Assembly (NCBI GenBank): GCA_947501605.1
Contig: CANMWZ010000016.1
Span: 1-64,000 of the forward strand
Length of the DNA stretch: 64,000 bases
From: Planctomycetota bacterium
Lineage (GTDB): Bacteria; Planctomycetota; UBA1135; UBA2386
Reading direction: 5' to 3'
The notes beneath the pieces are model-generated. The model saw nothing but the letters and a program-made list of their open reading frames with translations, searched no databases and was not told where the DNA came from. Shown here piece after piece: positions 1-64,000 of this stretch; position 1 is the first letter of the stretch; every line of letters begins with the position of its first letter. Both the position numbers and the translations under genes were made by a program.

Positions 1-3000
1 TGCGGATTCGGACGATGTCCTTGCCGAACTCGCGGGCCTGCGCCTTCTTCGCCGCTTGTTGGACGAAGTAGTTGCCCGCAAGCGGGCGGTAGGCGCGATC
101 CGCATACTCCTGCACCATGCGGTCCGTGTTGAACTGCGGCGGAACGGTCGCGAGGCAGTGGACCATGCTCTCGACCCAAGCCTCAGGCAGCCCACGTTCG
201 TCCCGCGTAAAATAGGTCGGAACCAGTTCGTCCTCGATGAGGCGATACAGCGCCGTGGTGTCGGCCTGGTTCTGCAGCTCCGTATCCGCGTAAACCTGCC
301 CTGCACCAATGGTCCAGCCGTTCTGGCCGTCGGCCGCCTCCGGCCACCAACCATCGCCGATCGAGAGATTGAGCACGCCATTGGCCGCGGCCTTCATGCC
401 CGACGTGCCGCTGGCCTCTTCCATGCGAGTCGGGGTGTTGACCCAGACGTCGACGCCTTGCACCAACGCGCGTGCCAGCGAGATCTCATAGTCCTCGACG
501 AAGATGATCTTGCCGGCAAACTCCGGCGTGCGGCTCAGCTGTACGATCCGCTTCATCACGTCCTGGCCGAGGCGATCGCGCGGGTGCGCTTTGCCAGCGA
601 TCACGATGCGGACCGGACGCTTGGGGTCATCGAGCAGGCGACGCAATCGAGTCGGCTCGGAGAACAGCAGATGCGCGCGCTTGTACGGCGCAAAACGACG
701 AGCAAACCCAAGATAGAGTGCGTTGGGCACTAATCCCTCGAGGATCGTGTGCAACAACGCCGGACTATCGCCTCGCGATTGGAACGACCTAGTCAACGTA
801 TCCCCAACCGTCTGGATCATGCGTTGCTTGCAGCTCTGGTGGGCACGCCAGAGCTCGTGACGATCGATACTTGCCGCCCCGGCGAAGTCGATCGGACGCA
901 CCGATTGTTTGCCGCGTCGCAGCAAATTGCCGAGTCCGTCGTCCGTCCAGCTCGCAAGGTGGATGCCGTTGGTGATCGTGTTGACCGGCACCTCCGCCAT
1001 CAGCAACCCAGGCCAGAAGGCCTGCAGCAGCTTCTGCGACGCAATCCCGTGCAGCTTGCTGACACCGTTGACGAAGCCAGCGAAGTTCATCGCCAACCAT
1101 GTCATGTTGAACTCTGCGCCCTGGCCACCGGTGCCGAGGGCAAAGAACCGATCCCACGGCAGGCCGACCCATTCCTCGGCATCGCCGAAGTATCGGCGCA
1201 TGAGGTCTTCGCCGAAGCGATCGTGGCCCGCAGGAACTGGCGTGTGCGTCGTGAACAACGTGGTCTCGGCGACGTACTCTCGCGCCGAGTCGAACGTCAG
1301 TCCTTCGCCTCGGACAAGCCGGCTTGTCCGCTCGAGCGTGAGGAAGGCCGCGTGGCCTTCGTTCATGTGGTAGACGGAAGGTCGCAGCCCGATCTCGCGC
1401 AAGAGGCGCACGCCGCCGCGACCAAGCACGATCTCCTGCTGGATACGCATCTCGGTGTCGCCGCCATAGAGATGGCGGGTGATGTCGCGATCCTCAGGGC
1501 GGTTCTGCGGAACGTTGGCGTCGAGCAGGTAGAGCGCAACGCGGCCTACCGGGGCCTTGAAGGCTCGAAGCACGAGTTCGCGCCCGGGGAGCGGCACCGT
1601 GACCTCGAGCGGTCGCCCGTCACTGGCCCGCACCGGTTCGAGCGCCAAGTCACGGGGGTCGTTCTCGCGGTCAACGGTCAACTGTTGGCCGTCGCTGGCG
1701 AGCTTCTGCTGCATGTAGCCAAAGCGGTAGAAGAGCCCCACGCCGATCAGCGGCAGGGCAAGATCGCTCGCCGATTTCAGGTGATCCCCGGCGAGGATGC
1801 CGAGACCGCCGCTGTAGATCGGCAACGATGGGTGCACCCCGAACTCCGCTGAGAAGTACGCGATCGGGTTTTCCGCGGTGATCGCAGTGCCCTTCGCGTC
1901 CAGCGTGAGCGGGCGCGGACCCGAGGCCATGTACTCGTCGAAACGCTGCACCGTCTCTTGCAGCTTCTTCTGATAGCTCTTGTCCTGGGCCAGTCGCTCG
2001 AGCACGTCGACACTGGCGCGGTGCAAGCACTGGATCGCGTTGTCGCCGCCGCGATCGAACGCTGGATCGATTGCCGCGAACAACTCACGGGCCCCCGGCT
2101 GCCAACTCCACCAGTAGTTGCGAGAGAGTCGTTCAAGACCGCGCAACGCCGTCGGCACGGTGGCAGAAACTTCGAAACTCGTGAGTCTCGGATTTGGCCC
2201 CACGCCTGGCGACGGGAGTGCGCGGCGCGGCAGGCGGAACTGAACCACACCGGTCGTGCTGCGCTTTTGCACCGCTTCGATGGCGATCTCGTAGGCCTTG
2301 ACGTAGTTGGCGAACAGATCTTTCCACGCCGTGTGCCCGGCCGCGACTCGGCAGCGCTCACGCAGTGCCGGATCGACCTTGCCACGGGCTGCGAACGCCT
2401 CGAGTTCGGCGGTCAACGCGGCAGTGACTTCTTCGTACGGCACGCGCTGGCGCTTGATGACGGTGATGCCATCTTTCGCGTCGAGGCCCTCCTGCGCAGC
2501 CCAACGACCGAAGCCGGCGAGGTCCGTGGTGATCGTCGGCACGCCCACTGCGAGCGCTTCCTGGGGTGTATAGCCCCACGGCTCGTAGAACGACGGGTAG
2601 ACACCAAGGTCCATCGCCGCAAGAACGGCCTCGTACTCGCGATTGAACACGCCGTCGTCCGGACGCAGGTAGATCGGCACCTGCACGATCTTGATGCGTG
2701 CACCCTTCCTGTTATCGAGGCCCAGGCGCTTGCAGTGCTGCTGCAGCGGGTCGCGCTGCTCGTCAAACAGGTTGTGCGTGCAGATCCCGATCGGCCCAGT
2801 GCCCTTTTGGCCCTGGAGACGCTCCAACAGCTCCCCGCGCAGGCCAGAGTTGCCGGCCGGCACCAGCACGAACGCGACGAGGCTGCGACCGGGCTTGTCC
2901 TTGAGGCGGGCAAGAGCGTCGAGCAGGAGCTCAATGCCCTTGTTGTAGAACTCGTAGCGGCCAGCGATGCCGACGAACATGGCATCGCCGATGTCCTCGC

Positions 3001-3868
3001 CAAACATGGCCGACGCCAATGCACCTACCGCCTGGCGCGTCTTCGCGCGATCGCCGGCAGCGAGTTCGTCCACCACGTCGAGATCAATGCCATTTGGTAC
3101 CAACACGTCGGCTCGCCGCTCGTGCAGGAGGAAGGCCTCGTCCGCGGTGATCGCGCTCACGGTCGTGAATGCGTCGGACATGCGCGCGCAGGCACCTTCC
3201 ATGCTGTGCTTGGCACGCACGCCATGCGAGTCGGCGAGCTGCTGCGGCGTCTGGTCGCCCAGACCTTGGCTCGGATCGATGCCAAGAGAAGCCAGCGCTC
3301 GCCCGAGCATCGTGGCGTGCGTCGTGAACACCGTTCCAATCGCCGGAATGCGCTCCTTGAGATGCAACAGCGCCGCGCCGGTCATCCATTCGTGCGCATG
3401 CACGACGGCCCGCTTGTGGAACGGCGCGAGATACTCCTCCCACCACCGCTCGATGACCATGGCCGCCGCGGTCGCAAACAACACCGGCTCGACGTAGTCC
3501 CAGTCACCGGCAAGCGAGTCGACCCGATGACGCTCCCAGAGGCCGGCGAGGATGCCGTTCTTCTGCTCGTAGAGCGACGAGAAGCCCACCAACATGCACC
3601 GAGGGCGCCCAGCGATGCGCCAGCGCCCAAGCCGAATCGGCAGGCCGGCAACTCGACAGGATTCGATGAAACTCTCGTGGCCGGGTTCGTCGTCAAACGG
3701 TGGTTGTTGGCCAGCGCCGGCCAGCAGCAGTGGCCCGACACAGATGTAATCGTCGCCGTGTCGCTCGACCGCAGTCTTGGCCTTGCTCGACAGCACCGTG
3801 TGGATGCCACCGACCTTGTTGCAGACTTCCCAGCTGATCTCGAACAGTTGTTGCAGGCTTCGAGGCAT
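1..3868 (-). CDS. Glycogen synthase (GT3)-alpha-glucan phosphorylase (GT35) fusion protein; 3' end beyond window edge
   Basis: Single minus-strand frame from ATG 3868 with no stop in the window, so it is absent from the ORF track. N-terminal half has the GT3 motifs WEVCNKVGGIHTV and YPSFYEPWGYTPQE. After a linker (~2260-2180) come the phosphorylase motifs LSRNYWWSW, YFSAEFG..SLPIYSGGLGILAGDHLK, GFARRFAPYKRA and the PLP-lysine motif EASGTSGMK (~390-420). Confidence 0.9.
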   Translation of the reverse strand, partial: MPRSLQQLFEISWEVCNKVGGIHTVLSSKAKTAVERHGDDYICVGPLLLAGAGQQPPFDDEPGHESFIESCRVAGLPIRLGRWRIAGRPRCMLVGFSSLYEQKNGILAGLWERHRVDSLAGDWDYVEPVLFATAAAMVIERWWEEYLAPFHKRAVVHAHEWMTGAALLHLKERIPAIGTVFTTHATMLGRALASLGIDPSQGLGDQTPQQLADSHGVRAKHSMEGACARMSDAFTTVSAITADEAFLLHERRADVLVPNGIDLDVVDELAAGDRAKTRQAVGALASAMFGEDIGDAMFVGIAGRYEFYNKGIELLLDALARLKDKPGRSLVAFVLVPAGNSGLRGELLERLQGQKGTGPIGICTHNLFDEQRDPLQQHCKRLGLDNRKGARIKIVQVPIYLRPDDGVFNREYEAVLAAMDLGVYPSFYEPWGYTPQEALAVGVPTITTDLAGFGRWAAQEGLDAKDGITVIKRQRVPYEEVTAALTAELEAFAARGKVDPALRERCRVAAGHTAWKDLFANYVKAYEIAIEAVQKRSTTGVVQFRLPRRALPSPGVGPNPRLTSFEVSATVPTALRGLERLSRNYWWSWQPGARELFAAIDPAFDRGGDNAIQCLHRASVDVLERLAQDKSYQKKLQETVQRFDEYMASGPRPLTLDAKGTAITAENPIAYFSAEFGVHPSLPIYSGGLGILAGDHLKSASDLALPLIGVGLFYRFGYMQQKLASDGQQLTVDRENDPRDLALEPVRASDGRPLEVTVPLPGRELVLRAFKAPVGRVALYLLDANVPQNRPEDRDITRHLYGGDTEMRIQQEIVLGRGGVRLLREIGLRPSVYHMNEGHAAFLTLERTSRLVRGEGLTFDSAREYVAETTLFTTHTPVPAGHDRFGEDLMRRYFGDAEEWVGLPWDRFFALGTGGQGAEFNMTWLAMNFAGFVNGVSKLHGIASQKLLQAFWPGLLMAEVPVNTITNGIHLASWTDDGLGNLLRRGKQSVRPIDFAGAASIDRHELWRAHQSCKQRMIQTVGDTLTRSFQSRGDSPALLHTILEGLVPNALYLGFARRFAPYKRAHLLFSEPTRLRRLLDDPKRPVRIVIAGKAHPRDRLGQDVMKRIVQLSRTPEFAGKIIFVEDYEISLARALVQGVDVWVNTPTRMEEASGTSGMKAAANGVLNLSIGDGWWPEAADGQNGWTIGAGQVYADTELQNQADTTALYRLIEDELVPTYFTRDERGLPEAWVESMVHCLATVPPQFNTDRMVQEYADRAYRPLAGNYFVQQAAKKAQAREFGKDIVRIR

Positions 3869-3905
3869 GTTTGCGTTCGTCGACGGGCGGTGCCGCCAAC
3901 ATGAG

Positions 3906-5111
3906 TTAGAGGCCGGTAGTGTGCGCGCGGTCGATCTGAAGGCGCAGGTCGTCAACGGCCGTCATCAACGTCACGAACGCCGCGTATGGCGAAGCGTGCG
4001 GGCTGAAGTACTCGTGGACCTCGGCATCACTGTGGCCCTTGGTCGCAACGTAGTACACTTGATCGGAAGTGGTCATCAACCGCCATGCATCGACCAAGTC
4101 AGGTCGGCGAGAAGCGATCTCCATCAGCTTGGGCCGCAGCGCATAGAGCGAGCGGTGGGCCTCGATCTGCATCGGGTTGCCGAGCCAGGCAGAGAGATTG
4201 CGCTCGACATCGGCCCACGAGAGCGGCGTGCTGATGTCCAGTTCTCCAGCCGACGGCAACTCCGCAGCGACCTGAGCGGGCGTGCGGAACCGGAAGTTCG
4301 GTTTCGTCAGGACTTCATCCGGAAGGTGCTTCATGAACTCGAGAATGCCGGTTTGCGCACTTTGGTGCTCCCCGAACGTCTCGTAGTCCATGAACAGACC
4401 GATGAACTGCGCCGGTGGCGGTACGTCGTGGAGCCAGCTCGCGTAGGTGTCAGCAAACAACGGGTACTGCGGCCACTTGGCGTTGGAGAAACGAAAGGCG
4501 ATGTCGTCCGAGAGCGAATAGCTGCGCAGCAAGAGCTTCAGGCGCTTGCAGCCACGAGGCTGATACGGGACTTGCGGACTACGCCAACCGAGCACGCGCT
4601 CGGCGCCTTCGCCCAGCATCGTCGAGAACCCTAGGGTCTCGACCTGCTGGCAAATCCGATTGTCGAGGATCAGTTCCGTGTTGCGAAACGTCGTCGGCCG
4701 ACTGCCGAACAGGTCCTCGATCGTCTCCCGCTGTTGCTCGACCTGAGCAGAAAACTCGGCGGCATCGACGACAGCGGCAAGCGAATGCTGGCTGGTTTCG
4801 CACAGGAACTCGACACATCCCGACTCGGCAAGTTCCACGAAGCTGTCGAGGGCCTTGGGCGCCCATTCGCGAAGCTGCCGGATCACCGTTCCGGACAGCG
4901 AGAACGCGCACCGGAACTGCCCGTCGGTCTTCTCGATGGCATCGAGCAAGACGCGATTCATCGGCAGATAGCACCGTTCTGCGACTCGCTCGGCGACCAT
5001 CTTGTTCAGAGGGTCGTCGAAGTAGGCAAGCTTGCGGATCTTGTCACCCGGCTTCCACTTCGCCAGACGGTAGGGCTGGTGCACCTGGAAGTAGAAGACG
5101 ACGTCAATCAT
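3906..5111 (-). CDS. Glycoside hydrolase family 57 (alpha-amylase-like)
   Basis: MIDVVFYFQVHQPYRL, FRNTELI and LFMDYETFGEHQ motifs; ATGA overlap with the upstream gene. Confidence 0.9.
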   Translation of the reverse strand: MIDVVFYFQVHQPYRLAKWKPGDKIRKLAYFDDPLNKMVAERVAERCYLPMNRVLLDAIEKTDGQFRCAFSLSGTVIRQLREWAPKALDSFVELAESGCVEFLCETSQHSLAAVVDAAEFSAQVEQQRETIEDLFGSRPTTFRNTELILDNRICQQVETLGFSTMLGEGAERVLGWRSPQVPYQPRGCKRLKLLLRSYSLSDDIAFRFSNAKWPQYPLFADTYASWLHDVPPPAQFIGLFMDYETFGEHQSAQTGILEFMKHLPDEVLTKPNFRFRTPAQVAAELPSAGELDISTPLSWADVERNLSAWLGNPMQIEAHRSLYALRPKLMEIASRRPDLVDAWRLMTTSDQVYYVATKGHSDAEVHEYFSPHASPYAAFVTLMTAVDDLRLQIDRAHTTGL

Positions 5112-7111
5112 GCTCCGCCCCAGTTCGGGCCCGTCGAGAGCGGCCGAGGCTGCAGCAAGCCGGTCGCGCACAGTTGCAATGCACGGAGCAATTCGCCGGT
5201 GTTCCAGGCCTGGGCAAACGTGCCGTTCGGGCGTTGCGGCGCGTCGCCGTCGTAGACCTCGCTGACGTGGTCGATGCCGGCGCGATCGAGTTCGCCGACA
5301 AAGCCCTGCAACCACGCGGACATCCGCGCGCGGACTGCCTCTTGTTCATCCACGGGTGCGGCGCGAAAGGCGGCCTCGACGTAGAAACCCGAGAGCCAAG
5401 GCCACACCGTGCCCTGGTGGTAGGCGGCATCACGCTCGTCGGTCGGCCCTTCATAGCGACCGTGGTATGCCGGATGGTCGGCCGAGAGGGTGCGCAATCC
5501 GCACGGCGTCCGCAGTGCCGAATCGGCGCGACGCACGATCGCGGCCCGTTGCGCCAGCGTCAACGGACTGAGGCGCAGTGCCGCGGCGATCACCATGTTG
5601 GGGCGCACCGCTGCATCGACGCGATCGCCATCCCGACAGTCGAAGAGGCACTGGTCGCGCTCGTTCCAGAAGCGGCGGACGAACGCAGATGCCGCGCGCT
5701 CGGCTTCGCGCTGCCAAGTGCCACCGTACCAAGCGCCAAGCTGCGAGCGGAGTGCGCACCACAGCGCGACGATCTCCACCGGTTGGCCAGCGCGCGGCGT
5801 GACCGGACCGCTGCTGGTCTGCGCGTCCATCCAAGTTGCGTTGCGATCCGGAGATCCTGCACGCAGAAGTCCTTCGCCGTCGACGCGCAGTCCGAGTTCG
5901 GTGCCGCGGACGTAACTCTCCGCAATGCTCCGAAGCACCGGGCCGAACTCGTCGCGCACGGCTCCCTGGTCGGCACTTGCGTCGGCCAAGCGCTGGACGC
6001 ACAAAGCAAACCACAGCGCCGCATCGGCGGAGCCGTAGTGGCTGTGGTTCTTGTCCGGGCCGTAGATGTTGGGCAGCAACCCATCGCGCAAGAACGGCAC
6101 CGCGCCGCGTAGCACCTCGAGGCAGCGACGTGGCTCATCCACCGCCAAAGTGAGCCCGGGTAATGACACGAACACGTCCCGCCCCCACTCGCCAAACCAC
6201 GGGAAGCCGGCGAGCACGCCGAGGCGTCCGTGCGTATCGCGATAGAAGAAGTCGTCGACTCCGCGCCGGAGCCGCTTCGCGAGCGTCGTTTCACCGCGTG
6301 CGGCCCACTCGAGCCGGCGGGTGCGAGTCTGCAGCGCGAGATCGAAGCCCGACGCCGCGTCGCGCTCCGGTGTCACGGCGGCGAAGGCCACGACGATGTG
6401 CTCGCCGGGCAGCAGGTCCGCGGTGAGCACGCCAGGGGCGTATCGATCCGCGGCGCTGTCATAGCCGCGCGCCCGATCGACGGCGAAGTGGTAATCCCGG
6501 TACCAGCACGGGGACACTGAGTAGGTCACGTTGCCACTAGTGGAGACGTGCAGTGGCTGCAACCCGTCGATCGTGAGCACGATCCCGTCATTCACTGTCG
6601 GCTGGGCGTGCGCAAGCGCCCGTTCGTGCAGTAGTTGATCGGCGTCTTCGTCGGCCAGGAGCGGTCGCACGCGCAACTGGAACGGCACCGCCGAGACGTT
6701 GCGCCAGCGGACGAATAGTGCAGCGCGATTGCGCGCGAGCACCATGGTTCGCTCCAACGCCGCGCCCGCGGGTGTGCGCACGACAACGGTCGGCACCGGA
6801 TCGCTGCGAAACTCCCGCGGCAGACCGGGCACGCTCGGAGTCGAAAGCGAAGCCCAGTGAACCGCCGAGAGGATGTGCTCGCCGTCGCTGTCCACTAGGC
6901 GCTCTTCGCAAGTCGCCAACAGACGCCGGCGACGACCCGAAGGCTCTGCGACCGTCAACCAAGTGTGGTAGCGCCGCGTGGGCAAATCGAGCGCCGTTGA
7001 GCAGGCGTAGCCACCGAGCCCGTCGGTCAGCAGCCATTCTCGCTCGTTCTGGCTCGCCGTCGCTGCAAGAGCAGCAGACAAGGCACCGGCATCTTTCTCG
7101 TGGGCACTCAA
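5108..7111 (-). CDS. Glycogen debranching enzyme (amylo-alpha-1,6-glucosidase, GH133-type)
   Basis: REWLLTDGLGGYA..RRYH, AGFPWFGEWGRD, TWMDA, AYHQGTVWPW and FAQAW motifs. TTG start at 7111 is an estimate. Confidence 0.9.
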   Translation of the reverse strand: MSAHEKDAGALSAALAATASQNEREWLLTDGLGGYACSTALDLPTRRYHTWLTVAEPSGRRRRLLATCEERLVDSDGEHILSAVHWASLSTPSVPGLPREFRSDPVPTVVVRTPAGAALERTMVLARNRAALFVRWRNVSAVPFQLRVRPLLADEDADQLLHERALAHAQPTVNDGIVLTIDGLQPLHVSTSGNVTYSVSPCWYRDYHFAVDRARGYDSAADRYAPGVLTADLLPGEHIVVAFAAVTPERDAASGFDLALQTRTRRLEWAARGETTLAKRLRRGVDDFFYRDTHGRLGVLAGFPWFGEWGRDVFVSLPGLTLAVDEPRRCLEVLRGAVPFLRDGLLPNIYGPDKNHSHYGSADAALWFALCVQRLADASADQGAVRDEFGPVLRSIAESYVRGTELGLRVDGEGLLRAGSPDRNATWMDAQTSSGPVTPRAGQPVEIVALWCALRSQLGAWYGGTWQREAERAASAFVRRFWNERDQCLFDCRDGDRVDAAVRPNMVIAAALRLSPLTLAQRAAIVRRADSALRTPCGLRTLSADHPAYHGRYEGPTDERDAAYHQGTVWPWLSGFYVEAAFRAAPVDEQEAVRARMSAWLQGFVGELDRAGIDHVSEVYDGDAPQRPNGTFAQAWNTGELLRALQLCATGLLQPRPLSTGPNWGGA

Positions 7112-7295
7112 AGTCGATCGGCGATCCAGGGCGACGAGCGTACGCCCAACGGCCGGAGCCGCAACCATTGCGTCGTTGCGAAGCGAAGCTGTTTCGCACG
7201 CCTTTCCCCTTTCTCCTGGGCAAGCCGCAGATCGCACTGCATTCTGTACGCTCGGTGCGCGCCTTGCGCACGGTCCGATCTTGCGCGCGCAAGCC

Positions 7296-8543
7296 ATGGC
7301 GAATCTCGACACCCGCAACACGCTCGTGTTCCTGCTTGCTGGCGGCGCCGGCAATCGCCTCAAGCCCCTCACCTTGAACCGCGCGAAGCCCGCCGTGCCG
7401 TTTGGTGGTGCCTATCGCATCATCGACTTCACGCTGAGCAACTGCATCCACTCGGGGCTGCGGCGCATCCACATCCTGACGCAGTACCAGGCACGCTCCC
7501 TGGAAGAGCACATTCGGTTCGGCTGGAGCTTCTTGCCGCGCCGCCTCGAACAGTTCATCACCTGCCGCCCGCCGCACCACGGCAACGAAGGTCGGTGGTA
7601 TCGAGGAACCGCCGACGCGATCTACCACAACCTGGACACGATCCAGGACTGGCAGCCGCCGAACGTCCTCGTGCTGTCTGGCGACCACATCTACCACATG
7701 GACTATCGGTTCATGTTGCGCGAGCACGTCGACCACCAAGCCAGCCTGACGATCGGCGCCGTGCGCATCCCGAAGGCACAGGCCCACCACTTCGGGATCC
7801 TGCAGGTCGACGCCGAGGGCCGCGTGACGAGCTTCCAGGAGAAGCCCAAGCAGAGTCCAGCCGAGATCCCCGGCGATCCCGGCTATTGCCTCGCCTCGAT
7901 GGGCATCTACGTGTTCGAGACCAAGGAGCTGGTGCGCCGACTCCACGAGGACGCGGCCCTACCCACCGACGACAGTGGCGACTTCGGGATGCATGTGATC
8001 CCGCGCATGATCAAGGACACCAAGGTCTACGCCAGCCACTTCGTGGGCATCGGCAATGACGACAAACCATACTGGCGCGACGTCGGCACCATCGAGGCCT
8101 ACTTCGATGCGCACATGGACCTCTGCAGCGTGGCGCCCCACCTCAACCTCTACCGCCGCGACTGGCCGACGTACACGCTCTGGCACAACGACCCGCCAGC
8201 CAAGACCGTGCTCAGCGGTGAGGGTGGACGGAAAGCCGAGGTGCTCGATTCGCTGCTCTGCCCCGGCGTCGTGGTCAGCGGCGCCCGCGTCTCCCGTTCG
8301 GTGTTGAGCAACTTGGTCTACGTCGACGAGCACAGCCAACTCGATGAGTGCATCGTCTTGCGTGGCACTCGCATCGGCAAGAACTGCCGCATGAAGCGCG
8401 TCATCATCGACAAGTGGAACAACATCCCCGACGGCACCACCATCGGTTACGACCCAGTCGAAGACCGAAAGCGCTACCACGTGTCCGACACGGGTATCAC
8501 GGTGGTCCCTCGCGGCGCCGGCATCGGCAGTCGGATGGAGTGA
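7296..8543 (+). CDS. glgC: Glucose-1-phosphate adenylyltransferase (ADP-glucose pyrophosphorylase)
   Basis: LAGGAGNRLKPLT..RAKPAVPFGG.YRIIDF, WYRGTADA, LSGDHIY, FQEKP and YWRDVGT motifs; C-terminal beta-helix repeats. Confidence 0.95.
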   Translation: MANLDTRNTLVFLLAGGAGNRLKPLTLNRAKPAVPFGGAYRIIDFTLSNCIHSGLRRIHILTQYQARSLEEHIRFGWSFLPRRLEQFITCRPPHHGNEGRWYRGTADAIYHNLDTIQDWQPPNVLVLSGDHIYHMDYRFMLREHVDHQASLTIGAVRIPKAQAHHFGILQVDAEGRVTSFQEKPKQSPAEIPGDPGYCLASMGIYVFETKELVRRLHEDAALPTDDSGDFGMHVIPRMIKDTKVYASHFVGIGNDDKPYWRDVGTIEAYFDAHMDLCSVAPHLNLYRRDWPTYTLWHNDPPAKTVLSGEGGRKAEVLDSLLCPGVVVSGARVSRSVLSNLVYVDEHSQLDECIVLRGTRIGKNCRMKRVIIDKWNNIPDGTTIGYDPVEDRKRYHVSDTGITVVPRGAGIGSRME

Positions 8544-8591
8544 CGCGGCGCGGCGGCCACACTGTTGGCGTGGCCGCGAGTCGAGCGCTGG

Positions 8592-10712
8592 CTACTTGAA
8601 GTTCGAGACCAAGCGCCCGAACAGCGGGTGCTTTTTCATTTCGAGGCCGACTTTCATTCCTTCCATCGGCAGCGTGGTTTCGAACACCATGCTGTCCGTG
8701 GCACCCGCCGGCACCGGCATGGTCGCCATGTAGAGACCGAGGTCGGGCAACTTGTTGGTCAGCTCGGTCAGCAGGTTGGAGTCGTTGAAGCGCACGAACT
8801 TGCCGATCGCCTTGGTGCCCTTGCCGTCCTCGGAGCGTGCCGAGAACACCTCAGGTACAAGGGACATGCCGTGCAGCTCGGCGATGGCGCAGCCTGAGCT
8901 TTCGCGCAGCCAGATGCGCGAGCCGTCGATCTTCACCTTCAAGCCATCGTGCACCGGCGCAAAATCGATGGCGAACGGGGCGCCCATCTTCAGCTCCTTG
9001 ACCTTGTCCGCCTCGACGACGAATGCCGCGCTGTCGCCGCCATAGATGGTTCCGAACTGCGAGCGAGCACCCTTCCCCTCGACGATCCGGCCCCAAACCA
9101 CCGAGTATTCCCCGGCAGGCACTTCGACTTCTTTGCCGCCCGAGACCTCGAAACATGCCGACTTGAAGTCCCCGCGCCCACAGATGACGAGTTGATCCGG
9201 AGCGGTTGGCTTCGGCCCGTTCCATACCAGCTTGACCTTGCCGGTCTTCACGTACTCAGGATTCAGAGGGCGCGCACCGACCTTGTCTTCGCCAATGCGC
9301 CGCACGTACTGCCACGTGCCACCCAGCTTGACGAACTCAGAGTACGGAACGCGTGGACCCTTGCCGATGCGCATCGAATCGAGCAACGGCGCCTTCGCTC
9401 GAACATCGTCCTTGGCGAATCCGATCGTCGCCATCTTGAACTCACCCTCGAACGGGTTGCCATCGAGTGGCCGCCCGTTGGCGTTGTCGTCGTAAAACGT
9501 GACCTGCTCTCCCTGCACTTCGGCAGTCCAACTGGACGCGCTGCGGTAGTAAATCGGGGTGTTCTGCGGGGCCGGAGCGAGGTTGACCTCACATTCACCG
9601 AGTCGCTCGCGGTCGCTTCCCTGCCAGAAGAACATCGCGTAGGGCACCTTCTTGTCCGGATCGAGGTGGAAAGTCACAGGCTTCGCCTTGGCACTCGGTT
9701 CGATCGTCTCGTAACGGCTCGGGTCGCTCGGCGATGTCGTGATGGAGAACTTAGCTGGGGCGGTGCGAACGATGGTCAGATCCAGCCGACGGAACCACGC
9801 CAGCTTCGTCTCTTTGGCGTCGGTCCCGAATGCCACGTACCACCAGAATGGCGGAGCGATGCCACCGCGCTGCGAGTAGTCAGGCTCCTCTTCCCAAGCC
9901 GCCAACATCGAGAACTGCAGCGGCGTCTCTTTTTCCGCGACGCCCGCCATGACCATCGCGTCGATGCCCTTGGCACCCTCGCTGTAGCCCTCGTCCTTGC
10001 GCTTCTCGGTTTCCTTCTTCTTGACCTCCAGCTCGTCCTTCTGCGCCTTCAGCAGGTTCTTGATCTGCACGTAGTAGAGGTCCTTGTAGTTCCAGGAATC
10101 GCGCAGCGACACGAACTGCTCCAGCGCGAGCACACGCTCCTCACGATCTTGGATCGACTTCTCCGGAATCTTCTCGAGACAGAGCGCGACGTAGTACCAG
10201 GCATCGGAGGCCTCGGCCTTGTTGCCCGTGCTCTCCATGATCTTGGCTGCCTCGGTCAGCACCTCGCGCGCCTTCACGAACGGCTCACGCACAGTGTTGT
10301 CCTTGCCCGTCGTCTCGACGTAGAACGCATAGGCCTTGCGCACGTTGGACTGAGCCTTCGTGAATTGCGACCAGGAGGTGTTGTCGAGACCCTCGACCCA
10401 TCGTTCGAGTTTGTCGAGGGTGTCGGCGCCGTCGTAGCAGCGCTTCCAGGACGTGTTGATCGCGGTCGTCGTGGCTGCCAACGCCTGCTTGCCGCCCTTC
10501 TGCTCGAGCCGCAAGTTCATGAAGTGACTGACCACCGCGGAGGCCATCGTCGGCGACGACTTGATGAGCTTGTCGAGGCCCTTCTCGTCGTTGAGTTCGA
10601 TCAGCTTCTTGCTGTCGGTCGCAAACTTGGCGATCTCGGCGGCAGACTGCGCCGGAACGGCTGCCAGCGCGAACAGCGCAGCGCAGCACACGTGCAGGAT
10701 GGTGCGGAACAT
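8592..10712 (-). CDS. Hypothetical secreted protein (706 aa)
   Basis: Long ORF with coding-like codon bias and a signal peptide ending AVPAQ; helical N-terminal half and beta-rich C-terminal half. Confidence 0.8.
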   Translation of the reverse strand: MFRTILHVCCAALFALAAVPAQSAAEIAKFATDSKKLIELNDEKGLDKLIKSSPTMASAVVSHFMNLRLEQKGGKQALAATTTAINTSWKRCYDGADTLDKLERWVEGLDNTSWSQFTKAQSNVRKAYAFYVETTGKDNTVREPFVKAREVLTEAAKIMESTGNKAEASDAWYYVALCLEKIPEKSIQDREERVLALEQFVSLRDSWNYKDLYYVQIKNLLKAQKDELEVKKKETEKRKDEGYSEGAKGIDAMVMAGVAEKETPLQFSMLAAWEEEPDYSQRGGIAPPFWWYVAFGTDAKETKLAWFRRLDLTIVRTAPAKFSITTSPSDPSRYETIEPSAKAKPVTFHLDPDKKVPYAMFFWQGSDRERLGECEVNLAPAPQNTPIYYRSASSWTAEVQGEQVTFYDDNANGRPLDGNPFEGEFKMATIGFAKDDVRAKAPLLDSMRIGKGPRVPYSEFVKLGGTWQYVRRIGEDKVGARPLNPEYVKTGKVKLVWNGPKPTAPDQLVICGRGDFKSACFEVSGGKEVEVPAGEYSVVWGRIVEGKGARSQFGTIYGGDSAAFVVEADKVKELKMGAPFAIDFAPVHDGLKVKIDGSRIWLRESSGCAIAELHGMSLVPEVFSARSEDGKGTKAIGKFVRFNDSNLLTELTNKLPDLGLYMATMPVPAGATDSMVFETTLPMEGMKVGLEMKKHPLFGRLVSNFK

Positions 10713-10778
10713 CGGTTTATGGACAGCTGAGCCGTCAGCTCCGAAACTCTACCGATCGAACGTCCCCGATGCGCGCCG

Positions 10779-11648
10779 CTACTTCTTGCGGGCACGCTCG
10801 CTGGCGCGCTCGAGCGTCTTCCGCTCTGCCCCAGTAAGGGACGGCAACCCTGTGGCCCGGATCTTCGCGAGGATTCGATCGAGTTCCTGCTGCGTGGAGG
10901 CCTCCCCCTGCTGCGCCCGAGCAGCGCGGCTGGCAGCCCACTTCTGCCGCATCCCTACGAACAGGCCCGGGCGGTACGAGTACGAAGCGTAGTCCCGAAG
11001 CCAGCCACGTCGGTAGGCAAGGAACCCAAACGCGGCCCCGCCGAGGTGGGCACTGTTGGCCACCCCGCCCCTCGAACCGCGCACGATCTCGACGTACTGC
11101 TCGTAGGCGCCGACGAACACGAGGATGCCCGCCAATAGCCCGAGCGGCACCGGCACCAGGATGACGATCACACGCATGCGCGGCGCCATGCAGGCGGCAT
11201 ACACCAAGAACGAGTAGCAGGCACCGCTCGCACCGACCAGGGGCACATCGGCGTAACCAAGCGTCAACGCGAAGGCCAGGTAGAGGAGCGCGCCGACTGC
11301 GCCGCCAGCAAGATAGAGCCGAAACGTGCCCCGGTAGCCGAGCGCGCCCTCCGCCATGGTCCCGAAGAAGTAGAGCGTCAGACTGTTCCACAGCAGGTGA
11401 AACGGGTCTTGGAAGGAGTGCACGAACTGGTAGCTCAGCAATCGCACCGCGCCGAGGCCGTAGCCTTCGAGGGCCTTTGCCCACGAGAACGCCAGCCACG
11501 CGCCCTCACCGTTGCCGGTCGGTTCGCTGAGGCGCCCGGCGAGCAACGCGTTGAGCACGAATACTCCGACATTGACCAGCAGCAACCGCTTGATCGCGGG
11601 AGTCAACTCCGGGAAATGAAAGCTCGGGGCCTCGCTGCCGTACGTCAT
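10779..11648 (-). CDS. Rhomboid family intramembrane serine protease
   Basis: HLLWNS, GASG and SAHLGG motifs, several TM segments, C-terminal ELDRILAKI..GLPSLT.AE tail. Start 11648 chosen to leave room for divergent folD. Confidence 0.9.
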   Translation of the reverse strand: MTYGSEAPSFHFPELTPAIKRLLLVNVGVFVLNALLAGRLSEPTGNGEGAWLAFSWAKALEGYGLGAVRLLSYQFVHSFQDPFHLLWNSLTLYFFGTMAEGALGYRGTFRLYLAGGAVGALLYLAFALTLGYADVPLVGASGACYSFLVYAACMAPRMRVIVILVPVPLGLLAGILVFVGAYEQYVEIVRGSRGGVANSAHLGGAAFGFLAYRRGWLRDYASYSYRPGLFVGMRQKWAASRAARAQQGEASTQQELDRILAKIRATGLPSLTGAERKTLERASERARKK

Positions 11649-11716
11649 GGGTACCTTTGAAGCGGAACTGCCGCCGGTATCGTTTTCGGCGAAACCCACT
11701 CCTCATCGCAAGCCTC

Positions 11717-12559
11717 GTGTCAGCCCAACTCATCGACGGCAAGGCCATCGCTGCCCGGATGCGCGCTCGTCTCGCAGAAGCGCGCCAGACTCTCGGCGAT
11801 CGCCACGTGCGCCTCGTCTCGCTGCAGGTCGGCCAGAATCCGGCAGCTGCGGTCTACGTGCGCAATCAACAGCGTGCCGCGACCGAGGTGGGCATCCTCA
11901 TGGAAGTCGTCGACCTACCGAAGGGCACCACACAGGACCAGGTTGTTGCGGAGATCCTGCAGCACTCCCGACGAGCAGACGTCGCCGGCATCATCGTGCA
12001 GCGCCCCTTGCCGCCAACGATCGACGCGCGCTCGGTGCAGATGGCGATCGACCCACGCCTCGACGTCGAGGGCATGCACCCGGCAAACATGGGGGCGATC
12101 CTCTATCGCGAACCCATGTTCCCGCCGTGCACGGCGGCGGCGGCCGAACACCTCATCCTCGCTACGGGCATCGACCTTCGCGGCGCCGAGACGGTAGTCG
12201 TCGGCCACAGCGAGATCGTCGGCAAGCCGATCGCGATCCTGTTGCTGCACCGGCTGTCGACGGTGACAGTGTGCCACGTCGGAACCCGCAATCTCGGTGA
12301 CCACACCCGGCAAGCGGACATCCTCGTCGTCGCCGTCGGCAAACCCGGCTTGGTGCGCGGCGACATGGTCAAGCCCGGCGCAGTCGTCATCGACATCGGC
12401 ATCAACCAGCTCGTCGATGGTTCGCTGGTCGGCGATTGCGAGCACAGTTCGGTCGCAGCCGTTGCCGGCCACTTGACGCCTGTGCCAGGCGGCGTCGGTC
12501 CGGTCACGGTCGCCATGCTGTTGCGCAACACGCTGCGCGCCGCCGGCGCCGACATCTGA
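11717..12559 (+). CDS. folD: Methylenetetrahydrofolate dehydrogenase, FolD family (atypical active-site residues)
   Basis: LIDGKAIA, GIIVQRPLP, PCT, VKPGAVVIDIGIN and TPVPGGVGPVTVAML motifs. Confidence 0.92.
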   Translation: MSAQLIDGKAIAARMRARLAEARQTLGDRHVRLVSLQVGQNPAAAVYVRNQQRAATEVGILMEVVDLPKGTTQDQVVAEILQHSRRADVAGIIVQRPLPPTIDARSVQMAIDPRLDVEGMHPANMGAILYREPMFPPCTAAAAEHLILATGIDLRGAETVVVGHSEIVGKPIAILLLHRLSTVTVCHVGTRNLGDHTRQADILVVAVGKPGLVRGDMVKPGAVVIDIGINQLVDGSLVGDCEHSSVAAVAGHLTPVPGGVGPVTVAMLLRNTLRAAGADI

Positions 12560-13061
12560 GCGTGCACGCAACGCGGCGACACAGGACGTCGGCGCGGCAT
12601 TCGCAGACGGCACTGCGCCGGCCTCGCCGAGAGCGCCGCGACGACCCCGCTTGGGAGTGCCGGGGCCATGGCACAACCTCGGTGGCGACCGATGACATGG
12701 CTGGAAGTGGGCCGCGGCCAGAGCGAGCGCTCGGCAAGGCGACGGCAAGGACCTCGCCCCGCTGCGGCATAGAGCCAGGACATCGGCGCACGACCTGCTC
12801 GGGCACCATGCGCAGGGCCTCCGCGCCAGGGGACCAGGGCTCGGCATGTTCTGCAGCGGGTTCTGGTGCGTGCAGGGAACCGAATGCGACTTTTCGACCC
12901 CGACCCGGACCCCTGTGGGGGGGAGCAGGTCGCAGAGAGGCGAAGCCCAAGGTCATCGCCACCCTTCGCGCGCGCCTCGCCGCCTTTGCGTCAAGATCCA
13001 GCGCGCTGCTGGCCACCCCTCAAGGACGGTCGAACGCTGCCAGGGCCTGCTGCGCGATGGC

Positions 13062-15056
13062 TCAGGACGCTGCGGTAGAGCTGCGGATCGACGGGGCTAC
13101 GGCCGCCACGCGCGAGCGCTGCCACAGCACGCCGACGAACCCGAGGGCCGCCAATCCAGTCTGCACGTAGTAGTAGTTGAACAGCGCGACCTTGGTGGCG
13201 CTCGAGAACCCGTAGGCGTGCAGACCGATGCCGAGCAAGTTGACGTGGAACCACGAGAAGGCGACCACAATGCCGATCATCGCCGCGCCAAGACAGAACC
13301 CGAGGTCGCGCACGAGTCCACTCATCCGCGCGTGCAGCAGTGCCACCTGTGCGATGCAGATGAGCAACGCGCCGTTCTCCTTCGGATCCCAACCCCAGAA
13401 CCGACCCCAACTGTCGTTCGCCCACACGCCACCGTAGATGGTGCCGAACACGGCGAAAATCAGTCCAAAGGCCGTGACGCCGTAGGTCGCGCGAACAACG
13501 CCCTTGTGGAACACCGCGTCATCGCGGCGAAACCCGACTGCATTGAGCCACAGCCACGCCGTGCCCAGGAACGATGCAAACATCCCTGCCGCGTAACCCA
13601 TGTTGATCGAGGTCACATGGGTTGCCAGATAGTAGTTCGTATCAAGGACGGCCTGCAGCGGGGCCATTTGGTCCTCTCCACTCTCGACCTCGAACGCTCG
13701 CGCCAGCGCCACCAGTAGCGCACCGAACAACGGCGCCAGGGAGATGGCGACGCGACGGCGTGTAATGACCTCAGTGACGATGGCTGCCAGCACGCCAATC
13801 GACGCGATGAACAAGAAGGTGTCGTACAGATTCAGGATCGGTGGCCGGCCGCGGACCACGCAGCGCAGCACCACATCGGCAATGAGCATGCACAGAGGTA
13901 CGGACGTCGCGACGAGCCCGGTGAGCCAAAGCCACTTGGATCGTGGGGAGAGCCACCCGAGGGCAACCACCATGATCGCGATCACGAAGTAGTGCAGCGC
14001 CTGGTAGTGCCAACTGGCGGCAAGGTAGTAGTTCTCCAGTTCGACCTTGGCGTACTCGCCGCGCATCGTCGCACTCGCGACGACTGCATTGCGAAACGAT
14101 CGCAGCGCCGCACTGCGCGCCTGCGGCTCCTCCGCTGAGATCGCAGCCTGCAGCATCGACAGGACCTCTAGTTGCTGCGCATCCTGCTTGCCTCTCAGGA
14201 CCCCCTCGACCAACGCGGGCAGCGTCGCCCACGTTGGAGCATCGGCTTTTCCAGCACTCGGTGGGAACAGACCGAGCGTGCTGCGCCGCTGCGCCACCTC
14301 GGTCAGGACGCTGGCGAGCAGCATCGAGTTGCCGAGGGCCGGATCGCTGGTGTTGTTGCGATACTGGCGGACAATCTGCGCGAGTTGACCGCCGTGGCGG
14401 ACGACCTCGGCGAAGTCGGTGGTTGTCTTGCCTGCGAAGGCCCTGTTCGGTAGTTCGCCCTGCACGTCAAACGGGGCGTGCATCTGCGACAGCATCGTGA
14501 ACAAGCCGCCGTAGGCATCAACACCGATGTTGGTGCGGATGATGTGGGCCTCGACCGGCGCCTGCATCTCCGGCTTCTTCTTGCTGTAGTTGCCCGCCAG
14601 TTCCCAAAGCGTGTCGACCGGCTGCACACCATCCGGGGTCGCCTGCACGAGTTGGCGGTAGGTCACATACTCGAAGTCGAAACGCTGCCCCGCGTCGTGG
14701 GCCACCCCGATCGCGTCGAGGACATCGACATTCTCGATGCGGAACAATGGGAAGTCGGCGGCCGCATCGGGCTGGAACCAGACCGCCATCAGCCACTCGG
14801 TTGGCGTCAGAGTGATATCGCTCTTCTTGTCCCCGTCGGTGTCCAGCTTCATGTCGCGCCGCCCGTGCACTAGATAGAGCATGTGGGCGGCGTAGGAGGA
14901 CAGCGGCTTGATCCGTCCACCCTCCTGCACCGGCAGCGTCGCCATCGAAGCCAGAGTCTCTGGATCCCATCGCTGGACCGGCAACGGCATGCGACTCTGC
15001 GCTGGCAGCGAGCATGCGGCGAGGGCGAACAAGAACAACGCGAGCGGCGTTCGCAT
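13062..15056 (-). CDS. ccsA: Cytochrome c biogenesis protein CcsA/ResC (system II)
   Basis: WWD domain GGVWANDSWGRFWGWDPKENGA, conserved His in ATHV and LHAYG, N-terminal LPVQEGGRIKPL periplasmic domain. Confidence 0.92.
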   Translation of the reverse strand: MRTPLALFLFALAACSLPAQSRMPLPVQRWDPETLASMATLPVQEGGRIKPLSSYAAHMLYLVHGRRDMKLDTDGDKKSDITLTPTEWLMAVWFQPDAAADFPLFRIENVDVLDAIGVAHDAGQRFDFEYVTYRQLVQATPDGVQPVDTLWELAGNYSKKKPEMQAPVEAHIIRTNIGVDAYGGLFTMLSQMHAPFDVQGELPNRAFAGKTTTDFAEVVRHGGQLAQIVRQYRNNTSDPALGNSMLLASVLTEVAQRRSTLGLFPPSAGKADAPTWATLPALVEGVLRGKQDAQQLEVLSMLQAAISAEEPQARSAALRSFRNAVVASATMRGEYAKVELENYYLAASWHYQALHYFVIAIMVVALGWLSPRSKWLWLTGLVATSVPLCMLIADVVLRCVVRGRPPILNLYDTFLFIASIGVLAAIVTEVITRRRVAISLAPLFGALLVALARAFEVESGEDQMAPLQAVLDTNYYLATHVTSINMGYAAGMFASFLGTAWLWLNAVGFRRDDAVFHKGVVRATYGVTAFGLIFAVFGTIYGGVWANDSWGRFWGWDPKENGALLICIAQVALLHARMSGLVRDLGFCLGAAMIGIVVAFSWFHVNLLGIGLHAYGFSSATKVALFNYYYVQTGLAALGFVGVLWQRSRVAAVAPSIRSSTAAS

Positions 15057-16378
15057 CAGACAATCTCCGCGGCCTTCGCCGAGTGCGAGCTTGATCCGAG
15101 ATAGCGGGTCAGCTTCTGGACGAAGTGAAAAACGAGCCCGAACAGGATCACGTAGGACGCCCACTTGGGCCAATCGTCGGACGGGTTGCTGGCGACCTCG
15201 AACACCGAATAGAACGGCGGGCCGCGCATGCCACTCTCCGGGTTCGGCCCCCAACTGGTTTGGAAGAGCACGTGTCCCTCCCGGCGCAGCGGGTGGTTCA
15301 TGTAGATCTCGACACGCTGTTCGCTGTTGTCGTCGAGCACCGAAACCGTGCTGCGGAAGTCGGCGGGAGTCATGGTTCCTGGATGGTCCGTCTTCTGGAA
15401 CTTCTCGAGCCGCACGGCAAACGGCAGATCCCAGGTCACCCGGCGCAGGTCGAGCCCCCAGGTCTGACCACCGCTCTGAAACGTGAATGGCGCGCGGCGT
15501 TCTTCGAACGGCCGCATATCCGCGCCCCACAACACGGCGCGAGACTCTTGACCGGTTGCGCGGTCCTTGACGCTGGCGTAACAGCCGGCTTGGTTCTGTT
15601 CGCGCTCCTTGGCGAGTTCGCGCGGTCGCAAGTAGACGGCAGCGCCACTCGGATCGGTCACAACCGGGGTTGGCGCGTCAAACATCGGGCCCTTTTGCTC
15701 CGGTGCGCAGTTCTCGTACCAGTGGTCGATGACGAGCACGAACGGCAGCTTCGAATCGTCGATGGTGACCGCGCCATCAGCAGCGCGAGCAAGCTCGTCG
15801 GCAGGCATCGTGCGTTCGACCAGATCCGTGCCATCCTGCCGCAGCAGCGCGAGCTCGAAGTCATGAAAGCTGACCATCGTGCTGGTCTGCGCCCCTTCGT
15901 ACAACGCAACATGGCCAGCGTACGAGTAGTGCAGCTTGACGAAACCGGCAACCAGCAGCAGAGCCATGCCCAGGTGTGTGACGAGGATGCCAAAGTTGCG
16001 CCACCTCCACTTGAGCCGAGCAACGCCGCCGACCATCAGATTGGCGAACAGCAAGAGCATCAGCAGGTAGCCACCGGGCAGCGGGATCCGCAGCTTGAGG
16101 CCTTCGAGATACTCGAGACCAAGGCCATGAAGTTCGATGCCGGTGTCGTGCCTGACCAAGAACGACTCGAAGTAGTCGCGCTGCACCAAGAAGAGGCCGA
16201 GTGTCTTCTGGGCCAACGTGCCGACGAACGTCAGCAGCCCGAAGAACAACAAGATCACCACGGTCAGCTTCATCGACGCCAACAACCCCACGACCCGCAG
16301 CAGCGGATTGCGCGGCGACTTGCTGGGCACAGGCGAAGGCGCGTAGCTCGGCGCCGACGGCGTGACGATGGCGGTCAT
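15056..16378 (-). CDS. ccsB: Cytochrome c biogenesis protein CcsB/ResB
   Basis: LASMKLTV..L...GTL.Q, THLG, LPF.VRLEKF and IYMNHPL...G..FQTSW motifs; coupled to ccsA. Confidence 0.85.
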   Translation of the reverse strand: MTAIVTPSAPSYAPSPVPSKSPRNPLLRVVGLLASMKLTVVILLFFGLLTFVGTLAQKTLGLFLVQRDYFESFLVRHDTGIELHGLGLEYLEGLKLRIPLPGGYLLMLLLFANLMVGGVARLKWRWRNFGILVTHLGMALLLVAGFVKLHYSYAGHVALYEGAQTSTMVSFHDFELALLRQDGTDLVERTMPADELARAADGAVTIDDSKLPFVLVIDHWYENCAPEQKGPMFDAPTPVVTDPSGAAVYLRPRELAKEREQNQAGCYASVKDRATGQESRAVLWGADMRPFEERRAPFTFQSGGQTWGLDLRRVTWDLPFAVRLEKFQKTDHPGTMTPADFRSTVSVLDDNSEQRVEIYMNHPLRREGHVLFQTSWGPNPESGMRGPPFYSVFEVASNPSDDWPKWASYVILFGLVFHFVQKLTRYLGSSSHSAKAAEIV

Positions 16379-18057
16379 CCGTCACTCCGCTTCAAGGTGG
16401 CACAGAACTGCAGGAAGTTCGCTCGCTCCAGTTCGACGTCGGCGGCGACGCCGAGGAACTTGCAGAACACAATTCCCTGTTCGGTCTGTCGCACCGCGAC
16501 CAGGAGTCGCATGTCGGGACGCTTCTGACCAGCCATCCCCTGGTGCTCGCCCTTCAAGTCGAGCAACACAGCCTCACCGCTGAGCATGGGGACCCTCGGC
16601 AAGGCCGCGATCCCGGCGGCATCGGGCACCGGCGCTGCGAACTCACCACACCAGACCCCTAGCATCTGCGCGATCTCCCCGCCTAGTTGCCCAACGTAGC
16701 ACTCGCCGTCCTTGCCAAATCGATGGCGCAGGAGTCGCGATCCGGTATCGCCAAGCGGCGGCCAAGTCGCCGGAATCGTCGCCGCGAACGGCGCCGCAGC
16801 AGCGTCGGCCCCACTGGGTTGCAATGGTGGCCCGCTCGTCGGCGCCGGCGACACGCCAGGCGACACTACCGGTTGCTGTGTTTCCGGCAGCGCGCTGCTG
16901 GCCTCTCGGACCGAGGCGGCAACCTCAAGGAAGTGGGCGTACTCGGCTTCGACCACAGTCTTGGGGCCTACGAGTTTCAGCGTGATCATCTCGTCGTCCG
17001 TCCCGCCAACGAGGCCAAGAAGCTGGAAGCCTGGCTTCGCTTCGCCACCCATGCCGCGGAAGTCACCGCTCACGCGCACGAGCCTAGCACTCTTGCCGAC
17101 CAGTGGATGCTGGGGCAACGCGTCGAACTCGGCCTGCGTCATCGGCTGCTGGCCGAACTGCGAGGCGATCCAGCGATTCGCATTCGCAAGCAAGCCGCCA
17201 CGAAGCCCGCCGGCAGTGAGGTAGCACTCTGCGTCACTACCAGCGATACGCCAGTTCAGTTGCCGGAACGAACTCGGCGGTTGAGTTGCCCAGCTCGTCG
17301 GCGCATTCGCGACGTAACCATCGCCGACGGTCAAGCCGGTTGCGTCCGCAGCGGGATTGTTGCCCACAGACGACGGCTTCGCGTTCGGAGCTGCCGATCC
17401 ACCTCGGTGAATCGACGCTGCCAGCGCGAGAAACCGTGCGCTCTCGGCCTCGACCAGGGCCTTCGGGCCGGTCATCTTCAACGTGACCATGTCCTCATCG
17501 CTGCCACCGACGAGACCAAGCAGTTTGTAGCCTGGCTTCGCTTCGCCACCCATTCCCGCAAACGAGCCCTCGATGCCTACGAGCGCCGCCGACTGCCCGA
17601 CCAACAGGTGCCGTGGCAGAGCATCGAACTCAGCCTGCGACATCGCCGTCTGTCCAAACTGCGTGACGACCCAGCGGTTGGCATTGGCGAGCAGGCCACC
17701 GCGCAGGTTGCCGGCGCTCAGATAGCACTCGAGGCTTGGATCGCTGGAAAGCCGGTAGTTGAGCTGGCGGAACTCGCTCGTCGGCAACACAGCCCAGCCC
17801 TGCGGCGTCTCCGCAGTGAAGGCAGTAGCTCCGCCGCCCTGACCCTGCGGCGCTGCCATGGGCGTCTTCGTGGCGGTGCCGCGCATGTCGCCAAGGCCGA
17901 ATCGACCACGCTGGTCGAGTCCGAACTCGGTCGGTCGCTGCGCATTGGTCACACGATGCTCGACGCTGAACTGCGCCGGGGATTGCTGGCGACAGGCGCC
18001 AAGAAGTCCGAGTGCGAGGAGCACGCCCGCGAGAACGCCACGGCTGGTTGGAATCAT
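16375..18057 (-). CDS. Hypothetical lipoprotein with three ~135-aa repeated domains, first gene of the ccs operon
   Basis: Lipobox LGAC. Repeats share ECY, ANANRW and TLK.(T/V)GP. ATGA overlap with ccsB. Confidence 0.8.
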   Translation of the reverse strand: MIPTSRGVLAGVLLALGLLGACRQQSPAQFSVEHRVTNAQRPTEFGLDQRGRFGLGDMRGTATKTPMAAPQGQGGGATAFTAETPQGWAVLPTSEFRQLNYRLSSDPSLECYLSAGNLRGGLLANANRWVVTQFGQTAMSQAEFDALPRHLLVGQSAALVGIEGSFAGMGGEAKPGYKLLGLVGGSDEDMVTLKMTGPKALVEAESARFLALAASIHRGGSAAPNAKPSSVGNNPAADATGLTVGDGYVANAPTSWATQPPSSFRQLNWRIAGSDAECYLTAGGLRGGLLANANRWIASQFGQQPMTQAEFDALPQHPLVGKSARLVRVSGDFRGMGGEAKPGFQLLGLVGGTDDEMITLKLVGPKTVVEAEYAHFLEVAASVREASSALPETQQPVVSPGVSPAPTSGPPLQPSGADAAAAPFAATIPATWPPLGDTGSRLLRHRFGKDGECYVGQLGGEIAQMLGVWCGEFAAPVPDAAGIAALPRVPMLSGEAVLLDLKGEHQGMAGQKRPDMRLLVAVRQTEQGIVFCKFLGVAADVELERANFLQFCATLKRSDG

Positions 18058-18205
18058 GGAGCTAGATTGCAGCACTTTCTCCTAGCCGCCGGCAGATGCC
18101 AATTGGCTAGAACTGGGCGAAGGTAAGGCCGGAGTTCTGCTGCCCGGACCACTGCAGTTCCGTCAGGGCTACTGCATTTCCGCGAGGGTCTGACGCCCTC
18201 TTCTG

Positions 18206-19228
18206 TCACAGCCGACGGCTCAGGACAAATCCGGCGATCTGCGAGAGCGCCGCGCGTGCAGGACCACTTGGCAGCGCACTGAGGGAGGCCTGCGCCTTGG
18301 CAACGCGCCGCTGCGCTTCCTCCATCGAGTAGGCAACGGCGTGTTCGAGAGGGAATTCCGCGCGCAGGCGCCGCAGCGCCTCCTGCTCGGGCAAACCAAG
18401 GACTTGCTGCAACCGCTCACCGCAGGCCGGGTCGCGCTGCAGCATGTAGAGCAGCGGCAACGTGATCTTGCCCTTGCTCAGGTCCGTGCCGAGTGACTTG
18501 CCGACCACTCGCTCGTCGCCCTCAAGATCGAGGCAGTCGTCGACGATCTGGAACGCGATGCCGAGCTCGAGGCCATACTCCTCCAGCGCCCGCAAACGGG
18601 ACTCGGTCCCGCCAGCATAGTGACCGCCGAGACGACAGCCGGCGGCATAGAGCGAAGCGGTCTTCTCGGCGATCACCTGGAAGTAGCGGTCTTCGGTGAA
18701 GGCGAGGTCGAAGCGGTGCAGGATCTGCGTGATCTCGCCCTGACAGATCACGCGCACAGTCTCGGCTAGCCAGCGTGCGCACGCAGGGTCCGGCAGCTGC
18801 ACTGCCATGTGAAAGGCCTTGGCATAGATGTAGTCGCCGAGCAACACCGCAACTTCGACGCCCTGCACGTGGTTGACTGTGGCGATGCGTCGGCGCATGC
18901 CTGCGCCATCGAGGACGTCGTCGTGAACCAGGGTCGCGGTGTGCAGCAGTTCCACCACCTTGGCCACCTGGACCACGTCGTCACTCAGCTGACCACCGTG
19001 GTTGCTGCCGCGCGCTGCCATGGCCGCGAGGAACACCATCACCGGCCGGAGTTGTTTGCCGCGATAGCCGCTCACGTGCTCGACGAGCGGCACCAGATCG
19101 CGCTGCTGAGGCGCAAGATCGAGGACGAGTTCGCGGTTGAGCCGATCGAGCTGAGGACGCACCAAGGCGATCAGGTCGTGCAGCGGCAGAGTCTCGGTCA
19201 CTGGGTTTCTCGGGTCAGGTGCCGGCAT
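18206..19228 (-). CDS. ispB: Long-chain polyprenyl diphosphate synthase (IspB-like)
   Basis: GKQLRP, ELLHTATLVHDDVLD..MRR, KTA, FQIVDDCLD and GKSLGTDL..GKITLP motifs. Confidence 0.88.
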   Translation of the reverse strand: MPAPDPRNPVTETLPLHDLIALVRPQLDRLNRELVLDLAPQQRDLVPLVEHVSGYRGKQLRPVMVFLAAMAARGSNHGGQLSDDVVQVAKVVELLHTATLVHDDVLDGAGMRRRIATVNHVQGVEVAVLLGDYIYAKAFHMAVQLPDPACARWLAETVRVICQGEITQILHRFDLAFTEDRYFQVIAEKTASLYAAGCRLGGHYAGGTESRLRALEEYGLELGIAFQIVDDCLDLEGDERVVGKSLGTDLSKGKITLPLLYMLQRDPACGERLQQVLGLPEQEALRRLRAEFPLEHAVAYSMEEAQRRVAKAQASLSALPSGPARAALSQIAGFVLSRRL

Positions 19229-19456
19229 GAGGTGATGCACGCCGTAGATGCACGCGCCGCAGCGCGTCGCAAGGTCCAGGATGCTAGGGAACGAGTTCGC
19301 GGATGCCAGATTTGAGGGAACGGCGTCAGCCACCACGTTCGGCCCCGGAGCAAGCCCGGATGCGCTTCGAGCAGCCGACCAGAAGCGAGACCGGACGACC
19401 CTGCCGCGGAGAGTCCGCGCTGCCTCGACCCGCCAGCTCCAAACCGATCGGTAGAA

Positions 19457-19660
19457 TCAGGACTTCGGGGTAGTCGAGTCGTTTGAGCCAGGAGGCACGG
19501 ACTTGGTATCGCTGCCCCCCTCCTTGAGACCGCGCTTGAACTCGGTAATGCCCGAGCCCAGCGATCGCGCCATGGTAGGGATCCGATGACCGAAAAGGAC
19601 CAGAACCACTAGGAGGATGGCAATCCACTCCCAACCACCAGGCAAGACGAATGCAATCAT
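19457..19660 (-). CDS. tatA: Twin-arginine translocase TatA/E subunit
   Basis: PGGWEWIAILLVVLVLFG..IP..ARSLG.GITEFKRG. Confidence 0.9.
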   Translation of the reverse strand: MIAFVLPGGWEWIAILLVVLVLFGHRIPTMARSLGSGITEFKRGLKEGGSDTKSVPPGSNDSTTPKS

Positions 19661-19746
19661 GTCGAAAACCTCGGGCGGCATTATGCGCCACGGCGGCAAG
19701 TCCGCCAGCCGAGCCGCGAAGAATCATGCCAGCAACCCGTGTGCGA

Positions 19747-20616
19747 TCAGGTTGCTTCGGGAGCAACTGGCAGCACGCCAGCGAATCCGAACTTCGCGCG
19801 CAGCACACGAAAGAAGTGCCCCGGGCCCGCACCGAGATGACGGAACCGTTGCTTCGCCGGACGCAGTCGGACCCGCCATCCGTCGGCGACCTGCTTCCGA
19901 ATCTGACCATCCAGTTGCAGATACGCCAGACCGCGGCCAGCGGTATCCACGACTTCGACATCGAGTCCCTCGTCGACGGGCAACACCAGCGGACGCGTGC
20001 TCAACGAGTGTGACGCAAGCGGCGTCAGCACCAGCGCGGGCAGGTCAGGAGTCAGCACGGGGCCACCCGCAGCGAGCGAGTAGGCGGTGGAGCCAGCTGC
20101 GGTTGCGACTACGAGCCCATCGCCGCGATAGGCCGCCACCTCTACCCCCTCCCGCCACGCCCGCAGGGTGATCATTCCGCCCTGCGACTCGCGACTCACG
20201 ACGGCGTCATTCATCAGCAGTGTCGGCGCCCCTTCGCGACCATCCGCATCCACAACCGAGCCCAGCAGCAACATGCGCGGCTCTTCGCGCAGCTGTCCCG
20301 CGAGCGCGAGTTCGGCAGCGTGGCGTGCCTGCCCCTGCTCGAATGCAGTGAGGAACCCGAGACGACCGACATTGATACCAAGCGTCGGCATCTGGTTTTG
20401 CCCCATGCGGCGCGCCGCGCCGAGCAACGAGCCGTCGCCGCCGAAGACTACTACAAGGTCCGCGCTACGCTCGGCCAGCGAACTCTCGCGGTCGAGCAGG
20501 ACCTCGACACTGCAACCGGATTGCTGGAGCCAGACGGCATACTCGTCTACCAACCGACGACTAGCGCCCTTGCGCTCATCGCCGAGCAGGAGCACCCGTC
20601 GACCAGGAGCGTTCAA
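19747..20616 (-). CDS. nadK: NAD(+) kinase
   Basis: GGDGS, GINVGRLGFL, MND and GDGLVVATAAGSTAYSLAAGGP motifs. Confidence 0.93.
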   Translation of the reverse strand: MNAPGRRVLLLGDERKGASRRLVDEYAVWLQQSGCSVEVLLDRESSLAERSADLVVVFGGDGSLLGAARRMGQNQMPTLGINVGRLGFLTAFEQGQARHAAELALAGQLREEPRMLLLGSVVDADGREGAPTLLMNDAVVSRESQGGMITLRAWREGVEVAAYRGDGLVVATAAGSTAYSLAAGGPVLTPDLPALVLTPLASHSLSTRPLVLPVDEGLDVEVVDTAGRGLAYLQLDGQIRKQVADGWRVRLRPAKQRFRHLGAGPGHFFRVLRAKFGFAGVLPVAPEAT

Positions 20617-20725
20617 GCGCCTCCGCCGACCGCATCGCGAAGGCGCGTATCGCCGCGCTGCATGGTTGTGGCCACCACGGCGCTTGCCCGCAGCCCAATC
20701 GCAAGCATGCTCGTCGGCAGCATGG

Positions 20726-22681
20726 TCACCGGACGGGAGCGCGCTGCTCCGACAGGAACCGCGCCACGACGTGCTCGGTCGACAGGCCGCAGTAGTCGAG
20801 GACCTGCTTGCGGCTCATGTGCTCAAGGATCTCGTCGGGCACCCCCATGATCTGCACCTGGGCGCGGACTGGACCGTGCGCTGCGATGCACTCAAGCACC
20901 GCTGAGCCAAAGCCGCCGTGGATCGAGTGGTCTTCGAGCGTGACGACGCGATCGTGGCGATCGGCGAGTGCAAGCACCCCAGCCGCGTCGATTGGCTTGC
21001 AGAAGCGCGCATTGACGACCTCGATGTGGATGCCGCGCTTGTCGAGGAGAGAAGCTGCCTCGAGCGCGGTCTGCACCATGTGACCGTACGCAAGGATCGC
21101 TCCGTCCGCGCCCGTGCGCAACACCTCCATCTTGCCTAGCTCGACCGGCTGACGACGGCCGTGCCAGCCAACCAGCTCGTTGAGGCCCGGGGCGTTTCCA
21201 CGGGCATAGCGGATGCCAGACGCGCTCGCGAGCTTGAGCGAGAACTCGAGCATCTCGCGCAGTTCCATGCCGTCCTTCGGTGCCATCAGCACGATCCCTG
21301 GCATGCAGCGCAGGTAGGCGATGTCGTAGAGGCCGTTGTGGGTGGCCCCGTCCTCACCAACGAGCCCCCCTCGGTCCAGCGCGAAGACGACAGGCACCTT
21401 CTGCAGAACGACCTCCTGGAAGACCTGGTCATAGCCACGTTGGAGAAACGTGGAGTAGATCGCGACAACTGGCCGAAGACCCGAGGTCGCAAGGCCCGAG
21501 GCCAGCGCCACAGCGTGCTGTTCGGCGATGCCAGCGTCGATGAATCGATCCGGGAAGCGCTCGCGATACTCCATCAGACCGGTGCCATCCGGCATGGCGG
21601 CAGTAATCGCCACGACGCGAGAATCAGCGGCTGCGAGTTCCATCATCGAATCGCCGAACCACTCGGTCCAGCTGCGTCCTGGCGGCGCGACTGGCACCAC
21701 CGGCTGCAACACGCACGGCTCGACCGGGACTTTCTCGGGCTGTTTCTTCTTCGCCGGCTGTGGCTTGGCTGCGTGTGCGCGGTCGTAGCGATCCTCGGAT
21801 CCGGGCACGCCCTTGCCCTTCTCGGTCTTGATGTGCAGCAACGTGACGCCATCGAGTTGCTTCACGTTGATCAGCGTGTCGACGAGTTCTTCGAGGTTGT
21901 GGCCATCGACCGGACCGATGTAGCGGAACCCGAGCTCTTCGAAGATGTGCCCCGGCACGACGATGTTCTTCAACATGTCGCCAGCCTCGATGAGGCTTGC
22001 ATCAAGGTCCTTGCCCACCAACGGGATCTTCTGGATCACGTTGTGCACGGCTTCCTTCGCGCGATTGTAGAAGGCGCCGCTGCGCACTCGGTTCAGGTAG
22101 CGGGACAACGCGCCGATGGTCTTGGCGATCGACCAACGATTGTCGTTGAGAATGACAACGAGGCGTTCCTTCTCCAGCGACCCGGCATGGTTCAGTGCTT
22201 CGAACGCGACGCCACAGCCGATTGCTGCATCACCAACGACGGCGACCGAGTGACGATTCCGACCCAACAGGCGGTCTCCCATGGCGATACCCAGCGCTGC
22301 TGAGGCGGCAGTGCCGGCGTGCCCCATGAGGTAGGCGTCGTAGATGGACTCGTGACGATTGCTGAAGCCTGAGAGTCCGCCCTTCTGGCGGAGAGTGTGG
22401 AAACGCGCCCGACGTTCCGTCAGCAGCTTGTGTGGGTAACACTGGTGCCCCACGTCCCAGACCAAGCGGTCGTCACGGAAGTCGTAGAGGTAGTGCAGAG
22501 CAATCGTCAGCTCGACAACGCCCATACCCGAACCAAGGTGGCCGCCGGTGACGGCGACAACATCCATGATCTCTCGGCGCATCTCCGCCGCAAGTTGCGG
22601 GAGCTGCGAACGGTCGAGCGTTTTGAGGTCGGCCGGGCTGAGAACCCGATCGAGCAACGGCGTCTGGGAAGGTGATTCCAA
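20726..22681 (-). CDS. dxs: 1-deoxy-D-xylulose-5-phosphate synthase
   Basis: GGHLGSGMGVVELT, WDVGHQCYPHK, DAGIAEQHA and AIYSTFLQRGYDQ motifs; TTG start estimated. Confidence 0.96.
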   Translation of the reverse strand: MESPSQTPLLDRVLSPADLKTLDRSQLPQLAAEMRREIMDVVAVTGGHLGSGMGVVELTIALHYLYDFRDDRLVWDVGHQCYPHKLLTERRARFHTLRQKGGLSGFSNRHESIYDAYLMGHAGTAASAALGIAMGDRLLGRNRHSVAVVGDAAIGCGVAFEALNHAGSLEKERLVVILNDNRWSIAKTIGALSRYLNRVRSGAFYNRAKEAVHNVIQKIPLVGKDLDASLIEAGDMLKNIVVPGHIFEELGFRYIGPVDGHNLEELVDTLINVKQLDGVTLLHIKTEKGKGVPGSEDRYDRAHAAKPQPAKKKQPEKVPVEPCVLQPVVPVAPPGRSWTEWFGDSMMELAAADSRVVAITAAMPDGTGLMEYRERFPDRFIDAGIAEQHAVALASGLATSGLRPVVAIYSTFLQRGYDQVFQEVVLQKVPVVFALDRGGLVGEDGATHNGLYDIAYLRCMPGIVLMAPKDGMELREMLEFSLKLASASGIRYARGNAPGLNELVGWHGRRQPVELGKMEVLRTGADGAILAYGHMVQTALEAASLLDKRGIHIEVVNARFCKPIDAAGVLALADRHDRVVTLEDHSIHGGFGSAVLECIAAHGPVRAQVQIMGVPDEILEHMSRKQVLDYCGLSTEHVVARFLSEQRAPVR

Positions 22682-22697
22682 GGGGATGGCTCCGGGT

Positions 22698-23645
22698 TCA
22701 GCAGCGGCGCTCGACAGCGGCGAGCGCGATATCTTGCAGCAGAGGCGCCATTCCGTCCAGGGCGGCGATATCTGGACCACGCCATTGCTGCGCTGCAGCG
22801 CAGATGGGCTCGGCCAGCGCCGAGGCCTCCGCGGCCAGTTCGTGCGCCAGTTTCAGGCTTCGCTCGAGACCGACAACGGCGGGGTAGGTCAGTTTGTCGT
22901 GGTCCCGATCGGCATTTGGGTTCTTGCCCAGTTCCTGCACTGTCCCGGTCAGGTCGAGGCAGTCATCGGCAATCTGGAACGCACGGCCGATGCAGTCCCC
23001 GTATCGCTGCAGTTTCTGGCGGAACGAACCCGGCAGGGACTCGCCAGCCTCAAGTCCGGCGCAGGCACCCACCAGCACCGATCCTGTGATCAGTGCCCCG
23101 GTCTTCCGGTCATGGATCCACTGCACCTGCTCGAGTCCGCCTTCGCGCGGACGTCCTTCGGCCTCCAGGTCCGCCATCTGGCCACCCACCATTCCTCGGC
23201 TGCCGGCGGCCTGCGCCAGGATCCCAACGGCGGCGGCACCCGCAGTCGCAACGGCCTCGAACGCCAGGGTCAGCAACGCATCGCCGACGAGCAGTGCCGT
23301 TGCTTCTCCGTAGACGGTGTGGCAGGTCGGGCGTCCCCGTCGCAGTGCGTCATCATCCATGCACGGCAGGTCGTCATGGACAAGGCTGTAGGTGTGCAGA
23401 CACTCAATGCCCACGGCTGCCACCAATGCCCGCTCTGGGCTGCGGCCGGTCGCCGCGCAGCCCACCAGCGCGAGAATCGGGCGCAATCGCTTGCCGCCGG
23501 GGAAGAGTACGTAGCGCATCGCCTCGTGCAGCACCGTCGGCGGCTCGGACGCCGGCGGCAACAACTGGTCGAGAGCGCGCTCGATGCGCCCCCCCCAGTG
23601 CGACGTGAACGGAGTCAGCGCGGCACCGCGACCCGTTGCAGTCAC
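22698..23645 (-). CDS. ispA: Geranyltranstransferase (farnesyl diphosphate synthase)
   Basis: GGKRLRP, HTYSLVHDDLPCMDDDALRRG, GMVGGQ and FQIADD motifs; directly upstream of dxs. Confidence 0.93.
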   Translation of the reverse strand: MTATGRGAALTPFTSHWGGRIERALDQLLPPASEPPTVLHEAMRYVLFPGGKRLRPILALVGCAATGRSPERALVAAVGIECLHTYSLVHDDLPCMDDDALRRGRPTCHTVYGEATALLVGDALLTLAFEAVATAGAAAVGILAQAAGSRGMVGGQMADLEAEGRPREGGLEQVQWIHDRKTGALITGSVLVGACAGLEAGESLPGSFRQKLQRYGDCIGRAFQIADDCLDLTGTVQELGKNPNADRDHDKLTYPAVVGLERSLKLAHELAAEASALAEPICAAAQQWRGPDIAALDGMAPLLQDIALAAVERRC

Positions 23646-24736
23646 CGCTGCACCACCATGCCCATCATGGTCATGGCAGCCTTCTCGGGAGTGATGTTCG
23701 GCAACAGCATGCGATAGCCCTCGGTGTGGATGCTCGACTCCGTGCCTTGCCGGCGCAAGGTCCCGCTTTTTAGCAGCAGAGAGACCACGCGAGCTCGCTG
23801 GTCAACTTCGATCGATAGTTGCTCGCAGTCTGCTGCCAAGGCAAGCACATTGCCGGAGTCGTAGCCGACGACCCGCACACTCCGAAAGGCGCCGCCTGCG
23901 AGCCCGGTGAAGCCGGCAACCCGCAGCTTGTAGTCGGCGCCGGCGTCAACCAGCAGGTCGTCGAGCCGTTCCAGCCAAATGGCTCGAGTTCGCGCGTCGA
24001 TCGCATCCTCGGCGGCGCGAGCCGGCGCATCGGGATCAAGGTACTCGCCGACGACCTGCATCAGGAACGGCAGCCGCTGTTCCCACAGGTGCCCGTCGAC
24101 AGGCGCGAGTCGGACTTCATAGCCACTCTCTGGCAGATCGATGCGCACGCCATCACGGCGCCGATGTCCATGATCGAAGCGGAGCACGACCTCAGAACGG
24201 GTCCGATCGAGGGCAACAGCCATGCGAGCGGCGACGACAACATCGGCTGACCCGGTCGCCTCGTCGAACTCAAGGAACTCGACGTCAAGCAGTGCCTTTT
24301 GTTCGAGCGCACGGGCGCGCAAGAGCTGCATCCGCAAGAACCCATCAGCGCGTAGACAATCGCGAACTGCAAGCAAGCAGCGTTGAACCCCGAACGGTGG
24401 CGGATTGGCTACCAATGCAGCTGCGGCGGCACTGTGCACAGCAGCTTGCTCACGGCGCTCGGATTCCGCGGCGAGGGCTTCGCCGAGTGCCTTGGACCAC
24501 TCCAGCGCCCCGTCGAGCTCGCGCTCGAGCCGCAATCCGTCGTCACGCAGTCGCCTGCACTCCTTGGTCGACGCGGCGGCACGCGTCACCTCGATCGCAA
24601 CTGCAGCGCGAGCCTGTCGCGCCTCGATCTCAAACTCCCCCGCACGCTGAGCGACCTGCATGCCTTCGTACAACGAAACTGCCGCTAGGACGGCGGCAGC
24701 AAGGACGATGATCGGGGACCAGCGCAGCTGAGGCAT
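23642..24736 (-). CDS. Hypothetical membrane-anchored protein with coiled coil and duplicated C-terminal domain
   Basis: N-terminal hydrophobic helix; GTGA overlap with ispA. Confidence 0.7.
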   Translation of the reverse strand: MPQLRWSPIIVLAAAVLAAVSLYEGMQVAQRAGEFEIEARQARAAVAIEVTRAAASTKECRRLRDDGLRLERELDGALEWSKALGEALAAESERREQAAVHSAAAAALVANPPPFGVQRCLLAVRDCLRADGFLRMQLLRARALEQKALLDVEFLEFDEATGSADVVVAARMAVALDRTRSEVVLRFDHGHRRRDGVRIDLPESGYEVRLAPVDGHLWEQRLPFLMQVVGEYLDPDAPARAAEDAIDARTRAIWLERLDDLLVDAGADYKLRVAGFTGLAGGAFRSVRVVGYDSGNVLALAADCEQLSIEVDQRARVVSLLLKSGTLRRQGTESSIHTEGYRMLLPNITPEKAAMTMMGMVVQR

Positions 24737-24815
24737 GACGGACAAAGACGACCCGGGCGGAGTCTACTTCCCGAAGGTCAGAGTGCCCGTCCGGGATAGC
24801 CCGAAAGTGCGCTCC

Positions 24816-25613
24816 TTACTTCCATTCCTTGCTCTTGTTCTTGTTGTACCACTCGTTCCATTCCGGGTACTCGTGGAACGCTTGGCCGGTCATCGCGCGC
24901 AGCGTGGCGTTCCACTTTCCCGAGATGACGTTGAGCCGCTTCTGCATGTTCTGGGCCTCAATGTCAGCCGGATCGAGTTGGCGGGCACGACTGTCGATCT
25001 CGCCGTAGCGGATCAGCAGATTGCTGACGATCTCCTTGCGCAGCTCCAGCTTGCTGTCCTCGAAGTTGCCGAGAGCCTCGCCAGCCGATGCCTCCAACTG
25101 GGGCTCGGGATCGCGACGGGCGATCTCGATCAAGAACTTCACTCTGGTCTCGTCCTTGGCTTTGCCAAGCGCCTTGAGCAGCTCGCAGCGGAGTGGCACC
25201 CACTCCTCCTTCTTGGGGAAGCGCTTGTCTTCGAATACCGACTGTAGGGGCTCGGCACCGTCCTTCCCGAGCTGCCCGAGAGCAACCGCAGCACCGATGT
25301 AGATCTGAGCACTATCGCTTGGACGCAGCTTGCCTTTGGTAAACACCGACTCAAGGCCCTTCACGACGTCCTTCTTGTCCTTCTCGTTGAGCCCGCCCTG
25401 CCACTTCTGGACCAGGATGGTGATCACGTCCAGCCCCTCGCCATCCCTGGCGAGCTTTCGGTCAGCGACGATCTCCTTGAGCTGGCCCAACTTCAGCTCA
25501 ACCTCCTTATCAGGCTTGATCTCCTCGACCGCAGCAGGCTTCTCGGGTGCTTGGGCGCGCATGGGCGCGAGACAACCGGCGAACAACAGGACCAGTAGCT
25601 GGAAGTGACGCAT
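24816..25613 (-). CDS. HEAT-repeat secreted protein
   Basis: Signal peptide ending MRAQ; repeats AAVALGQLG, LLKALGKA and AGEALGNF; C-terminal WNEWYNKNK. Confidence 0.8.
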   Translation of the reverse strand: MRHFQLLVLLFAGCLAPMRAQAPEKPAAVEEIKPDKEVELKLGQLKEIVADRKLARDGEGLDVITILVQKWQGGLNEKDKKDVVKGLESVFTKGKLRPSDSAQIYIGAAVALGQLGKDGAEPLQSVFEDKRFPKKEEWVPLRCELLKALGKAKDETRVKFLIEIARRDPEPQLEASAGEALGNFEDSKLELRKEIVSNLLIRYGEIDSRARQLDPADIEAQNMQKRLNVISGKWNATLRAMTGQAFHEYPEWNEWYNKNKSKEWK

Positions 25614-25755
25614 GAGGAATCGAATCCGAGCGAAAAACAGGCAGGAGGAGCGGTCGGGGATTCTCCGCGCCGCCGCCCAGTTCAACAAATACCGTTCCGC
25701 CAGAGCGGGCCACAGCGTGGCAGAATCGGCGGGCGTCGCCTCGAACTCCAGATCC

Positions 25756-28014
25756 TCAGGGCAAGTCGTTGAGGAGGCGCTGCGCCGCGCGGCGCACGAT
25801 GGCTGGGTCGAGCCGATACCATCGCGCAACTGCGGCGTCTGTGTCACTCACGCCTTCCTGCCTGAGGGCGGCGGCAAAGTCACGGGCGAGCTGGGAGAAG
25901 CCCTTGACGTGCGGCGATCCCTGATCGTCCTCCGCGAGGAACTCGGCAATGTGCGCGAGCACGATCTCGGGGTGCTTGGTCTCGGCCAACGCCGCCAACT
26001 CGGCGCGTCGTTCCATCTCTGCTTCGATTGCCGCCGGGGAGAGGCCGAATCGAAGGATGAGACCGAGCCCACGCCAGACGTTGTCCTCGAAGGGCAGATA
26101 GTGGAACGAGTCGACGAGATGACGGCGCTCGTGCAACCGGATCACCTCGAGCACCGCTGCCTCCAGGTCGATGTCCTGTAGTCTGGACAACGCAGCGAGG
26201 CGGTAGCTCGCATCCAGAGGATCGAAAACATCGGTGTCGGGAGGCACAGGATCGTCGAGCACGACCAGCCTGTCGGCGAGGGTCGTCGCTCGCCGCGCGG
26301 CGATGGACTGGGCCCATTCGACCACGGCATCGTGATCGATGAGATAGTGGTTCATGAGCGCTACGCCTGCGAGGTCACCACCAAGCACGCCAGACAAGGA
26401 CCGCACCGAACGATCAACGCCCACCACTTCCCGGCAGCGTCCTTGCACGGGCAACACCGGGTCTGTGGGGAGGTCGCGCACGGACAAGCGCGTGAACAGG
26501 AGACCCTCGGCCACTCCTCCGGCTCGCCGCCCGATGACGATGTAGCGGTTGTAGCGCGCGAGATGACGGCTCAACCCGGCGGCGAACGGATCGACCATCT
26601 CGCCCACCAACGGCAGAGTGAAGCGAACATCCGGTTCGACGACGTCTTTCCCAAGCATCGCAATCGACGACCGCCGAACCTCGAGGAGCAGGCTGTCAAG
26701 GTCTGCTCTCGCACTGGCGGCATAGCCGCGATACAGCAGCCGACGTAGGACGTTTTCGAAGGCGACCTCCATGCGCACCTCCTCGCGCAGCGAGCGCATC
26801 TCGTCGTTCGCGCCGTGGCGGCGCACGGCAAGGTCAACTGCAAGTTCGGCCTCCGCAAGAAGACCAGCATCTCGCAAGGCTGCACACCAGGAAGAAGCCG
26901 CCTCGGCCCCAGCACAGGGGTCCTCGCCATCGTCAGCGCAGTCGATCAGTGTCAGCCAAACTGCACGCACCTGGTTATCCTCGGCGAGCAGCAACTCGCG
27001 CGGCAAGTCACCGCGCAACGCCGAGTGGAACGACTTGCTGTCCCCGCACGCGAGTAGCAATCGGCGATACTGACGTCGCAGCGACGGTCCAAGCTCGTCG
27101 TGATCGACAGCTTCGATAGCGATCAAGGCCGCCTGGGGCTGCTGCAGCCGCGGCAGCACGCTCGCCAACAAATCGGTCCCAGCCCCGCGGGCAAAGTTGC
27201 GCCATCGATCCTCGGACTCCCGCAGTGCGTCCAAGCATTGCTCGACTTGCTCGTCGGCAATCCCGGCGCGCAAGAGTTCGCGCAGGATGCCGTGAACGCC
27301 AGGGTCGAACGGACGCGCGCGCACCGCACTGAGGTACGACACCCATCCAAGCGCCCGCTCTGGCCCGCTCCCGAGCGCGAACAGCGTCTGCGCCATCCCG
27401 AGATGCCCCACACCCGCAACGAGCCCACCGGCCTTCGCCATGGTCTCGTAGACCTGAAGCGCATCGCGGAGTCGGCCAGCCGATCGAAGCGAGCTGGCGT
27501 AGGCAACCGCAACAGCTTGGTTCGCCTCGCTCGCCGCGTAAAGCCGTTCGTAGATCGCAAGGGACTGCGACGGATCGACGTCCCGGAGGGAGAACGCCAA
27601 CCCCAACCAAGGCCACAGGCTCTCGGGCTCGAGTTCGGCAGCGCTCGCAAACGCCGTGTGCATAGCCGAACCTGACGGCAACAGCCGTCCGTAGAGGTAC
27701 AACTCGTCCGCTGAGGTGGGTGCCGCCGCAACTCTGGCTGCCGCCTCCGAGCGCAAGAACCCCAGTCGGCCGCGCTGACGAAGCAAATCCTGCCGCAGCC
27801 GCTCGGCTTCGACGAACCTCCCCTCACCCGCAAGAAGGTCAAGATCGCGCAGTCCGCCGTCGATGTCACCGCCGTCGACCTTCCGCTGGATTGTGTGCAA
27901 CCGCTCGTACTGCGGCGGCGTCGCCTTGCTTGCCACCCGCGCTGGCACCGACGACAGAACGTCGATCGCACACCCTCCCAGGAGAACCAGGAGCACCGCC
28001 GCCGAAAATCGCAT
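25756..28014 (-). CDS. TPR-like lipoprotein with C-terminal HExxH metallopeptidase motif
   Basis: Lipobox LGGC, helical repeats, HERRH at 26119-26133 followed by EMERRAE. Confidence 0.7.
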   Translation of the reverse strand: MRFSAAVLLVLLGGCAIDVLSSVPARVASKATPPQYERLHTIQRKVDGGDIDGGLRDLDLLAGEGRFVEAERLRQDLLRQRGRLGFLRSEAAARVAAAPTSADELYLYGRLLPSGSAMHTAFASAAELEPESLWPWLGLAFSLRDVDPSQSLAIYERLYAASEANQAVAVAYASSLRSAGRLRDALQVYETMAKAGGLVAGVGHLGMAQTLFALGSGPERALGWVSYLSAVRARPFDPGVHGILRELLRAGIADEQVEQCLDALRESEDRWRNFARGAGTDLLASVLPRLQQPQAALIAIEAVDHDELGPSLRRQYRRLLLACGDSKSFHSALRGDLPRELLLAEDNQVRAVWLTLIDCADDGEDPCAGAEAASSWCAALRDAGLLAEAELAVDLAVRRHGANDEMRSLREEVRMEVAFENVLRRLLYRGYAASARADLDSLLLEVRRSSIAMLGKDVVEPDVRFTLPLVGEMVDPFAAGLSRHLARYNRYIVIGRRAGGVAEGLLFTRLSVRDLPTDPVLPVQGRCREVVGVDRSVRSLSGVLGGDLAGVALMNHYLIDHDAVVEWAQSIAARRATTLADRLVVLDDPVPPDTDVFDPLDASYRLAALSRLQDIDLEAAVLEVIRLHERRHLVDSFHYLPFEDNVWRGLGLILRFGLSPAAIEAEMERRAELAALAETKHPEIVLAHIAEFLAEDDQGSPHVKGFSQLARDFAAALRQEGVSDTDAAVARWYRLDPAIVRRAAQRLLNDLP

Positions 28015-28047
28015 GACGCGGTGATACGGGCCGCACGAAGCGGACTC

Positions 28048-28247
28048 AAAGAAAAGGCAGTCCCGCGGCGGCGCGTGGGCGCCGCGGGCGCCCGGCCGCG
28101 TGTAGCCCCCCGGCCACTCGCTGCGGCACTCGCCCAACGCACCGTAAGCCCCCCGACCCCGATGCGCTGTTTGCGCAGACCCCCTGATCCTTCGCACGGT
28201 CTGCACATCCACTGCGGTGCGTCCCCCTAGAACCACCGCAGTGTGCA
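28048..28247 (-). ncRNA. Candidate small RNA: four hairpins with G5-G6 runs plus terminator
   Basis: Stems 28210-19/28234-43, 28173-81/28198-206, 28136-44/28160-68 and 28096-107/28112-26. Terminator stem 28062-70/28080-88 followed by a U-tract. Sigma28-like promoter immediately upstream. Confidence 0.6.
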
Positions 28248-28253
28248 CGATGG

Positions 28254-28281
28254 GTATCGGCAAGAACTTGCGTCGGCTTGA
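28254..28281 (-). promoter_or_regulatory. Sigma28 (FliA/SigD)-like promoter TCAAG-N15-GCCGATAC
   Basis: Close to the sigma28 consensus TAAA/TCAAG...GCCGATAA; same spacing as three other sites in the window. Confidence 0.65.
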
Positions 28282-28501
28282 CGATGCAGCCGAGACGTCG
28301 TTGGCAGCGCGATTCAGGAATCCGTGGCGGCAGCGTCGAGCCGAACTCGGCTGAAAAAGTGACGACCGCCCAGCGATACGGCGATGCACACCCTTGTCAT
28401 TCTCCGGACGTTGCCGTGGCGCGTAGGCCCCAAGGAGCGCAGGCAGCCAGAAGGCATGTGGATCCGGGCCGCGTAGCTCGGGCCTCAGAATCCCCCACTC
28501 T

Positions 28502-28598
28502 AAAAAAGTCGCCGGCAACCCGTTCCGGCACTGCTGCTTCCGAAACCCTCACTTGAATCGGAAGCGCCGGTTGCCGGGTTGCCGGCCATTCCATGCGC
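28502..28598 (-). ncRNA. Candidate sigma54-dependent rod-shaped small RNA (~95 nt)
   Basis: Nested inverted repeats: 28511-22/28575-86 (12 bp perfect), 28525-29/28566-70 and 28536-43/28558-65, followed by a U6 tract. Confidence 0.55.
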
Positions 28599-28607
28599 AG
28601 GAGAACT

Positions 28608-28624
28608 AGCGAAGCTCGTGCCAA
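28608..28624 (-). promoter_or_regulatory. Sigma54 promoter TTGGCACGAGCTTCGCT
   Basis: GG-N10-GC geometry with a TTGGCACG -24 box and one mismatch in the -12 box (TCGC). Confidence 0.6.
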
Positions 28625-28783
28625 ACGCCCCCTCGCAATCCACCCTCCATGCGCAAGAACTGGTGGCAAGGCGAGTTAAAGTCAGATGTGCCCACCGCTA
28701 GGGGGTCCTTGGACGGGCTGACCGAGCTGAATCCCCGGCACATTCAGGACCGGATCCTCCCTACTTTTCAATCCGGGAAGGCG

Positions 28784-29710
28784 TCACTGGAGACGGAAGT
28801 CGCGGTCCGCGGTGGCCGCTCCCGGCTCAAACCGGAGCACTTCAAGGGTCGTGGCCGGCCGCCCGAGCTGGTCAACGTAGACCCGCCGAAAGGGAACCAG
28901 GACGCCCGCCACCTCGCGCCAATCCTCGAGCAAGACCCGACGCCGCTGCCCCGATCGTGCCAGCGTGTGCACAAACTCGCGAGGCGGCCCACCGGCGGCA
29001 GCGACCCAGAGCTCAAAAGTATCGACGGGTGGCGCGCCCTCGGGACTGGGCCCGATGGCATCCCCGTGGCTCTTTGCTTGGAGCCGTACGCGCAGCAGTT
29101 CCTCGCCGGACAGGCTCACCAAGTCAGATGCCGTCTCCACGAACTTCTGGCCATCGGCGAACGCCCAGGGCAGCCGAGCCTGGAGCCCGAACAGGCCTAG
29201 CTCATCCGCTGACTGCTCCGCCAACGACAGCCTCTGCATCCCGTGCCGCTGGGCGAAAATGGAGGTGCCGAGGCGCCCGATAACGCGACCATCCGCGAAC
29301 GTGAGCCGATCGCGATCCACCACCGAGGCGTCAGCCAACTGCGTGAACTCACGCACGCCGATTGTCTCCCCCAGCGGACCGTGCACCGAGAGACGCCACC
29401 AGATAGTGATGCCTCCAAGCGAGCGAAAGGCACTCGGCGATCGCACGGCGGTGAAGATCTGCGGCAGGGCTGACGCCGTGTCCGCCGGACGCACACCCTG
29501 TTCGACCGGTTGCGCGGCCTCCGTCTCCACAATGCGGGGGGCGGTCTCTCCAACCGGGGAAGCGGGCGGTGCCAGCGGGCGCCGAGGCTCGTCAGGCAGG
29601 ACCGGCCAACCTCGTTCGTCGATTGTGACACCGATCGGATCCGCCTTGGGAGCCCGAGCTGGAACTGGGACCGGGTCCTGCAACACCACGCACAGCAACA
29701 GGGAGATCAC
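28784..29710 (-). CDS. Hypothetical exported protein
   Basis: Short hydrophobic N-terminus, Pro-rich linker, beta-rich C-terminus (EDWREVAGVLVPFRR); start estimated. Confidence 0.65.
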   Translation of the reverse strand: MISLLLCVVLQDPVPVPARAPKADPIGVTIDERGWPVLPDEPRRPLAPPASPVGETAPRIVETEAAQPVEQGVRPADTASALPQIFTAVRSPSAFRSLGGITIWWRLSVHGPLGETIGVREFTQLADASVVDRDRLTFADGRVIGRLGTSIFAQRHGMQRLSLAEQSADELGLFGLQARLPWAFADGQKFVETASDLVSLSGEELLRVRLQAKSHGDAIGPSPEGAPPVDTFELWVAAAGGPPREFVHTLARSGQRRRVLLEDWREVAGVLVPFRRVYVDQLGRPATTLEVLRFEPGAATADRDFRLQ

Positions 29711-29815
29711 GCCGATGCCATCGGCACAATCGCACCCCCGAGTTGATGCCAGTTGCACGGCGCGACCCGCCTGACACTTCCTTGCACCCTCGTGCCCCCC
29801 GATGCTGTGCCAGCC

Positions 29816-31582
29816 ATGCCATCGCACGTCCGCTGCTCGCTGCTCGTGCTGCTGCCCATCTGGTTACTGCCCATTTGGACGGCCTGCTCGGGCGCGCCGC
29901 TCACGCCCGGAGCACTGATCGTCCCGCGCGACATGTCTGTGCTCGTGTCCTTGCCCGCCGGCACCGTTCTGCGCCTCGCCGGCAGCGAAGGCGCACCTAC
30001 GATTCGAGCGACAGGGGAAGTCGCCGATGGTCTCCTGCGCGAAGCGATGCGGCAGTCGAGCTACTTCGATGTCGCCGCTGGCCCAGTTGCCGCCCGCACC
30101 GGTGTCACGCCATCCGTGCGCATCCAGTTCGACGGCGCAACGGGCATCGCCAGTGCGCATCTCGATCACACGGGACAGGCGCGGCACCTCACCAGCATCA
30201 GCATGGGCCAGCGGCGCTTGGTTGAGGTCATCGATGAACTCGCCATCCAGGTTCGACTCGCGCTGGGCGATCCGATCGACGAACAACCTTTGCCACTCCA
30301 ACGGATCTACAGCGACAACCTGGAGGCCGTCGCCGGCTGCGAGGCGGCGCTGTCGCTGGCGCGCGAAGGCAACTTTGACGCCGCCGCAGCCCGACTCATC
30401 GCAGTTCGTCGCAATGATGGTGGCTCGTCCTTCCTGCTCGAGTGCATGGCTAGCATCGCTGTCATCCAGGGCAACGCAGCCCAGGCACGACGACTCGCAC
30501 AAGAAGCGCTCGGACTCCAGCGACGCACCAGTCCCACCACAACGCACCGTCTCTTGCGCACATTGCTGCTCGCACGGGCCTCGCTCGAACCGCAGCTCGC
30601 GACCAGCTACGACCAGGAAGTCCTGACCCTCGCGCAAGTTGCTGCGCGCGAACGCCCGCACGACCCGGAGGTGCGCATTACTGCCGGCATCGCCCGGAAC
30701 TTCCTGGGTCAGTTCGACGAGGCCTACCGCATCCTGAAGCCTCTCGCCGAGCGCCTGCACGATCACCCCAGCGCGCACTACCACCTTGGTTGGGCCGCAC
30801 TTGGCAGCAACCGCGGCGCCGAGGCAGCAGCCGCGTTTGCGATCGCTGCACGCGGGCTGCCGGCACGTGTCATCGTCGTGCCAAGATCGATCGCGCTGTG
30901 GACCGCGGGGAACCAAGATGAACTCCGCCGCATGCTCGATGATGTGGCCTCGGATCCAGCCGTACGCGCCGGTACCGCACTTCACGAAGTGCTGCGCATG
31001 CGTGCCGCGCACGAAATTCTCTGTGGGAACACGGACGCCGGTATGCAACACGTCTTCGCAGACCTGGACTGGTTGCTCCTGCACCCTGCGATCCTCGAGG
31101 AACGCGCCGGGGAACTCGCAGAAGTCGCGGAGACGGCGGTGCGACTAGGCTATGGCCAGCGGCTGCGGCCCTGCCTTTCCTCGGTGCTGGATCGCGAATC
31201 GAACACGCTTCTCGCCGATGCCTGTACCTACGGTCTCGGACTCGTCGAAGCCGCGGCCAAGCAAACACGGGCGCGAGCAAGTGAGGACAACCTGAGACGA
31301 CGCGGTGCCGGCTTCTGGGCCGATGCGCTGCGTGCATTCGGCAATCAGCAGCGAGGAGAACTGGCAGCGGAACAGGAAGCGCTCGGGGCGGCGGCCGCAC
31401 AGTCGTCGAGCCCCCTGATTACCGCAGCATTGGTGTCGAACCTACGCGCCCAGGGTCGCAATGAGGAAGCGGCTACTCTGCGCCGGGCGATGCGTCGTGA
31501 GCTGACGAGCTTGCACATGCGCCGAAAACTCGTCCATCCGCTTCTCGGCCCAGAACTGGCCTTTCCATGGCTTGCACCCTGA
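29816..31582 (+). CDS. TPR-like putative lipoprotein
   Basis: Signal peptide with WTAC; Ala/Leu-rich helical repeats (AHYHLGWAAL). Confidence 0.7.
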   Translation: MPSHVRCSLLVLLPIWLLPIWTACSGAPLTPGALIVPRDMSVLVSLPAGTVLRLAGSEGAPTIRATGEVADGLLREAMRQSSYFDVAAGPVAARTGVTPSVRIQFDGATGIASAHLDHTGQARHLTSISMGQRRLVEVIDELAIQVRLALGDPIDEQPLPLQRIYSDNLEAVAGCEAALSLAREGNFDAAAARLIAVRRNDGGSSFLLECMASIAVIQGNAAQARRLAQEALGLQRRTSPTTTHRLLRTLLLARASLEPQLATSYDQEVLTLAQVAARERPHDPEVRITAGIARNFLGQFDEAYRILKPLAERLHDHPSAHYHLGWAALGSNRGAEAAAAFAIAARGLPARVIVVPRSIALWTAGNQDELRRMLDDVASDPAVRAGTALHEVLRMRAAHEILCGNTDAGMQHVFADLDWLLLHPAILEERAGELAEVAETAVRLGYGQRLRPCLSSVLDRESNTLLADACTYGLGLVEAAAKQTRARASEDNLRRRGAGFWADALRAFGNQQRGELAAEQEALGAAAAQSSSPLITAALVSNLRAQGRNEEAATLRRAMRRELTSLHMRRKLVHPLLGPELAFPWLAP

Positions 31583-31615
31583 AGGTGACTGGCCTGCTCG
31601 TGAGCGAGACAAGCC

Positions 31616-32434
31616 TCAGTTGCAGAGCAGCAACCGACAACTCTGACGTGGCTCCATGCCCGCGTGCTCGTAGGCACGGCGCGCGGGCAGATTGGTAGCA
31701 GACACGTGCAGGCATACAACAGGACCGTTGGCAGCACTCGCGGCCGCCGAGACCAACGCCGCCGCGTGTCCCTTCCCGCGTGCCGCAGGAAACGTGTAGA
31801 CCCCCTCCAACACGACGCCTGCCGGACCGTAGCTGCCAAGATCGAGCTTGCAGTAGAAGCCGCCCTCAGGGCCGATCACCAAACTCGTCCCGTCGTTGAT
31901 TCGAGCCGTCACCGATTCGCGCAGCCACCGTCGATCGACTCGTTCAGGCGCGACGTTGAGGTCACTGCGGTTCAGTTCGAGTGCCGCCGCCATCAACCGA
32001 TCGCGATCCGCTCGAACGGCGCGACGGGAGTCCACGGCAGCCGGGAGCCGCGCGACTCGTTGCGGTTCGGTCCCGTAGTAGATCTGGTCGCGCAACACCA
32101 AAGGCGGACCAGAGAGCCGCGTGGCCAGGGCATCAATCGGCGCCTTCGGGCCGAGCGCGATGCGCCACGGCCAGCGCGCAAGCTGCACGGCATCGGCGAC
32201 AAGTGTGGGATCGAGGGGTTCACGCTCGACCAACACCATGTTGCCTCGCGGCCCGAACCAAGCGCACCCTAACAGTCCCTCGCGGCCCCAGAGCGCAAGG
32301 GTCTCACCCAGGCCGGCACGCAAATCGTTCTGGAGGTAGACGCCATGCAGGCCGGCCTCTGCCGCCAGTGCGAGCGCTTCGCTCCGCAGAGAGGCATCCA
32401 GCGGCCTGGCTGCAAACGGTGGGAAACTCGACAT
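31616..32434 (-). CDS. GNAT family N-acetyltransferase
   Basis: GVYTFPAARGKGHA acetyl-CoA motif and CLHVSATNLPARRAYEHAG. Confidence 0.85.
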   Translation of the reverse strand: MSSFPPFAARPLDASLRSEALALAAEAGLHGVYLQNDLRAGLGETLALWGREGLLGCAWFGPRGNMVLVEREPLDPTLVADAVQLARWPWRIALGPKAPIDALATRLSGPPLVLRDQIYYGTEPQRVARLPAAVDSRRAVRADRDRLMAAALELNRSDLNVAPERVDRRWLRESVTARINDGTSLVIGPEGGFYCKLDLGSYGPAGVVLEGVYTFPAARGKGHAAALVSAAASAANGPVVCLHVSATNLPARRAYEHAGMEPRQSCRLLLCN

Positions 32435-32440
32435 CGACGC

Positions 32441-32468
32441 TCAAGATTCCCGCGGCATCGCCCGATCA
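32441..32468 (+). promoter_or_regulatory. Sigma28-like promoter TCAAG-N15-CCCGATCA
   Basis: Intergenic, 19 nt before ATG 32488, with GAGGAG in between. Confidence 0.55.
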
Positions 32469-32487
32469 GCAACGTTCCATCGAGGAG

Positions 32488-32829
32488 ATGTCCGTGGATC
32501 CAACAGTCAACTTCCCCCACGACCCGCGTGAACTGGACCTCGGCGCACGCCACCACTGGTGCCAGCGTCTTGTCGCCCAGCAGCGATCCTGGCTCACCCG
32601 CATGTGTTCACTGGCCGAGCCGAAGCCCGCCGCGGACTTCCCCGCGTTCTTGCTCGCGACGCCCCCCTTCACCGCGTTGGCTTCACGCCTCGCCGTTGCC
32701 GTCACGCGTTCCGATCTGCCGACGGCTACCCAAGATGAGGTCGATCGCTTCGTCGACGCCTTCGGTGACTATCTGCGCACCAAAAAGGGCGAAGATGTGT
32801 TCGACCGCAACGCGCGCCGCGCAGGTTGA
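32488..32829 (+). CDS. Hypothetical protein (113 aa)
   Basis: MSVDPTVNFPHDPRELD...; GAGGAG upstream; fills the gap with coding-like codon usage. Confidence 0.65.
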   Translation: MSVDPTVNFPHDPRELDLGARHHWCQRLVAQQRSWLTRMCSLAEPKPAADFPAFLLATPPFTALASRLAVAVTRSDLPTATQDEVDRFVDAFGDYLRTKKGEDVFDRNARRAG

Positions 32830-32838
32830 GTACTGTCA

Positions 32839-32940
32839 TCACCTCGGCGAGATCGAGGGCAAACCAAGGTCAGCAACGACCGCCGCGTAGAGGGCCGACT
32901 CCTTGCTGCGGCAGTTCGCCGGGAGCTTCGTCGGATCCAT
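32839..32940 (-). CDS. Putative small protein (33 aa) MDPTKLPANCRSKESALYAAVVADLGLPSISPR
   Basis: GAGGTGACGAGG upstream of the ATG, tandem TGA TGA stop, mostly G/C third positions; below the ORF-track cutoff. Confidence 0.4.
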   Translation of the reverse strand: MDPTKLPANCRSKESALYAAVVADLGLPSISPR

Positions 32941-33086
32941 GTCGGCCTCGTCACCTCAATCAGGGCGTATGGTCGCGCTGAGCGGCGAAAGGGCGACGGT
33001 GGACTCAATGCCCATGGGGGGCCAGTGTCGCATCGCGCTGGTGGGGCCCGCGAACCGCTGCACGTCTGCGAGCGATGCTCGCCACG

Positions 33087-33482
33087 TCAGTCTCCACGCA
33101 GCCGAGTTGCAATCGCCAGGGCCACCGTCGGATCCAGTGGCTCGCCGTCAAGTCCTGGTACCTGTCCGGCAGCATCCGTAGGGATCAAATGCACGTGTGC
33201 ATGGCGCACAACCCAACCGATGACGCTGACGCAAACGCGCGCGCAGGGTAGACGTTCACGCATCGCTCGCCCGATGTCACGGACGAACGCCCAGAGCGCA
33301 GCGTGCTGGGTTGCATCAAGATCGAACACGCTGTCGACGACGTCGCGCGTCACGACGATCACGTGCCCGGCTCGCGCGGGACGCGGTGCCAGGAACGCGA
33401 GATGCCTCGCATCTTCTCGGATGCGTAGCGCAGGCGTACGACCCTCGACAAGGTCGGCAAACGTCGGCGATTGACTTGTCAT
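33087..33482 (-). CDS. HIT family hydrolase
   Basis: GHVIVV and the histidine triad [14 protein letters not shown] overlap with the upstream gene. Confidence 0.88.
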
Positions 33483-35653
33483 CGGAACACTTCCGATGGC
33501 ACCGTCACCGGAGCGCCGCAGACTCCACGACGGCAAACGTAAGCCGCAGGGATGCCGTCCCGTGGCACCTTGCCGACAAAGACCGGAGAAAGTGCTTCGA
33601 GCGCCGCTCGATTTCCGTCATGCACCAGCGCCAGCACGCAATCACGCGGGAACCGGCGGTGCACAGTCGCGAGGAGTGCCTGCGTGCGCGCATCGTCCGG
33701 CGGCCCAGCCACGACCACTTCGCGCGGGTCGCTCTGTGCGAACTGAAGAGCGAGCACAAGAGAAGGTACAGCAATCGGAGACGTACCGAGCAGCGCGGCA
33801 TTAGCCCGTAGCAGGCGCTTTCCGCGCTCGTACATCGCGTCGTCGGCCAACAAGAGCCCGGCACGCAGCATTGCGCGAGCGGCCATCGCCGCACCCGAAG
33901 GCGTGCTCGATTCCGTGGGGCTCTTGCTTCGCGCGAGGAGCGCTTCGTGGTCGTCGCTGGTGAAGTAGAACCCACCATCCTGCTCGTCAGCATAGTGAGA
34001 CACCATCGTCGTCAGGAGGGAGCGCGCAGCCTCAAGCCACCGTGGATCCGCATCGGCTTCGAACAGCGTGATGAGAGCGTCCGCGACAAAACCGTAGTCC
34101 TCGAGAAACGCCGGGCCCTGCGCCTTGCCGCTATGCCAACTGCGACGCAATCGGCCCTCGACCAGCATGGACTCGAGCACGAACGAGGCGGCTCGCTGCG
34201 CAGCTTCCAGATACCTTCGATCTCCGAGTACCTGATAGCCACTCGCACACGCTGTGATGGCCATGCCATTCCACGCCGCGAGGATCTTGTCGTCGGTGGC
34301 AGGGCGGACGCGCTTCTCACGGGCCGCCAGCAACAGCCTGCGCGCGCGCTCGGTGCGCGCCTCGACGGAAGCGACGTCACCACCCAATTCCTCGGCGAGC
34401 TCCGCCGGCGACCGGGCGTCACTGAGCACATTCGTGTGTTCCCAATTACCGCTAGCACTAGCACCCCATCGGCTCGAAGCCAGCGCGGCATCCTCACCGA
34501 CGATGGCCGTCATCTCTGCGAGCTGCCAGACGAAGAACTTGCCTTCGACCCCTTCGCTGTCGGCATCTTGGCTCGACCAGAAGCCACCGGAAGGGCCTTG
34601 AAGCTCCTTCAGCATGAAGTCGAGAGTCTGCCGCGCGATCTTGGCATGCAGTGCATCACCGCTCAGCAACTGCGCCTCCAGGTAGGCTGGCACCAACAAG
34701 GCGTTGTCGTAGAGCATCTTCTCGAAGTGCGGCACCAGCCACTCGCGGTCGGTGCTGTAGCGGTGGAAACCGAAACCGAGTTGGTCATACATCCCCCCCT
34801 TCGCCATGCGATCGAGGGTGGTGAATGCCATGGTGCGTGCGCGCTCGTCGCCCACCTGAGCAAGTCGAAGCAACACATGCAACTCGGAGGCGTGCGGGAA
34901 CTTCGGTGCGAACCGAGGCGCGGCAGCAAAACCGCCGTGCAAGTCGTCATATCGTTGCTCGGACTGCGAACGCATCGTCATCGCAACTTCAGCAGGCAGT
35001 TCGCCAGGTTGAGCCTCAGGCTCTAGGACCTTCTGCAGATGGTCGGTCAACTGCTGCGCACCTCGCACGCAATCCTCTCGCCGTTCTCGCCAGACCTTGG
35101 CCAGCTGCTGCAGGACACGAGGGAAGCCGGGCCGCGAATCCATGTCTCTCGGCGGATAATAGGTCCCCCCGAAGAAAGGCTTGAGCTCAGGAGTCAGCCA
35201 CACGGACATGGGCCAGCCACCCTGCCCCGTCATTGCCTGCACCGCCGCCATGTAGATCTCGTCGATTTCCGGCCTCTCCTCGCGGTCCACCTTGATGCAG
35301 ATGAAGTTGGCGTTCATCAATGCCGCCGTCGCGTCGCTCTCGAAGCTCTCGCTCTCCATGACGTGACACCAGTGACACGCCGAGTAGCCGACGCTCAAGA
35401 AGATGGGCTTGTCTTCGAGCTTGCTGCGCTCCAGCGCTTCCTTTCCCCAGGGGTACCAGTCGACGGGGTTGGTCGCGTGCTGGCGCAAATAGGGCGAGGT
35501 CTCGCTGGCAAGTCGATTCAGCTTCTTCGACGACACTGGCTGCGCCTCCGGTTCTTGGGTCGGTTCCTGCTGCGATGCAGCCGAACCGACGACGAGGGCC
35601 ACTCCGAGAGCCAGCAGGGCATCGCGCCAGATCGTGCAGAGGGAGTCGGCCAT
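33479..35653 (-). CDS. Thioredoxin-domain protein, YyaL/SSP411 (DUF255) family, with signal peptide
   Basis: [40 protein letters not shown] and [12 protein letters not shown] motifs. Confidence 0.93.
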
Positions 35654-35693
35654 TGGCACGACTCTACGCTCGACCCGTGTGTCCTCAAATGCG

Positions 35694-35729
35694 AACCGCC
35701 GCGGCTGCTCGAGGCAGCACGCGGCGGTT
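35694..35729 (-). terminator. GC-rich hairpin closing the actin-like operon
   Basis: AACCGCCGCG / CGCGGCGGTT 10-bp inverted repeat 30 nt after the stop codon; weak U-tract. Confidence 0.5.
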
Positions 35730-35758
35730 GCGGCAACTGAACTAGCGTCTTGTGCGAA

Positions 35759-36805
35759 TCAGGACTCGCCGATGGCCGCGGCCACCAGGCAGCCCTTCGC
35801 CACCGCAGTCAGTGCCTCGTCGCTGCGGAAGATGCGCCCAACCGGGATCGGGAACGCGATCTTCGCGAACTCCTCGCGGAACACTTCAATGAACCCGCCC
35901 ACCAGTGACGTGCCGCCAGCACATGCGATGTCGATTGGCTGCTGGAAGCTCGGCATGTTCCTGCCGGATTCGAACCGTGCCTTGATGTTCGTCAATACGT
36001 AGCTGATGAGGCTGCGGTAGTAGATCGAGACCGCTTCTTCCTCGCGGCTCTTCGGATCGCGAATATCGATGCCGCGTTCCTTGATGTAGGCCGCCTTGCT
36101 CCGCGGAACACCGAGGACGTGCGCCACGTTCTTGTCGATCCAGTCGCCGCCGCGGGCAACCGAGAACGACAGACAGGGGATCGACTTGTACGAAATGCAG
36201 GCGTTGGCCATGCCGCCGCCAAAGCTCAACCCGATACCGGTGAAATCGCTCTCCGCCAGTTCGGCGAAGATGACTGCATGAGCCTCGTTTATTGCATGGG
36301 CGGTGTAGCCCATCTTGTTGATCATGCTCTCGAAGAGGCCCTGGTGGTAGACAACGTTGTTGTCGACGTCGAGCGAAGGGGCCGGCACGCAGAAATAGCA
36401 GTTCTCGCCGGCCTGACGCGGCTCGCCGAGAATCTTGCTGATGATCAGCTTCATCATCGGCAGTGCATCAACCTCGTTCGGGCTGACGAGGCCATCTTGC
36501 ATCGGACGACGCGTCTCACGACCGAACACGTTCGCAAGTTCGAAGGCAGCCTCCCCGATGACGACCAACTTGCCGTTGTGCACTACGTAGGGCACCTTCA
36601 GCTTGGTCAGCATGTTCTTGCTGTAGACGTCGCTCGGGATGTCGAGGAACGCGTTGCGTTCCACGGTCACCGTGATGCCGCCTTCGTCATTCTGAACGGC
36701 CGCCGCGAGATTCGCGGTGCCGACGTCGAGGCCCTTGCCGAGCGCGACTTCCGTGTCGGCGCTATGATCGGTGGCGCGCAGGTTCTTGTTTTGATTGTCA
36801 GTCAT
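35759..36805 (-). CDS. Actin-fold ATPase, volactin-like (not MreB, FtsA or DnaK)
   Basis: Phosphate-1 GLDVGTAN, connect-1 INEAHAV, phosphate-2 GLSFGGGMAN, RGGDWID, adenosine ACAGGTS and connect-2 AVAKGCL; AGGAAG RBS. Confidence 0.88.
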   Translation of the reverse strand: MTDNQNKNLRATDHSADTEVALGKGLDVGTANLAAAVQNDEGGITVTVERNAFLDIPSDVYSKNMLTKLKVPYVVHNGKLVVIGEAAFELANVFGRETRRPMQDGLVSPNEVDALPMMKLIISKILGEPRQAGENCYFCVPAPSLDVDNNVVYHQGLFESMINKMGYTAHAINEAHAVIFAELAESDFTGIGLSFGGGMANACISYKSIPCLSFSVARGGDWIDKNVAHVLGVPRSKAAYIKERGIDIRDPKSREEEAVSIYYRSLISYVLTNIKARFESGRNMPSFQQPIDIACAGGTSLVGGFIEVFREEFAKIAFPIPVGRIFRSDEALTAVAKGCLVAAAIGES

Positions 36806-36840
36806 GGTCGTGTGTCTTCCTGATCGTCCCTGCGGCTGGA

Positions 36841-37512
36841 TCAACCGCCGCCCTTGAGTTTCTTCAGGCGCTCCAAGTTGGCGGCGATCCCGCCGCCGAC
36901 CTTCTTCTTGACCTGGATGTTGTCCATGTTGGACTCGAGGTCCTTGCCTGTGTCCTTGAACAGCCCGTCGAACTTGATGTCCTCGCCTTCGACGGCCGCG
37001 CTGATGCCCATTTTCTTGCCGAGTTTCTCCAGCCGGTCGTTGAGGGACCCGGCCAGTTTCTCGATGGCTGCAGAGATGTCTGGCGAACCACCAACCGCCT
37101 GCAGCGTGGTGGAGCCGCTCTGCAGAGTCGCCGGAGCTTGACCCGCGGTTGCCGAGGATCCCTGTGCTGAGGATCGACGCGCGACCTCAAGCTCATTGGT
37201 CAGGCGCTCGATCTCCGCGTCGCGAGTTTGGAGTGCGTCCTGCAGCTCCGCGAGCTTGCCGAGCTCGTCCTCGCGTTCGCGCATCAGCGAACGGAACTCG
37301 TCGCGACTGCGCGCGACCAGACGGTCCGCATCTTCTTTCGGGACGAGGCCCGACGCATCGATCGCGGAATGCACGGCTGCATGGATCATCGCCGCGACGT
37401 GCTCGGCCTTGATCAGACGCACTTTCTTGCGGCCTTCGCTAGCCAGCTGCTCGAGCGTCGCCGTGCGCGATCGCGCCGAGAGTGCGTCCTTTACGTCCTT
37501 GACGGTTTCCAT
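36841..37512 (-). CDS. Coiled-coil protein with amphipathic C-terminal tail, upstream partner of the actin-like gene
   Basis: Heptads REREDELGKLAELQDALQTRDAEIERLTNELE, low-complexity linker, tail ESNMDNIQVKKKVGGGIAANLERLKKLKGGG. Confidence 0.8.
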   Translation of the reverse strand: METVKDVKDALSARSRTATLEQLASEGRKKVRLIKAEHVAAMIHAAVHSAIDASGLVPKEDADRLVARSRDEFRSLMREREDELGKLAELQDALQTRDAEIERLTNELEVARRSSAQGSSATAGQAPATLQSGSTTLQAVGGSPDISAAIEKLAGSLNDRLEKLGKKMGISAAVEGEDIKFDGLFKDTGKDLESNMDNIQVKKKVGGGIAANLERLKKLKGGG

Positions 37513-37550
37513 GCAGTCTTCCGTACGGTGACCGATTGCGGTCACGGCTC

Positions 37551-37578
37551 CTTTCGGAAGGCCTGCAGGAAGACTTGA
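37551..37578 (-). promoter_or_regulatory. Sigma28-like promoter TCAAG-N15-TCCGAAAG
   Basis: Same -35 box and spacing as the other sites, 38 nt upstream of ATG 37512; -10 box is more degenerate. Confidence 0.5.
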
Positions 37579-37786
37579 GCGCCGCAGGGATCGGCAGGTG
37601 CTCACGGAACCGCCCAGCACGGTTGCCGGGCGCTCGAAGGGGGCACTGCGGCAAGACCCGGCGACCGCCCCCTCGCAACCTGCTGAGCTGGACGAGCGCC
37701 GCGCTGCAGTCCGTGCTGTCGTGCTCTACGTGCCGGACGCCAACTCGCCGGTCATGACCAATCCCAACAGCGAGGACCGGAGTGGC

Positions 37787-38284
37787 TCAGAACGGGATGT
37801 CGCCGTAGTCCACTTCCCCTCCCTCACTGGCGCCTTCACCACCACGGCGAGCGCCACCACCACTACTACCACCACCACCACCACCTGCAGGGCGACGTGC
37901 CGCACCGCCGCCACTGGCGCCACCACCGCCGCTAGCGCCACCTTCGCCGGCTCCACGCGGTGCTCCGACGAACTGGAAGTTGTCGATGACGACCTCGAGC
38001 TTGTTTTTCTTCTGCCCGTCCTGACCCTCCCAGGTCGAGTACTCAAGTCGCCCCTCGACGAACAGAGGGCTCCCCTTGGCGACGTACTGGCTGAGCACTT
38101 CGGCCTGTCGGCCGAACGCGGTCAGGTCGACGAAACATGTCGACTCCTTTTGCTCGCCGTTCTGCGTCCACTTGCGATTGATCGCCATCCCTAGTTTGGC
38201 GATCTGCATGCCGCCTTGCGTCGTTCGCATTTCGACGTCGCGCGTGAGATTTCCCATCAGGATGACTTTGTTGAAGTTGGCCAT
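37787..38284 (-). CDS. ssb: Single-stranded DNA-binding protein
   Basis: NKVILMGNLTRDVE OB fold, Gly-rich linker, DIPF tail. Confidence 0.97.
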   Translation of the reverse strand: MANFNKVILMGNLTRDVEMRTTQGGMQIAKLGMAINRKWTQNGEQKESTCFVDLTAFGRQAEVLSQYVAKGSPLFVEGRLEYSTWEGQDGQKKNKLEVVIDNFQFVGAPRGAGEGGASGGGGASGGGAARRPAGGGGGGSSGGGARRGGEGASEGGEVDYGDIPF

Positions 38285-38451
38285 GACACCCTCGTTGTTC
38301 GTGTGAAGAAGAAGACGACGGGATCGGGTGCGTTCCGCCGCTCAGAGAAGGATGCGATGCTAGGTCCTGTCGCTGGGTTTTCCCATCGCTCGCCACATCG
38401 CCGCCGCGCTGGCGCGCAGTCGACCCGACAGCTAACCTGAGTCCCGCAACC

Positions 38452-38796
38452 ATGAGCACTCCCGCTAGAGAACGCCGCCGTGCGCCACGCGCGATCGCCG
38501 ACTTCCCGATCCAACTGACCCAAGGCCCGGAGGGCGCGGAAGGCCGCTTGAAGGACTTGTCGGCGATCGGCCTCAGCTGCACAACCGGAGCAGATGTTCC
38601 GGAGTTCACCAAGCTAGGAATCGACCTACAACTCCCTGGGCAGAGCCGCCGGCACAGCATCCAGGGCGCAGTCGTTCGCAGCGAGGCATCGCGAACGGAG
38701 AAGGGCAAGTTCGAGATCGCGATCTACTTCACCGAGATCGAGGCGGCGACCAAGCTGGCAATCGGCGAATACGTGAGCGGCGGCGAGCCAGCCTGA
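38452..38796 (+). CDS. Stand-alone PilZ domain protein (c-di-GMP receptor)
   Basis: RRRAPR (RxxxR) and DLSAIG (DxSxxG) motifs. Confidence 0.85.
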   Translation: MSTPARERRRAPRAIADFPIQLTQGPEGAEGRLKDLSAIGLSCTTGADVPEFTKLGIDLQLPGQSRRHSIQGAVVRSEASRTEKGKFEIAIYFTEIEAATKLAIGEYVSGGEPA

Positions 38797-38811
38797 ACCG
38801 AACGGCACCCT

Positions 38812-38857
38812 GACGCTCTGCGCGAGGTCGCGACGACGCTCTGCGCGAGGTCGCGAC
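38812..38857. repeat. Perfect 23-bp tandem duplication GACGCTCTGCGCGAGGTCGCGAC x2
   Basis: Copies at 38812-38834 and 38835-38857, between convergent stop codons. Confidence 0.9.
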
Positions 38858-38866
38858 GCGCGGTCG

Positions 38867-39721
38867 TCAGCGCCGGCGAGCGAGGAGGAACCGCGGATTG
38901 GCGGCCAGATCGGACCGCAGTTCTGCGTCCATCAAATCAGCACACCCCGCCAGCACAGCAAGACAGGCGTCGCTGGCGCCAAGGCCAGTCTCTAGTACCA
39001 AGCTAGCGCCGCTCCGTAGATGCCGGCCGACACCTGCGGCAATGGCGCGATAGCACGAAGCGGGATCGCCGTGTTGGCTGAATAGTGCCAACGGAGGCTC
39101 GAAGGAACGCACATCATCCGCGAGCAGATCGGGCTGCGCAGGATCGACGTAGGGCGGATTGGAGACCAGGAGATCGAAGGGCTCTTCGCCCCCGCAGGCC
39201 TCCCACCACGACCCATGGCGCAACGTGACGCGCGACTGGAGGTCATGACGCGACAGGTTGCGTGCGGCGATCGCGAGCGCATTCTTGCTGACGTCAGAGG
39301 CGACGATTTTGAGGTCCGGGCGTTCGAGAGCCAGCGCCACCGAGATGGCGCCACTGCCGGTGCCAAGCTCGATGACCCGCGCTCCTTCTGGCGCCGAGGC
39401 AAGCGCAAGCTCCACCAGTTCCTCGGTCTCGGGACGAGGGATCAACACCGCGGGCGACACTTCGACCGTGTGGCCGCGGAAGCTCCACTCGCCTAGCAAG
39501 TAAGCAACCGGCTCATGCTTGCCGCGACGAGCAATCAAGGCCCGCATGGCAGTACGCTCGTGGTCCCCTAACGGACGATCATGCTGGAGGTAGAGCTGCA
39601 GCCGGTCGATGCCCAGCACTTTGCCGAGCAGCAACTCCGCCGAGCGCCTTGGCGCATCGACCTGGTGCTGGTCGAGCCACCCTTCGGCAGCTCGCAGAAC
39701 GGAGAGCACGGTATGGCTCAC
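38867..39721 (-). CDS. prmC: Release factor glutamine methyltransferase
   Basis: EPVAYLLG, VLIPRPETEELV, ELGTGSG and SNPPY motifs. Confidence 0.95.
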   Translation of the reverse strand: MSHTVLSVLRAAEGWLDQHQVDAPRRSAELLLGKVLGIDRLQLYLQHDRPLGDHERTAMRALIARRGKHEPVAYLLGEWSFRGHTVEVSPAVLIPRPETEELVELALASAPEGARVIELGTGSGAISVALALERPDLKIVASDVSKNALAIAARNLSRHDLQSRVTLRHGSWWEACGGEEPFDLLVSNPPYVDPAQPDLLADDVRSFEPPLALFSQHGDPASCYRAIAAGVGRHLRSGASLVLETGLGASDACLAVLAGCADLMDAELRSDLAANPRFLLARRR

Positions 39722-39758
39722 GCGGTGTAATCGGGCGTCGGCGGCGCCGACGCGAAGG

Positions 39759-40490
39759 TCAACGACGCTTGCGCTCAGCAGCTTGGGTCATGCGCGCCTG
39801 CTTCTGTTCCTTGTTCTTCTTGGCGCCGCCAGCGATGCCCGCGATGAAGAAGAATTCGGCCAGCAGTGCGCCCAAGAACACGAAGAAGCGACCGGTACCA
39901 AAGGCTCGGAAGAACAACTCGACGCGCATCGCGGCGTCGGCGGACTCCACCTTCTTCGATAGCGCGAGGCCCATGTCCCCAAACAGGCTGTTCCACCCGT
40001 AACCCGGCTCCAGCATCGCGTTGCCGTGGAGGCTGCCCCATTGACGCGCGCTCTCGATCGCCGCGGGGGCGTCGTAGCCGATCAGATTCATGGTCTGCGC
40101 CAAGAGAGGGATGAAGCACAGAAGCAGCCACTTCAGGCTGGCTCCAGTCGAGCGGTTGTTGTGAATCGCTGCCCACCAGGTCCAGACCATGCCAAGACCG
40201 ATGAACAGGAACACGGCACCACTCATCGTCTTGTAGCCGACGTAGTTGATGTCCGCCGAGAACGGCATCAGACAGCCCAGGACCATCAAGACGCCGCACA
40301 TCAGGAAGCGATACGACATCTTGTCGACGCAGCGCTGGTTGAAGGCCGGCGGCGGCAGACCAGCGCTCGGTCCCTGCGACATCATCGCATCGGGCATCGA
40401 TGGCATCGGCACTGCATCCGCCATCGGCATCGCGCCGGGATCGAGAGGTTCAAGGTCCTGCAGTTGGGGGTCGTTGCCGCTATCGGTCAT
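39759..40490 (-). CDS. Hypothetical membrane protein (about 4 TM)
   Basis: Four hydrophobic segments, acidic Pro/Met-rich N-terminus, basic tail. Confidence 0.8.
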   Translation of the reverse strand: MTDSGNDPQLQDLEPLDPGAMPMADAVPMPSMPDAMMSQGPSAGLPPPAFNQRCVDKMSYRFLMCGVLMVLGCLMPFSADINYVGYKTMSGAVFLFIGLGMVWTWWAAIHNNRSTGASLKWLLLCFIPLLAQTMNLIGYDAPAAIESARQWGSLHGNAMLEPGYGWNSLFGDMGLALSKKVESADAAMRVELFFRAFGTGRFFVFLGALLAEFFFIAGIAGGAKKNKEQKQARMTQAAERKRR

Positions 40491-40534
40491 GAGTGGGCTC
40501 CGGAGGGGTCTAGCGAAGAGGACTGGGGAGAGGT

Positions 40535-41617
40535 TCAGATCTGTTCGAGTCGGCGTTCGCGATCGTCGGCGAGCAACGCCGCCACGACCGGTTCGAGCCG
40601 CCCTTCCATGATCTGGGTCAACGAGAAGTTGCGACCCAGTCGATGGTCGGTCAAGCGATCCTGCGGGAAGTTGTAAGTCCGGATGCGTTCGCTTCGGTCT
40701 CCGGTACCGACTTGCTCCTTGCGCTCGGCAGCCCGCGCAGCCGCGGCGGCGCGTTTCTGCGCCTCGTAGAGCCGGGCACGCAGCAGCTTCATCGCTCGCT
40801 GCCGATTCTTGAGCTGACTTCGCTCCTCCTGGCAGGCCACGACTACACCACTGGGCAAGTGCGTGATGCGGACAGCGGACTCCGTCTTGTTCACGTGCTG
40901 ACCACCAGCACCGCTGCTGCGGAAGGTGTCGATTTTCAGGTCCTTGTCATCGATTGCGATCTCGACATCCTCGACCTCGGGCAACACGGCAACCGTGGCG
41001 GCCGATGTATGCACGCGACCCTTGGCCTCCGTTTCTGGCACCCGCTGCACCCGATGCCCGCCCGACTCGAACTGTAGGTAGTGGAACACGCCCTCGCCTC
41101 GCAGTGCGAAGATCACTTCCTTGACCCCGCCCTGCTCCGCTTCAGAGCTGTGCATCAGTTCGACCTCCCACCCCATCCGCTGGGCGTAACGCTGGTAGAG
41201 GTCGGAAAGATCGCGCGCAAACAGGGCAGCCTCTTCGCCACCGGTGCCGGCGCGGATTTCGACGATACAGTTCCTGCGGTCGTCGCCGAGGTCGGCAAGG
41301 AGCGCGTCAATGAGCCCTTCTCCCAACGCGGCCGCACGCGCCTTCAGCTCCGGCAACTCAGCACGTGAGAGTTCCGCGAGATCTGAATCAGCACCGGGCT
41401 GCAGCAAGGACTCGTTGTCCTCGATCTGGGCAACTGTGGCTCGAAACTGCTCATAGCGAGCCACCGTGGCGTAAAGCGACCCGAGTTCCTTTTGGATGGA
41501 AGCGAGTCGCTCGGGCTTCCGAGTTGCCTCTGGGTCTGCGGATTGCGCCAGCAACTCGCGCTGACGCGCGACCATGCCATCGAGTCGGGCCTGGATGCGC
41601 GGACGCAGTTGCGACAT
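40535..41617 (-). CDS. prfA: Peptide chain release factor 1
   Basis: [20 protein letters not shown] (PxT) and GAGGQHVN motifs. Confidence 0.97.
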
Positions 41618-41698
41618 GCCGGGGACTAGGAACGGCGATCCGTCGCTGTGCGCTCACTGCTTCACGGCCTGTGCCTAGCAGCGATCCGCACGCACGAC

Positions 41699-41911
41699 TC
41701 AGGACTTGGTGGCGGTCTTGCCGTAACGCTTCAGGAACTTGTCGACGCGACCTGCCGTGTCGACGAACTTCTGGGAGCCGGTGTAGTACGGGTGGCACTC
41801 GGCGCAGACGTCCGTACGGATCTCCATGCGAACCGAGCGGGTCGCAAACTTGTGGCCGCAGGCGCAGGTGACTTGACAGTCCTGGTACTTGGGGTGGATG
41901 TTCTCTTTCAT
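41699..41911 (-). CDS. rpmE: 50S ribosomal protein L31, zinc-binding type
   Basis: [33 protein letters not shown]. Confidence 0.97.
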
Positions 41912-41950
41912 GGCGCGCCGCTCGCGATTGTGCACGAGCAAGGGGCGGAG

Positions 41951-41978
41951 AGTGTAGGCCGCAACTGCCTACCGTCAA
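41951..41978 (-). promoter_or_regulatory. Sigma70-type promoter of rpmE (TTGACG-N16-TACACT)
   Basis: Near-consensus hexamers 39 nt upstream of the ATG. Confidence 0.6.
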
Positions 41979-42001
41979 CGGTTCACTCAAACCGCATCCA
42001 C

Positions 42002-42520
42002 TCATCGAAGCCAGGAAACCAACGCCGCGCGATCCGCTGCGTCCCCGACAATGCCCTGAAGGATCAGACGATCGACCGCTACCGGCCGGTCGATCCAGAT
42101 GGAAGACAGGAGATCGAGCAGGACGACGCGGAGTTCTGGGTCCAGCGCCCCCAGCTCCAAGGCCGGGAGCACCACTGCGGCAGCTTGGAGTTCCATTCGC
42201 CCAGGGACAGTCGGGAGGGGCGGCGAACGCCGTTGGACCAGACTGCCATCAGACAAGAGTCGCCACTCCACGGCAGCCTCGGGCACCGTGCCAGGACGGT
42301 CGCAAAGCACGATCGAATGGACGGCGAAGCCGCGATCCAGCACGGGGGACGCGACGTTTTCCAGGCCGAGGTCCGCGGCGGCGGCCTCACGCAGTTCCGA
42401 GCGCGTGCGCGCCTCGGCCTCGTGCTGCCGAAACCACACTTCGAGCCCACCGATAGCGATTGCTGCACAAGCCGCCACGAAAACGAGCTTTCCCACGACA
42501 CTTCGTGGCCACACAGTCAT
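42002..42520 (-). CDS. Hypothetical protein with N-terminal TM helix
   Basis: ATGA overlap with maf. Confidence 0.65.
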   Translation of the reverse strand: MTVWPRSVVGKLVFVAACAAIAIGGLEVWFRQHEAEARTRSELREAAAADLGLENVASPVLDRGFAVHSIVLCDRPGTVPEAAVEWRLLSDGSLVQRRSPPLPTVPGRMELQAAAVVLPALELGALDPELRVVLLDLLSSIWIDRPVAVDRLILQGIVGDAADRAALVSWLR

Positions 42521-43107
42521 TCGGGCCCCGCATTCAGCAGGTGCCTGACTGCTGCCAAACTGAGGCCCACTACGGTGTCGAAGGATCCCTCGACGAGGCT
42601 GACGAACGACTGCGCGTCATCCTGGATGCCGTAAGCACCGGCCTTGCCGCGCCATTCGCCACTGTCGAGGTAGGCTCGCAACGCCTCTTCGTCCACCGGT
42701 CGGCACGACACCGTCGAGGTTGTGAGGTGTTCGCGGAAACAACCTGACGCAGCGTCGACGAGACAGTGCGCTGTGTGCACCTGATGCACTCTGCCGGCCA
42801 ACCGACGCAGAAGCAGGTCCGCGTGATGCCGATCGAGTGCCTTGGGGATCTCCGCGCCATCGAGGTCCACCACCGTATCCACACCAAGGATCGGGGCCTT
42901 CACCCCGCGCGGCGCCACCGCCAGCGTTGCTTTGCTGCGCGCTCGTTCCACGGCGCGCTGCTTCGGCGGACCACAAGCCTCCGGCTCCGGGCCAGGCACG
43001 CCGATCACGAACGGGATCCCAGCCGCGGCCAATAGGGCGCTGCGACGAGGTGACGTCGACGCCAGCACAAGGACTGGGCGAGCACCAACGTGGAGATCCC
43101 GGCGCAT
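42517..43107 (-). CDS. maf: Maf family nucleoside triphosphate pyrophosphatase
   Basis: LVLASTSPRR, GVDTVV, GKAGAYGIQ and VVGL motifs. Confidence 0.92.
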   Translation of the reverse strand: MRRDLHVGARPVLVLASTSPRRSALLAAAGIPFVIGVPGPEPEACGPPKQRAVERARSKATLAVAPRGVKAPILGVDTVVDLDGAEIPKALDRHHADLLLRRLAGRVHQVHTAHCLVDAASGCFREHLTTSTVSCRPVDEEALRAYLDSGEWRGKAGAYGIQDDAQSFVSLVEGSFDTVVGLSLAAVRHLLNAGPE

Positions 43108-43221
43108 CCGGGGATCATACTCCGACCCAGGGCGCGGCGTGCAATGGGTGGCAACAACCGACATGCCTAACGGCGACGACGACTCAACCCACCGCGCGGG
43201 GAGCCAAGTCGGGTAGGCACT

Positions 43222-43974
43222 TCAACCGCGCTTCTTCGAGCTTGGCAGGAGTCGCGCCAGGATGCAGGCCGGCGATAGCGCGTGCGCAAGGTTTGGCTTG
43301 CCCGTTGGCAGATCCGGACCAACTTCGAGCGGCAGATGGCCGTAGGGCTGCAAAATCGTTCGAACCTGCGCAACGAAGTTGTTGGCGGCGGCATCCTTCG
43401 GATCCATGCCCAGCTTCTGTTGCACGCGCAGTGTGGACTTGTCCGAGAAGCAGAGTTCTTCGATCGTCAGCAGGTTGTTCAGGAAGGCCGCGACGTGCGG
43501 ACGCAACGCTGGAGTCCGCTGGAAAAAATTGGCGCGATCGCCAACTCCAAGGGCCCGCAGGAAGTCCAGACTGACACCATTTTGGTCGTTGTAGGTCTGA
43601 GCGACGGACTCGCGAACCCACGTGCACCGCTCGAAGAGGCTCGGAATCTGCATGTCGCGCATCAACTCTTCAACTTCGTAGGCCTCCGTGACGCGAAACT
43701 CGTTGCGGTCAACGAAGCTCTCGACGATGCGGCGCCGAGCTTCCTGGCCGTAGCCGCAGGGCAGACCATCCGCAAAGTAGGCATGCAGCATCGCCTCCAC
43801 GAGGTCGTTGGGCTTTGGCTCCGTGGGCGGCGGCACGTCCACGAGCGCGGCCTGCAGCTCGCCGAGCACCTGATTCCAGCTTGCCGCGTTTTGCGGAAGC
43901 GACTCGCGGGGATCCGGAGCCGATGGGGTTCCGACTGAGTCGGCGGGGTTGCGGTTCTTCTTCTTCGTGGGCAC
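43222..43974 (-). CDS. Hypothetical protein, degenerate endonuclease III/HhH-GPD-like
   Basis: FVDRNEFRVT..E, SLDFLR and HhH-like PALRPHVA segments; no GPD-Asp motif and no FeS cysteines. Confidence 0.55.
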   Translation of the reverse strand: MPTKKKNRNPADSVGTPSAPDPRESLPQNAASWNQVLGELQAALVDVPPPTEPKPNDLVEAMLHAYFADGLPCGYGQEARRRIVESFVDRNEFRVTEAYEVEELMRDMQIPSLFERCTWVRESVAQTYNDQNGVSLDFLRALGVGDRANFFQRTPALRPHVAAFLNNLLTIEELCFSDKSTLRVQQKLGMDPKDAAANNFVAQVRTILQPYGHLPLEVGPDLPTGKPNLAHALSPACILARLLPSSKKRG

Positions 43975-44080
43975 CCTGGCCTCCAAGATCTCGTCGGAAC
44001 GCAGGAACCGTCGCTCTACAGGGACCGCATGGGGAGCACTTGGATCGCTCGCTCCTCCACGGTCCACTGCAGGCGCAACA

Positions 44081-44473
44081 TCACTTCTTCTTCTTCGGGG
44101 CAGGCTTGCCCTTGGCGTCAACCACAGGCTTCGGCTTCGGCTTGCGCGGCACCTTCTTCTTTGGTGGCACCCAAGTCTTCGGCTTCGCCTTGCTCTTGCC
44201 GCGCACCGGCTTCTTGCGAACCGGCATTGCGATACCCGAGCGCTTGATCATGCTCGTCACGGTTTCCGAGGGCTGCGCACCGACCGAGAGCCAGTAGCTA
44301 ATGCGCTCGGCATTCAGCTTCAGCTGCTCCTGCTCACGCGGCATCAACGGCAAGTAGTAACCGAGGGCTTCGATGATGCGGCCATCGCGCGGCGAGCGCG
44401 AGTCCGCAGCTACCAAGCGGTACGTCGGGAGGTTCAGGCGACCGAACCGTTTCATGCGAAGCTTGACGACCAA
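44081..44473 (-). CDS. rpsP: 30S ribosomal protein S16 with Lys/Pro-rich tail
   Basis: VKLRMKRFGR, DSRSPRDGRIIE.LGYY.P and WLSVGAQPSETV motifs. Confidence 0.97.
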   Translation of the reverse strand: MVVKLRMKRFGRLNLPTYRLVAADSRSPRDGRIIEALGYYLPLMPREQEQLKLNAERISYWLSVGAQPSETVTSMIKRSGIAMPVRKKPVRGKSKAKPKTWVPPKKKVPRKPKPKPVVDAKGKPAPKKKK

Positions 44474-44677
44474 GGCGAAGAATCTCCGTGCAGACTACGG
44501 GGCGCGATCAGGAACGGCCGAGCCGTTCCTCGGTGCCAAACGCAGCACTCCGCTGCGAGAGCCACCGACGAAAGGGCGAAGGAGCAAACCAGATTGAGGT
44601 TGCCTTTGCCAGCCCTTTTTCCGAGTCGAAGCGCACTAGGCGTGATGCCGAAGGGCTGAGGCGCTGTCGCAGCACGA

Positions 44678-46117
44678 TCAACGACGACGACCAGGAAGGC
44701 CAGGAAAGCCCTGCCCAGGGAAACCGCGCGGACCTGCCCCACCGGGGCGCTGACCGCCGAGCAGGCTTTCGAGATTGCCCAATCCACCGCCGCCCATGCC
44801 GCCGAGCCCACCTGGACCACCTAGCCCACCCTTGCCCAGCTTCTTCATCATGTCCTGCATCGCCTTGAACTGCTTGATGAGCGCATTCACGGCGTCGAGT
44901 GCATTGCCCGAGCCCGCAGCGATACGGCGCCGGCGGGGCAAGTCGATCAAATCTGGCTTCCGACGCTCTCGAGGCGTCATCGAAAGAATGACGGCCTCGA
45001 TGCGCTTGAAATGCGCATCGTCGAAATCGACGTCTTTGAGCATCTGGCCAACGCCTGGCAACATGCCAAGGACCTTCTTCAACGGGCCGAGCTTGCGGAT
45101 CATGTTCAACTGCTGGAGGAAGTCCTCGAAGGAGAACTGACCCTTCTGGAGCTTCTGTGCGGCTTTCGCAGCCTCCTTCTCGTCGATCACCTCCTGTGCC
45201 TTTTCGACGAGGCCGACGACGTCTCCCATACCCAGGATTCGACCCGCCATTCGCGGTGGATCGAACTCCTCTAGGTCATCGGGCTTCTCGCCGACGCCAG
45301 CGAAAAGGATCGGTCGACCCGTGACCTTGACGATCGACAGGGCCGCCCCGCCGCGCGCATCGCCATCGACCTTGGTCAGGATCAGCCCATGCAGCGGCAA
45401 CCGGGTGTGGAACTCCTTGGCTGAGTTCACGGCGTCCTGCCCGAGCATCGCGTCGCAGACCAGCAAGACGCCATGCGGCTTGCATCGCGCATGGACTTCA
45501 GCCAACTCCGCCATCAACACTTCGTCGATGTGCAGCCGACCGGCAGTGTCAAGGATCACAACGTCGTGGCCGTGCTTCGTTGCGTGCTCGATGCCGCGAC
45601 GACAGACCTCGGGAGGTCTGGCAGTTACCGGCTCCGCATAGACCGCAATGCCGAGTTGCTTGCCAAGGCTCTGTAACTGATCGACTGCGGCGGGACGCTG
45701 GAGATCCGCGGCGACGAGCAAGGGGTTCTTCTTCTTGTTCTTGCGCAGCCACAACGCGAGCTTGCCGCAAGTCGTTGTCTTGCCGCTCCCCTGAAGGCCG
45801 CACATCATCAACACCAGCGGCGGCGCATCGGCGACCGGCAACCCGGTCCGCTCCCCTCCCAGCAGCTCGGTCAAAGCGTCATGGAAGACCTTGATGAACT
45901 GCTGACCCGGGTTGACCGCCTTGATGACTTCCTGACCAAGGGCGCGTTGCTTGACGTCGACGATGAACTGCTTGGCAACTTGGTAGTTGACGTCGGCCTC
46001 GAGCAGCGCCTGCCGGACAGATCGAATGCCGTCTTCGACGTTCTGCTCGGTGAGCACCTTCTGGCCAGCAATGGCGCGATATGCGTTTCCAAGGGCATTG
46101 GCGAGCGAGTCGAACAT
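44678..46117 (-). CDS. ffh: Signal recognition particle protein
   Basis: GLQGSGKTTT, DTAGRL and TKVDGDARGG motifs; M domain RRRRIAAGSG. Confidence 0.97.
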   Translation of the reverse strand: MFDSLANALGNAYRAIAGQKVLTEQNVEDGIRSVRQALLEADVNYQVAKQFIVDVKQRALGQEVIKAVNPGQQFIKVFHDALTELLGGERTGLPVADAPPLVLMMCGLQGSGKTTTCGKLALWLRKNKKKNPLLVAADLQRPAAVDQLQSLGKQLGIAVYAEPVTARPPEVCRRGIEHATKHGHDVVILDTAGRLHIDEVLMAELAEVHARCKPHGVLLVCDAMLGQDAVNSAKEFHTRLPLHGLILTKVDGDARGGAALSIVKVTGRPILFAGVGEKPDDLEEFDPPRMAGRILGMGDVVGLVEKAQEVIDEKEAAKAAQKLQKGQFSFEDFLQQLNMIRKLGPLKKVLGMLPGVGQMLKDVDFDDAHFKRIEAVILSMTPRERRKPDLIDLPRRRRIAAGSGNALDAVNALIKQFKAMQDMMKKLGKGGLGGPGGLGGMGGGGLGNLESLLGGQRPGGAGPRGFPGQGFPGLPGRRR

Positions 46118-46280
46118 GAGGGGCCCAGAATCGGCCGCGCACGAGCCCGGGTCAAGCGCACAGACTCGGTTCGAAGGCCCGCGGAAGACGCACCGGCTCT
46201 TTCACGTCCGAACTGCGACCGCGGCACCGCGGTTGCTACGCTCCGCCGACGTCGTCCGTTTCCCGCCTCAAGGTGTCCTC

Positions 46281-46808
46281 ATGCCGATCCGTTCGCTCGC
46301 CGCATTCGTACTGCTCGTGCTGCTACCCAACGCCTGCTCCACTGCCACCGCCAAGGATGAAGAAGGCACCGCCTACCCAGCGCTCGTAGCCTCGATGCAG
46401 ACGCTGCAGGACGAGCAGAAGCGGTTCACGGCCTCAAACCAGTTACCCCAGACCCTGGACTTCGACCGGAATGGGCGCGTGACGATCCGGCAGCTCTCCC
46501 TCGACGGATACCCAGGCAACACCTACGTCCGCGCCCGTTTCCACTACCAAAACAACACCGGGCGGCCGGTGCTGCGCGCCTTGATCTCGCTGGATGTGCT
46601 TGATGCCCGGGGCGAAATGGTAGCCAGCCAAGTCAGCGTCTGCATTTTCCCAACCCCCAGGGCAATCCACGACGGCACCTTTTTCGCCGACGAGTTGCGA
46701 ACCCAGACTCATGGCGCCCACGAGATCTCTGGATGGACTTGGCGACTAACCTGCAAGGCCGAGTTCATGGAATCAGAAGACGAGGCCACCGACGGCGGCT
46801 CGCGATGA
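46281..46808 (+). CDS. Hypothetical lipoprotein
   Basis: Signal peptide with PNAC followed by a beta-rich domain. Confidence 0.7.
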   Translation: MPIRSLAAFVLLVLLPNACSTATAKDEEGTAYPALVASMQTLQDEQKRFTASNQLPQTLDFDRNGRVTIRQLSLDGYPGNTYVRARFHYQNNTGRPVLRALISLDVLDARGEMVASQVSVCIFPTPRAIHDGTFFADELRTQTHGAHEISGWTWRLTCKAEFMESEDEATDGGSR

Positions 46809-46835
46809 TGCGCTAAGCCGCGTTAGGCTGCGCGC

Positions 46836-47957
46836 ATGACGACGATCGCGCCCACCCGATACCCGCGACGCCAGCGCAGTTTGAAGATCGTCTCTGTCGC
46901 GACGGGCTGCGCGATAGGCCTCCTCTGCGGCGAGATCGGCGCGCGGACCTTCGCTTGGCTGCGCGAGGCCAGCAAGCGGTCAGACTTCGAGCGAATGCGG
47001 ACTGGCCCGTCCGCTCTACGCCTCGACCGCGAGGCGAAACTCGGCGAGATCGTCTGCCCGAGTGCGTTCGACGACGTCATCTACGAGTTGATCCCCAGCT
47101 GCAGTGCACTGTTCCAAGGAGTTCCGTGCAGCTTCAACGCCGACGGTTACCGAGGTCCGCCGCTACCTGCCCGCAAGCGCGAGCCCGGCAGCCTGCGAAT
47201 CGTCGGCCTCGGTGACTCGGTCATGTTCGGCTGGGGAATCGACGAGCCCGACTGCTTCCTGCGGCGCATCGAGAGGACACTTCGTGCACGCATGCCGGAG
47301 CGACTCGTCGAAGTCGTGAACACAGGTGTGCCGGGCTACAACACCGCGATGGAAGTGGCCGCCTTCGAGCACAAGACGCTGTCGCTGCGGCCGGACGTGA
47401 TACTCATCGATTGGGTAGGCAACGACGCCGACCTGCCCAACCTTGTCGCCACTGACAGCAGTCCGTTCGATCTGTCGCGTTCGTTCCTCTACGACCTCAC
47501 ACGCAAAGCGCTCGGCTGGCGCACCCAGTGGCAGACGGGACCACTGCAGGAGGCTCCTTTCACGGGCGAACACTACGAACGCGACCCCGCACGCGTGCCG
47601 ACCGCTTACCGGGGAATGGTCGGCGAGGCGGGCGTCGAGCGCGCCCTCCGGCGGCTGGCGGAACTCGCCGAACAACATGGCTTCCGCGTCGTCGTCACCA
47701 GTCACTACGGCGTTCCCGAGTTCGTCCGCCAGTGCTGCCAGAAGCATCAGTGGCCGGTACTCGACAGTGTCGACCAAGTCCACGCCGCACTGCGTGAACG
47801 CGGTCTCGAGCCGGCGGACTATCGCCGTAGCGACCTCGTGCTCGGGCCGGAAGATCCGCACCCGAGCGCCCGAGCCCATGCCATGTATGCGGAGCGGCTG
47901 GCGAACTTTCTACAGCAGTTAGGCTGGCTCGCCCCGGCTGCGATCAACCCTCGCTGA
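46836..47957 (+). CDS. SGNH/GDSL hydrolase family protein
   Basis: GLGDS, NTGVPGYNT, GND and DPHPS blocks; N-terminal TM. Confidence 0.88.
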   Translation: MTTIAPTRYPRRQRSLKIVSVATGCAIGLLCGEIGARTFAWLREASKRSDFERMRTGPSALRLDREAKLGEIVCPSAFDDVIYELIPSCSALFQGVPCSFNADGYRGPPLPARKREPGSLRIVGLGDSVMFGWGIDEPDCFLRRIERTLRARMPERLVEVVNTGVPGYNTAMEVAAFEHKTLSLRPDVILIDWVGNDADLPNLVATDSSPFDLSRSFLYDLTRKALGWRTQWQTGPLQEAPFTGEHYERDPARVPTAYRGMVGEAGVERALRRLAELAEQHGFRVVVTSHYGVPEFVRQCCQKHQWPVLDSVDQVHAALRERGLEPADYRRSDLVLGPEDPHPSARAHAMYAERLANFLQQLGWLAPAAINPR

Positions 47958-49245
47958 TGCGTTCGATGTCGGCGCCGATGCGCTGCAGTTTCTGCTCGAT
48001 CCGCTCGTAGCCTCGATCGATGTGGTAGACCCGTCGCACGTCCGTATGGCCGTTGGCGACAAGGCCCGCAAGGACGAGGCTCGCCGACGCCCTGAGGTCA
48101 CTCGCCATCACGGGAGCACCACGCAGATTGGTGGTACCCTCGATGATGGCGCTTGGTCCTTCGCGACGAATGCGCGCACCCAGGCGCTGAAGTTCGGCCG
48201 CGTGTATAAAGCGCTCGGGGTAGATCTTCTCGGTAATCACCGAGACACCTTCCGCGGTCGCCATCAGCGCCATGAACTGCGCCTGCAGGTCCGTTGGGAA
48301 TCCAGGATAGGGCATCGTCGTGATGTCAACGGCCTTGAGACGTCCAGCGGCCGTTGGGCGATTGCGCACGAAGTCCTTGCCGATCTCGATGTCGGCACCG
48401 GCAGCGCGCATGCGATCGATCACCGCCAGCAAGTGCATCGGATTGGCATTCTCGACCTTCACGTCGCTGTTGGTGAGGATCGCACCACAGAGAAACGTGC
48501 CAGCTTCGATCCGATCGGGAATCATCGACCACTCACAACCGTGTAGCGCGTCGACGCCTTCGATCTCGAGCAGGTGCCCACCGATGCCCTTGATGCGCGC
48601 ACCGCAGGCATTGAGGAAGTGGCACAGGTCTTCGACCTCTGGCTCCATCGCCGCCGACTCGAGCCAAGTCGTACCCTTGGCCAACGTTGCCGCCATCAAC
48701 ACGTTGGCGGTACCAAGCACGGTCGAACCCATGTTGCCGCCGAGGAAGACGACGCCGCCGCGAGGGACCCCGGTGATGCTGACGTAGCCGTCCGCCATAT
48801 CGACCACACCACCGAGAGCCGCGAGACCCTTGAGGTGCAGATCTACGGGGCGATGACCGAACACACAACCACCCGGGAAGCTGACCGAGGCAACACCGCG
48901 GCGAGCCCACAACGGTCCGAGTACGACGAAGCTCGCGCGCATGGTGCGAACGAGGTCGTAGGGCGCCGTATAGACCGTCTTGTCCTTGGCCTCGATCTCC
49001 AGCGTACTGTCGTCGAGCCAAGTGTACTGCACACCCAACCGCTCCAGGATGCGCAGGAGATTGAGGACGTCGGTGAGCCGCGGCACATTGCGCAGCAGCA
49101 CCGGACCGTCGATCAGCAGCGATGCTGCCAGAATTGGCAGCGCGCCATTTTTGCTGCCGGAAACACGAACGGAGCCGCCGAGACCGCGGCCCCCCCGGAT
49201 ACGAATGCGATCCAAGGAGACATCCCTCCGCGAACGATCGGGCAT
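47944..49245 (-). CDS. murA: UDP-N-acetylglucosamine 1-carboxyvinyltransferase
   Basis: SGSKNGALP, MRAS, PGGCVFGHRPVDLH (catalytic Cys present), DRIEAGT and YPGFPTDLQ motifs. Confidence 0.97.
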   Translation of the reverse strand: MPDRSRRDVSLDRIRIRGGRGLGGSVRVSGSKNGALPILAASLLIDGPVLLRNVPRLTDVLNLLRILERLGVQYTWLDDSTLEIEAKDKTVYTAPYDLVRTMRASFVVLGPLWARRGVASVSFPGGCVFGHRPVDLHLKGLAALGGVVDMADGYVSITGVPRGGVVFLGGNMGSTVLGTANVLMAATLAKGTTWLESAAMEPEVEDLCHFLNACGARIKGIGGHLLEIEGVDALHGCEWSMIPDRIEAGTFLCGAILTNSDVKVENANPMHLLAVIDRMRAAGADIEIGKDFVRNRPTAAGRLKAVDITTMPYPGFPTDLQAQFMALMATAEGVSVITEKIYPERFIHAAELQRLGARIRREGPSAIIEGTTNLRGAPVMASDLRASASLVLAGLVANGHTDVRRVYHIDRGYERIEQKLQRIGADIERISEG

Positions 49246-49456
49246 GACCGATCGACCGCCGTCATTATTAGGAACCAAACCGAACGGACGACCCCACTGA
49301 CCGGCGGAATCGCACGACGCGGCGCATGCTAGCGAACGCAATTCGTGGCGCAATGCGGCGGTCGAGAACTTTCCACCGACAGGCAATACTCGCGCAGCGC
49401 AGCGACGAGAGACGAACCCCTTGCGACAGGGGCGCCTTGCCGTGGATGGTACGCGG

Positions 49457-50734
49457 ATGCACATCCTGCAGCTCGCGCACGGCATCCCCCCCGAGAGCGT
49501 CGGTGGCGTTGAGCAGCACGTCGATGGACTCTCGCGCGCGCTGGCGCTGTGCGGCCATCAAGTACACATCTACGCTCGAACCACGGCACATGGCCACGCG
49601 CAAGGAGACCTGCTGCCGACGCTGGCCGGCAACCCAGCGATCACCCGCGCAGTGTTCCGCTGGGAAGGCGTTCGCGACCTTGCGTCCATGTACGACTGCA
49701 TCCCGATGGCCGCGACACTCGGGCGCTTCTTGGATGCGCAACGCGACCTGGGCATTCGCTTCGACGTCGCCCATGTGCACCACTTGACGGGAATGTCGAC
49801 CGACTCCCTCGCTGTGCTGCAGCGAGCCGAGGTGCCGACGGTGCTGACGCTGCATGACTACTGGTCGATGTGCCCGCGCGGACAGATGTGGCATCGACGC
49901 GAAGAGGTGTGCGAACAGGTCGAGCCGCAACGATGCGGCGAGTGCCTCGCACAGACGTTCCCGGGTTGGCTGAAACCAGAAACGGGAGCCCCCGCAGCAG
50001 CGGCCCTCCATGATCGGGCTCGCGCCGTGCTGGCTCAGGCCACCAAACTCGTGATCCCGTCGGCACGGGCACTCGCGCCCTTCCTCAAGCTGGGCGTCCC
50101 GAGAGAACGCATCACCGTCGTGGAGAACGGCGTCGATACCGAGGCCCTGCGGATGTTGCCGCTCCCAGCCTGTGGGCCGGGTCCTCTGCGTCTGGGCTAC
50201 CTCGGAACCGTAATGCCCAGCAAGGGACTTCACGTCTTGCTCGAGGCGGTGCTACGGCAACCCCGGGGCAGCGTCGAACTCCACATCCACGGCAATGTGG
50301 TCCCCTACCACGGCGACGACAGCTACGGAACCCGTTGCTTTGGCCGACTCACGCCAGGATGCGGCGTTCACTACCACGGCCCCTACGCGACCGGAGAACT
50401 TCCGGCCATCCTTGGCACCATCGATGTCGTCTGCGCCCCTGCCTTGTGGCAGGAAGCGTTCGGGCTGACCGTGCGCGAGGCCTCGGCGGCAGGGCGCCCA
50501 GTGCTGGCCAGCCGAATTGGCGGCCTGCAGGACGCCGTCATCGACGGCCAGGAAGGGCGCGTCCTGGCCCCCGGGGATGTCGACGCCTGGGCCCTGGCCA
50601 TCGGCGAATTCGCAAACGACCGAGCGGCGGTGCGCACCATGGCCGCCCGGAGCCGCCCAAGAGCTCGCGGCTTCAGCGCCATGGCCGACGACCTGATCCA
50701 GGTCTACGGAGCGGCCCGGACCGCGGGTCCGTAG
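49457..50734 (+). CDS. Glycosyltransferase family 4
   Basis: [22 protein letters not shown] and [10 protein letters not shown] motifs. Confidence 0.9.
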
Positions 50735-50865
50735 CTCTGGGCCACACCGCGCTTGACCGACGCCTAGGGCTCTGCCTACGCTCCCCTGCCCATTTTTGCG
50801 ATCGCGCGCCGCGATGGTCACAGCGACCACCGGGCCGTTGCGAGTCCATCCCCAGGAACGCCCCG

Positions 50866-52185
50866 ATGACCGAAATGCTCGCGACCAACGAACCCACCGA
50901 GTCGCTAGATCCCAACGCGTTGCTCCGCGGTGAGATCAGCTTCGCCGTGCTCGACACGTTCCGGAGCAAGGTGTTCCGCTCGATCAACGCGGTGGAGCAC
51001 GTGCGTGACTGGCTAGGCAGCCCGCAGGCCCAAGGCTTGCCGCGCAGCTTGGCGCTGTGGGCCCTCGGACGTCACCGCGAAGCTCTGCCTGGCCTCTTGG
51101 CCCAGAAACAGAGTCCCGCGATCGCCGATTGCATCGCGCGCAGTTACATCGCTCTGGGCAAGTTCAGCGAGGCGGAGGCGATTTTGACCCTGAAGGGCAC
51201 CGACGGACGCCAGGCGTTCACGTGGTTGCTCGCGGTCGAATCGACGATGGACGCGGCGCGCCTGCACAAGGAACTCGAGCGCTGCAAGAGCATCCTGGAG
51301 CCCAACGACCGAACGTTCTTTGAAGGCCGTGTGCGTGAACTGAGCCACGACAGCGAAGGGGCCATCGCCTGCTACGACCAAGTGATCGGGCTGGCACCGG
51401 ACCACAAGTACGCGCTGTTCCGCTTGGCAGTCAACGTCGACCTGCGAGGCGAAGACGAAGAGGCGCGAGAACTCTACGAGCGCTCGCTGATGATCCCGCC
51501 AGTCAACTCGGCTTGCGTCATCAACCTCGGCGTGCTCTACGAGGACATTGGCAACTACCGTCGCGCGATGCAGTGCTTCGACCTCGCACTCCAGGCGAAC
51601 CCTGAGGACGAGCGCGCACGCCTGTATCGCCGCGATGCTGCCGCGGCCCTCAACATGTACTACGATGAGGACCAGGAACGCCGCGACGACAAGCGCAACA
51701 AGCTGCTGCGCACACCGATCAACGATTTCGAGCTGTCGGTGCGCTCACGCAACTGCCTCGCGAAGATGAACATTCGTACTCTTGGCGACCTAGTCAAGAA
51801 GACCGAGGCTGAGTTGCTCAGCTACAAGAACTTCGGCGAGACTTCGCTGGCGGAGATCAAGGAGATCCTCAAGAACAAGGGCCTCCACCTCGGCATGACG
51901 TCCGACGAGCTGATGAGCCGCGATCTCGGTGAGACCGTTGACATCCCCGATGATGTCGAAGAGCAACCAGACCCGCAGAGCCCGGACCCGGTGCGCCGCC
52001 CGATCACGGAGCTGGACCTCTCCGTCCGCAGCCGCCGCATCGTTGATCTGCTGAAGGTGCGCACGATTGGCGATCTTTCGAGCAAGACCGAAGCCGAGCT
52101 GCTGGCTTGCCCGAACTTCGGGCAGACCTCGCTGAATGAGATCAAGACCAAGCTCGACGAGCTCGGTCTCTCGCTCCGCGGCTGA
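50866..52185 (+). CDS. TPR protein with two RNA polymerase alpha-subunit C-terminal domains
   Basis: TPRs ([13 protein letters not shown]), then [20 protein letters not shown] and [20 protein letters not shown]. Confidence 0.9.
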
Positions 52186-52257
52186 TCCTGTCCTCCAAGC
52201 CCGTCGGCACTTTTCCCCCTTGAGTTGGCCTCGCGCAAAGAGGCCGCGAACCGCGCG

Positions 52258-52851
52258 ATGTACGACCACCTCCAAGGTGAGGTAATCGAGAAGCTCGGTT
52301 CGCGAGCAGTGCTGCGCGTGCACGACGTCGGTTACGAACTTCGGGTCTCGCTGTCGACAGCGAGCCTGTTGGTTCCGGGCACGCAGACCGTGCTGTTCAC
52401 GATCCTGCACGTCACGGATGGCATGCCCATGCTGCTGGGCTTCGCCACCCGCAGCGAACGTGAGTTGGCGCGGAAGCTCTTGGCCACCAGCGGCGTGGGC
52501 CCGAGCACGGCACTCTCGATCCTGAGCCACTATTCCGCGCCGGAACTCGTGCAGGCGATCGCCACCAGCGATATCGCAGCCCTGAAACGCGTGAAGGGGA
52601 TCGGCCAGAAGACGGCCGAGCGCCTGTGTCTCGAACTGCGGGATAGCGTGCGGAAGCTCGACATTGCACCGGTGGACGCACGCACCATGACCCCGCTCAG
52701 CGCCGCCGACGAAGACGCTGTGCTCGCACTCCTGACGCTCGGCTACTCCGAAAAGGAAGCGCGCGAGAAACTCGGCAAGGCGCGCGGCAAGCGCAAGGAA
52801 CTTGCGATGGCGTCCACGGAAGAGCTGGTCAGGGCCGTTCTGCAGTCGTGA
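52258..52851 (+). CDS. ruvA: Holliday junction branch migration protein RuvA
   Basis: VGYEL, GVGPSTALSIL, VKGIGQKTAERL and ALLTLGY motifs. Confidence 0.95.
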   Translation: MYDHLQGEVIEKLGSRAVLRVHDVGYELRVSLSTASLLVPGTQTVLFTILHVTDGMPMLLGFATRSERELARKLLATSGVGPSTALSILSHYSAPELVQAIATSDIAALKRVKGIGQKTAERLCLELRDSVRKLDIAPVDARTMTPLSAADEDAVLALLTLGYSEKEAREKLGKARGKRKELAMASTEELVRAVLQS

Positions 52852-54691
52852 TTGCCTTGCTCGTCTCGCCGCCGCGATCGCGGCGCGCGAGCAGGACCAG
52901 TAACAACTGAACATCCGCGGGCCGAACGCCAGGAATGCGCGACGCCTCGCCGAGCGTGAGCGGTTGGCGCGCCAGCAGTCGGGTGCGGGCTTCGTTGCTC
53001 AGACCAGGAATCGCGACATAGTCGAACGACTCGGGGATCCGCCGATGCTCCATGCGACGCATCCGCTCGACCTCAGCACTCTGCCGCGCGATGTATCCCT
53101 CGTACTTCACCTCTGCCTCGATCTCCGCGAGGTCAGCAGGTGTCAGTGCGAGCGGCTCGAAGGCGGGATCCGACGCCAGAAGCTCGTCAGCGAACACCTC
53201 GGGTCGCCGCAACCACTCGAGCAAGGTGCGACCAGAACGACGATGCAATTCGAGCAGCTTGATCGCAGCGCGGATGCGCTGCTCTTTCTGCCGGACACGA
53301 TCGACTACCTCGCTGGCCAACAACCCCAACTGTTCGGCCATCGGTGAGAGTCTGCGGTCGGCGTTGTCGCTGCGCAACAGCAACCGAAACTCCGCGCGGC
53401 TGGTGAACATCCGGTAAGGCTCGGTCGGATTCACGCGACAGAGGTCGTCCACCATGACGCCGAGGTAGGCAGTTGCGCGATCGATCACAAAGGCACCTTC
53501 ACCGCGAGCAAACCGCGCCGCGTTGACGCCGGCGACCAGACCCTGACCTGCCGCCTCTTCATAACCGCTGGTGCCGTTGATCTGACCCGCCGCAAACAGG
53601 CCTGAGATGCCCCCGACCTGGAGATCCGCGCGCAGTTGATCCGTGCACAGGAAGTCGTACTCGACGGCATAGCCGGGGCGCAGCATCACCGCTGCTTCGA
53701 GGCCAGGGATCGTGCGCAGAAACTGCTCCTGCACAGCTGCCGGCAGGCTGGTGGAAATGCCGTTGGGGTAGACATCGTCGCTGTCTCGGCCCTCTGGCTC
53801 GAGGAACACTTGGTGTCCATCCTGGTCCGGGAACCGAACAATCTTGTCCTCCACGCTGGGGCAATAGCGCGGCCCCTGACCCTGGATTCGCCCCTGCACC
53901 ATCGGTGAGAGATGCGCATTGGCGGCCAGGATCTCGTGGGTTGCGCGGCTTGTGCGCGTGATCCAACATGAAATCTGAGGTCCGACGATTCGCTCGCTGC
54001 GGAACGAGAAGGGCTGCGGCGGATCATCCGGCAACTGCTCCTCGCACCTCGAGAAGTCGATCGACTTCGCCGACAGACGCGGCGGCGTCCCGGTCTTGAG
54101 ACGTGCAAGTCGCAACCCGAGAGCCCGTAGCGACTGCGACAACCGCGTCGCGGCACGCTCGTCGTAACGACCGCCGGCTGCCTCCCATTCGCCCGCGAAA
54201 AGCCGTCCACCCAAGAAGGTGCCCGTCGTCAAGACGACGGCCGGCGCGCGCAGCACAACGCCACTGTCCAACTCGACGCCATCGAGGCTGCGTGCTTCGG
54301 CGGGGCCGCGACAGCGCAACGCCACTACTTCGCCAGCAACAACTTCAAGGCCTTGGTAGCCGCAAACACGCGCTGCCATCACTCGATTGTAGGCATGGCG
54401 ATCGCACTGCGCTCGCGGCGAACGCACGGCCGGCCCCTTGCGCGTGTTGAGCATGCGGAAGTGGATCCCGGTGGCGTCGGTGCAGAGCCCCATCTCGCCA
54501 CCGAGAGCGTCGACCTCGCGGACCAATTGACCTTTGGCCAAGCCCCCGATTGCAGGGTTGCAGGACATGCGACCGATCGCCGCCGCATCGATGATGATCA
54601 TTGCCACGCGCCGGCCCATACGCGCAGCGGCACACGCGGCCTCGACGCCAGCATGGCCACCACCCACCACGATCACGTCGAAGTCACGCAC
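52829..54691 (-). CDS. mnmG: tRNA uridine-5-carboxymethylaminomethyl(34) synthesis enzyme MnmG (GidA)
   Basis: GGGHAGVEAA, MSCNPAIGG, KTGTPPR, GPRYCPSVEDK and GQINGTSGYEEAA motifs. Confidence 0.97.
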   Translation of the reverse strand: MRDFDVIVVGGGHAGVEAACAAARMGRRVAMIIIDAAAIGRMSCNPAIGGLAKGQLVREVDALGGEMGLCTDATGIHFRMLNTRKGPAVRSPRAQCDRHAYNRVMAARVCGYQGLEVVAGEVVALRCRGPAEARSLDGVELDSGVVLRAPAVVLTTGTFLGGRLFAGEWEAAGGRYDERAATRLSQSLRALGLRLARLKTGTPPRLSAKSIDFSRCEEQLPDDPPQPFSFRSERIVGPQISCWITRTSRATHEILAANAHLSPMVQGRIQGQGPRYCPSVEDKIVRFPDQDGHQVFLEPEGRDSDDVYPNGISTSLPAAVQEQFLRTIPGLEAAVMLRPGYAVEYDFLCTDQLRADLQVGGISGLFAAGQINGTSGYEEAAGQGLVAGVNAARFARGEGAFVIDRATAYLGVMVDDLCRVNPTEPYRMFTSRAEFRLLLRSDNADRRLSPMAEQLGLLASEVVDRVRQKEQRIRAAIKLLELHRRSGRTLLEWLRRPEVFADELLASDPAFEPLALTPADLAEIEAEVKYEGYIARQSAEVERMRRMEHRRIPESFDYVAIPGLSNEARTRLLARQPLTLGEASRIPGVRPADVQLLLVLLARRDRGGETSKAITTAERP

Positions 54692-54760
54692 AGAACGGCA
54701 GACTAGCGAACGGCGACCGCTAGCGCAGCCGGACTCCTTTCTGGGGCGCAGTTGTCGGAC

Positions 54761-54835
54761 TCAGCCCACGTCGGGTCGGGATCGCGCGTAGATGCGCCGG
54801 AGTTGCTCGTGATTGCGTAGGATGTAGGTCCACAT
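54761..54835 (-). CDS. Putative leaderless 24-aa peptide MWTYILRNHEQLRRIYARSRPDVG
   Basis: ATG lies 8 nt after a sigma28-like -10 box; the ORF fills the intergenic gap; coding-like codons. Confidence 0.5.
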   Translation of the reverse strand: MWTYILRNHEQLRRIYARSRPDVG

Positions 54836-54843
54836 GCGCATCA

Positions 54844-54871
54844 CCATCGGCCGCATCGCAGGTGGGCTTGA
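54844..54871 (-). promoter_or_regulatory. Sigma28-like promoter TCAAG-N15-GCCGATGG
   Basis: Same motif and spacing as at 28254, 32441 and 37551. Confidence 0.6.
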
Positions 54872-54927
54872 ACTACGGGAAGAGCCGCCGCTCGCACGTC
54901 GGGCGCCGCCCCCGCTAGACTCCGGCG

Positions 54928-56235
54928 ATGCACGACGCCTGCCGTCTCTTGCTGCCGCTGCTCGCCACCGTGGTGGCCACCACCCTACCGGCGCAAGTCT
55001 CGTTGCACGACTTACCGGCCCTGGCGCGATCCCGAGCTGAACGGCTGCGGCCGGCCCAGGAGAAAGCCCTGGAGCCGTTCTGGTCAGACCTCTCGCTGGA
55101 GTATCGCGACAACGCGCCGTATCTGGACCAGCGAATCGCACAGGTCGCCGCCATCGGCGACAGTGCCGTGCCGATGCTCCTGGAGAAGCTCCAGCCTGTA
55201 GCGGGCAACGACAAGGCGCGTAGCCTCGCCGCCAACAGTCGCCGCGTCCTGGAGAAGCTCGATCCGGCTAGTTTCCTCGACGCCCTTGTCGAACTTGCCC
55301 GCAGCAACAACGAGGTCGCTCGCGTCGAGTCAATCCAGCTGCTCGGCCGCTCCAGCTCGGCTCGTGCCGTGCCCGTGCTGATGGCCCTCTTGGATCAGGC
55401 CAACCCCGGCGAGAACTTGTTGATCCTGCAGGCGTTGACGCGCCTTCACGACCCGGCCCATGCCGAGCGCATTGTCCGCATGCTGGGCTCCGGCGACCGT
55501 ACCGTCCGTGGGGCGGTGCTCGACTACCTCGTAGCCGCGGCCCCAGTTGCGGTGCTATCCACGGTGCTGCAGGCCCTTCCCAACGAGAAGGAGCGCAACG
55601 TGCTGCCGAAGTACATTCAGTACTTTGCCACCGTCGCCCGCGAACAGGAGGCCGTTGCAAGAGCACTGTTGCCGCTGCTCGACCGAGAGAAGCTCGACTA
55701 TCGCGACCTCCTCGTCCTGGTCGAGAAGCTCGCGACCATCGCGCCCAAGGACCACGAACCCACGCAGAGAAAGCTCTTGGAGTGGATCGACGGCGGCGAG
55801 ACGGGTTCGCTGGCCCTGGCGGCAGCGACGACCCTGCGCACGCTCGGCGACCGGTCGGGAATGAAGAAGCTCCTCTCGACGATCAACGAGCAATTGAAGC
55901 GCCCTCAGCGTCGGCAGGACCCGCAGCTTTTCGAAGACCGCGCCAACCTGCACGCAGCGAACGCCGACTGGAAAGACGCGTCGGACGACTTCGAGAAGGT
56001 GCTCGAGTTCAGCCAAAGCGCCTTGCTTCAGCGCCGCATCCGTGGCCAGTTGATCCGCAGCGAGGCGCACCGAAGCCGCTGGGATCGCATGCTCAAGCAC
56101 TTGAAGGACAGCGGACTCACGCTGGCGGAGATTGAAGTGCTGGCCCAGGAGGACCCCGCCGTCCAGGAAGGCCTGGAGCGGCCCAGCATCCGTAGTTGGA
56201 TGCAGACGCTGCAGCGCGAAGCCAGCGGGCGCTGA
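54928..56235 (+). CDS. Secreted HEAT-repeat/TPR protein
   Basis: Signal peptide ending LPAQ; HEAT-like repeats (AVPMLLEKL, AVPVLMALL) and a C-terminal TPR. Confidence 0.8.
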   Translation: MHDACRLLLPLLATVVATTLPAQVSLHDLPALARSRAERLRPAQEKALEPFWSDLSLEYRDNAPYLDQRIAQVAAIGDSAVPMLLEKLQPVAGNDKARSLAANSRRVLEKLDPASFLDALVELARSNNEVARVESIQLLGRSSSARAVPVLMALLDQANPGENLLILQALTRLHDPAHAERIVRMLGSGDRTVRGAVLDYLVAAAPVAVLSTVLQALPNEKERNVLPKYIQYFATVAREQEAVARALLPLLDREKLDYRDLLVLVEKLATIAPKDHEPTQRKLLEWIDGGETGSLALAAATTLRTLGDRSGMKKLLSTINEQLKRPQRRQDPQLFEDRANLHAANADWKDASDDFEKVLEFSQSALLQRRIRGQLIRSEAHRSRWDRMLKHLKDSGLTLAEIEVLAQEDPAVQEGLERPSIRSWMQTLQREASGR

Positions 56236-56414
56236 CCGGACGCGACCGCCAGTTGCAGCAGCGGCCTGGCGAAGTTGAGGCAACGGTCGAGGACCGTGCG
56301 GGGCCGTTCTTGACCCAGAGGCATCGACACGCGAACATCCTTCGCCCCTTTGTCGCGCCGTCCGGTCGACGACCGGACCGACGAAGGCCCTCGTCCGAGA
56401 GCATTCCTCCCATC

Positions 56415-57713
56415 ATGCAAGTTCAGGTTGCCGAGACTGGCCCCTGCAGCCGCAGCGTCACCGTCCAGGTCCCGATCGCAGCGATCCGCGAACACGTGGA
56501 TGCGATGTACGACTCCGCCAACCAGCAGGTGCGGATGAAAGGATTCCGGCCTGGCAAGGTGCCCCGCAAGCTGCTCGAGAAGCAGTTCTCCTCGAGCATC
56601 CTCAAGGAGGCCAAGGAGCAGTTGATCTCACGCTTTTTCAACGAAGCGTGCCGCGAGCAACAGATCACCCCGATCGGTCGCATCCTGATCGACGACTTCG
56701 AGCAGCTCGAAGTGAAGCTCGATGCCGAGTTGAAATTCACCGTCAAGGTGGACGTGCGCCCTCAGTTCGAAGTTGGCGACGCCAAGGGGCTGGAGATGCA
56801 GGCGTACACGACGGTCGTAACCGACACCGAGATCGACAGCGCGCTGCAAGAGATTGCCAACCAGAAGCGGTCGATCCAGAAAGTCGAAGAAGCAGCGCAA
56901 AAGGGCGACTTCGTAAAAGTTGACATGCGGTTCGACGACGCCGCGGGCAACCAGGTGCACAGCCGAAAGGCCGTGCAACTGAACACCAACATCCCAATCG
57001 CTGGCACCGAGGCGGCGCAGTTCGAGCAGGCCCTCGTCGGCGCAACCGCCGGCAAACCGATCGAACTGGCGATGACATTCCCAGCCAACTTCGAGAAGGA
57101 CGCGTACCGCAACCAACCCGGCAAGGCCGTGTTGGAGGTCCTTGAGGTACTGCGCGTAACAGCGCCGCCGATCGACGACGCACTGGCCAAGGGCCTCGAT
57201 TTCGATAGCTTGGCCGCCCTGCGTGAGGACCTTCGCGCACGCATCGGCTCCGAGAAGGAACGCATCGGCAAACTCCAGCAGGAGGACCAGTGCCTTCAAC
57301 AGTTGATCGATCGCCACACGTTCCACCTGCCGGGTTCGCTGGTCGAGGAGCAGCAGGTTGCGTCGCTGCGCTCGTTTGCTCAGCGCCTGGAGCAATCGGG
57401 GATGGGCAAGGAAGAGATCGAGAAGAAGCTCGAAGAATCGAGGGACGAAGCCCGACAAGACGCCGAGCGACGCGTGAAGCTCTTCTTCCTTGTCGAGGGA
57501 GTCGCGCGGCAGCAGAAGCTGTTCGTGACCGAGGGCGACGTCGAAGGCGAGATCCGCAAGATTGCGCAGGCAAATTCGGTCGGACCGGCGGCCGTCGTCG
57601 AACACCTGGAGAAGAACAACCAGTTGGGCGAGTTGCGACTGGCGTTGCTCGAACGGAAGGTGCGCGATTTCCTCAGAGAGAACGCGCGACTCGTCGATAA
57701 GACCGCGACCTAG
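56415..57713 (+). CDS. tig: Trigger factor
   Basis: GFRPGKVP signature; upstream of clpP-clpX. Confidence 0.95.
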
Positions 57714-57730
57714 GCCTATCCGCACTCACC

Positions 57731-58327
57731 ATGAACTCCGCCAACCACTACATCCCCTTCGTCATCGAGAAGACCGGCCGCGGTGAGCGTCAGTACGACA
57801 TCTACAGCCGCCTCCTCGAGGATCGAATCGTCTTCATCGGCTCGGAGATCGACGATTACGTGGCGAACTCGGTCATCGCCCAGCTGCTGTTCCTGCAGAA
57901 AGAGAACAAGACGCAGGACATCAACCTGTTTCTGAACTCGCCCGGAGGCAGCGTGACAGCGGGTTTGGCGATCTACGACACCATGCAGTTCGTGCAGTGC
58001 CCGGTCGCGACATACTGCATCGGCCAAGCCGCATCGATGGGAGCTGTGCTTCTGGCAGCGGGGACAAAGGGCAAGCGTCACGCACTGCCAAACTCCCGCA
58101 TCATGATCCACCAGCCTTGGGGTGGGGTCGGCGGCACGGCCATCGACATCGCGATTCAGGCCGACGAGATACTGCGACTGAAGAAGACGCTGAGTCAAAT
58201 CCTCGGCAAGCACTGCACCCGCGACGCGGACAAGGTGGAGCGCGAGAGTGATCGCGACTTCTTCATGGGTGCGAAAGAGGCCAAGGAGTATGGCCTCATC
58301 GACGAGATCGTCGAAACGAGCAAGTAA
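57731..58327 (+). CDS. clpP: ATP-dependent Clp protease proteolytic subunit
   Basis: DIYSRLL, NSPGG, QAASMG and IMIHQP motifs. Confidence 0.97.
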
Positions 58328-58467
58328 TCCGCCCTTCCCTCGCGGAGAGGATCGAACCCGGTCTTTTGCCGAGGGTTCGAGGCACCGCGCGAAATGCTGC
58401 CCTAGCGCGGTGCGCCTTCTAGACCGATCGGGTAGCATGGGCCCTCGGGCCGCACCCGATCGAAACC

Positions 58468-59784
58468 ATGGCTGCCAAGGGCAAAACCGTCGAGCGCTGC
58501 ACGTTCTGCGAGAAATCGCGTCACCACGTGCAGTCCCTGATCTCTGGGCCGCCCGGTGTCTACATCTGCAACGAGTGCATCGAGATCTGCAACACGATCC
58601 TCAAGGAAGAGGACCGGAAGCAGCGCACAGGTGCCGTCCCGGGCACTGGCACCAGCACCTTCGTCAAGGACATCGTCCTCAAGGACAAGGTCCCTTCACC
58701 GGACGAGATCCACCGGAAGCTGAGTGAGTATGTCGTCGGTCAGGAACGCGCCAAGAAGGTGCTCTCCGTCGCCGTCTACGGCCACTACCGCCGCTTGCAC
58801 GCTCGCTACCAGAATCCCGACCTGGACCTCGAGAAGAGCAACATCCTCCTCGTTGGCCCAACTGGATCAGGCAAGACGCTGCTTGCTCGCACACTGGCGA
58901 GGATCCTCGACGTGCCATTCGCCATCGCGGATGCCACCACCCTCACGGAAGCCGGCTACGTCGGCGAGGACGTAGAGAACATCCTGCTCCGCTTGCTGCA
59001 GAACGCCAACTTCGACGTCGAGCGGGCTCAGCAGGGCATCGTCTACATCGACGAGATTGACAAGATCGGCCGAACGACGAGCAACGTTTCGATCACGCGC
59101 GACGTTAGCGGCGAAGGCGTCCAGCAAGCGCTGCTGAAGATCCTCGAAGGCACGGTCAGCAACGTGCCGCCCCAGGGTGGACGTAAGCACCCGGAACAGA
59201 GCTACATTCAGGTCAACACCGAGCACATTCTGTTCATCTGCGGAGGAACCTTCTCTGGCATCGAACAGCACATCGCGCGGCGACTCGGCAAGAAAGTAAT
59301 CGGTTTCACGCAGACCGAGGACCAACTCCCGAGCCTCGATGCTTCTTCGACCTACCGCGATCGCGACGCTTTGATCCCCTACCTCGACCAGAAGGACTTG
59401 ATCGACTTCGGCATGATCCCCGAGTTCGTCGGTCGCCTGCCGGTCACTGTGGCGATGCGCTCACTGACGCTGGCGGAGATCCTGCAAGTCATGACCGAGC
59501 CCAAGAACGCGCTGGTCCGCCAGTACAAGGCCATGTTCGCGATGGACGGCGTGACGCTCGAGTTCACCGACGACGCACTGCGCGAGATCGCCGGCATGGC
59601 GATGGAACGCGAGACCGGAGTCCGTTCGTTGCGGGCAATGTTCGAGGAGTTGCTCCTCGACCTCCGCTTCACCCTGGCATCGCGCAAGGGCGAGCGCATC
59701 GTGATCACGCGCGAGTTCGTCAAGGAAGGCATGACGCGTCGAGGCCGTGATGACGGCGACGACCGCCAGCAGAAGTCGGCTTGA
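58468..59784 (+). CDS. clpX: ATP-dependent Clp protease ATP-binding subunit
   Basis: C4 zinc finger, [17 protein letters not shown] and IGF loops. Confidence 0.97.
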
Positions 59785-59812
59785 GCCGCCCGGCTAGGCC
59801 AACGATTCCCGC

Positions 59813-60925
59813 ATGGGCCAGCCTGTCGTTTCCGCACTTACCGACCTCGACGACGACAACCTGCAGCAGCGGGTGATCGCCGCCGGCGGCAAGCCCTTCC
59901 AGGCACGTCAGGTCGCCCATTGGGTCTACCGCCACGGCGCGACCACCTATGAAGCGATGGGCAACGTGCCCCAGGCCCTCCGCGCCGCTTTGCAGCAGCA
60001 AATGCCGGTGCGCAGTTCGCACGTCGCGACGGTGGACTCGGCGGCTGACGGCACCGACAAGCTGCTCGTTCGCTTGCACGACAGCCAGTCCGTCGAGTGC
60101 GTGCTCATCCCGGACGGCGAACGCATTACGCTGTGCGTCAGTTCACAGGTGGGCTGCCCGGTCGGCTGCGTGTTCTGCGCCTCGGGCATGTTCGGCGTTG
60201 TGCGCAACCTGACAGCCGGTGAGATCGTCGAGCAGGTGCTGCATGCGCGCGATCGGTTGCCTGAAGGACGGACGATCACCAACTTGGTCGTCATGGGTAT
60301 GGGCGAACCGATGCTCAACCTTTCAGCACTGCTGCCAGCGCTGCGTCGACTGCACGACAAGGATGGAATCGACATGGGCGCCCGCCGCATCACGGTGAGC
60401 ACTTCAGGCTACCCGCGGCAAATGGCCGAGTTTGCCGAAGCTGATCCGTCGTGGAACCTCGCAGTGTCGCTGCACGCTGGCGACGACACGCTACGCAAGC
60501 AACTGGTCCCCACCGCCAAGCACCCGGTACGCGAGATCGTCGCGGCGGCGACCTCTTACTTCGCGCAGAAGGGCCGCGAAGTCACGTTCGAGGTCGTGCT
60601 GTTAGCGCAGGTCAACGACCGCCCACAAGACGCACAGGCGCTCGTCGATGCGCTTGGTCGAGTGCCTTGCACGGTGAATCTGATCCCCTGGAATCCAGTG
60701 GAGGAGCTCGCCTCGACGGGCCTGCGTCGCCCCCAAACGGCGTCGGTTGATGGATTCGCCGAAAGCCTGAGACGCGGCGGCCTGAAGGTCACCGTGCGTC
60801 GACAACGCGGGGCCGACCGCTCGGCTGCTTGCGGCCAGCTTCGAGTTCGCGACGTGAAGGTCCACGAACACACGCCGCGTCCATCGGCACCGTCGAGCCC
60901 GACCAAGTGCCAGGGCCCCGAGTAA
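59813..60925 (+). CDS. rlmN: 23S rRNA m2A2503 radical SAM methyltransferase
   Basis: SSQVGCPVGCVFC, MGMGEP and AACGQL motifs. Confidence 0.93.
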   Translation: MGQPVVSALTDLDDDNLQQRVIAAGGKPFQARQVAHWVYRHGATTYEAMGNVPQALRAALQQQMPVRSSHVATVDSAADGTDKLLVRLHDSQSVECVLIPDGERITLCVSSQVGCPVGCVFCASGMFGVVRNLTAGEIVEQVLHARDRLPEGRTITNLVVMGMGEPMLNLSALLPALRRLHDKDGIDMGARRITVSTSGYPRQMAEFAEADPSWNLAVSLHAGDDTLRKQLVPTAKHPVREIVAAATSYFAQKGREVTFEVVLLAQVNDRPQDAQALVDALGRVPCTVNLIPWNPVEELASTGLRRPQTASVDGFAESLRRGGLKVTVRRQRGADRSAACGQLRVRDVKVHEHTPRPSAPSSPTKCQGPE

Positions 60926-60988
60926 CGCAGAAGACGCCTATCGCAGGGTGCCCCACTGAATGGGGAACCCGCAGATGCTGAACTGGCG

Positions 60989-62272
60989 TCAGCGCCCCTT
61001 CCTGTCGCCGCTGCTGCTCCCAGACTCGCTCGCATCCGAAGCGTCGCGCGGCTGCAACGGCGTCGCTTCGGCAGCCTTCGCCGCCGGCTTCTTGCCGCGC
61101 AGCACGACTTCCTTGCCTCGGCGCATGACCGTCACGGCCACGTCGTCTCCAGCCTCGATCTTGCCCAGCGCCTCCTGAACGTGCTGAGTGGACGCGATCG
61201 CCTGCTCCTCGATGCGCGTGACGATGTCCCCGGCGCGGATCTCAAGTTCACTTGCCAGCGAGCCGGCTTCTACCTGCTCGACCAGCAACCCACCGTCGAT
61301 GCCGAGGTGCTCCAGGAGCTCCGGCGCAATCTCCCGGCGAACGACCACGCCCAGGCGCTTGCCGACGGGCGGCGCACTGGCGACATCGGGCAACGCGAGG
61401 TCCGAGAGCGGCACCGTCAGTGCACCCCAGTTCCGGGGGCCCAGCCCGCGCACCCGCGGCAAGTTCGGAGCGAGCGGTTGCATGCCTTGGGGCATCGTGA
61501 AGCGAAAATGCCCCCCGAGGCCGCCACCGAGCCCTCGACCTTCCATCACTCCCGGATACTGCTTGTGGAACGTCTCGAGATCCGGCGCCTCGTAGACCTT
61601 TGACTCTTCCTCGCCCTTCTCGTTCTTGGTCTTGACGTCGACGCGCACGCCGTCAGGCCCCATCTGCATCGACATGCTCTGGCCGCTGCCCTGAATCGAC
61701 TGCAGTTGGCTCTTCCTCGCCTCCATCTGCTCTTCAAGGTCGGAGAAGACGTCGTCGCGGAAGAAGTGCGCCCGCGGGATGTCGACACCGAAATCGCGTT
61801 CAAGACGGAGGAACAACTCGTCGAAGCGATGCTGCAAGTCCTCGGGAAGAGCTGGAGATCTACGGCGGACGTCGCGGCGTAGCGGTGCGCCAGGAACTGC
61901 GGGGGCATCTGGGTCTACCGCGGGAGCCTCTCGGTCCGGGCTGCGGCGCAATAACTCACCCTGTCCACCACCTTCGATTTGCCGCACCAGCCGGCGCGAG
62001 CGCCACTGCACTTCTGGGTCGCTGTCACCGCTAGCGGCCGCCTTGAGCTCGGGAAGAGCCGCCTCGCCCAGTTCCCTTAGCGCCTTCTCCGCTGCTGTTC
62101 GGGCGCGGAACGTGTCATTGCCCAGATCACGGATCAGGGCCTTGGCGCGGATGCCCGGTTGCGCTTCTACCGCGGCGGAAGGCTCCGGAGCTTGGGCAAA
62201 CACGGGCAAGGCCAATGTCAGACTGCAGAGGGCAAGCCCAATTCGGGCCGCGTTGCAGAAGTAAGGCGACAT
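60989..62272 (-). CDS. Secreted HEAT-hairpin plus PDZ domain protein without a protease domain
   Basis: Signal peptide, LG...F..R..A...L/DPEV helical unit, C-terminal PDZ (RLGV...GLLVEQVEAGSLA...IRAGDIV). Confidence 0.8.
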   Translation of the reverse strand: MSPYFCNAARIGLALCSLTLALPVFAQAPEPSAAVEAQPGIRAKALIRDLGNDTFRARTAAEKALRELGEAALPELKAAASGDSDPEVQWRSRRLVRQIEGGGQGELLRRSPDREAPAVDPDAPAVPGAPLRRDVRRRSPALPEDLQHRFDELFLRLERDFGVDIPRAHFFRDDVFSDLEEQMEARKSQLQSIQGSGQSMSMQMGPDGVRVDVKTKNEKGEEESKVYEAPDLETFHKQYPGVMEGRGLGGGLGGHFRFTMPQGMQPLAPNLPRVRGLGPRNWGALTVPLSDLALPDVASAPPVGKRLGVVVRREIAPELLEHLGIDGGLLVEQVEAGSLASELEIRAGDIVTRIEEQAIASTQHVQEALGKIEAGDDVAVTVMRRGKEVVLRGKKPAAKAAEATPLQPRDASDASESGSSSGDRKGR

Positions 62273-62372
62273 GAAGTTCTCCGTGTAGGTGAAAACCGCG
62301 GGACCGGCCACCGACGAAAACTCGCGCCAGAATACTCCCATCGTCAGCGCCGAGGCACCCGCGCCATGCAAG

Positions 62373-62999
62373 TCAGCGAGCTTCGGTCCCGACCCAAGAT
62401 GCGGGCTTTGGCCGCACCGGCGGCATCGATTCGTCGAGCAGCAACGGCACCGACTCGTCATCCAAGGTGCGCAGCGACAATCGCCCCATCAAACCTTGCG
62501 CGAACGAAGCTGCCGCCGCGTCGCCACCGGTGGAGGCCGACAACCATCGCTCTTGCCCGAGCGGCTGCAAGAACCTCGACCCCAGGTCGCCGCCACCGCG
62601 AGCCTCGATGGGAGCCCGCTCAAACAAGCCAGCCGCAGGCAGCGCGCCGAAGTAGCCCCCGAGCAGCATTGCGCAGGCCGCAGCAGCCAACGCTCGGCGG
62701 CGCAACGGTGAACGCCAGAACGACCTCCTAACAGGTACCGCCGGAACGGCTGCGATCGCAGCGAGGATCTGGCCATGCCAAGCGCTGAACTGCACGTCAT
62801 CGACCAGCTCCTTGGCAACCGCGCGAGCATGACTCTGCAGCGCCCGACGAGACTGAAGCAGTCCACTCGCTTGCTGGCGGCACGCCGAGCAATCCCGCAG
62901 ATGGGCTCGCACCGAGGCCGCCTTGGCAGCCCCGAGATCGCCGCCGATGAACAACGGGAGCATGCCGAGCACATGGTCGCAGGAGCGTGCAGAACTCAC
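62373..62999 (-). CDS. Zinc-finger (zf-HC2) membrane anti-sigma factor
   Basis: HLRDCSAC (HxxxCxxC) and a TM helix; GTGA overlap with the sigma gene. Confidence 0.85.
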   Translation of the reverse strand: MSSARSCDHVLGMLPLFIGGDLGAAKAASVRAHLRDCSACRQQASGLLQSRRALQSHARAVAKELVDDVQFSAWHGQILAAIAAVPAVPVRRSFWRSPLRRRALAAAACAMLLGGYFGALPAAGLFERAPIEARGGGDLGSRFLQPLGQERWLSASTGGDAAAASFAQGLMGRLSLRTLDDESVPLLLDESMPPVRPKPASWVGTEAR

Positions 63000-63643
63000 G
63001 ACGTGCTCCTCCCAGCGATGCGCTCCCAGCGCTCCTTGAACAACTGGCGCGCGCGATGGACACGCCAACGCGCGGTCGCGTGCGTGATGCGGAGGATGGG
63101 CGCGATCTCGCGGCACGACAGGCCGTGAATGTCGCGCAGCACGAGTACGGCCTTGAACTTCGCGTCGAGCAGTTCAAGCACTTGCCAGACCTGCTGGTTC
63201 TGCTCGGCGAGTTCGACGGCAACCGTGCCTTCCGAAGCCTCGCGCTCGTCGGGCAGCAGCGCCCCGATCTCATCGAGACTCGCGGCGGTCGTTCCCTTGA
63301 GCTTGCGAAGCTGGTCGATCGCGAGGTTCATGACGATGCGATAGAACCAAGTGTAGAAGCTGCGCGCGGGATCGTACTTGGGCAGCGAGCGGTGGAGGCG
63401 GACGAAGGCCTCCTGCGTGACATCGCGGGCGTCTTCGACGCGGCCGACGACATGGAAGGCAATCCAGAAGGCGCGCTTTTGGTAGCGCGCTACCAGTGCC
63501 GCGAATGCATCCTCGTCGCCCTCCAGCGCCGTCCGAACCAACACGCCATCGCCGACCGCGCCGGAAGCAGCCAACTCCTCAACATGCGACGCCAGACCAC
63601 GCGGCAGGCGACCTGGTTCGGGCTGGGAGGAGGGTTGGACCAT
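62996..63643 (-). CDS. ECF RNA polymerase sigma factor
   Basis: Region 2 DARDVTQEAF..FYTWFYRI..NLAID and region 4 GLSCREIA..R.HRAR; the true start may be downstream. Confidence 0.93.
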   Translation of the reverse strand: MVQPSSQPEPGRLPRGLASHVEELAASGAVGDGVLVRTALEGDEDAFAALVARYQKRAFWIAFHVVGRVEDARDVTQEAFVRLHRSLPKYDPARSFYTWFYRIVMNLAIDQLRKLKGTTAASLDEIGALLPDEREASEGTVAVELAEQNQQVWQVLELLDAKFKAVLVLRDIHGLSCREIAPILRITHATARWRVHRARQLFKERWERIAGRSTS

Positions 63644-63806
63644 TGGGGAATGGGCGAAAGGAACCGGGAGCGGACAGCCTAGCAGGCTGGAGACACCACG
63701 CGGAGGGGCACTCTACGAAGCCCGCACGCCCAGTGTTGGCACCGGGTTCGCACTGGCGGTTCTTTTTCTGGGCAGCGTCGTCGGCATCGGCTCTTCGCCA
63801 GCCACC

Positions 63807-64000
63807 TCAGGCCCCGAGCGGCACGCCCATTCCGCGGAACTTCACGTAGCGCTGCTCGAGCAATTGCTCTACCGGCACCTGCCCCAACTCCGTCAACCAC
63901 TCGACGATCTGCGCCTTCACTCGATCGACCGTACCGCGCGCGTCGCGGTGCGCACCGCCGAGCGGCTCGTCAATCACCTTGTCGATCAGGCCGAGGCGCA
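63807..64000 (-). CDS. accA: Acetyl-CoA carboxylase carboxyltransferase alpha subunit, C-terminal fragment
   Basis: LGLIDKVIDEPLGGAHRD...LLEQRYVKFRGMG; 5' part outside the window. Confidence 0.92.
   Translation of the reverse strand, partial: RLGLIDKVIDEPLGGAHRDARGTVDRVKAQIVEWLTELGQVPVEQLLEQRYVKFRGMGVPLGA

Follow-up and report, generated by a model that had tools for sequence, protein, structure and literature searches.

A predicted small RNA family of uncultured planctomycetes with repeated GGGG tetraloops and a probable loop-loop pseudoknot

CsrB, CsrC, RsmY, and RsmZ are stand-alone sponge RNAs, each with its own promoter and terminator, in which a short purine motif is repeated in hairpin loops. 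Recognition of GGA in the Csr/Rsm systems is described in PMC12247646. The cuckoo RNAs (RSs0680/CcsR and alpha-r14) are reported to carry a 9-nt C-rich anti-Shine-Dalgarno motif in their loops (PMC4615179). Kissing loops are used by the assembling RNAs manA, ROOL, and GOLLD (bioRxiv 10.64898/2026.07.01.735769; PMC12286853), and sigma28-dependent sRNAs of E. coli and Campylobacter are described as pairing with mRNAs in flagellar control (PMC10578931, PMC11187230). The planctomycete RNA described here shares traits with each of these systems. In the literature searched, no description of it was found, and neither was a repeated GGGG tetraloop in a bacterial RNA; large RNA-motif surveys may list it in their supplements.

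The RNA gene lies on the minus strand of the window, by which we mean the whole 64,000-nt stretch analyzed; its parts are given in the table. The original prediction had proposed an unannotated RNA, roughly 200 nt long and equipped with a promoter and a terminator of its own. All of the sequence quoted in its support was recovered in place on the minus strand: TCAAG at 28281 to 28277, 15 nt, GCCGAT at 28261 to 28256, four hairpins, a GC stem, and the U-tract end of the element, UUUUCUUU, at 28055 to 28048. The predicted 5' end agrees with a conserved 5' word that begins 8 nt past the -10 hexamer in most homologs. In its genome the RNA is single copy by BLAST and by a model search, and a repeat or mobile element was rejected on that count.

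Features of the RNA gene and its surroundings (coordinates within the window)
Feature	Position	Strand	Remarks
RNA gene, ~200 nt, five hairpins	28048..28248	minus	model matches 28049-28248; 5' end inferred from promoter
Hairpin 1, G-rich tip	28210..28243	minus	Y[GGGG]R in most homologs, variant in this copy
Hairpin 2, large conserved loop	28172..28207	minus	UGCG at 28196-28193, proposed kissing strand
Hairpin 3, GGGG tetraloop at 28154-28151	28135..28169	minus	tip pairs covary
Hairpin 4, GGGG tetraloop at 28111-28108	28095..28127	minus	covariation in fitted alignment A6
Hairpin 5 and U tract, terminator-like	28048..28093	minus	loop CGCG at 28075-28072 complementary to hairpin-2 loop
FliA/WhiG (sigma28)-type promoter, TCAAG-N15-GCCGAT	28256..28281	minus	conserved in homologs
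Upstream box C-N-N-TG-N-CAYCG, part-palindromic, putative activator site	28299..28309	minus	25 nt above promoter
Sigma70-like promoter of next gene, leaderless start 28014	28014..28049	minus	overlaps the RNA's U tract; from sequence

That the RNA was unannotated held: no Rfam family, including riboswitches, ribozymes, sRNAs, and manA, was found to match it. Rfam gave 0 matches at gathering score within the window, three chance matches between 27900 and 28800 (E values, 3.5 to 8.8), none of them over hairpins 1 to 4, and nothing over the RNA in 10 homolog loci. A diverged housekeeping RNA was rejected, as SRP RNA, RNase P RNA, and tmRNA were found elsewhere in the genome. A 6S RNA candidate also lies elsewhere in the genome (37.7 bits, below the cut-off).

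Homologs within reach of the models were found in the home family (f1) and the sister family (f7). With a first model of 25 sequences (R1), one copy was found in 37 of 42 other f1 genomes and in 2 of 11 f7 genomes, against 0 of 97 in the remaining eight families of the order. The improved model (R3) matched 17/19 f1 and 4/4 f7 genomes, with one false match in family f10, and gave no credible match in five f1 genomes that are 79 to 89% complete. Across the phylum, only the three f1 members among 150 genomes gave real matches. A pattern scan of metagenomes returned 28 loci, 26 of which R3 matched. Once duplicate loci had been dropped, 54 distinct sequences remained, 52 to 76% identical to this copy, and their hosts are uncultured freshwater and soil planctomycetes.

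Several other matches were rejected. The weak f10 match (L163) falls within a coding region, and congeners do not preserve its hairpins; another weak match (L164) is a tandem repeat; two weak matches at the phylum level (E values, 0.004 and 0.049) were discarded on inspection; and 13 exact matches of the hairpin-2 word in viral contigs included no phage homolog. A weak second match in the genome studied here (G000:C6:70164-70331; minus strand; E value, 0.007) overlaps a gene end and is without hairpin 5, and we took it to be due to chance. On the plus strand of this region, inspection by eye shows a possible short open reading frame with a strong Shine-Dalgarno word, located after the preceding gene.

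The minus strand folds better relative to shuffled sequences than the plus strand does, both over 251 nt (z, -2.47 versus -1.74) and in local folding with 25 shuffles (z, -5.0 versus -2.2). Pairing was counted in a plain, unfitted MAFFT alignment of 25 sequences (A2) and in a structure-fitted alignment (A6). The G-U strand asymmetry that had been noted in this copy extends across the homologs, with 71 G-U against 2 A-C combinations in 25 chosen stem pairs of A2 and 553 against 36 in A6. Because G-U lies so far above A-C, the transcribed strand is fixed as minus, and the opposite strand, with its C-rich cuckoo-like loops, is ruled out by the count of 71 versus 2. In A6, which is biased toward the structure to which it was fitted, 93.4% of cells are paired, and two-sided change is seen in 58 of 66 pairs. 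In A2, 26 chosen pairs (hairpins 2, 3, and 5 and the kissing contact described below) are 98.8% paired, compared with 31 to 60% in slid controls, and 12 of the 26 have two-sided change; the hairpin-2 stem is 99% paired, with two-sided change in 7 of 9 pairs, and the hairpin-5 stem is 99.6% paired. The stems covary across the 54 distinct homologs, and the recurrence of one loop motif on differing stems also held up, the loop letters being near-invariant while the stems are free to vary. Judged by comparison of sequences, the element is a real structured RNA family without an Rfam entry.

The RNA gene is flanked by two genes, also on the minus strand, to which neither Pfam nor NCBIfam gives a name. 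The same lipoprotein-like gene lies downstream in 44 of the 54 loci. In 8 its place is taken by a different gene or by one in inverted orientation, and 2 loci were not judgeable; the upstream genes vary. Because the RNA is parted from its usual neighbor in 8 of 54 loci, we regard it as a stand-alone gene, and these exchanges, along with the promoter and terminator recognized by sequence, bear out its predicted independence. A TA-type -10 word stands shortly before a start codon in 35/54 loci (a loose pattern, with no shuffle control). A coding function or an N-terminal extension of the neighbor was rejected, and the RNA is judged noncoding: although no stop interrupts the downstream reading frame across the RNA in this genome, the same holds for only 18 of 49 homologs, and the lengths of the core modulo 3 are distributed 20/13/21.

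The family-wide neighbor (25756 to 28014, minus strand) encodes a protein of 752 amino acids that has a lipoprotein-like signal and, near residue 628, an HExxH motif; it has no Pfam or NCBIfam match and is possibly a lipoprotein metallopeptidase. A second small RNA candidate occupies 28502 to 28624 on the minus strand, where an irregular hairpin of about 97 nt (z, -4.5) is followed by a U tract; its putative promoter at 28609 to 28624 is sigma54-like. This candidate has no Rfam match and is conserved with stem changes in the four congeners and in genome G018, and an unrelated hairpin takes its place in G007. Farther along the minus strand, 35759 to 36844 encodes an actin homolog of the Volactin family (PF25216).

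Each domain of each of the 54 homologs was folded separately to count the hairpin tips. A pyrimidine-GGGG-purine tetraloop, Y[GGGG]R, was found on hairpin 1 in 37, on hairpin 3 in 47, and on hairpin 4 in 45 of the 54; most of the remaining tips still hold a GGG-containing loop (10 more homologs for hairpin 1), and on hairpins 3 and 4 loop G runs of at least four occur in 53/54 homologs. The closing pair alternates among U-G, U-A, and C-G while the four-G loop is retained. Exceptions with GUGG, AGGG, or GAAGG are confined to single homologs, and in this copy hairpin 1 has a variant tip, U[AGG]G. Of the four hairpins with runs of five or six G's in the original prediction, the repeated G tips therefore stand but not as free G5 or G6 loops: on hairpins 3 and 4, four G's form the tetraloop and the others pair in the stem. 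Hairpin 2 does not belong to the series: there the G's run along the 3' side and are in part stem letters, and the word that hardly varies is UGCG. In the sister family, three members found after model building (L160 to L162) lack GGGG on hairpin 1 and keep runs of G4 or longer on hairpins 3 and 4, so the number of GGGG modules, as read from these sequences, is flexible (three in the main family and two in the sister family). A G-quadruplex switch made from four G tracts had also been suggested; such tracts are present in most homologs, but three of them are found at the tips of covarying hairpins and hairpin 2 is a module of another kind, which makes the switch seem less likely.

A feature absent from the original prediction is a probable pseudoknot between the loops of hairpins 2 and 5. 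Over its four core pairs, the hairpin-2 loop UGCG is complementary to the hairpin-5 loop CGCR in 215 of 216 cells of alignment A3 and in 100 of 100 cells of A2; in A3, U faces only A or G and the last G faces C or U, and two rarer changes in the hairpin-2 loop come with fitting hairpin-5 partners. This kissing contact ranks first among 202 pairs of unpaired four-column windows, followed by the G runs against the U tail, and the three later-found sister-family members have GCGCG with CGCGC. The kissing pairs are mostly invariant or changed on one side (two are near-invariant in A3, with two-sided changes in 3 cells only), and a fifth pair is broken in 23/54 homologs. Conserved unpaired purines flank the contact. 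The reading of the last hairpin as a terminator needs extension: it is a GC stem with a U tract, although one that a simple terminator scan did not call, but its stem and loop are conserved in sequence and the loop is complementary to hairpin 2. A likeness of the hairpin-2 loop to the 16S rRNA 3' tail was rejected, the word not being kept in divergent homologs and the 16S tail not being found in this assembly. In the sister-family loci L159 to L162 and L079, a word of 12 to 14 nt that is nearly the main-family hairpin-2 loop word lies about 45 to 70 nt upstream of the model match, where it may mark either an RNA extended at its 5' end or a site in the DNA.

The promoter that had been predicted for the RNA is conserved before its homologs: TCAAG-N15-17-GNCGAT scores at least 9/12 in 43 of 54, with a spacer of 15 nt in 34, 16 nt in 3, and 17 nt in 6, and it was not found before the two sister-family members among the 54. 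The promoters of E. coli FliA are described with the same words and a 14-nt spacer (PMC4183435), and this genome has two or three FliA/WhiG paralogs, two of them over the cut-off; the sigma factor serving the RNA is putatively of this type. Genome sites of the motif with a 16-nt spacer are intergenic in 35 of 37 cases and those with a 15-nt spacer in 16 of 40, against a background of 10% intergenic sequence by rough gene calls; among the genes that follow the best sites are fliD, a PilT-like ATPase, gidA, one flagellin, and many without assigned function. In all, promoters of this type front about 75 intergenic sites in this genome, with many leaderless starts and nonflagellar genes. Among such promoters the upstream box is specific to this RNA gene, as TG[CGA]CA occurs at the box distance in 37/46 homolog promoters but in 1/51 promoters of the same type in the genome, that one being the gene's own. 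In 10 homologs (L007, L009, L010, L059, L064, L070, L072, L073, L075, and L076), 25 to 45 extra nucleotides, often with a short hairpin, separate the promoter from hairpin 1.

A flagellar function was rejected. Of the 37 family genomes that bear the RNA, 10 (82 to 94% complete) gave no flagellin match, and flagellin is present in 4/4 f10 genomes without the RNA. Since the RNA persists in genomes that gave no flagellin match, its link appears to be to the wider regulon of the sigma factor rather than to flagella. The genome studied here has flagella genes but no CsrA that we found, and one of its five flagellin genes (G000:C23:31962-32777) has an internal TAG stop.

Four RNA runs were available as contigs, which cannot show transcript ends or levels. 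Contigs over the RNA gene have a depth of 5 to 10, the same as over its neighbors, and read through the gene; one spans the RNA and the downstream gene, and no discrete or abundant transcript (no discrete high-depth contig) was seen in these runs. Contig X5 stops at 28247, the position predicted for the start; X5 and X7 do not cover the RNA.

Our preferred explanation, to which we give a probability of roughly 0.45, is that the RNA is a rigid multivalent decoy or scaffold for a protein that binds G loops; that the ligand is a protein is a guess. The RNA would be transcribed from the FliA/WhiG-type promoter with the help of the extra activator box and would act in trans. A loop-loop pseudoknot of 4 to 5 bp would lock hairpins 2 and 5 together, and hairpins 3 and 4, joined in the main family by hairpin 1, would be held as rigid arms showing their GGGG tetraloops. 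Several copies of one G-loop-recognizing protein could then be bound and so titrated or organized, by analogy with CsrB and CsrA, though motif and protein would both differ. A short motif on long, varying, rigid stems, a variable number of modules, and the lack of a conserved seed fit multivalent protein binding best. The sponge-like character originally suggested thus remains our best guess because of the repeated-loop anatomy, but a link to CsrA is not supported: a search of 151 genomes of the order, whose controls gave matches in 3 of 14, found CsrA in none of them. Hfq was not found in this genome (91% complete). RRM proteins occur in 143/151 genomes, those without the RNA included, and were not found in the RNA-bearing genomes G030 and G061, so they do not track the RNA; no partner was found among CsrA, Hfq, and RRM proteins. 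GGGG-loop hairpins stand before genes at five sites, one of which is this RNA, a number not clearly enriched, and flagellin leaders have none, so that mRNAs showed no sites at which such a protein would bind.

Pairing with other RNAs, the mirror image of the cuckoo RNAs, would have the GGGG loops engage mRNAs at C-rich loops or leaders, or else kiss C-rich sRNAs or the anti-Shine-Dalgarno tail of 16S rRNA. The repetition of one loop motif on variable stems resembles the cuckoo RNAs as described (PMC4615179), CCCC outnumbers GGGG about twofold in the 120 nt that precede genes (2,092 versus 1,099), and the Shine-Dalgarno sites of the genome are GGAG. Yet a 4-nt loop without conserved flanks makes a poor antisense seed, a duplex scan of 3,408 start regions gave only stem-driven matches, no conserved C-loop partner was identified in the intergenic regions of one genome, and the failure to find Hfq in this genome also counts against pairing, which we consider unlikely. 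A different use of the same loops would be RNA-only assembly, in which hairpins 2 and 5 kiss between molecules to give rings or cages and the GGGG tips meet in G-quartets. The top rank of the kiss among the 202 loop-window pairs and the near-constant G runs of hairpins 3 and 4 agree with this, and natural RNAs of less than 200 nt are reported to form cages by kissing loops (bioRxiv 10.64898/2026.07.01.735769). However, pairing within and between molecules is indistinguishable by sequence, some homologs have the interrupted tips noted above, a tetraloop would be a strained source of quadruplex strands, and the RNA-library contigs give no hint of very high abundance; we hold assembly to be quite improbable.

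We see only a slim chance of a cis-acting leader or riboswitch of the downstream lipoprotein gene, in which the hairpin-2/5 pairing or an alternative hairpin would switch the terminator. The constancy of that gene, the unusual sequence conservation of the terminator, an alternative short hairpin on the terminator's 5' side in some single-sequence folds, and the contig that covers both RNA and gene would suit such a leader, but the gene is unrelated or inverted in 8/54 loci, and likewise in the sister family, and has its own promoter-like words and a leaderless start, and no riboswitch matched. Equally slim is the chance of a small-molecule-binding or catalytic RNA with the hairpin-2/5 pseudoknot as its core, for example a sponge for a nucleotide messenger like the merRNA of Bdellovibrio. 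Such a core would account for a conserved tertiary contact beside conserved unpaired purines, and in merRNA an aptamer RNA that stands alone has already been described (PMC3627812), but no aptamer or ribozyme family matched and three separate GGGG tips would be left unexplained. A broader proposal, which we regard as doubtful, is that this is a new class of RNA in which a loop-loop pseudoknot, possibly intermolecular, arrays GGGG tetraloops, either as a posttranscriptional regulator that replaces Csr in planctomycetes without CsrA and Hfq or for self-assembly via G-quartets between tips.

Returning to the preferred reading, a decoy or scaffold for a G-loop-binding protein, the RNA family lies outside Rfam in a lineage where CsrA and Hfq, the two best-known small-RNA partners, were not found. 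Being short, the RNA can be made in vitro and used as bait for a regulator that serves in place of CsrA or Hfq, and its conserved kissing loop offers a clean test case.

Among known systems, CsrB, CsrC, RsmY, and RsmZ are like this RNA in standing alone, with a promoter and terminator (here by sequence), and in repeating a short purine motif on variable stems. Unlike them, it shows a GGGG tetraloop rather than GGA, of which it has one similar word, in hairpin 2; it has only two or three copies of its motif, long covarying stems, and a probable pseudoknot, and its hosts belong to the order in whose 151 genomes CsrA was not found. With the cuckoo RNAs, as described, it shares two to four adjacent hairpins with one loop motif, variable stems, an alternative-sigma promoter, and a variable number of modules (PMC4615179), but its loops are G-rich on the transcribed strand, in place of the cuckoo motif CCUCCUCCC, and 4 nt long, and it is a single-copy RNA of a different phylum, with no Hfq found in this genome. 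Conserved loop-loop complementarity recalls manA, ROOL, and GOLLD, and manA is reported to be of similar size (<200 nt); unlike these, our RNA has no Rfam match and only one loop pair was found; assembly here would be a candidate property. It resembles the sigma28-dependent sRNAs of E. coli and Campylobacter in its FliA-type promoter but differs in that 10 of its 37 carrier genomes keep it although no flagellin was found in them. On these sequence comparisons, the RNA would join the repeated-loop display RNAs as a new variant with a probable pseudoknot and a putative function.

Follow-up and report, generated by a model that had tools for sequence, protein, structure and literature searches.

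A coiled-coil protein encoded upstream of a planctomycete volactin-family actin, a candidate tethering or end-binding adaptor

In a 64,000-nucleotide stretch of planctomycete DNA, analysed as a whole and referred to here as the window, the gene for a coiled-coil protein (P0001) directly precedes the gene for a volactin-family actin-like protein (P0002). We are inclined to see P0001 as a tethering or end-binding adaptor of this neighbouring actin. Binding of the actin by the tail of P0001, with the tethering and depolymerising readings taken together, is probable, as suggested by the linkage of the two genes and the likeness of the tail to those of other volactin partners. A search of the volactin, saltatorellin, planctomycete and phage-actin literature found no published description of the partner, and no paper on planctomycete volactin-family genes was found.

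The two-gene unit and its actin

The features of the unit, all on the minus strand, are as follows.

35694..35729 (-), strong hairpin downstream of the actin gene, without a U-tract, -29 kcal/mol
35759..36805 (-), gene for the volactin-family actin-like protein P0002, 348 aa (PF25216, E 1.5e-81)
36806..36840 (-), spacer between both genes, 35 nt
36841..37512 (-), partner gene P0001, 223 aa (ATG at 37512, TGA at 36841)
36847..36972 (-), volactin-linked tail, aa 181-222, LF..ESN..I.VK...GGI..NL.RLKKLK
36853..36888 (-), amphipathic terminal helix of the tail, aa 209-220
37012..37080 (-), second conserved helix, aa 145-167, kept within the order
37081..37143 (-), disordered Ala/Gly/Ser linker, aa 124-144, unconserved, pLDDT <50 at 129-139
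37144..37338 (-), long helix or coiled coil, aa 59-123, length highly variable across homologs
37264..37512 (-), N-domain, aa 1-83, common to a paralog upstream of a MamK-like actin
37528..37545 (-), 5' leader hairpin with a 7-bp stem, folding at -9.5 kcal/mol
37553..37579 (-), promoter-like motif CTCAAG-N17-CGAA, recognised by upstream conservation

A preliminary description of this DNA had placed P0001 first in a two-gene unit with a 35-nt spacer before the actin gene, and both the reading frames and the spacer bear this out. The extent it gave for the partner (36841..37578) starts correctly, but the reading frame stops at 37512 and position 37578 takes in the promoter. That promoter is real by conservation, though a sigma-70 scan found no promoter sites at the locus: CTCAAG-N~17-CGA(A/T) occurs upstream of 24 of 47 partner genes, as against 1.2% of random 200-nt windows, with 24 of 31 genes carrying it within the organism's own order and 0 of 16 outside. 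The 5' hairpin described earlier is also present. Its sequence is kept in the closest relatives only, and at two other loci (L004, L005) a hairpin of other sequence was seen by eye at the 5' leader position. The hairpin proposed to close the unit does fold strongly, but it lacks a U-tract and was not called by a terminator scan. Contigs from freshwater RNA libraries extend over the two genes and, in three of four runs, across the spacer between them, which fits co-transcription; such contigs cannot prove a single transcript, and DNA carry-over is possible.

The conserved motif resembles sigma-28 (FliA/WhiG) promoters. Two FliA_WhiG genes over cut-off are present in the genome, and the CTCAAG-N-CGA motif has 33 matches there. 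Among the 18 sites with a scanned downstream gene, five lead into motility or signalling genes, seven into unrelated families and six into genes of no family. The genes led by the motif include those for a small GTPase (MglA-like) with Roadblock, a pilin, two T2SSE ATPases, and HDOD and HD proteins (motility and signalling sites at L342-L345 and L347, on contigs C7, C20, C17, C14 and C5 of the genome). The motif may mark a sigma-28-type regulon, a lead only, as the five sites of 18 come with no chance level, and its place beside the GTPase/Roadblock, pilin and T2SSE genes hints at a role for the pair in motility or polarity.

The pair is adjoined by ssb and prmC (assigned by Pfam), which are chromosomal neighbours. 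The SSB encoded beside the unit (window positions 37787-38284, minus strand) has a long Gly-rich tail, and a stand-alone PilZ protein is encoded at 38452-38796 on the plus strand.

This setting bears on whether P0001 could serve a segregation system as a DNA-binding adaptor like ParR or AlpA. The order of adaptor and actin genes and the terminal helix do resemble ParMR, similar tails occur in large phages, and the N-domain has several conserved basic residues. However, no iteron-like array was found between 35500 and 38500, where the only multi-copy short-spaced direct repeat lies in the Gly-rich tail of ssb; no DNA-binding family was matched in Pfam or NCBIfam; the neighbours are chromosomal, and the haloarchaeal counterpart of P0001 is a membrane protein. 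The earlier argument that a lack of iterons speaks against plasmid-type segregation stands, and we give a segregation adaptor very little credence. By the tests run, P0001 does not appear to belong to the ParR family itself, there being neither a family match nor an iterated-repeat centromere.

By Pfam, P0002 is a member of the volactin family: it matches Volactin (PF25216) with 274.8 bits (cut-off 35) over profile positions 3-321 of 321. It is 39-41% identical to haloarchaeal homologs, and its nearest solved relatives are the actin-like ATPase 5ljw and MreB. The phosphate-2 motif reads S194-F-G-G-G and connect-1 reads N-E174-A, with S194, G196, G198 and E174 invariant in 53 actin rows. Compared by motif description alone, both changes are also those of Mad28 of deep-branching magnetotactic bacteria, which is described as having an SxGxG phosphate-2 motif (Ser for Asp) and an xExx connect-1 motif, as forming filaments, and as contacting the coiled-coil protein Mad25 in a two-hybrid assay (PMC10653835, PMC12713370, PMC12748827).

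The genome holds three actins, namely P0002, a MamK-like actin and MreB; the saltatorellin preprint, in its own account, counts two in its strains (bioRxiv 10.1101/817700). That P0002 might itself be saltatorellin was ruled out by its terminus, AAIGES, where the genome's own MamK-like actin ends FWEKLK, and by the 22% identity of the two over 148 aa. Tubulin or FtsZ gave no match in this 91%-complete genome, which does not prove absence. In a quick search tree, the planctomycete, haloarchaeal, phage and second planctomycete volactins form separate branches (support 98, 99, 86 and 100), and each of these four branches has its own kind of upstream partner.

Linkage and distribution of partner and actin

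P0001 has 369 homologs at E<=0.001, and those bearing names are all 'hypothetical' proteins and all from Planctomycetota. It was matched in 33 of 41 related genomes, and the actin gene directly follows that of the partner in all 20 relative loci listed. In two families of the same order, f9 and f10, the partner was found in 0 of 4 genomes and the actin in 0 of 11. Across a phylum sample of 301 genomes PF25216 was over its cut-off in 113 and the N-domain profile matched in 127; this profile takes in 848 clusters at 50% identity. Conserved linkage, which the preliminary description had named as a check on its proposal, is thus found in every listed relative locus and accompanied by phylum-wide occurrence.

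Places were compared among the matches listed, which are 150 of 215 for the N-domain and 139 above 100 bits for the actin. On this basis, 77 of the 139 listed volactin places have an N-domain within 6 kb upstream and 62 have no listed N-domain upstream. Loci were also taken in for the remaining places of the N-domain and for 24 of the 62 actin places without a listed one.

Several variations on the arrangement were seen. In family f60 the partner is unlinked from the actin; 13 genomes hold both, and the tail of the partner is retained. Volactin-type actins of this family (L154, L157-L160) carry acidic N-terminal extensions of about 150-600 aa, which gave no evidence of a fusion of partner and actin, as by eye they have neither the N-domain nor the tail. 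Volactins of family f13 have unrelated neighbours, and the N-domain was found in 0 of its 16 genomes. These very divergent volactin-like genes (L150, L151, L170, L172, L173), about 24% identical to P0002, are coupled to upstream proteins of about 600-700 aa with signal-like N-termini, one of them with an SLBB domain. At three loci (L062, L063, L065) volactin-type actin genes stand in tandem pairs behind a single partner gene.

Broken linkage in f60 and some other genomes, and the occurrence of some N-domain proteins with no actin nearby, count in favour of a reading in which P0001 is a coiled-coil filament or scaffold in its own right and is only co-regulated with the actin. We regard this as very unlikely, as a look-alike tail beside archaeal and phage volactins and the sorting of tails by actin type, both described below, would be unexpected if the two proteins made no contact.

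Architecture of the partner and an N-domain shared between two actins

P0001 belongs to no Pfam or NCBIfam family and gave sub-threshold coiled-coil matches only. Its AlphaFold model, from a 52-row alignment (mean pLDDT 76.6), has short helices over residues 2-54, one long helix at 59-123 and further helices at 145-167 and 209-220, with low confidence at 129-139. This reproduces the layout of N-domain, coiled coil, linker and tail that had been drawn from the sequence beforehand. A fold search with the whole model returned generic coiled coils (best Z 7.1, rmsd 1.8, 66 residues aligned), the only kind of match to the long helix, and one with the N-domain model (pLDDT 67) gave no clear match (best Z 6.4, rmsd 6.2, 64 aligned). 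Neither search supports a new fold for P0001 or its N-domain. In the ESM Atlas the N-terminal part reached a best feature score of 0.83, a lead only, and a search with the tail gave no usable match.

The C-terminal end of P0001 is IAANLERLKKLKGGG. The amphipathic tail first described is present there, but the conserved block, about residues 145-222, exceeds the 12 residues originally quoted. In the 52 rows, F185 is kept in 49, E193 in 51, N195 in all and L213 in 50, and the set F185, E193, N195, K202, G208, I209, L213, L216 and L219 in 41-52, phylum-wide. WH2 domains consist of a helix followed by an LKKT-type motif, and the LKKL at 216-219 recalls these; with no Pfam WH2 match at E<=1 this was taken as a resemblance only, and P0001 was not accepted as a WH2 protein. 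An equation with MamJ, described as having a highly acidic domain (PMC10653835, PMC12713370, PMC12748827), was likewise rejected, as P0001 has no acidic domain or repeat and no family match.

The weak second matches of P0001 are a paralog family with a common N-domain and coiled coil and another tail. One such paralog is encoded on contig C10 of the same genome, flanked by the genes for a P-loop ATPase and the MamK-like actin. This three-gene unit of ATPase, paralog and MamK-like actin (L072:6240-8922, that is G000:C10:70239-72921) recurs in the same order in L037-L041. Its ATPase has sub-threshold to marginal ParA, MipZ and AAA_31 matches, and it looks like a tyrosine-kinase domain. The C10 actin is probably saltatorellin, because its FWEKLK end (FWEQLK in a relative) matches YWEQLK, the C-terminus specified by the reverse primer for saltatorellin (bioRxiv 10.1101/817700). 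Saltatorellin of Saltatorellus ferox is MamK-like, and its probable ortholog is thus preceded by an N-domain paralog of P0001.

Tails sort with the type of actin. The 136 distinct N-domain proteins comprise 55 encoded ahead of a volactin, 45 encoded ahead of a MamK-like actin and 36 that have no adjacent actin or lie at a locus edge. The volactin-linked group comprises 54 with the V-tail and one unscored, with no S-tail, and the MamK-linked group 35 with the S-tail and 10 with another, with no V-tail, so that crossovers number 0 in 100. These counts take in training rows (held-out rows gave 11/12 and 29/39), and the sorting amounts essentially to two clades and not to 100 independent events. 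P0001 looks modular from these comparisons, and because one N-domain serves two distant actins with two tails, the pattern suggests that specificity for the actin resides in the tail of the partner.

Neither tail nor an adjacent actin was present in 14 of the 136 proteins. At L082, L087, L089, L091, L105, L113 and L138, N-domain proteins of up to 1,000 aa in some cases have other tails and no adjacent actin, and they may be further partner classes.

The tail in archaea and phages and its proposed role

Haloarchaeal volactins have a gene for a DUF7139 membrane protein directly upstream at 64 of 80 loci (by BLAST; several of the 16 misses are short contigs), and these partners match DUF7139 (PF23600) with 124-163 bits. 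Their sequences show the motif RSSGVD..V.GLKGLKGG and, after it, another helix of similar kind; a further amphipathic helix, separate from both, stands at the terminus. VolA (HVO_2015) and HVO_2016 of Haloferax volcanii resemble the planctomycete pair in the PF25216 actin, the partner directly upstream and, apparently, a look-alike tail motif, but HVO_2016 is a DUF7139 membrane protein whereas P0001 is a soluble protein built from a coiled coil and an N-domain of unrelated kind. A CdpA-like or DUF7139 identity for P0001 was rejected, no PF23600 match being found at E<=1. HVO_2016, which is CdpA-like, is noted as adjoining volA (PMC12126565), and the name HVO_2016 was found only in that paper and its preprint. 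In H. volcanii the filaments of volactin are reported to be dynamic and to attach to the membrane at the tips, with the binding factors given as unknown, and volactin appears essential in Haloferax (PMC10869688). In Halogeometricum (L174:10455-12963) rdfA and an SMC-related gene, which the volactin paper presents as shape genes (PMC10869688), are found within a few kb of the volactin locus.

Viral relatives of the actin numbered 301 in IMG/VR. Volactin-family actins are common on viral contigs, many of which are over 100 kb, often with a partner of about 210 aa directly upstream (L177, L179-L258). At the phage loci, 51 of 81 upstream reading frames, picked by their [FY]IP mark, end in GLDDAA.AL[KR]AL[RK]KK.

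The planctomycete, haloarchaeal and phage tail profiles align in register over a shared amphipathic motif of about 22 residues. Against shuffled maxima of 13.9 and 18.9 (60 shuffles each), the planctomycete and haloarchaeal profiles matched with 44% probability (E 2e-4, score 24.9), planctomycete and phage with 47% (score 21.8), and haloarchaeal and phage with 84% (score 30.3); the planctomycete tail matched the tail of the saltatorellin partner with 0.6% (score 11.4). A 22-column matrix made from haloarchaea only placed P0001 second of 25,499 reading frames in the genome and the paralog 11,254th, ranks flattered by a background of mostly non-coding frames. This window of columns was chosen after the alignment had been seen; hence all 83 haloarchaeal windows were scanned, and only five, all over the motif, rank P0001 under 200. 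In turn, with a planctomycete matrix the true partner took first rank at 62 of the 64 haloarchaeal loci and at 42 of the 51 phage loci.

Other comparisons gave lower values. With the planctomycete tail HMM, two haloarchaeal partners scored no more than 5.4 and 3.5 bits, and none of the 81 phage upstream reading frames reached 10 bits. A phage-only matrix ranks P0001 993rd, and only 8 of 51 phage partners lay above the 99th percentile. The membrane protein encoded upstream came first at only five of 12 other archaeal loci, with scores of at most 4.6. Judged from these sequence comparisons, the link of the tail appears good for haloarchaea, moderate for phages and weak for the remaining groups, and convergence of the tail motifs is possible.

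In other archaea of the haloarchaeal phylum (L362-L373) a membrane protein gene stands directly upstream of volactin, and its product has two repeats that finish in a helix resembling VD.ASKIL+.ME. The upstream partner in the second planctomycete volactin clade (L161-L169) has a different N-domain, starting MWIVKN, which resembles that of the phage partners (profile probability 77%). Its tail was not accepted as the P0001 tail (4%, score 16.1, with a shuffled maximum of 15.1).

A different use for the tail would be as a membrane-targeting helix, with P0001 a coiled-coil scaffold on the membrane and any contact with actin made through another part. The helix at 209-220 would suit this, as it is amphipathic with a net charge of +3 and a hydrophobic moment of 0.49 (family median 0.43). 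Yet an aromatic residue occurs in the tail helix in only 2 of 52 rows, and the polar E193 and N195 are nearly invariant. The haloarchaeal partners already have four membrane helices and the separate terminal helix, which is more amphipathic than the motif (median 0.58 vs 0.40), and the haloarchaeal motif is not basic. It is also the N-domain, and not the tail, that is common to the partners of two very different actins. Membrane targeting by the tail seems to us quite unlikely.

The tail accompanies volactin-type actins although the N-terminal modules that carry it are unrelated, and this supports, together with linkage, the earlier suggestion of an actin-binding tail on a scaffold; the accompanying term 'nucleator' gains no specific support. 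Parallels are provided by ParR with ParM and arcadin-2 with crenactin, in which a gene likewise lies beside that of an actin-like protein and encodes a C-terminal helix behind a variable linker. The ParR helix binds the groove of ParM, and arcadin-2 binds the hydrophobic groove of crenactin and depolymerises it, according to the account in PMC5173319. Groove binding has been shown for those proteins, whereas for P0001 it is proposed by analogy, with no sequence likeness and no centromere. P0001 most likely works, by this analogy, as a C-terminal-helix binder of the ParR or arcadin-2 type.

In the mechanism that we propose, the last 40 or so residues of P0001 would bind P0002, with the tail helix most likely seated between subdomains IA and IIA, in the groove used by ParR and arcadin-2. 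The coiled coil would form dimers or oligomers and so present several tails on flexible linkers, and such a multivalent P0001 could capture or stabilise filament ends. The N-domain may dock the complex on a landmark common to both actin systems, or on itself. In haloarchaea the same tail, on a four-helix membrane protein, would pin the tips of volactin filaments to the membrane.

The tail might instead bind the actin and sequester monomers or depolymerise filaments, as arcadin-2 does with crenactin. The evidence from linkage and from the tail fits a depolymeriser equally, and the plan of arcadin-2 is alike, with its small conserved C-terminal helix, unconserved linker and gene beside that of the actin (PMC5173319). 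Even so, a tail found on a membrane protein in haloarchaea, twice over there, and on a long coiled coil here would be better suited to an anchor or a multivalent binder, and we consider a depolymeriser unlikely.

Beyond the adaptor role proposed for P0001, a wider picture can be put forward tentatively, at rather less than even confidence. The volactin-binding tail would be an interchangeable module of bacteria, archaea and large phages, carried on at least three anchors, for which the candidates are the planctomycete N-domain with its coiled coil, the archaeal DUF7139, and the small domain of phages and the second planctomycete clade. In planctomycetes the N-domain would serve as a docking module for two unrelated actins, of volactin and saltatorellin type, wiring both to one cellular landmark in cells in which no FtsZ was found; this system may belong to a motility regulon of the sigma-28 type.

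The pair of partner and actin is a candidate answer to how volactin-type filaments are held in place, and the tail offers a residue-level prediction that could be tested in the Haloferax genetic model through HVO_2016. The Planctomycetota are noted for unusual cell shapes and modes of division, and an N-domain common there to the partners of two actins suggests a cytoskeleton of several actins served by modular adaptors.
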